A stretch of 20,000 nt of DNA, from the IMG/VR virus record IMGVR_UViG_3300025687_000023. One strand, 5' to 3'. Below, piece after piece: positions 1 to 20,000 of this stretch; positions within the stretch are counted from its first letter, which is position 1, and the number at the start of each line of letters is the position of its first letter. Both the position numbers and the translations under genes were made by a program. The notes beneath the pieces are model-generated. The model saw nothing but the letters and a program-made list of their open reading frames with translations, was not told where the DNA came from and did no database searches. Source of the stretch: an uncultured virus (IMG/VR IMGVR_UViG_3300025687_000023) (taxonomy: Duplodnaviria > Heunggongvirae > Uroviricota > Caudoviricetes).

Positions 1-432
1 GAAAGTTCTGTAATGCTTTTAGAACAAAAAAATGAAACTGAAGACAGACTTTTAATTTTAGAAAAAGAATTTTCTATAATTGACGAACAAACCAATGATG
101 CAATGCAATCTCTTGCATCTCATAGAGAAGAAATAGACAAGCTAAAAAGAGAAAAATCATTTAAACTAGCACAACACAAAGCTGCTGAATTGAAAAATCA
201 AGCATTTGAACAAATAAATGGCATTTCCGAAGATGCTGATTCTAAAGCAATAGAAAATATAAGAGAAGAAATAGATTCTGAAGTTGCAAAAGCAAACTTA
301 AATTCTGAAATGAACAAAAATTCTTATTCTTTTAAGATGAAAGCGTTAAAAACAAACTCTTCAAAACTAAAAGCACAAAAACAACTTGAAGCTTTAAAAC
401 AACAAAAAATAAAAATTGCAAAAAATTTATAA
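1..432 (+). CDS. PspA/IM30 (Vipp1)-family coiled-coil protein, C-terminal part (5'-truncated by window)
   Basis: Frame is open from base 1. The all-helical sequence EIDKLKREK..LAQHKAAE...EQINGISEDADSKAIENIREEIDSEVAKA...QLEALKQ follows the PspA/IM30 C-terminal pattern. Confidence 0.65.
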   Translation, partial: ESSVMLLEQKNETEDRLLILEKEFSIIDEQTNDAMQSLASHREEIDKLKREKSFKLAQHKAAELKNQAFEQINGISEDADSKAIENIREEIDSEVAKANLNSEMNKNSYSFKMKALKTNSSKLKAQKQLEALKQQKIKIAKNL

Positions 433-439
433 AAATTAC

Positions 440-468
440 TTGACAAATAAAACAAAACATGTTATATT
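440..468 (+). promoter_or_regulatory. sigma70-type early promoter P1
   Basis: TTGACA (440-445), 17 bp spacer ending TGT, TATATT (463-468); A-rich UP-like region; GGAGG RBS and ATG 497 follow. Confidence 0.9.
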
Positions 469-496
469 ATAAACATCAACAACAAACGGAGGAAAA

Positions 497-838
497 ATGA
501 AATATAAATTTGATTACAACGAATTTCAAAAAAACTATTCGGGAGAATCCACTGATAATTTTCTTGAATACCTGCAAAAAACAGATTTTAATTACTTTAC
601 ATGCCAAGAACAAGATAGTTACTTTGATTATGTAGAACAAAAGACCATAGAATCTTATGTAGATTATAAAAGAGGCTATTCTAAACAACTCTTGATAATT
701 CAAGAAAAAGAAACAAAAGAATACTATGGCATTGAATATACAGTCTACAATGATGGTGAAACTTATTCTGGCTCGTGGGAAAAATATAATAGAGTGAAAA
801 CTAGACCTGTCGTTTACAAGTACAAAGTAGCCGCATAA
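497..838 (+). CDS. hypothetical early phage protein (113 aa, Tyr/Glu-rich)
   Basis: Own promoter P1 and GGAGG RBS at 488-492; no family recognised. Confidence 0.85.
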   Translation: MKYKFDYNEFQKNYSGESTDNFLEYLQKTDFNYFTCQEQDSYFDYVEQKTIESYVDYKRGYSKQLLIIQEKETKEYYGIEYTVYNDGETYSGSWEKYNRVKTRPVVYKYKVAA

Positions 839-855
839 AAAATAAAAAAAAATAC

Positions 856-884
856 TTGACAAATAAAACAAAACATGTTATATT
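856..884 (+). promoter_or_regulatory. sigma70-type early promoter P2 (no ORF follows)
   Basis: TTGACA 856-861, 17 bp, TATATT 879-884; identical to the P1 core. Confidence 0.9.
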
Positions 885-890
885 AATAGT

Positions 891-965
891 ATAACAAACA
901 ACAAAACAAAACTTCATTAAGTTTGCTCTTTTCCTCCCATTTTTGTGGGAGGACCCTTTACATCG
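891..965 (+). ncRNA. candidate small non-coding RNA (two hairpins)
   Basis: Lies downstream of P2 with no + strand ORF. Hairpins AAACTT(909-914)/AAGTTT(919-924) and TCCTCCCA(932-939)/TGGGAGGA(946-953). Boundaries approximate. Confidence 0.45.
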
Positions 966-1001
966 CTGAAAAATAAAAATTAAAAAAAATAAAAAAAATA
1001 C

Positions 1002-1030
1002 TTGACACAATGTTAAAAACATGTTATATT
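1002..1030 (+). promoter_or_regulatory. sigma70-type early promoter P3
   Basis: TTGACA 1002-1007, 17 bp ending TGT, TATATT 1025-1030. Confidence 0.9.
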
Positions 1031-1041
1031 AATAACACGAT

Positions 1042-1079
1042 GGTTGATTGAGAGTTCAACCGAAATTAAAAACGCTCAA
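1042..1079 (+). promoter_or_regulatory. predicted H-type pseudoknot in 5' leader
   Basis: S1 GGTTGA(1042-1047)/TCAACC(1056-1061); loop TTGAG(1048-1052) pairs with CTCAA(1075-1079); A-rich linker between. Confidence 0.45.
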
Positions 1080-1114
1080 AACAATTAAGACATTTCAATT
1101 TATAAGGAGGATAT

Positions 1115-1378
1115 ATGTCTACAAATTCATTCACATTCAACGCTAACGTTTACACCGGAAGCTTCACAAAAAGAGATGGTTCTACACGAACAATGCGTTT
1201 CCTAAAGCAAAATGCTGTTCCACAATCTCTTCAAGGATCTGGACAAAAGCCACGTTATCTTGACACAAAACACGAAGTTGTATTCGATCTTGATCAAAAT
1301 GGCTGGAGAGTGTTTAATCACAATAGAGTTGTAGAAACACCAACATTTGAAAGACAAGAAGTAACTATCAACGGGTAA
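1115..1378 (+). CDS. WYL_2/DUF2693-like Sm/SH3 beta-barrel protein
   Basis: F-T-K-R-D-G-S-T-R-T-M ... V-F-D-L-D-Q-N-G-W-R-V-F matches the FxKxDGxxRxM...VxDxxxxxWRxF signature; AAGGAGG RBS. Confidence 0.7.
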   Translation: MSTNSFTFNANVYTGSFTKRDGSTRTMRFLKQNAVPQSLQGSGQKPRYLDTKHEVVFDLDQNGWRVFNHNRVVETPTFERQEVTING

Positions 1379-1423
1379 TTAACTCAACAAAATTTTCAAC
1401 AAACAAATATTTAAATAAGTTTT

Positions 1424-1546
1424 AATAACTTCCTCCGAGTTGTTTGCCAAGATCACCAACGCTTATAAAAAACTTGGCCCCTTTTTATCTTCCTATTTCA
1501 AGGACTGAAAATGGAAGCATTTATCTGGTTGAGACACAAAGTGTCT
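1424..1546 (+). other. multi-hairpin structured intergenic region / SSB leader
   Basis: Four consecutive stems: 1424-1431/1437-1444 (loop CCTCC); GCCAAG 1446-1451/CTTGGC 1473-1478 followed by a T-run; CTTCC..TTTCA 1489-1500/TGAAA..GGAAG 1506-1517; AGACAC 1532-1537/GTGTCT 1541-1546. Confidence 0.55.
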
Positions 1547-1592
1547 TTGCCTTAGACAGTTAAGTCAATAATAACAACATAGGAGTAAAATT

Positions 1593-2348
1593 ATGGCATT
1601 AGATCTAGAAGCAATGCGAGCTAAATTGGACGCATCAAAAAATGGTAACTCTGCAAAACAGCAAGATACCAAATGGAAACCAGAACAAGGAGACCAAACA
1701 ATTAGAATTCTTCCAACAAAAGATGGAGATCCGTTCAAGGAATATCACTTTCATTATAATGTTGGTAAAAATCCTGGGATTCTTTGTCCTAAGAAGAACT
1801 TTAATGAAGAATGTCCAATCTGTGATTTCGCGTCAAAGCTTTGGAAAGAAGGAGTTGAAAACAATGATGAAGTTGCTAAGCGAGAAGCTAAGAAATTATT
1901 TGTCAGAAAACGTTATTATTCTCCAATCTTGGTTAGAGGACAAGAATCAGAAGGCGTTAAAATCTGGGCTTACGGTAAGCAAGCTTATGAAACATTATTG
2001 GGGTATGTTTTAGATCCTGATTATGGTGATATTACAGACGCTGAAGCTGGAACTGACATAGTGTTAAATTATGATGTTCCTGGAACTCCTGGTTCGTTTC
2101 CAAAAACCACTCTTAAGCCTCGCCGTCGTCCATCCGTTCTTTGTGATGATGATGTTGCTGATTGCGAAGCTCTGCTTAACTCGGTACCAGACATTGGTGC
2201 TTTGTTTGAGCGAAAAACAACGGCTGATGTTCAAGCTATTTTGAACGAAGCTCTTTCTACTGACGGCTCTGAAGGTTCAACCTCCGAGACCTATAAGTAT
2301 GGTGAGCAAGATGCTGTTGATGCTGCCTTCGATAAATTGGGAGCTTAA
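1593..2348 (+). CDS. single-stranded DNA-binding protein, T4 gp32-like
   Basis: WKP..G..TIRILP, His/Cys zinc-type motif (FHY...LCPKK..EECPICD), G.KIW.YGK, DYGDITD..G.D and an acidic C-terminal tail; replication-module context. Confidence 0.85.
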   Translation: MALDLEAMRAKLDASKNGNSAKQQDTKWKPEQGDQTIRILPTKDGDPFKEYHFHYNVGKNPGILCPKKNFNEECPICDFASKLWKEGVENNDEVAKREAKKLFVRKRYYSPILVRGQESEGVKIWAYGKQAYETLLGYVLDPDYGDITDAEAGTDIVLNYDVPGTPGSFPKTTLKPRRRPSVLCDDDVADCEALLNSVPDIGALFERKTTADVQAILNEALSTDGSEGSTSETYKYGEQDAVDAAFDKLGA

Positions 2349-2359
2349 GAGAAACGGTC

Positions 2360-2384
2360 GCCCTCTCCGTTATGAGGGCACTTT
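2360..2384 (+). terminator. stem-loop after ssb (weak terminator or processing site)
   Basis: GCCCTC(2360-2365)/GAGGGC(2374-2379), followed by only a short T-run (ACTTT). Confidence 0.45.
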
Positions 2385-2404
2385 AATCAAATAAAGGAGA
2401 CAAA

Positions 2405-2605
2405 ATGATTAATTTATTATTATTAGCACTTATTGCATGTGGAGCTGAAGAAGAAACAGACACATCAAAAGAAGCTGAAGTGGAAGAAACACAAGAAGAA
2501 GTTACCGAAGAGCAAACAGAAGAAAGCTCCGAGGAAGTTCCAGCAGAGGAAGAAACAGAAGAAAGTTCTGAAGAAACTCCTGCCGAAGAAGGAACAGAAG
2601 AATAG
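2405..2605 (+). CDS. small acidic lipoprotein-like protein
   Basis: AAGGAG RBS; MINLLLLALIA-C lipobox followed by a Glu-rich disordered tail with a 13-aa repeat. Confidence 0.75.
   Translation: MINLLLLALIACGAEEETDTSKEAEVEETQEEVTEEQTEESSEEVPAEEETEESSEETPAEEGTEE
2515..2602 (+). repeat. 39-bp (13-aa) imperfect coding tandem repeat
   Basis: AACAGAAGAA starts at 2515, 2554 and 2593; TEESSEEVPAEEE / TEESSEETPAEEG / TEE. Confidence 0.8.
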
Positions 2606-2631
2606 TTCATAGTACCTCCGAAACAATGAAC

Positions 2632-2672
2632 ATGCAGGGTTAGGGAGTCTCCTGCGTTGAGAAATGACTCCC
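2632..2672 (+). promoter_or_regulatory. predicted H-type pseudoknot upstream of GHKL ATPase gene
   Basis: S1 ATGCAGGG(2632-2639)/TCCTGCGT(2650-2657), including 2 G-U pairs; S2 GGGAGTC(2643-2649)/GACTCCC(2666-2672), a perfect 7 bp. Confidence 0.6.
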
Positions 2673-2699
2673 ATTTTACTATCAACAAGGAGAGATACT

Positions 2700-4406
2700 A
2701 TGCCAAAATATTTTAGTACACCAGACCCAGCAAGACAATTAACAGAAATAATAAACAGAATAGGAAACCAAACACCAATAGAAATGATTATCAGGGAAGC
2801 AGCAATAAACGGTCACGATGCAAATAAAAGATTTTCTCGAGAAGTAAGAGGGGTTGTACATTTTACAAGAGACTGGGAATATCCTAAGAAACTATCTATT
2901 ATAAACTATAATGGAGAGTATTTTGGAGAAAAAAACTTAGAAGCATTTATGACAGTTGCATATACTAATAATTTAAATCCAGAGCAAACTTCAGAAAACT
3001 TTGGTATTGGAGCAAAAACTTCATATCTTTTGCATGGAGCTATGTTATACAGAACTAAAAAAGCGGGAGAAGAACTAGGAACTTATTTTATTATAGAGAA
3101 AGACAAAGAAACAGGAAACTATGGTTTAAGAGATATTTGGTGCCCTTATAATGAACATTGGACAAATACTCCGGTCTGTGATAAATTTTCTCAATATTTA
3201 ACTATTGATACTGAAGGTACTGAAATGGTCCTACTGGGAAATTCAGATGATCAAGACACTTTCCTTCAACTAGACCACAGCTCCAGTATTTCCGGAAAAT
3301 CAGAAGGTACAGGTTGGTCAATCTCTAACTATCTTAGTATGAGACTTTTCAAAGATATTGGCACTACTTTTAAAGTAGAAATTCAAAATACAACCACAAA
3401 TGAAAAAATTAGAGATAACAAGATTAAACCTTTGTTAGATTATTTATCTTCTTGTAAAAGATATGGAAACTTTCCCTTACAAGGTAATAACATTCCAGAA
3501 GGAACTATTGCTCACTATGGACTTGTCCCTCAAGGAGATAAAATAATGACTTTTAGCTCTGGTTTTGTTTCTTTCGCTTATAAGAATGAAAATTATTTAA
3601 ACCAAAAGATACATCCAGCTGCTAAAGCCCAACAGTTGATTAGTTGCGGAATTCATACAAAACCAAATAGTTGGTTTATTGTTTTTGAGTTACCAGAAAC
3701 AGAAAACATAAATATTGAAATGCATAGAAAATCTCTCGATGGTATCGAGAAGGAACTTTATTATAGTGCATTTGCACAGAATCTTCCGGAAGAAATATTA
3801 GATTGGTTGGAAAACGAAGTTAGCGCAAAAGATGATACAAGAGAAATTGATGATTGGCTCAAAGATAGATTTAAATTTAAAATAGAGCAAGACACATGTG
3901 GTAAAGAAAAGGGCGATAAGGTTTGTAATGATTCAGAAAAAACTATTCCTTTAACTCCTGAAGAGCAACAAAAAACAGCTAGAATTTCAAAATTTCAAAA
4001 AGAAAATAAAAGCACAATACCACCTAAAAAAATACAAAACTTTGACATCCCAAACCATAGAAGAGTATCTCATGGAGAAACTTTACCACTCGTTCAATTC
4101 AATTTTGATGCCTACACGATAACTGTAAATGAAGATAATCCTTTGTGGAAATACAGAGTTCAGCAAATTTCTAAGGATTTCAATACAGGTATTGAATCAA
4201 TAATAGAAACTGAAGTATATAGAAGAATCTTAGACTCAGCTATTGGGGCAATTTTTGAAATTCAAGAAGTATATCCAAAGGAAACAATACATAATAAAAA
4301 AGACAAGTGGAGTCCGGAAATCTTATCTAGCATTTGGACCAAAGATCAGGTCAATAATTCTAACAGATATTTAAAGAAAAAATATTCTAATTTTGTAAAA
4401 AAATAA
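2700..4406 (+). CDS. GHKL (HATPase_c / Hsp90-MORC-like) ATPase domain protein with unknown C-terminal region
   Basis: Bergerat motifs: REAAINGHDA (N-box), degenerate G1 (NYNGEYF), ENFGIGAK (G2), EGTEMVL (GT). The start at 2700 has an AGGAG RBS; the ORF-track start at 2664 lies inside the pseudoknot. Confidence 0.75.
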   Translation: MPKYFSTPDPARQLTEIINRIGNQTPIEMIIREAAINGHDANKRFSREVRGVVHFTRDWEYPKKLSIINYNGEYFGEKNLEAFMTVAYTNNLNPEQTSENFGIGAKTSYLLHGAMLYRTKKAGEELGTYFIIEKDKETGNYGLRDIWCPYNEHWTNTPVCDKFSQYLTIDTEGTEMVLLGNSDDQDTFLQLDHSSSISGKSEGTGWSISNYLSMRLFKDIGTTFKVEIQNTTTNEKIRDNKIKPLLDYLSSCKRYGNFPLQGNNIPEGTIAHYGLVPQGDKIMTFSSGFVSFAYKNENYLNQKIHPAAKAQQLISCGIHTKPNSWFIVFELPETENINIEMHRKSLDGIEKELYYSAFAQNLPEEILDWLENEVSAKDDTREIDDWLKDRFKFKIEQDTCGKEKGDKVCNDSEKTIPLTPEEQQKTARISKFQKENKSTIPPKKIQNFDIPNHRRVSHGETLPLVQFNFDAYTITVNEDNPLWKYRVQQISKDFNTGIESIIETEVYRRILDSAIGAIFEIQEVYPKETIHNKKDKWSPEILSSIWTKDQVNNSNRYLKKKYSNFVKK

Positions 4407-4434
4407 AAAACCATAATAATAAGGAGAAACAACA

Positions 4435-5556
4435 ATGGGAAAAGTAATACAAATGGCAACACAAAAAGCAGGAAAAATCAATATAGCAGACTTAAAAAAG
4501 TCAATGAATAAATCAATGGGAATTGAGGCAGCACATGACCTAAGAGAAGATAATCCAACTGAAGTTAAAGATTGGATTCCAACAGGTTCAAGATGGCTCG
4601 ACTCTATTATTTGTAAAGGAAAAATGGGAGGCATTCCCGTTGGAAAGATAACAGAAATTGCTGGACTATCATCTGTCGGTAAGTCTTATCTTGCTGTTCA
4701 AATAGCAGCTCAAGCACAAAAACAAGGAAAGTTTGTGGTTTATTATGATGCAGAATCAGCGATAGATCCTGTTTTTCTTTCAGATGCTGGAATAGACATG
4801 GATAATAACTTTCTTTATGTTCAAGCAGTTTCAGTTGAAATAGTTTTAAAAGCAATCGAAGATATGATGAACCAATACGGAGACCAACAACAATTTGTTT
4901 TTATTTGGGATTCAATTGCAGCAACACCATCAGATAAAGACTTAGAAGGCGATTTCAATCCTCAATCTTCAATGGCCGTTAAGCCAAGAATCTTTGCTAA
5001 AGCATTTCCAAAACTAACAATTCCTTTAGCAAATGGACAACACACTCTTATTCTTATAAATCAATTAAAAACAAACATCACAAGCAATATAGCTGAGGCT
5101 TTAACAACACCTTACATAGCACCTGGTGGTAAAGCAATAGAGTACTTCTGCTCACTTCGTATTTGGCTCACAGGTCGTAAATCAAAGCAATCTTTTGTTC
5201 TTGATGAATCAGGAAGACGAGTTGGATCTGAGGTTAAAACAAAGATAGTTAAATCTCGCTTTGGAACCCAAGATAGAATTTGCGTTTTTCAAATCCGTTG
5301 GGGAGATAATGTTGGGATCATGGATGAAGAATCATGGCTTGAGGTAATAAAACAATCATCTTCTTATAAAAACGCTGGTGGTTGGTGTGTCCTGGAGCAC
5401 AAAGGAAAAGAACATAAATTCCGAGCTAAAGATTGGATGGATAAACTAAAAGATAAAGAATTTAAAGAAATAGTTTCTGAAATAATGGATGAAGAATTAA
5501 TACATAAATTTGAGTCATCTGGCTCAAACATTGTTCCAGACGACATAGACGATTAA
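4435..5556 (+). CDS. recA: RecA/UvsX-like recombinase
   Basis: WIPTGS..LD, GGIPVGKITEIAG, Walker A GLSSVGKS, YDAESA, Walker B FIWDS, LINQL, PGGKAIEY. Confidence 0.95.
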   Translation: MGKVIQMATQKAGKINIADLKKSMNKSMGIEAAHDLREDNPTEVKDWIPTGSRWLDSIICKGKMGGIPVGKITEIAGLSSVGKSYLAVQIAAQAQKQGKFVVYYDAESAIDPVFLSDAGIDMDNNFLYVQAVSVEIVLKAIEDMMNQYGDQQQFVFIWDSIAATPSDKDLEGDFNPQSSMAVKPRIFAKAFPKLTIPLANGQHTLILINQLKTNITSNIAEALTTPYIAPGGKAIEYFCSLRIWLTGRKSKQSFVLDESGRRVGSEVKTKIVKSRFGTQDRICVFQIRWGDNVGIMDEESWLEVIKQSSSYKNAGGWCVLEHKGKEHKFRAKDWMDKLKDKEFKEIVSEIMDEELIHKFESSGSNIVPDDIDD

Positions 5557-5580
5557 CATAATGCTCCTGTTGTTGATGGT

Positions 5581-5611
5581 AGCCCCCTTGCATTCGCTTG
5601 GGGGTTTTTTT
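5581..5611 (+). terminator. rho-independent terminator after recA
   Basis: AGCCCCC(5581-5587)/GGGGGTT(5600-5606) stem followed by a T-run. Confidence 0.85.
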
Positions 5612-5624
5612 ATTTCTAAAGACC

Positions 5625-5631
5625 CTATTTA
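5625..5631 (+). promoter_or_regulatory. putative late-promoter motif CTATTTA
   Basis: Lies between the recA terminator and ATG 5650, where no sigma70 promoter exists; the same core recurs at 11889, 13074 and 19211. Confidence 0.5.
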
Positions 5632-5649
5632 CTAAAGCGGAGAAATGAC

Positions 5650-6405
5650 ATGAAATTAACTAAAAGTAATCTTTATAAACTTATAAACGAAGCAATAAAC
5701 GAAGCTTGGGCTGTTAAATCTGGGACTAGAATTCCCACACAAAAAGCTGGTTCTTCTTCTTTACAAGCAACACAATATCCAAACCCTGGAGATGCTTATA
5801 AAGCTTACCAAAATGGGGTTGAGTTACACGGTTGGGACAAATATGCACAAATAATTTCCGATCTTTATGATGCAGCTCCTGACTCTACACCTTCAGGTCT
5901 AGAGCAATTTAAGCAATTTCAAAGCAAAACAGCTTCATTACACAAACCAATAGAAGGGATCTATAACATTGAATATGTAGACAGACAACCTTATGTTTCA
6001 GCAAAAGAAATGTCAGACAAAATGAAAGAAACAGGTAAGTTTGAAATTTCATCTCAATTTCTTCAATCAGACGATCCAGAAGAAATAAAAACAAACTTAC
6101 AAAACAGAGCAGTTCATGATTATTATGGACACCTTAGAGCCAGAGGTCATGAAAAAGACCCATCAGTTATTGGAGAGTTCTCTTTGATTGGTGAATTGAT
6201 AGCTTATAACAATCAGTTAAAAATTACATCGCCAAAGATAGTTCCTTTGATGTTTACTCTTATTGTAGGACAAGCCGCCTATTTCTATTACAAAGGGCAC
6301 TTCCCGAAATTAAAACTATCAGAACTTCCTGGTGTTGATTATTTTAACATTGGAAACATTGATGGTTATGAAATAACACCAGACAATGATTTAAGGAAAA
6401 TATAA
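5650..6405 (+). CDS. MKLTK-leader protein with RAVHDxxGH domain (putative metal-binding enzyme; candidate head/ejected protein)
   Basis: N-terminus MKLTKSNLYKLINEAINE; core NRAVHDYYGH...FSLIGE...FTLIVGQ...GHF resembles a motif I recall from uncharacterised phage and polyvalent proteins. Confidence 0.6.
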   Translation: MKLTKSNLYKLINEAINEAWAVKSGTRIPTQKAGSSSLQATQYPNPGDAYKAYQNGVELHGWDKYAQIISDLYDAAPDSTPSGLEQFKQFQSKTASLHKPIEGIYNIEYVDRQPYVSAKEMSDKMKETGKFEISSQFLQSDDPEEIKTNLQNRAVHDYYGHLRARGHEKDPSVIGEFSLIGELIAYNNQLKITSPKIVPLMFTLIVGQAAYFYYKGHFPKLKLSELPGVDYFNIGNIDGYEITPDNDLRKI

Positions 6406-7127
6406 TGAAAATAAGAATTTTAAGAGAATTTAGAGAAACTATTCCAACTATTAAAGCCACCAGACAACAAATGTTGTCAGCAGAACACAATACACGAGTT
6501 TTATCTGATGATCTTGTTTTATTTGAACAATTTACAGAAGACTTTAACATTATATTTTCGACACCTGACAATCCTAACCTAGAATATTGTAAAATTTTCT
6601 ATAATGGCTTAGCTCAGAATTCTAATTCTGAATATCTGACAATGTACACAGTAGAGAAGCTATCTCAAATGTATCTAGTAATGCCAGAGGACAAAACAGC
6701 TGGAATGGGTTGCGATCAAAACGGACATATGGGTTCTGGTTGGAACAATGGTTCTCGAAGAGGAGTTTTGAAAAAATTAATGGATTACGCAAGAGATAAC
6801 TTTGGTGGACGTTCCGGAGATCATTTTGATGGTGGTCTTGGAGGTTACTATGCTTCATTAGGTTTAACAGAAGTATACCAAATTCTTGAATGGGACCCAC
6901 AATATGCTCCAAGTGATTGGAATTATAAACCAATTGATGTTTTTAATCCAAAGAAATCTGTTTATGCTCCAGCAGTACAAATTTATCAACAAAATCCAAC
7001 CTCCGCTCCTCAACAAAAAATGGAATTAGTGGTAGAAAGCGGCTTTAAAATTACAACAAGTCCTTACCACAAAATACTTCAATACTCAAATGGCGAACCA
7101 GATGTAGTTTATAGAAGATATCCATAA
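6405..7127 (+). CDS. GNAT-fold-like (acetyltransferase-like) phage protein
   Basis: TAATG coupling to the upstream gene. RRGVLKKLMDYA (motif A-like), GG...DHFDG.L..YY..LG..EV (motif B-like), W.PQYAP.DW.Y and GEPDVV resemble a phage GNAT-like domain. Confidence 0.55.
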   Translation: MKIRILREFRETIPTIKATRQQMLSAEHNTRVLSDDLVLFEQFTEDFNIIFSTPDNPNLEYCKIFYNGLAQNSNSEYLTMYTVEKLSQMYLVMPEDKTAGMGCDQNGHMGSGWNNGSRRGVLKKLMDYARDNFGGRSGDHFDGGLGGYYASLGLTEVYQILEWDPQYAPSDWNYKPIDVFNPKKSVYAPAVQIYQQNPTSAPQQKMELVVESGFKITTSPYHKILQYSNGEPDVVYRRYP

Positions 7128-7141
7128 AATTATTTTTTTTC

Positions 7142-7170
7142 TTGACAAAAATGATCTTTCGTGTTATAAT
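7142..7170 (+). promoter_or_regulatory. sigma70-type promoter P4
   Basis: TTGACA 7142-7147, 17 bp ending TGT, TATAAT 7165-7170. Confidence 0.92.
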
Positions 7171-7195
7171 ATAAACATCATAAAACGGAGGATAT

Positions 7196-7291
7196 ATGAA
7201 TTATGATTATATATGGGCTTTATTTGCCCTTGTTTTTATTGTTTTGCCAATAGCAGGTGCTTTCATTATGCACCATGATTGGAGGCGATAG
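7196..7291 (+). CDS. 31-aa single-pass membrane peptide (absent from ORF track)
   Basis: GGAGG RBS directly after P4; MNYDYIWALFALVFIVLPIAGAFIMHHDWRR*; stops 1 nt before the next ATG. Confidence 0.8.
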   Translation: MNYDYIWALFALVFIVLPIAGAFIMHHDWRR

Positions 7292-7292
7292 A

Positions 7293-7616
7293 ATGAAAAA
7301 AGAAAAAGATGAAGTTATGAGTGAAAGAATAAAGCACCACTTAGAAAAAGCTAAAGAACGAGGTGTTGTATTGGGCAACCCTAATTTAGAAGAAGTTAGG
7401 CATCTAGCTCACGAAGCAAAGAAAAGAAACGCAGATGTATTTGCTATGTATTTTGGTCCTGTAATTCATGAACTAAGATCATCCGGAAAATCTTTTCAGA
7501 AAATTGCTGATGATCTAGATTCCATTGGACTCACTACTAGACAAGGTGGTAAATGGCATCCAACAACAGTTAAGAATTGTCTCGATAGGTACATACAATT
7601 AATGGAGGAAGAATGA
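7293..7616 (+). CDS. stand-alone C-terminal (helix E + recombinase/HTH DNA-binding) part of a serine recombinase, no catalytic domain
   Basis: GGAGG at 7281-7285; SERIK..L..AKERGV.LGNP ... SFQKIADDL..G.TTRQGGKWHPTTV. Confidence 0.75.
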   Translation: MKKEKDEVMSERIKHHLEKAKERGVVLGNPNLEEVRHLAHEAKKRNADVFAMYFGPVIHELRSSGKSFQKIADDLDSIGLTTRQGGKWHPTTVKNCLDRYIQLMEEE

Positions 7617-8563
7617 AAAACCTATTAATAATTGATGGTCTCAACATGTTCTTAAGAAACTATGTTGTGAACCCAACACTAGCACCTGACGGTAACCCAT
7701 TAGGCGGCTGTATTGGCTTTTTAAAGAGCCTTCAAAAGGTTTGTGGTATGTTTAGCCCTGACGAGATTATAATAGCGTGGGACGGTCATTCTGGCTCTTC
7801 TAAACGCAAAGAAATGAACAAGGAATACAAAGACGGTCGCAAACCTGTAAGATTTAACAGAAGAATGGTCGAGTTGAACGAAGAACAACAAAAACTTAAT
7901 AAAGCAGAACAATATATTAAACTCGTGGAGTATCTAAATGAAACACCAATTATACAAGCAGTTGTGGATTATGTGGAAGCCGATGATATTATCGCTTATG
8001 CTGTTAAGCACGATAAATATCGAGACTATCATAAGTACATTGTGTCAAGCGACAGAGACTTCTTTCAACTCGTTGGAGAAGATTGCACCCTCTGGAGACC
8101 AATCCAGAAGAAGTTGGTGGATTTCAAATCTCTCATGGACGAACACGGTATTCATCCCAATAATTTTGCCCTTTGTCGTGCCATTGCTGGAGATAAGTCA
8201 GATAACTTGCCAGGGATACCTAGAGCTGGGCTTAAAACAATCAAAAGCCGCTTTCCTTTTATGGCTGACCCAGAGGTACAAACTGTTGAATCGCTTGCAG
8301 AGTTTTGCAGACAAGTGGACAAACCGGTTTCACTTCATGAAAACATACTTGGAGGTCTTGATTTAATAGAAAGCAATTATGATATCATGCAGTTATACAA
8401 ACCTGTAATGGGAACAGTAGCAAAACAACAAGTAGAATTCTCCATAAACCATTTTGAACCTGAATGGAATAAAATAGAATTCCAAAAGTTCTTAATGCGT
8501 GACGGACAAATTACTTTAAAGTTTGATCTGCTTTTTGCAACATTTAATAAAATAATTTCTTGA
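7613..8563 (+). CDS. 5'-3' exonuclease / flap endonuclease (T4 RNase H / PolI N-terminal-like)
   Basis: LIIDGLN, AWDG, YKDGR, VEADDIIA, SSDRDFFQL, GDKSDNLPGI. Confidence 0.95.
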   Translation: MKNLLIIDGLNMFLRNYVVNPTLAPDGNPLGGCIGFLKSLQKVCGMFSPDEIIIAWDGHSGSSKRKEMNKEYKDGRKPVRFNRRMVELNEEQQKLNKAEQYIKLVEYLNETPIIQAVVDYVEADDIIAYAVKHDKYRDYHKYIVSSDRDFFQLVGEDCTLWRPIQKKLVDFKSLMDEHGIHPNNFALCRAIAGDKSDNLPGIPRAGLKTIKSRFPFMADPEVQTVESLAEFCRQVDKPVSLHENILGGLDLIESNYDIMQLYKPVMGTVAKQQVEFSINHFEPEWNKIEFQKFLMRDGQITLKFDLLFATFNKIIS

Positions 8564-8587
8564 CATTTAGAAATTCTAGGTTATACT
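8560..8587 (+). promoter_or_regulatory. sigma70-type promoter P5 (helicase-RNR operon)
   Basis: TTGACA 8560-8565, 16 bp, TATACT 8582-8587; GGAGG RBS follows. Confidence 0.75.
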
Positions 8588-8608
8588 TATTGAACACTCG
8601 GAGGTAAT

Positions 8609-9964
8609 ATGAATAAGGAAAAAGATACCTTTGTCTTTTATGGCAAAGACTTTCAAGAAAAGGTGGCACAATTGATGCTTGAAGACCGACCTTTTTGCGA
8701 TCAAATAGAAGAGGTCTTAGAACTAGAATTCTTCTCTTCTGCTTATATCAGAGCATTAGTAGAAACAGTTCTAGACTATAGAAACAAATACGAAAGGCAT
8801 CCACACTTTGCCACAATAGAAACTGAGGTAAAGAAAGGAAACAAGAACTATGATAAAGCAGTTCAATCTCAAGTCAGTCAGTTTGTCGGTAGAATTAAAG
8901 CTAATGAGCTAACAGATAGAGATTATATCAAAGACCAGGCTGTTGATTTCTGTAAGAAACAATGTCTTAAGAAAGCTATTCTTGAATCAGCTGATTTAGT
9001 CAAGAAAGGTGATTACGATTCAATTACAAAAATAATTAATGAGGCTCTATCAAAAGGAAATGACCAAAACTTTGGTCACGATTGGTTTAAAGACTTAGAT
9101 CATCGTTACATCAAAAAGTCTCGCAAACCAATAACAACAGGTTGGCAGAAAATTGATGAAATAACCAAAGGTGGTATTGGCTCAAAAGAGTTAGCTGTTG
9201 TTATTGCTCCAACTGGTGCTGGTAAGTCAATGGTTTTGGTTCATCTTGGAGCTGAAGCCCTCAAACTTGGAAAGAAAGTTGTTCATTATACTTTAGAGCT
9301 TGCAGACACTGTTGTTGGTATTCGTTATGATTCTTGTTTATCAAAAGTTGATCTTCGAGATATCATGGATTCTAAAGATATTGTTAAAGAAAGAATAAAA
9401 GATGTTTCTGGAAAACTAATTATCAAAGAATATCCAACTAAATCTGCTTCAACGAAGTCCATAAAGAATCATTTGGAGAAGTTAAAAAAGCAAAACATCT
9501 TACCTGATGTTGTCATTGTTGACTATGCTGATTTGCTTCGACCTGTTTCTCACGGAGCTGAAAAGAGACATGACTTGGAAGGAATCTATGAAGAGTTGAG
9601 AGGGCTTGCATCTGAATTTGATTGCGCCTTTATAACAGCATCACAAACAAACCGTGGAGGTCTTAATGCTGAAGTTATCACAATGGAGTCTATTTCAGAA
9701 GCTTTTAATAAGTGCTTTGTTGCTGACTTCATTTTCTCGTTATCAAGAACACCACAAGATAAACAAGCTAACGCAGGCCGTTTATTTATTGCTAAAAATA
9801 GAAACGGACCAGATGGTCTTGTCTTTCCAGCTGCCGTTGATTGGGCAACTGTTTCAATAGATGTGCTAGATAGAAGAGGTGATGAAGAGCCTCCACAATT
9901 GACTGCTAAAGAACAATTATCAAGTCTTCAAAAGTATTATACAAAACTATCAGGATCAAAATAA
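8609..9964 (+). CDS. replicative DnaB-like (T4 gp41-like) helicase
   Basis: ITTGW..ID..T.GG, Walker A APTGAGKS, YTLEL, IKEYPT, VIVDYADL, TASQTNR, AKNRNGPDG. Confidence 0.95.
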   Translation: MNKEKDTFVFYGKDFQEKVAQLMLEDRPFCDQIEEVLELEFFSSAYIRALVETVLDYRNKYERHPHFATIETEVKKGNKNYDKAVQSQVSQFVGRIKANELTDRDYIKDQAVDFCKKQCLKKAILESADLVKKGDYDSITKIINEALSKGNDQNFGHDWFKDLDHRYIKKSRKPITTGWQKIDEITKGGIGSKELAVVIAPTGAGKSMVLVHLGAEALKLGKKVVHYTLELADTVVGIRYDSCLSKVDLRDIMDSKDIVKERIKDVSGKLIIKEYPTKSASTKSIKNHLEKLKKQNILPDVVIVDYADLLRPVSHGAEKRHDLEGIYEELRGLASEFDCAFITASQTNRGGLNAEVITMESISEAFNKCFVADFIFSLSRTPQDKQANAGRLFIAKNRNGPDGLVFPAAVDWATVSIDVLDRRGDEEPPQLTAKEQLSSLQKYYTKLSGSK

Positions 9965-9975
9965 AGGAGTACAAG

Positions 9976-11832
9976 ATGGCTATAGAGAACAAAATACTAT
10001 CGGACATAACAGTCCACATGAAATATGCTCGCTACCTTCCCGAAGAGCAGAGAAGAGAAAACTGGGCTGAATTAGTTACCAGAAACAAGCAAATGCATAT
10101 CAAAAAATTTCCCAGTTTAAAAGAGGAGATTGATTGGGCTTATGAATTTGTTTACGATAAAAAGGTTTTACCTTCGATGCGCTCAATGCAATTTGGAGGA
10201 AAACCTATTGATGTTTCTCCAAACCGTATTTTCAACTGTGCTTATGCTCCTGTTGATCACATGAGGGTTTTTGGTGAAATTATGTTTCTTCTTCTTGGAG
10301 GAACTGGTGTAGGATATTCAGTTCAAAATCATCACATAGAAAAATTACCAGTTATTCAAAGACCCTCTGGAAAAAGAACCCGTCGTTTTCTTATTGGAGA
10401 TTCAATCGAAGGATGGGCTGATTCTGTAAATGCTCTAATGAAGTGCTATTTTACAGGTGGTTCTAAGATTCGTTTTGACTTCTCTGACATTCGTCCTAAA
10501 GGTGCTCGCTTGGTTACTTCAGGTGGCAAAGCACCTGGTCCACAGCCCCTAAAAGAATGTCTTGTTAAGATTGAAGGAATTCTACAATCAAAAGAAAACG
10601 GAGACCAATTGACCACAATTGAAGTTCATGATATTATTTGTCATGTTGCGGATGCTGTTTTGGCTGGTGGTATTAGACGAGCAGCTTTAATAGCTCTTTT
10701 CTCAGCAGATGATGATGCTATGCTTGGTGCTAAAAGTGGTGCTTGGTGGGAAGAAAACCCCCAAAGAGGACGTGCAAACAACTCGGTAGTCATAATGAGG
10801 CACCGCATTGATAAAGCCACCTTCTTGAACCTCTGGGAGCGTGTAAAAGCTAGTGGAGCTGGAGAGCCAGGATTCTACTTTACTAATGATAAAGATTATG
10901 GATGTAACCCTTGTTGCGAAATTGCTCTTCGCCCTTTTCAATTCTGTAATCTAACCGAGATCAATGTTTCTGATGTCGAGACACAAGAGGAATATAACGC
11001 AAGAGCACAAGCTGCTGCTATTATTGGAACACTTCAAGCTGCTTATACTGACTTTCATTATCTTCGTCCTATTTGGCAAAGAAACACAGAGAAAGATTAT
11101 CTTATTGGTGTTTCAATGACAGGTATTGCCTCAGGTAAAGTCCTCCAATTGGACATGCCACAAGCCGCAAAGGAAGTAAAAGATATGAATGCTCAAATTG
11201 CTGCTGCTATTGGAATCGGACCAGCTTCTCGTTGCACTACAGTAAAACCAGCTGGAACAACTTCTCTGACTCTTGGAACCAGTTCCGGAATTCATGCGTG
11301 GCATAATGACTATTATCTCCGCAGAATCCGCGTAGGGAAGAATGAGTCTATTTATACTTACCTTCAAATTTATCATCCTGAATTGATTGAGGACGAATAC
11401 TTTAGACCTCACGACACAGCAGTTATTTCTGTTCCACAGAAAGCACCTGAAGGAGCTATCACACGTCACGAATCAGCTTTGGATCTTTTGGAGAGAGTAA
11501 AACAAGTCCACATTGATTGGGTAAAAGAAGGACATAGAAGTGGACAAAACACCAACAATGTTTCTGCTACTATTACTATCAAGCCTGACGAATGGGAACC
11601 TGTAGGAGAATGGATGTGGGAGAACAAGCACAATTACAATGGTTTGTCTGTTCTTCCTTATTCAGATCACTCTTACAAACAAGCTCCTTTTGAGGACTGC
11701 ACCAAAGAAGAATTTGAAGCTCTATTACCTTCCCTTAAAGAAGTTGATCTAGACAAAGTAATTGAGATCGATGATAATACAAATCTTACAGGCGAATTGG
11801 CTTGTGCCGGTGGTGCCTGTACCGTTACCTAA
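9976..11832 (+). CDS. nrdJ: class II (adenosylcobalamin-dependent) ribonucleotide reductase
   Basis: LPSMR, FNCAY, GGTGVGYS, GGIRRAA, RANNS, GEPG, NPCCEI, FCNLTE, TVKPAGT and C-terminal CAGGAC; no small-subunit gene adjacent. Confidence 0.9.
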   Translation: MAIENKILSDITVHMKYARYLPEEQRRENWAELVTRNKQMHIKKFPSLKEEIDWAYEFVYDKKVLPSMRSMQFGGKPIDVSPNRIFNCAYAPVDHMRVFGEIMFLLLGGTGVGYSVQNHHIEKLPVIQRPSGKRTRRFLIGDSIEGWADSVNALMKCYFTGGSKIRFDFSDIRPKGARLVTSGGKAPGPQPLKECLVKIEGILQSKENGDQLTTIEVHDIICHVADAVLAGGIRRAALIALFSADDDAMLGAKSGAWWEENPQRGRANNSVVIMRHRIDKATFLNLWERVKASGAGEPGFYFTNDKDYGCNPCCEIALRPFQFCNLTEINVSDVETQEEYNARAQAAAIIGTLQAAYTDFHYLRPIWQRNTEKDYLIGVSMTGIASGKVLQLDMPQAAKEVKDMNAQIAAAIGIGPASRCTTVKPAGTTSLTLGTSSGIHAWHNDYYLRRIRVGKNESIYTYLQIYHPELIEDEYFRPHDTAVISVPQKAPEGAITRHESALDLLERVKQVHIDWVKEGHRSGQNTNNVSATITIKPDEWEPVGEWMWENKHNYNGLSVLPYSDHSYKQAPFEDCTKEEFEALLPSLKEVDLDKVIEIDDNTNLTGELACAGGACTVT

Positions 11833-11855
11833 TTACACAAATAAAAACAACTTTT

Positions 11856-11918
11856 TTCTTATTGGCGTGTGGAATAGAAGAATATAATACTATTTACTAT
11901 ACTACAAACCAATAAGGA
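11856..11918 (+). promoter_or_regulatory. RBS-sequestering long hairpin with internal ACTATTTA motif
   Basis: TTCTTATTGG(11856-11865)/CCAATAAGGA(11909-11918), inner stems TGTGG/CTACA and ATAG/CTAT; ACTATTTA at 11889-11896 in the loop. Confidence 0.7.
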
Positions 11919-11927
11919 GGGTTTTTT

Positions 11928-12491
11928 ATGAAAGGAAAGGAATTAAAAGGTAAAAAGTTTCATCACTTGTTGGTGCTTGAAAGAGCATCATCAAATAGAC
12001 AAGGTAGTAGAACTTGGCTTTGTCAATGTGACTGTGGAAAACAAAAGATTTTTTCTACTGATCATTTGACAAGAAAGAAATCACCTGTGAAATCTTGTGG
12101 ATGTAAAGCTATCAAAAGTGGAAAAGAACATCATCAATGGAGCGGATGTGGAGATATTTCTGGAGGTTGGTGGGCGTCACATGTCACAAGAGAGAGAAAA
12201 CAAGGAACCAGAGCAAAAGTCCCAGTTACGGTTACGATAGAGGAAGCATGGGAACTGTTTTTAAAACAAGATAGAAAATGTGCTTTATCAGGAGTAGAAT
12301 TGACAATTGGCAACAATCGCTACAATGATGCCTCAATAGATAGAATTGATAGTTCCAAAGGATATGAATTGGGCAACATACAATGGGTTCACAAACATAT
12401 AAACTTTATGAAAAGAACATATTCACAAGACTATTTTATTGAAATGTGTAAAAAAGTAACAGAAAATAATTCTAAAAAACTTGACAAATAA
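11928..12491 (+). CDS. free-standing HNH (His-Me finger) homing-type endonuclease
   Basis: N-terminal G.KF..L.V...W.CQCDCG...KSCGC module; C-terminal CALSG..SIDRIDSSKGY..GNIQWV...IN.MK. Confidence 0.85.
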   Translation: MKGKELKGKKFHHLLVLERASSNRQGSRTWLCQCDCGKQKIFSTDHLTRKKSPVKSCGCKAIKSGKEHHQWSGCGDISGGWWASHVTRERKQGTRAKVPVTVTIEEAWELFLKQDRKCALSGVELTIGNNRYNDASIDRIDSSKGYELGNIQWVHKHINFMKRTYSQDYFIEMCKKVTENNSKKLDK

Positions 12492-12509
12492 CAAACAATA
12501 TGTTATAAT
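12481..12509 (+). promoter_or_regulatory. sigma70-type promoter P6
   Basis: TTGACA 12481-12486, 17 bp ending TGT, TATAAT 12504-12509; overlaps the 3' end of the HNH gene. Confidence 0.9.
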
Positions 12510-12539
12510 ATAATTTCATAATAAACAAAAGGAGAACTT

Positions 12540-12725
12540 ATGAAACAAAAACTTGAACAATTGATTGAAGAGCTACAAGCTATTCTAACTGATGTTGAGA
12601 AAGTAGACGAAAAGTCTTATGGTTATAAAGCATCAGCTGTCCGTGCAAGAAAAACACTTCACGAAGCAAGAAACCAATTCCAAGAGCTTCGTAAAGAAAT
12701 TCAAGCAAAGAAAAACGAAGAATAG
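12540..12725 (+). CDS. histone H1-like (Hc1 N-terminal-like) small DNA-binding protein
   Basis: KASAVRARKTL.E....QELRKEI resembles the K(A)A..RARK...RKE core of Hc1-family proteins; own promoter and RBS. Confidence 0.65.
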   Translation: MKQKLEQLIEELQAILTDVEKVDEKSYGYKASAVRARKTLHEARNQFQELRKEIQAKKNEE

Positions 12726-12727
12726 AC

Positions 12728-12756
12728 TTGACAAAACATAAATAATGTGTTATAAT
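12728..12756 (+). promoter_or_regulatory. sigma70-type promoter P7
   Basis: TTGACA 12728-12733, 17 bp ending TGT, TATAAT 12751-12756. Confidence 0.92.
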
Positions 12757-12841
12757 ATAAATGCTGCTTGACCTTTGGGTGTTGAGTAGAACTTGTGGCA
12801 ACTCTTCTTTGCGCGACAAGTATTCTTTTATTGGAGGTTAA

Positions 12842-13129
12842 ATGTTTATAAATATATACAACAGACATGTTCTTGTTGAACTTGTCGAGAAAGAAGAAGA
12901 AACCAAAGAGTCACTTATCGCTTTACCGCAAGATTACAAGAAACAAGAATCGCCTTATGTTGTTGTAAGAGTAATACAATTTTCTGATGAATGCAAATTG
13001 TTCCTTGAACCTGGCGATCTTATTGTTATTGAACGAAGAATGCTAACAGAAATAGAAATAAAGGGTCAAAAGAACTATTTAGTGTTAGAAAATTACATCT
13101 ATGGGAGATTAAACGATGAAACTTACTAA
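12842..13129 (+). CDS. GroES/Cpn10-like co-chaperonin
   Basis: 95 aa; NRHVLVE..E.EEETKESLIALP (mobile loop) ... PGDLIV ... EIEIKGQKNYLVLENYIYG. Confidence 0.8.
   Translation: MFINIYNRHVLVELVEKEEETKESLIALPQDYKKQESPYVVVRVIQFSDECKLFLEPGDLIVIERRMLTEIEIKGQKNYLVLENYIYGRLNDETY
13074..13081 (+). promoter_or_regulatory. putative late-promoter motif ACTATTTA
   Basis: About 35 nt upstream of the MKLTK gene at 13116, inside the end of the groES-like gene. Confidence 0.5.
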
Positions 13130-13802
13130 ACAACTATTAAAGGAAATGATCCTTAAAGAAATGCAGAACCTTACACCAGCCCAAATAGAGCAAGAAGTTA
13201 AAAAACACATAATGCAGGTAGAAGATCCAAACGGAGTACAAAATATTGCTTTTATTACAGCTCACGAACCTCCCGGTGGAGGCGAAAACTTTGAATGGGA
13301 TAATGAAGAAATGCAATTCCATATTAAATCGATGTTAAAGAGAAGAGGATATACAGAGATTTATCCAATAATCGGAAACTACGGTGGTCAACTTGAAGGA
13401 TCTCTAATGGTAGTTGAAAGAAACCAGTCACAATCTGAATTTCTAGACCAAATGGTTTCTGTAGGAAAGCAATTTAATCAAGATGCTGTGATAGTTGGAA
13501 CAAAACAGGAATCAATGCAAATGTCAAGAAATGCTCAAGGAGATCTTTTACCAGGACCAGCTTATTCAATGGAATTTCAAATGATAAATCTGCACCCAAC
13601 AAAAAAAGGAATTCCAAATATGGACTTTAGACAACAAAGCATTTATGACACAAGAGACCAGGTTCAATTCGGACCAGCTGTACAAAATAGAACAACTGAC
13701 TTCTCTCAAGCAGGAAATTTTAAGTTTGTTATTCCTTTCTTTTCATCAGCACCAGCAGATCAAAACAAATTTAGAGCAAATGTCAGAAACGTCGGTGAAT
13801 AA
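13116..13802 (+). CDS. MKLTK-leader protein with DUF3293-like domain
   Basis: MKLTKQLLKEMILKE leader; AFITAHEP...N....LKRRGY...GNYG..EGSLMV...GKQFNQDAVI fits the DUF3293 pattern. Confidence 0.65.
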   Translation: MKLTKQLLKEMILKEMQNLTPAQIEQEVKKHIMQVEDPNGVQNIAFITAHEPPGGGENFEWDNEEMQFHIKSMLKRRGYTEIYPIIGNYGGQLEGSLMVVERNQSQSEFLDQMVSVGKQFNQDAVIVGTKQESMQMSRNAQGDLLPGPAYSMEFQMINLHPTKKGIPNMDFRQQSIYDTRDQVQFGPAVQNRTTDFSQAGNFKFVIPFFSSAPADQNKFRANVRNVGE

Positions 13803-14510
13803 ATGTTATATAGTAAAACAATATCCATTTACGATGATGATATCGGTTCTGTCTCTTATGTTCAGCATATGGGTAGCGATCTTACTGTGGTTAATTCAGC
13901 AAGAGTCTCCTTTGGTGTGGAAAAAACTGAACTGGATGATAGAGACAGAAAGCTTATCAATTATCTTATTAAACACAAACATACTTCAACTCTCGAGCAC
14001 AATTCTGTTACTTTCAAGTTTGTCGTGCCTTTGTTTGTTCGTTCACAACACCATCGTCATAGGACGTGGTCTTATAATGAGATTAGTAGAAGATATACGG
14101 ATAAGGATTTACAGTTCTATCTTCCAAAGTCTTTTAGAACACAACACAAGTCTAACAGACAAGCTTCAAATGCTGAGGAATTGATAAACCCACAAGTCTT
14201 TCCAACCCTTTCTTTAATGAGAGCCTCAGAGCTTCTACAAGCAAGAACAATGGATTGTATTGATACGTTTAATAATTTACTAGATGCTGGTGTTTGTCGA
14301 GAACAAGCAAGAATGATTCTTCCACAAAATCTTTATACAGAGTATTATGGAACAGTTAACCTGAGCAACCTTCTAAAGTTCATTGATCTCAGAACACACG
14401 AAGGTGCTCAATGGGAAATTCAAAAGGTTGCGGAAGCTTGTTTAGAAATAGCAACAGACCTTTGGCCGGTAACAGTTGAGTCTTATAGGAGAACAAGACA
14501 TGTCTTATAA
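13803..14510 (+). CDS. thyX: FAD-dependent thymidylate synthase
   Basis: VNSARVS, HTSTLEH, ThyX motif RHRTWSYNEISRRY, REQARMILP, AQWEI. Confidence 0.97.
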   Translation: MLYSKTISIYDDDIGSVSYVQHMGSDLTVVNSARVSFGVEKTELDDRDRKLINYLIKHKHTSTLEHNSVTFKFVVPLFVRSQHHRHRTWSYNEISRRYTDKDLQFYLPKSFRTQHKSNRQASNAEELINPQVFPTLSLMRASELLQARTMDCIDTFNNLLDAGVCREQARMILPQNLYTEYYGTVNLSNLLKFIDLRTHEGAQWEIQKVAEACLEIATDLWPVTVESYRRTRHVL

Positions 14511-15633
14511 AGAAGTCGATAAAATATTTGAAAACTGGAGAAGAACAACTTATTCTCTACCACCAATCTCAAACCATTTCGCAGAAAAACAACAATTGAA
14601 TGAAAATTGGAGAGATAAATTATTTCAATTAATGACAGCAGCTGGCATTTTCTTAGGAACAGCTGTCACTTGGGATTATTTAAAAGACTTAGAAAGAGAA
14701 AGTAAGGAAAGAATTGAACAACAAGATCAAGTTGATTTGGACAGTATGGACGAGGCACAGAAGTATCATTATCTTCTAAAAAAAGAAATAGAAAAAGAAA
14801 TTAAAAATAATCCCAATTTGTCAAAAACTTTTACTGATCCTAAGAGTGAAATGTACTCTGTATTTAAAGATGGAATCCATAAAGGACAAATAGATGGTGT
14901 AGCTGTAATGCATAAATATGCTAAGAAATATAGTGAAGATTTAAATATAACAGATAATGGAAATTATGTTTATATAGAACCTGGTGCTATTGATTCTGAT
15001 GATGTTTTACCCATGATGGGAATAACAGCAGGTCAATATAGACAGGTTTTATCTTCCGACAAAAACTTTATGGAACTAATAAGAGTAGCAATGGGCAATC
15101 CAGATAGTTGGGTTTATGGAAAAGACCCTGCAAGACAGTTTGCTACGATTGAATATGAAGGACAATACAAAAATGTTCTTCCATTAGATTGGTCGATTGC
15201 AATGGAAATGGCAACAGCTAAAGGGCAACAATTTATGGAAGAAGTAGCAAGCACAGCTTATGTTGAGATAGAAGGAAAAAGATATTTGGCTCCAAATGTA
15301 TTTAAAGAAATAAAAAATAAATATGGAATTTACAATGACTCAGATTATCAAAAAGCTATGTGGACCTTAAATGACTTTGTAAAAACTGACACACACTCAG
15401 TTTGGGATTTAATAGAAGATTTTGCTGGTGTTGATAGAACATCTCCCAATTATCATCCTGGAGAATTAAGAGGTTTTGAAGTCACTCCTGAAGAACTACC
15501 AGCGAGAAGCAGTTTAGATACTGACCAAGACACTCCTATCTTGAAAGGGGTTAACAAATGGGATCAACAAACAGAATTAAAAGAAAGCACAAAGAAACGG
15601 AGAAAAGTATGCATAAAAATTTTAAAATCATGA
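14500..15633 (+). CDS. hypothetical protein with duplicated ENWR leader and one hydrophobic segment
   Basis: AGGAG RBS at 14487-14491; IFENWRR and LNENWRD; hydrophobic LFQLMTAAGIFLGTAVTW; basic C-terminal tail. Confidence 0.8.
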   Translation: MSYKEVDKIFENWRRTTYSLPPISNHFAEKQQLNENWRDKLFQLMTAAGIFLGTAVTWDYLKDLERESKERIEQQDQVDLDSMDEAQKYHYLLKKEIEKEIKNNPNLSKTFTDPKSEMYSVFKDGIHKGQIDGVAVMHKYAKKYSEDLNITDNGNYVYIEPGAIDSDDVLPMMGITAGQYRQVLSSDKNFMELIRVAMGNPDSWVYGKDPARQFATIEYEGQYKNVLPLDWSIAMEMATAKGQQFMEEVASTAYVEIEGKRYLAPNVFKEIKNKYGIYNDSDYQKAMWTLNDFVKTDTHSVWDLIEDFAGVDRTSPNYHPGELRGFEVTPEELPARSSLDTDQDTPILKGVNKWDQQTELKESTKKRRKVCIKILKS

Positions 15634-15743
15634 TTTTCACACTTATGTCTCTTGAACTAGAGAGCGATAATCAAAGATGGTTCAACTCTTTTGGAAGGTG
15701 GTATCCAACAGAAATTGGACTCCCAACAAAGCCAAAAAGATGA
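15630..15743 (+). CDS. 37-aa hypothetical peptide, translationally coupled at both ends
   Basis: ATGA overlap with the upstream stop (15631-15633) and with the downstream ATG 15740; MIFTLMSLELESDNQRWFNSFGRWYPTEIGLPTKPKR. Confidence 0.5.
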   Translation: MIFTLMSLELESDNQRWFNSFGRWYPTEIGLPTKPKR

Positions 15744-16006
15744 AAGATAAACAACCAATAACAAAGCCTCTCTTCTCTATCGGTGATCTGGTAAAGGTGA
15801 GAGGTTTTGGTCTTGTTTTAGCACCTTATGAAATTGAAATAGGAATAATTAGTAAAGGTCCATATTCATTTAAATCTCTTGAATCTTATCATGAATTAGT
15901 TTATTTTGAGTGGTGGTGTTATGATATAATCATCGGCAACTCACTAGTTACAATGATGCCGGAGAACTTTTTATTAAAGGTACTAAGAAATGAATCAATT
16001 AATTAA
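15740..16006 (+). CDS. small KOW/SH3-like hypothetical protein
   Basis: FSIGDLVKVR...GII...WCYDIII...PENFL pattern; start chosen from the ATGA overlap (15677 is the alternative). Confidence 0.6.
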   Translation: MKDKQPITKPLFSIGDLVKVRGFGLVLAPYEIEIGIISKGPYSFKSLESYHELVYFEWWCYDIIIGNSLVTMMPENFLLKVLRNESIN

Positions 16007-17645
16007 ACAAATAATATTTGAAACTATATCTCTCTTAAGAGAAGAAAAAGGATATTCAAAAGAAGAACTAGAAAAAGCAAGAATTGCAATTGGTCTTTTA
16101 ATTGATTCAACATTAACAAAACCAACATTAGATGTAAACACATTCATTGACCCTAATGATGAAGTGATGAAAGATAACTACGAATGGTTCAGGGACAACC
16201 CAAGTGAATATATTCAAGCATATTCGGATTCAGAAGATGATGATTTCGAAAACATCGCTACTAGTTATGGACCAATAAGAGATCCAAAAGAAACTAGTTT
16301 ACTTTATTACCTTTATAGAGGAGTTTACTTTCAAAACGGAAAATGGCATATTGGTAAAGGTGAAAATATTGAAGAAGTTATTAGAGAAATTAGAGCAAGA
16401 GCTAGCGCATTTGTAGATGCAATTTCAGAAAATCAATTATTAATAGATGTTTTCTTTTCTGATTGGAAAAAAGTTAATGATGAAATCAACAAATACGTTA
16501 ACATTATTTCTAGACCAACACAAATATCTAGCTTGATGTCTAAAGAATCACCAGGAGAATTTAAAAAATTAGAGTTTGGTAAATTTAGAAAAGGAGCCAT
16601 GTATTCAGATACTACAACCAGAGGGATTATCGGAACAAGGGATCATATGTATAAAGGTTCAAAAGAACTTGATAATATACCTAAAGAACATAGGCGTTAT
16701 TTTTTATTTGATTTTATATGGCTTACATGTTACAATTTTGCTCAAACAGATGGTTTAAAAGCATCAGATAAAAAAGTAGAAATCCTATCAGAAAAAGAAT
16801 TTTCTACAAACTATCAAAATGGCTTAACTTCTAAGGAAAGTGATGAGATGTTTGGAACAGGTTGGATGGTAGACCAGATGAAAAAATCTCCAAATTTTAA
16901 GAAATCGTTAGGTTTTATTATCAGTCCCTTATATAAAGCTTTGATAAATAAAGACAGAAAGATAGATCCTTTTACCAAACCTGTATCGCAAATGTCCTCT
17001 GTAGAGATAGTTTCTGAATTGGAGCCAGAGTTTACAGATATTTTAAGATCTACCAAACAAGCCTTAATAATGGAAGCTTATCCTTCTTTATTTATTGATC
17101 TTTTGAGAATAAAAGAATTGATACCAAAAGATCTAATAGAACAAAAGAAAACGATGTATAATAAAATTATAAAAGCAATGAAATTGTCAGGCTACTTAGA
17201 TGAAAATGAAAACTTTACTGATATGGTTGAAGATAAAGAATTCAAACCAAAACAAACTACCTATGATAATCTTGCTGATTTTGAATCAGCTGTCACTACA
17301 GTTGCTAGAGAACAATCTCAAGGAAGAGTTAGTACTATTGCCCGAGACAAACTAGAAGATAAATTTAACCTGCTAAAGTCTGAGGAAATAAGTAAAGCTT
17401 TAGAAATATTACAAAAACATAAAGTAAATATCAACACTATCAAAGACAACACAATAGATATAAGTTCAAAAATTGTGAATGAGTTGGATGACCTAATGCA
17501 TTCTATTTTGATCGACCAGACAAATGGTAAAAATGATGAAACAAAAAGAAGTAAAGTGGTTGAACTATATAATCAAGCCAACGAAACAGAAAAACAAGAA
17601 ATTATGAAGTTAATAAAGTATTGGAAAAACAGAGGTGTCGTTTGA
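15990..17645 (+). CDS. large hypothetical protein with LIKQIIFE..LLREE leader
   Basis: 551-aa ORF overlapping both neighbours; no catalytic motif recognised. Confidence 0.8.
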   Translation: MNQLIKQIIFETISLLREEKGYSKEELEKARIAIGLLIDSTLTKPTLDVNTFIDPNDEVMKDNYEWFRDNPSEYIQAYSDSEDDDFENIATSYGPIRDPKETSLLYYLYRGVYFQNGKWHIGKGENIEEVIREIRARASAFVDAISENQLLIDVFFSDWKKVNDEINKYVNIISRPTQISSLMSKESPGEFKKLEFGKFRKGAMYSDTTTRGIIGTRDHMYKGSKELDNIPKEHRRYFLFDFIWLTCYNFAQTDGLKASDKKVEILSEKEFSTNYQNGLTSKESDEMFGTGWMVDQMKKSPNFKKSLGFIISPLYKALINKDRKIDPFTKPVSQMSSVEIVSELEPEFTDILRSTKQALIMEAYPSLFIDLLRIKELIPKDLIEQKKTMYNKIIKAMKLSGYLDENENFTDMVEDKEFKPKQTTYDNLADFESAVTTVAREQSQGRVSTIARDKLEDKFNLLKSEEISKALEILQKHKVNINTIKDNTIDISSKIVNELDDLMHSILIDQTNGKNDETKRSKVVELYNQANETEKQEIMKLIKYWKNRGVV

Positions 17646-18457
17646 ATGATTTCTATTTTGATGAATTGGTTCTTGGTGGTTCTCTAACGGCTTTATTGTA
17701 TGCTTATAAAAAGAACCTTCCAATTCTTATTGATATCGCTCATGTTCCTTTCGTCCTTGAAGAAGTTCCACGCAATTGGGATCTCTCCTTTATTGGATTT
17801 AAAAGAGGCGGAGAACACAAGAAGTCGCAAGTATGGGATCGTGTTTCCTTTCTCTTAGCAATGGCTGGCTTAGTTCTTTTCCCAAATAATATTCAGTCGT
17901 TTAGAATGGAAGAAGACCACATCAACATAATTGGTCTCGACAATAAGCGAATGAAAGTTCATTATAACAAACTCATAGAGTTCGACAGAGACACCAAAGA
18001 CTATCTTATGGTTTATGATTGGTTTGCGGTATCCTCGGGTTCTCGACATGATTGGGAAGTTATCCCAAATCCCGAAGAAGATCTCTGTCATCTATTATTA
18101 TTTCACAGATCAACAAGACCTCGCACAAGGTCAGATGTAAAGGACGTTTGCGCGGTCTCTAAGGTGCCTAGAAGCGAGTTAAAAGACTTAGAGTGGTCTG
18201 AGGTCTACACGAGAATTAAGACGCTTAAAATGATGAAAGAAGTGGGAATAAGAGGTACTGCTAATGGTTATGATAAGAAAGGAAGAACACTTCATTATGC
18301 TATAGCAATTGAGCATATGTATCGTGAAGTCTTTGAGGAAGTAAACAATAAAACACAAGTAGAGGAGATCTTATCTTGGGAGGATAAGAAAGGAACAAAC
18401 TTATGGAATTTGACACAAAAACTACTAATGGCTCATCTTACCACCTCGCCGGAATAG
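17642..18457 (+). CDS. hypothetical protein with N-terminal Rossmann/FAD-binding-like motif
   Basis: TTG start overlapping the upstream TGA, with GAGGT RBS; DELVLGGSLTALLYA..K..PILID resembles the beta-alpha-beta dinucleotide-binding start. Confidence 0.6.
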   Translation: MNDFYFDELVLGGSLTALLYAYKKNLPILIDIAHVPFVLEEVPRNWDLSFIGFKRGGEHKKSQVWDRVSFLLAMAGLVLFPNNIQSFRMEEDHINIIGLDNKRMKVHYNKLIEFDRDTKDYLMVYDWFAVSSGSRHDWEVIPNPEEDLCHLLLFHRSTRPRTRSDVKDVCAVSKVPRSELKDLEWSEVYTRIKTLKMMKEVGIRGTANGYDKKGRTLHYAIAIEHMYREVFEEVNNKTQVEEILSWEDKKGTNLWNLTQKLLMAHLTTSPE

Positions 18458-19311
18458 TTCCATGCGGAGGTCAACCTCTTGACTTTGGAATGGAATGGCC
18501 TGACTTTATGATGCCTATTGCTCCCAACTATACAATGATTGAAGCTGCAATAATGGAATGTGCTTGGGCTGGCTGTGAGACCATTTGGGTTTGTCTTTAT
18601 GAGGACACCGCACCATTGGTAAGACATCGCATCGGAGACTTTGTTCAAGACCCTGTGTGGGCGTGGAGGACAATGGACCCACAACCAACAGCAAGACAAA
18701 AAAGAATCCCTATCTTTTATGTTCCAGTTCATCCAAAGAATAGATTCAGAAGGGATTGTTTAGCTTGGTCTGTTATTGAAGGAGCTCTCTCAGCTTTTAG
18801 GGTTTCAGCCACAGTTTCAAAATGGATTTATCCAAATAAATATTGGGTTTCGTTTCCCTATGGTTATTTCAATCCTCAGCTATTAAGAGAGCACCGTCCA
18901 AAAATTTCCTCCCAAGAGAATTTCTACATCACGCATCAGGGTAAAACCACGGAACAAAACTTGCATACCTCGTTTTCATTTGGCAAAGATGAGTTTATCC
19001 GTTTCCGCAGACAGATCCGCAAAGGAACTAAAATGTTTGCCAACGAAGTAGATGCAGATGGAATACCAAGAACCAAACTACCACTAGAAGAAAGATATTC
19101 AGCACGTTGGTTTGACCTACAAGATGTATTTATTGAACTAGACAATACAAAAGCCAATTCATTAGAAGTTGAACATTTTTACGATATATCAACTTGGGAT
19201 AAATATAGAAACTATTTATCTTCAGAACTAGCTCAAGAAACCCAGCGACCACCGGAATGGTTAATGAAAGCTAAAGAATTTGGATCAATTGCACTTGACA
19301 GATCAGATTAG
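18403..19311 (+). CDS. divergent sugar-phosphate nucleotidyltransferase-like (GT-A fold) protein
   Basis: AGIVPCGG....PDFMMPI...TMIEAAI.EC..AGCETIWV at the N-terminus and FYDISTWDKY at the C-terminus mirror the NTP_transferase ends; the GxGxR and PK residues are missing. Confidence 0.65.
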   Translation: MEFDTKTTNGSSYHLAGIVPCGGQPLDFGMEWPDFMMPIAPNYTMIEAAIMECAWAGCETIWVCLYEDTAPLVRHRIGDFVQDPVWAWRTMDPQPTARQKRIPIFYVPVHPKNRFRRDCLAWSVIEGALSAFRVSATVSKWIYPNKYWVSFPYGYFNPQLLREHRPKISSQENFYITHQGKTTEQNLHTSFSFGKDEFIRFRRQIRKGTKMFANEVDADGIPRTKLPLEERYSARWFDLQDVFIELDNTKANSLEVEHFYDISTWDKYRNYLSSELAQETQRPPEWLMKAKEFGSIALDRSD

Positions 19312-19323
19312 GTATGTTATAAT
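19295..19323 (+). promoter_or_regulatory. sigma70-type promoter P8
   Basis: TTGACA 19295-19300, 17 bp ending TGT, TATAAT 19318-19323. Confidence 0.8.
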
Positions 19324-19933
19324 GAATTTAGAGATAAAAAGAAAAAGGTACAAAAAACATATTATGGAATTAAAATTTTTAAGATCAGAATTATCATATC
19401 AAGAAGAAGTTTTGGCAACAGCTCATCAAGACTTTGAGATTTGGTATAGACAATGGTGCCAAGACAATGGAGTAAATTTGTCAGAATTAAATCAAAAACA
19501 CGAAACTCGAGTTTCAAAAATTTTATCGCAGCCAAATTTTCCAGATTTGAAAAACAATGAACAAGGCTTAGTTCCTTTGAGTGTAGAGAAGAAAGAAGAA
19601 AAGAAGAAATTTCATCAGTTGTTCAAACAAGTTGCGATGGCAACTCATCCAGATAAGCATGAAGGAACCACACTAGATTTTAAAGCAGCTTCAGCTGCTT
19701 ATCAACAAGGCGATTGGGCAATGTTACTGCAAATTGCTGAGGAGTACCAAATAATACCTCAAGATTTAAGTGAGGTCTTGCCCGTTATGAAAGAGGAAGC
19801 TAATAGATTAAGAAAAACTATCGAAAATAACAAAACAATGTATTCTTGGAAGTTTCAAGAGTGCGAAACAGAACAATGCAAGGAAAACCTTGTTAAACAA
19901 TTTTTAAAACATTTATTTAAAGTGGAGTTATAA
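19322..19933 (+). CDS. J-domain (DnaJ-like) protein with internal J-domain
   Basis: KFHQLFKQVAMATHPDK.....DFKAASAAY contains the HPD motif. Start uncertain (19322 or 19364), because 19322 overlaps the P8 -10 box. Confidence 0.8.
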   Translation: MNLEIKRKRYKKHIMELKFLRSELSYQEEVLATAHQDFEIWYRQWCQDNGVNLSELNQKHETRVSKILSQPNFPDLKNNEQGLVPLSVEKKEEKKKFHQLFKQVAMATHPDKHEGTTLDFKAASAAYQQGDWAMLLQIAEEYQIIPQDLSEVLPVMKEEANRLRKTIENNKTMYSWKFQECETEQCKENLVKQFLKHLFKVEL

Positions 19934-20000
19934 TGTTATTATCATTATTATTATGGGCGTGTGATTCCGATGTGTCCATTATCAAAAGAATAGAAGAAAC
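19933..20000 (+). CDS. lipoprotein-like protein, N-terminus (runs off window)
   Basis: TAATG overlap with the upstream stop, GGAG RBS; MLLSLLLWA-CDSDVSIIKRIEE lipobox. Confidence 0.65.
   Translation, partial: MLLSLLLWACDSDVSIIKRIEE

Follow-up and report, generated by a model that had tools for sequence, protein, structure and literature searches.

Local stems, an anti-start element and a conserved heptamer as probable sources of anti-Shine-Dalgarno strings in the gp32-recA operon of an uncultured marine phage

In the translational operator of T4 gene 32, as described in PMC3014915, a knot or hairpin is followed by an A-rich unstructured stretch and then by the ribosome-binding site (RBS). 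Other described systems rely on pairing of a 3'UTR with a Shine-Dalgarno (SD) sequence, as in the icaR type, or on small RNAs derived from 3'UTRs. According to PMC12697547, anti-SD-like sequences far from the RBS can repress B. subtilis genes and are otherwise depleted from genes. Here we analysed a window of 20 kb out of the 23 kb record of an uncultured marine phage lineage; all its credible genes, like all the features described below, lie on the + strand. The gp32 and recA leaders of this phage share the layout of the T4 operator, and by this analogy gp32 protein would bind both of them. Element D, in the recA 3'UTR, is closest to icaR-like 3'UTR-to-SD pairing or to a small RNA derived from a 3'UTR, although it aims at another cistron.

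The original prediction had described five strings (A to E) complementary to translation starts and had interpreted them as one recurrent RNA-based control system. All five were found at the positions given: TTTTCCTCC at 929-937, set against the gene-497 RBS GGAGGAAAA at 488-496; CCTCCGAGT at 1432-1440, set against the helicase leader ACTCGGAGG at 8596-8604; TTCATAGTACCTCCG at 2606-2620, within the inverted repeat GTTCAT..ATGAAC (2605-2631), whose reverse complement has one mismatch in 15 positions with 8599-8613; CATAATGCTCCTGTTGTTGATG at 5557-5578; and CTCCGTT at 2365-2371, within GCCCTC..GAGGGC. The suggested enrichment was also observed, in the 1318 nt of the window called intergenic, when the sense strand was compared with 5000 dinucleotide-preserving shuffles. 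CCTCC occurred 3 times (0.33 expected, P=0.003), CTCC 7 times (1.52 expected, P=0.0006), CTCCT twice (0.43 expected, P=0.06) and CCTCC or CTCCT 5 times (0.76 expected, P=0.002), these P values being nominal and post hoc because the motif was picked after looking, and covering 20 kb of the 23 kb record. All three intergenic CCTCC fall within the first 2.7 kb. We consider it probable that the strings have three origins: local stems, one true anti-start element (D) and a conserved heptamer. The idea of an anti-start element is thereby retained for D only, while that of a single system is not, as A, E and two of the CTCC in C pair locally and B shows no covariation with any of the starts tested.

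The region holds the control elements of a conserved operon, g1115-gp32-(g2405)-(g2700)-recA. Promoter P1 (440..468), of the consensus sigma-70 type with an extended TG (TTGACA-17-TATATT), precedes gene 497-838, the SD of which is ACGGAGG. P2 (856..884) is the first member of a tandem promoter pair, and the operon g1115-gp32-g2405-g2700-recA probably starts at P3 (1002..1030); from 1030 to 5581 the + strand showed neither a further consensus promoter nor a strong terminator. The genes comprise g1115 (1115..1378; 87 aa), with a below-threshold match to WYL_2, an Sm-like SH3 barrel (E 1.8e-5, 25.3 bits; cut-off 26.7); a gp32-like ssDNA-binding protein gene (1593..2348; PF08804, E 9e-18), syntenic with g1115 in most relatives; g2405 (2405..2605), encoding a small acidic protein with an apparently lipoprotein-like N-terminus; g2700 (2700..4406; 568 aa), without a match in Pfam and located between a recA-type leader and recA in the window lineage only; and a RecA/UvsX-like recombinase gene (4435..5556; PF00154, E 7e-37). 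An intrinsic terminator (5581..5611), with a stem at 5581-5587/5600-5606 and a T run up to 5611, ends the operon. Three metatranscriptome runs contained only short assembled contigs of this region (1355-1514, 1489-1648 and 5425-5575), for which DNA carry-over is possible.

Element D (CATAATGCTCCTGTTGTTGATGGTA, 5557..5581) lies between the recA stop codon and the operon terminator, 0-24 nt after the stop, with anti-AUG, anti-SD and anti-leader segments that complement the start of gp32. Its proposed target is the gp32 translation initiation region (ACAACATAGGAGTAAAATTATG, 1574..1595; SD at 1582-1585, ATG at 1593-1595). In 35 of 43 distinct sequences, CTCCT occurs in the 30 nt that precede the recA terminator, whereas none of 25 other terminators has it upstream (0/14 at gp32 3' ends, 0/11 elsewhere). 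Across 37 distinct pairs, D and the gp32 start of its own genome have a predicted mean pairing energy of -14.7 kcal/mol, compared with -12.0 kcal/mol across genomes; none of 10000 permutations reached this difference, although such P values overstate independence because the genomes are related. Relative to shuffled D the z-score was -4.0. Compensatory changes are observed in several relatives: the SD TGAGGT stands opposite ATCTCG in L068 (18 bp, -24.4), AGGAAA opposite TTTCCT in L065 and L070, and ..GGAGAATAACATG opposite CATGTAAGTTCTCC in L025, and the duplexes of L051 and L078 are also of 18 bp each. Among five clade representatives, the own gp32 start was the best partner of D in four and the second best in one (P=0.009, with only 120 permutations possible).

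No own-versus-other effect was detected at the g1115 start (P=0.86, n=11) or at the start of the gene after gp32 (P=0.51, n=27), and the recA start gave a difference of only -0.97 kcal/mol. Of the 37 own duplexes, 35 include the SD and 18 the start codon; pairing starts a median of 4 nt past the recA stop, and D is predicted to be unpaired in the centroid fold. The duplex is weak in L029, L050, L060 and L062. Judged by sequence comparison, D is a true anti-start element that evolves as the mirror of the gp32 start. The view of D as a conserved anti-SD directed at one of the phage's own leaders from the 3'UTR beside the terminator is upheld by its covariation with that start, whereas a general action on GGAGG-type starts was not borne out, the target being the gp32 start region specifically.

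The covariation of D with the gp32 start points to RNA-on-RNA control of gp32. D RNA would bind the gp32 SD, the spacer and often the AUG, and thereby lower gp32 translation, either within the polycistronic mRNA itself (in cis) or as a separate fragment of the recA 3'UTR with its end at the terminator (in trans). As D begins at the recA stop codon, a ribosome reaching the end of recA would mask D or open it up, and gp32 synthesis could then track recA translation. In 14 distinct relatives gp32 is followed directly by a hairpin and T run resembling a terminator, and action in cis may not apply in every relative.

Most of the other strings belong to conserved hairpins or H-type pseudoknots, as the C-rich arm opposite an arm bearing GGAG; these stems occur in the leaders of g1115, gp32 and recA and directly after the gp32 stop. 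Element E (2353..2379), directly 3' of the gp32 stop, is the H-type pseudoknot AACGG tc GCCCTC t CCGTT at GAGGGC. The same architecture was found in 43 of 52 distinct relatives compared with 12 of 1040 shuffles. In the relatives there are 17 different arm pairs for S1 and 25 for S2, S1 alternating between CGG/CCG, GCC/GGC, CCGCT/AGCGG and AGTG/CACT. The gp32 3' hairpin does contain CTCCGTT, but as an arm of this local pseudoknot rather than as an anti-start. The first part of C (2605..2631), right after the g2405 stop, is a hairpin GTTCAT/ATGAAC with the conserved loop AGTACCTCCGAAACA; three of the six pairs of helix 1 show compensatory change, and ACCTCCGAAA is retained in all six distinct relatives that have the loop. 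The second part (2634..2672) is the H-type pseudoknot GCAGG gtta GGGAGTC t CCTGC gttgagaaat GACTCCC, which is the recA leader in relatives and recurs in 27 of 50 distinct recA leaders compared with 2 of 1000 shuffles. When the hairpin and the knot were examined together in 8 sequences, 91.3% of cells were paired, compared with 38-53% with the partners slid, both-sided changes occurred at five pairs, and the covariation score was 0.204 versus 0.135 for shuffled alignments (reached by 0 of 500 shuffles). In several clades the S1 stems of the knots have 3 bp only. Two of the CTCC in C are therefore local pseudoknot arms, whereas its loop, with a conserved CCUCCGA, may still have the anti-SD role in trans once proposed for the whole element.

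Element B (TCCTCCGAGTTGTT, 1431..1444, with CCTCCGA at 1432-1438) forms the 5' edge of the gp32 leader. In the minimum free energy structure predicted for the window, CUCC (1433-36) and GUUGUU (1439-44) pair with GGAG (1582-85) and AACAAC (1573-78). CCTCCG is retained only where the gp32 of the relative is at least 84% identical; the site reads CCTTCT in L013 and CCTTCC in L017 and is absent from the clade with 75-78% gp32 identity. The conserved, structured leader (1439..1566) shows 32 consensus pairs among 26 leaders, with compensatory changes in 13. It contains the stem GCCAAG (1446-51)/CTTGGC (1473-78), possibly knotted with GTTG (1439-42)/CAAC (1457-60), followed by hairpins at 1489-1517 and 1527-1551, the motif CCTTAG and a mini-hairpin GAC (1555-57)/GTC (1564-66). 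S1 of this knot is invariant among the leaders compared, and in more distant relatives the promoter is followed directly by a hairpin, YTTAG and the mini-hairpin.

The third origin is the heptamer CCUCCGA, which recurs in B, in the loop of C and within gp32, where it lies in frame at 2281-2287 (ACC TCC GAG). It was found in 46 of 53 distinct gp32 genes, mostly as one to three copies in their 3' part, compared with 4 of 50 recA genes, and [ST]-S-[DE] is encoded by NCC-TCC in 76 of 140 cases in gp32 versus 5 of 225 in other ORFs. The heptamer is thus kept at the nucleotide level, at synonymous sites, and its position shifts among clades, L011 having lost one old site and gained a new one. Since it complements UCGGAGG at every position, and SDs of this kind are characteristic of genes next to a promoter (C|GGAGG or C|GGGGG in 71 of 148 such start regions versus 39 of 540 others), an anti-SD role in trans is possible.

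It is unlikely, however, that all the elements form a single trans-acting system, in which putative small RNAs, or loops exposed on middle mRNAs of high abundance, would block GGAGG-type initiation on early phage (or host) mRNAs with CCUCCGA as the seed. The distribution of the heptamer and of its complement agrees with such a system, as do the conserved loop and covarying stem of C. The helicase promoter and short leader (ACTCGGAGGTAATATGAA, 8560..8613) rank first among the partners predicted for C, the helicase start being its best predicted site on the 20 kb + strand (-23.6), and the retention of the heptamer is unusual given the depletion reported in PMC12697547. A covarying partner was nevertheless not found for B, which was tested against the starts of gp32 (P=0.97), g1115 (P=0.40) and the upstream gene (P=0.56), or for the gp32-internal heptamer, tested against the gp32 start (P=0.99). 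The pairing of B with the helicase leader, as originally predicted, is not maintained: B becomes CCGTG or CCGCG without a matching change in that leader (CCGTG opposite TTCGG), which reads TTCGGAGG in L087 and L090. In L007, the C-stem change from TTCAT to TCCAT weakens the match to the helicase and g7196 starts of the same genome and is compensated inside the hairpin. Clades lacking B and C still keep CGGAGG SDs, and A and E pair locally.

A further alternative, for D, is that it represents a start region copied in inverted orientation at the DNA level, either the remnant or working start of a minus-strand micro-ORF or an inverted repeat homogenised by recombination. Its reverse complement does resemble a full start region (A/C-rich leader, AGGAG, spacer and ATG), with a minus-strand start codon 3-12 nt past the mirrored SD in 24 of 38 motif-bearing relatives; of 47 unrelated sites in viral contigs that match the mirrored C motif, most have the appearance of normal minus-strand starts, and the D:gp32 mismatches (17 of G.U type versus 10 of A.C type) do not clearly favour the + strand. 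Yet the start codon is absent in the other 14 relatives, and the frames have 2-28 aa (one 69 aa) and are mutually dissimilar in a window whose credible genes are all on the + strand, so that minus-strand genes do not explain the sites, as had been anticipated. Copies of about 20 nt that are 75-85% alike and 1-4 kb apart are also a poor substrate for gene conversion, yet clade-specific changes are tracked. The spacer between the recA stop and the motif varies out of frame, and D is therefore no coding extension. We regard this DNA-level origin as improbable.

Least probable of all is that nothing specific is present. The strings would then have arisen by chance from GC-rich stems and pyrimidine tracts, the genome being AT-rich, and D:gp32 pairing would be a matter of generic leader composition. 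In favour of this view, an SD followed by ATG is a generic feature, the enrichment was tested post hoc, and many other windows per locus match or beat the gp32 start. This start ranks first among 33-nt sites for D in only 1 of 37 genomes (top 1% in 13, top 5% in 27), and in the window it scores -18.9, behind the starts of gene 497 (-21.4) and g2700 (-20.6). Against it, CTCCT is confined to the recA 3'UTR among the terminator upstreams compared, the own-versus-other effect is seen, in the same genomes, at the gp32 start only, and D mirrors even the SD variants TGAGGT and AGGAAA.

Element A (933..952), a hairpin CCTCCCA (933-939)/TGGGAGG (946-952), is an optional insert that separates GCTCT from TACATCGC; among the relatives compared, it was seen in the window lineage, in L013 and in L018/L020/L022 only. 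Its reading as an anti-SD of gene 497 was not upheld: its CCTCC pairs with the adjoining GGGAGG, and relatives carry CCTCT with a compensating change (CCTCTCA/TGAGAGG in L018; CCTCTCA/TGGGAGG in L013). The g1115 leader (1042..1079) forms a hairpin GGTTG (1042-1046)/CAACC (1057-1061), conserved in 18 of 21 distinct leaders with 7 distinct arm pairs, whose loop TTGAG (1048-1052) can pair with CTCAA (1075-1079) as a candidate pseudoknot; this loop-to-downstream helix has at least 5 bp in all 18 hairpin-bearing leaders, compared with 300 of 900 controls. A short conserved non-coding stretch, putatively driven by P2, contains the hairpin AACTT (910-914)/AAGTT (919-923), which covaries among relatives (AACTT/AAGTT, ACCTT/AAGGT, AGCTT/AAGCT).

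This analysis, which rests throughout on a comparative series of related viral contigs, revealed that element D (5557-5581), at the recA stop codon, is, on comparative evidence, a conserved and covarying anti-start element whose proposed target is the start of gp32, the gene of the gp32-like SSB. The original prediction had united five intergenic elements, A to E, in one recurrent system of anti-Shine-Dalgarno (anti-SD) and anti-start RNA control. All five strings are present at the positions it named, and its reading holds for D, but the elements do not form one system. The excess of the motifs in the intergenic sense strand is real at face value: the 1318 nt of the window called intergenic contain three CCTCC against 0.33 in dinucleotide shuffles (P=0.003) and seven CTCC against 1.5 (P=0.0006), in a test that is small and post hoc. 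Four of the seven CTCC (at 934, 2365, 2649 and 2668) are stem arms opposite arms bearing GGAG, and two and a half of the five elements (A, E and half of C) pair locally, as ordinary stems belonging to conserved knots and hairpins. The findings point to a variation on RNA control of kinds already known, in a lineage of DNA phages without a cultured member.

The window takes up 20 kb of a virus record that is 23 kb long. All of its credible genes are on the + strand, including those for the gp32-like SSB (1593-2348), a RecA/UvsX-like recombinase (4435-5556), a DnaB-like helicase (8609-9964), a 5'-3' exonuclease, a class II ribonucleotide reductase and ThyX, and so is every one of its eight near-perfect sigma-70-type promoters. 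Megablast of 1-9000 against phage records matched no cultured relative, and the best protein identities to cultured phages are 34.5% for recA and 36.9% for gp32. We found 80 related viral contigs, with gp32 identities of 50-100%, which have the gene order g1115-gp32-...-recA in common. Rfam gave no matches at E values up to 1 on both strands of the entire window, and no tRNA or tmRNA was found in it. In most relatives, gp32 directly follows g1115 (1115-1378), whose 87 aa product scores 25.3 bits with WYL_2 (Sm-like SH3 barrel), just short of the Pfam cut-off of 26.7; it is a candidate small nucleic-acid-binding protein in an RNA-rich operon.

D is bordered by the recA stop on its 5' side and by a strong intrinsic terminator (5581-5611) on its 3' side. 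The terminator is a GC-rich hairpin with a T run behind it, and comparable hairpins also come after recA in the relatives. Around D, the relatives have diverged in terminator stems, spacer lengths and downstream genes. The motif CTCCT, found at 5564-5568 in the window, precedes the recA terminator by no more than 30 nt in 35/43 distinct sequences, as against 0/14 terminator upstreams behind gp32 and 0/11 others. D is conserved, just upstream of the terminator of its parent gene and unpaired in the centroid fold, as would be expected of a small RNA derived from a 3'UTR; no consensus promoter was found inside the recA 3' end.

D was folded against start regions from its own and from other genomes, in 37 distinct pairs. 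The mean energy of the duplex with the gp32 start was -14.7 kcal/mol within the same genome and -12.0 kcal/mol across genomes. None of 10000 permutations reached the own-genome mean, and among five clade representatives the own start was the best partner of D in four and the second best in one (P=0.009, the identity assignment being the best among 120); these permutation P values are generous because the genomes are related. The own duplex has a median length of 16 bp, and its first paired base is at a median distance of 4 nt from the recA stop; it spans the SD in 35/37 and the start codon in 18/37 genomes. In L068, the gp32 SD is TGAGGT and D carries ATCTCG, within a pairing of 18 bp (-24.4), while the SD AGGAAA of L065 and L070 is faced by TTTCCT. 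The L025 clade has the start context AACATG and a D that begins with CATGT, where the window has ATTATG opposite CATAAT, and the quite different leaders of L051 and L078 are mirrored by D across 18 bp. With the g1115 start (P=0.86) and with that of the next gene behind gp32 (P=0.51), the same own-versus-other comparison gave no effect. By energy alone, gp32 does not stand out: its start is the best 33-nt site of D in the own locus in only 1 of the 37 genomes, and is among the top 1% of sites in 13 and the top 5% in 27. Two other starts of the window score slightly better with D. The mismatches of the D:gp32 duplexes comprise 17 of G.U type and 10 of A.C type, a spectrum from which selection on + strand RNA does not follow. 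Metatranscriptome runs X1-X3 yielded contigs at 1355-1514 and 1489-1648, which cover the g1115 end and the gp32 leader, and at 5425-5575, from the recA end into D; these are short assembled contigs with small shares, which show presence only, not ends or joints, and leave the uncovered parts uninformative.

D might instead be directed at the start of its own gene, recA, but only a small effect of about 1 kcal/mol (-0.97) was observed for that start; D covaries with the gp32 start and not clearly with that of recA. The mirrored SD could also belong to a minus-strand gene. The original prediction had held that no credible gene of this kind is present, which was confirmed for D: the reading frames that follow the mirrored SD have lengths of 2-28 aa (one 69 aa) and are mutually unlike, and the start codon is absent in 14/38. 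A C-terminal extension of recA or a small + strand ORF is contradicted by spacer lengths that are out of frame, in-frame stops and an ATG at 5561 that is not conserved.

As an anti-start element of gp32, D would fold back onto the gp32 SD and AUG and reduce initiation. The gp32 start and D could plausibly share one message of 4.6 kb, since no consensus promoter or strong terminator was found in the window between promoter P3 (1002-1030) and 5581. Given that D begins at the recA stop codon, ribosomes terminating there would cover or unwind it; they would thereby unmask gp32, whose synthesis would follow recA translation. A terminator-like hairpin with a T run stands behind gp32 in 14 distinct relatives. 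The D:gp32 complementarity is retained in such genomes, for example in L025 and L043, which favours trans action or read-through. In the trans version, the recA message, or a fragment ending at the shared terminator, would act on the gp32 start. D may act in cis or in trans, and we choose neither. Unmasking at D only while ribosomes finish recA would keep SSB and recombinase in step and, if true, this would amount to a new means of balancing two proteins whose action on single-stranded DNA requires a fixed proportion. The marine phage family concerned, which is abundant and uncultured, supplies a natural compensatory series of a recombinase 3'UTR against an SSB start region and, as its promoters and SDs belong to the type common in bacteria, the idea can be tested by reporters without the host.

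With regard to known systems, a distant sequence masks a start in RNA phages (MS2 coat-replicase), and ribosomes over that sequence open it. The same logic is proposed here for the recA stop adjoining D; RNA phages, however, have ssRNA genomes and a mask inside the upstream gene, whereas this is a DNA phage with the mask behind the downstream gene. Small RNAs derived from 3'UTRs, such as CpxQ, DapZ and SroC, share the terminator of their mRNA, and the 3' end of hok mRNA folds back and inhibits. D would resemble these as a candidate seed, conserved and directly before a terminator, and as a putative 3'-end element silencing a start region. To our knowledge, few cases of 3'UTR control of bacterial and phage genes have been described. 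The nearest described mechanism is probably that of the icaR mRNA of Staphylococcus aureus, in which, according to the account in PMC3868564, a UCCCCUG motif in the 3'UTR pairs with the SD of the same mRNA, blocking the initiation complex and creating an RNase III substrate. D is likewise a pyrimidine-rich anti-SD motif within a 3'UTR and complementary to an SD region but, compared with icaR as presented there, it would target another cistron (gp32), 1-3 genes upstream or on another transcript. Its 3'UTR is very short and starts at the stop codon, and the complementarity covers leader, SD, spacer and often the AUG. In B. subtilis, anti-SD-like stretches hundreds of nucleotides from an RBS are described in PMC12697547 as pairing with it and repressing. 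They share with D the pyrimidine-rich, anti-SD-like character and the distance from the RBS; in that description they are depleted from genes, whereas in the phage they are retained and covary, which argues for use rather than avoidance. The RBS sequestration described for T4 e, soc, 49 and I-TevI also places the SD and/or AUG in a helix, and masking depends on a transcript bearing the partner strand (PMC3014915). In that account, the partner is immediately upstream in longer early transcripts, in contrast to the window phage, where the proposed partner is 1-4 kb downstream, at the operon end. The same source records no functionally defined trans-acting regulatory RNA in T4-type phages.

Among the elements with local pairing, A (933-952) is a hairpin, CCTCCCA/TGGGAGG, in a conserved stretch of small size that is flanked by two tandem promoters. 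Its insertion is optional and was seen in the window lineage, L013 and L018/20/22 only, and its L018 version, CCTCTCA/TGAGAGG, retains the stem and has lost CCTCC. A conserved short non-coding unit at 856-1001 (ACTTCATTAAGTTTGCTCT..ACATCGCTGA) lies between two tandem consensus promoters, and its hairpin covaries across relatives (AACTT/AAGTT, ACCTT/AAGGT, AGCTT/AAGCT). Neither an ORF nor a terminator was found there, and the unit may act as a small RNA or as a site where a protein binds.

E belongs to an H-type pseudoknot directly 3' of the gp32 stop (2353-2379: AACGG tc GCCCTC t CCGTT at GAGGGC), and the second part of C (2634-2672) is a similar knot (GCAGG gtta GGGAGTC t CCTGC ... GACTCCC), which constitutes the recA leader in relatives. 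At both places, the 3' arm of S1 lies in the S2 loop and both stems covary. As the short stems of different clades were out of register in the MAFFT alignments A1 and A3, column counts were replaced by a scripted architecture search with shuffled controls. The architecture was present behind gp32 in 43/52 distinct relatives versus 12/1040 shuffles, and in 27/50 distinct recA leaders versus 2/1000 shuffles. The knot behind gp32 shows 17 distinct S1 and 25 distinct S2 arm pairs among relatives, including CGG/CCG, GCC/GGC, CCGCT/AGCGG and AGTG/CACT. For the C hairpin together with the 2634-2672 knot, 91.3% of cells are paired in eight sequences, as opposed to 38-53% with the partners slid, and five pairs show compensatory changes. 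In g1115, the loop of the leader hairpin can pair downstream in 18/18 hairpin-bearing leaders versus one third of controls.

In the window lineage alone (L004-L006), g2700, a 568 aa gene without a Pfam match (2700-4406), is inserted between the recA-type leader and recA, which in relatives stands directly behind the leader. A homologue of g2700, 22% identical, is carried by L022 at a different place, and L081 has a tRNA-like sequence at the spot matching the g2700 position; together, these observations suggest that the site is an insertion hotspot. The motif of the recA-leader knot, CAGGGAGGCAYGGGTTNNAGRTGCCTC, recurs elsewhere in related genomes (loci L010, L012, L042, L056, L075 and others). 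As a T run and then a promoter often come next, the recurrent knot may double as a terminator.

The gp32 leader has 214 nt and four covarying helices, with compensatory changes in 13/32 consensus pairs. Helix S2 (1446-51/1473-78) covaries strongly (CG 13 / UA 13; AU 17 / GC 8) and may form a pseudoknot upstream of the start with the candidate S1 (GTTG/CAAC), which is invariant. The stretch at 1567-1595, AATAATAACAACATAGGAGTAAAATTATG, is unpaired in the 26-leader consensus except for an invariant GUUGU:AUGGC proposal. As described in PMC3014915, T4 gp32 has its nucleation site at a pseudoknot, from which it extends along an unstructured A+U-rich region, and such a region runs from the candidate knot through the RBS in the window leader as well. 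Further likenesses to the T4 gene 32 operator as described in that source are the gp32 gene family, a leader knot or hairpin followed by an A-rich stretch into the RBS, and comparable knots which here flank gp32 and precede recA. The window leader differs in that it has no sequence or Rfam similarity to the T4 operator and is longer, with its covarying helices, and the window phage also has knots 3' of gp32 and before recA. We know of no downstream anti-start element in T4. By analogy with T4, we infer that the gp32 protein binds its own leader, the recA leader and the knot behind gp32; these pseudoknot-rich leaders would carry the T4 gene 32 operator theme into a distant lineage.

B (1431-1444) and the loop of C (2605-2672) have the heptamer CCTCCGA in common. 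The heptamer was also found in the 3' part of 46/53 distinct gp32 genes, always as NCC-TCC-GAN, compared with 4/50 recA genes, and [ST]-S-[DE] is written NCC-TCC in 76/140 cases in gp32 versus 5/225 in other ORFs of the same loci. Its site moves between clades, L011 having lost one site and gained another, which suggests selection for its presence in gp32 at the nucleotide level. As an RNA, CCUCCGA is the exact complement of UCGGAGG, and a C precedes GGAGG or GGGGG in 71/148 promoter-proximal start regions versus 39/540 others. A C in this position does not lengthen pairing with the usual 16S tail. The retention of an anti-SD-like heptamer inside gp32 is contrary to the general depletion from genes that PMC12697547 reports.

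The best predicted site of C in the whole window is the helicase start (-23.6), and the original prediction had paired both B and C with the helicase leader. The B pairing is lost in L087/L090, and in the L007 genome the C stem has changed without a compensating change in the helicase leader or in that of a start like g7196 (the frame at 7196-7292). The helicase and g7196 leaders thus do not track the changes that B and the C stem have undergone. A pattern scan for more carriers of C gave 47 stretches, nine of which were relatives already known (6 distinct sequences), the rest being unrelated. No covarying partner was found for the heptamer sites; the heptamer is a conserved motif for which, on the boldest reading of the data, a role against the starts of early genes may be proposed. 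B may also be a second, local mask of the start targeted by D, since the window MFE pairs it with the gp32 SD; this helix is confined to the closest clade and absent from the 26-sequence consensus. As an anti-start of gp32, g1115 or the upstream gene, B gave no own-versus-other signal (P=0.40-0.97), and pairing of the gp32-internal heptamer with its own gp32 start was weak and without covariation (P=0.99).

If abundant gp32/recA message shows CCUCCGA several times, it might serve as a sponge or silencer for promoter-proximal early starts with UCGGAGG, which would parallel, at the RNA level, the early shut-off by T4 RegA/RegB. That RNA-RNA pairing, instead of protein repressors, governs part of the replication and recombination programme in this lineage, with D acting on SSB and the heptamer on early starts, is a speculative proposal that we consider rather unlikely.

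Helicases down to 54% identity (loci L084-L163) are preceded by their own consensus promoter and a very short leader, which ends in (T/A)CGGAGG or ACGGGGG. The 32-codon frame at 7196-7292, which encodes a hydrophobic peptide, has a strong start (ACGGAGGATATATG) directly behind the promoter at 7142-7170, and in L007, L009, L010 and L017 promoters are likewise followed by short frames (30-32 aa) with similar starts. Finally, a 61 aa protein encoded at 12540-12725 matches the histone H1-like Hc1 family (PF07432, E 5e-8), which is unusual in a phage.
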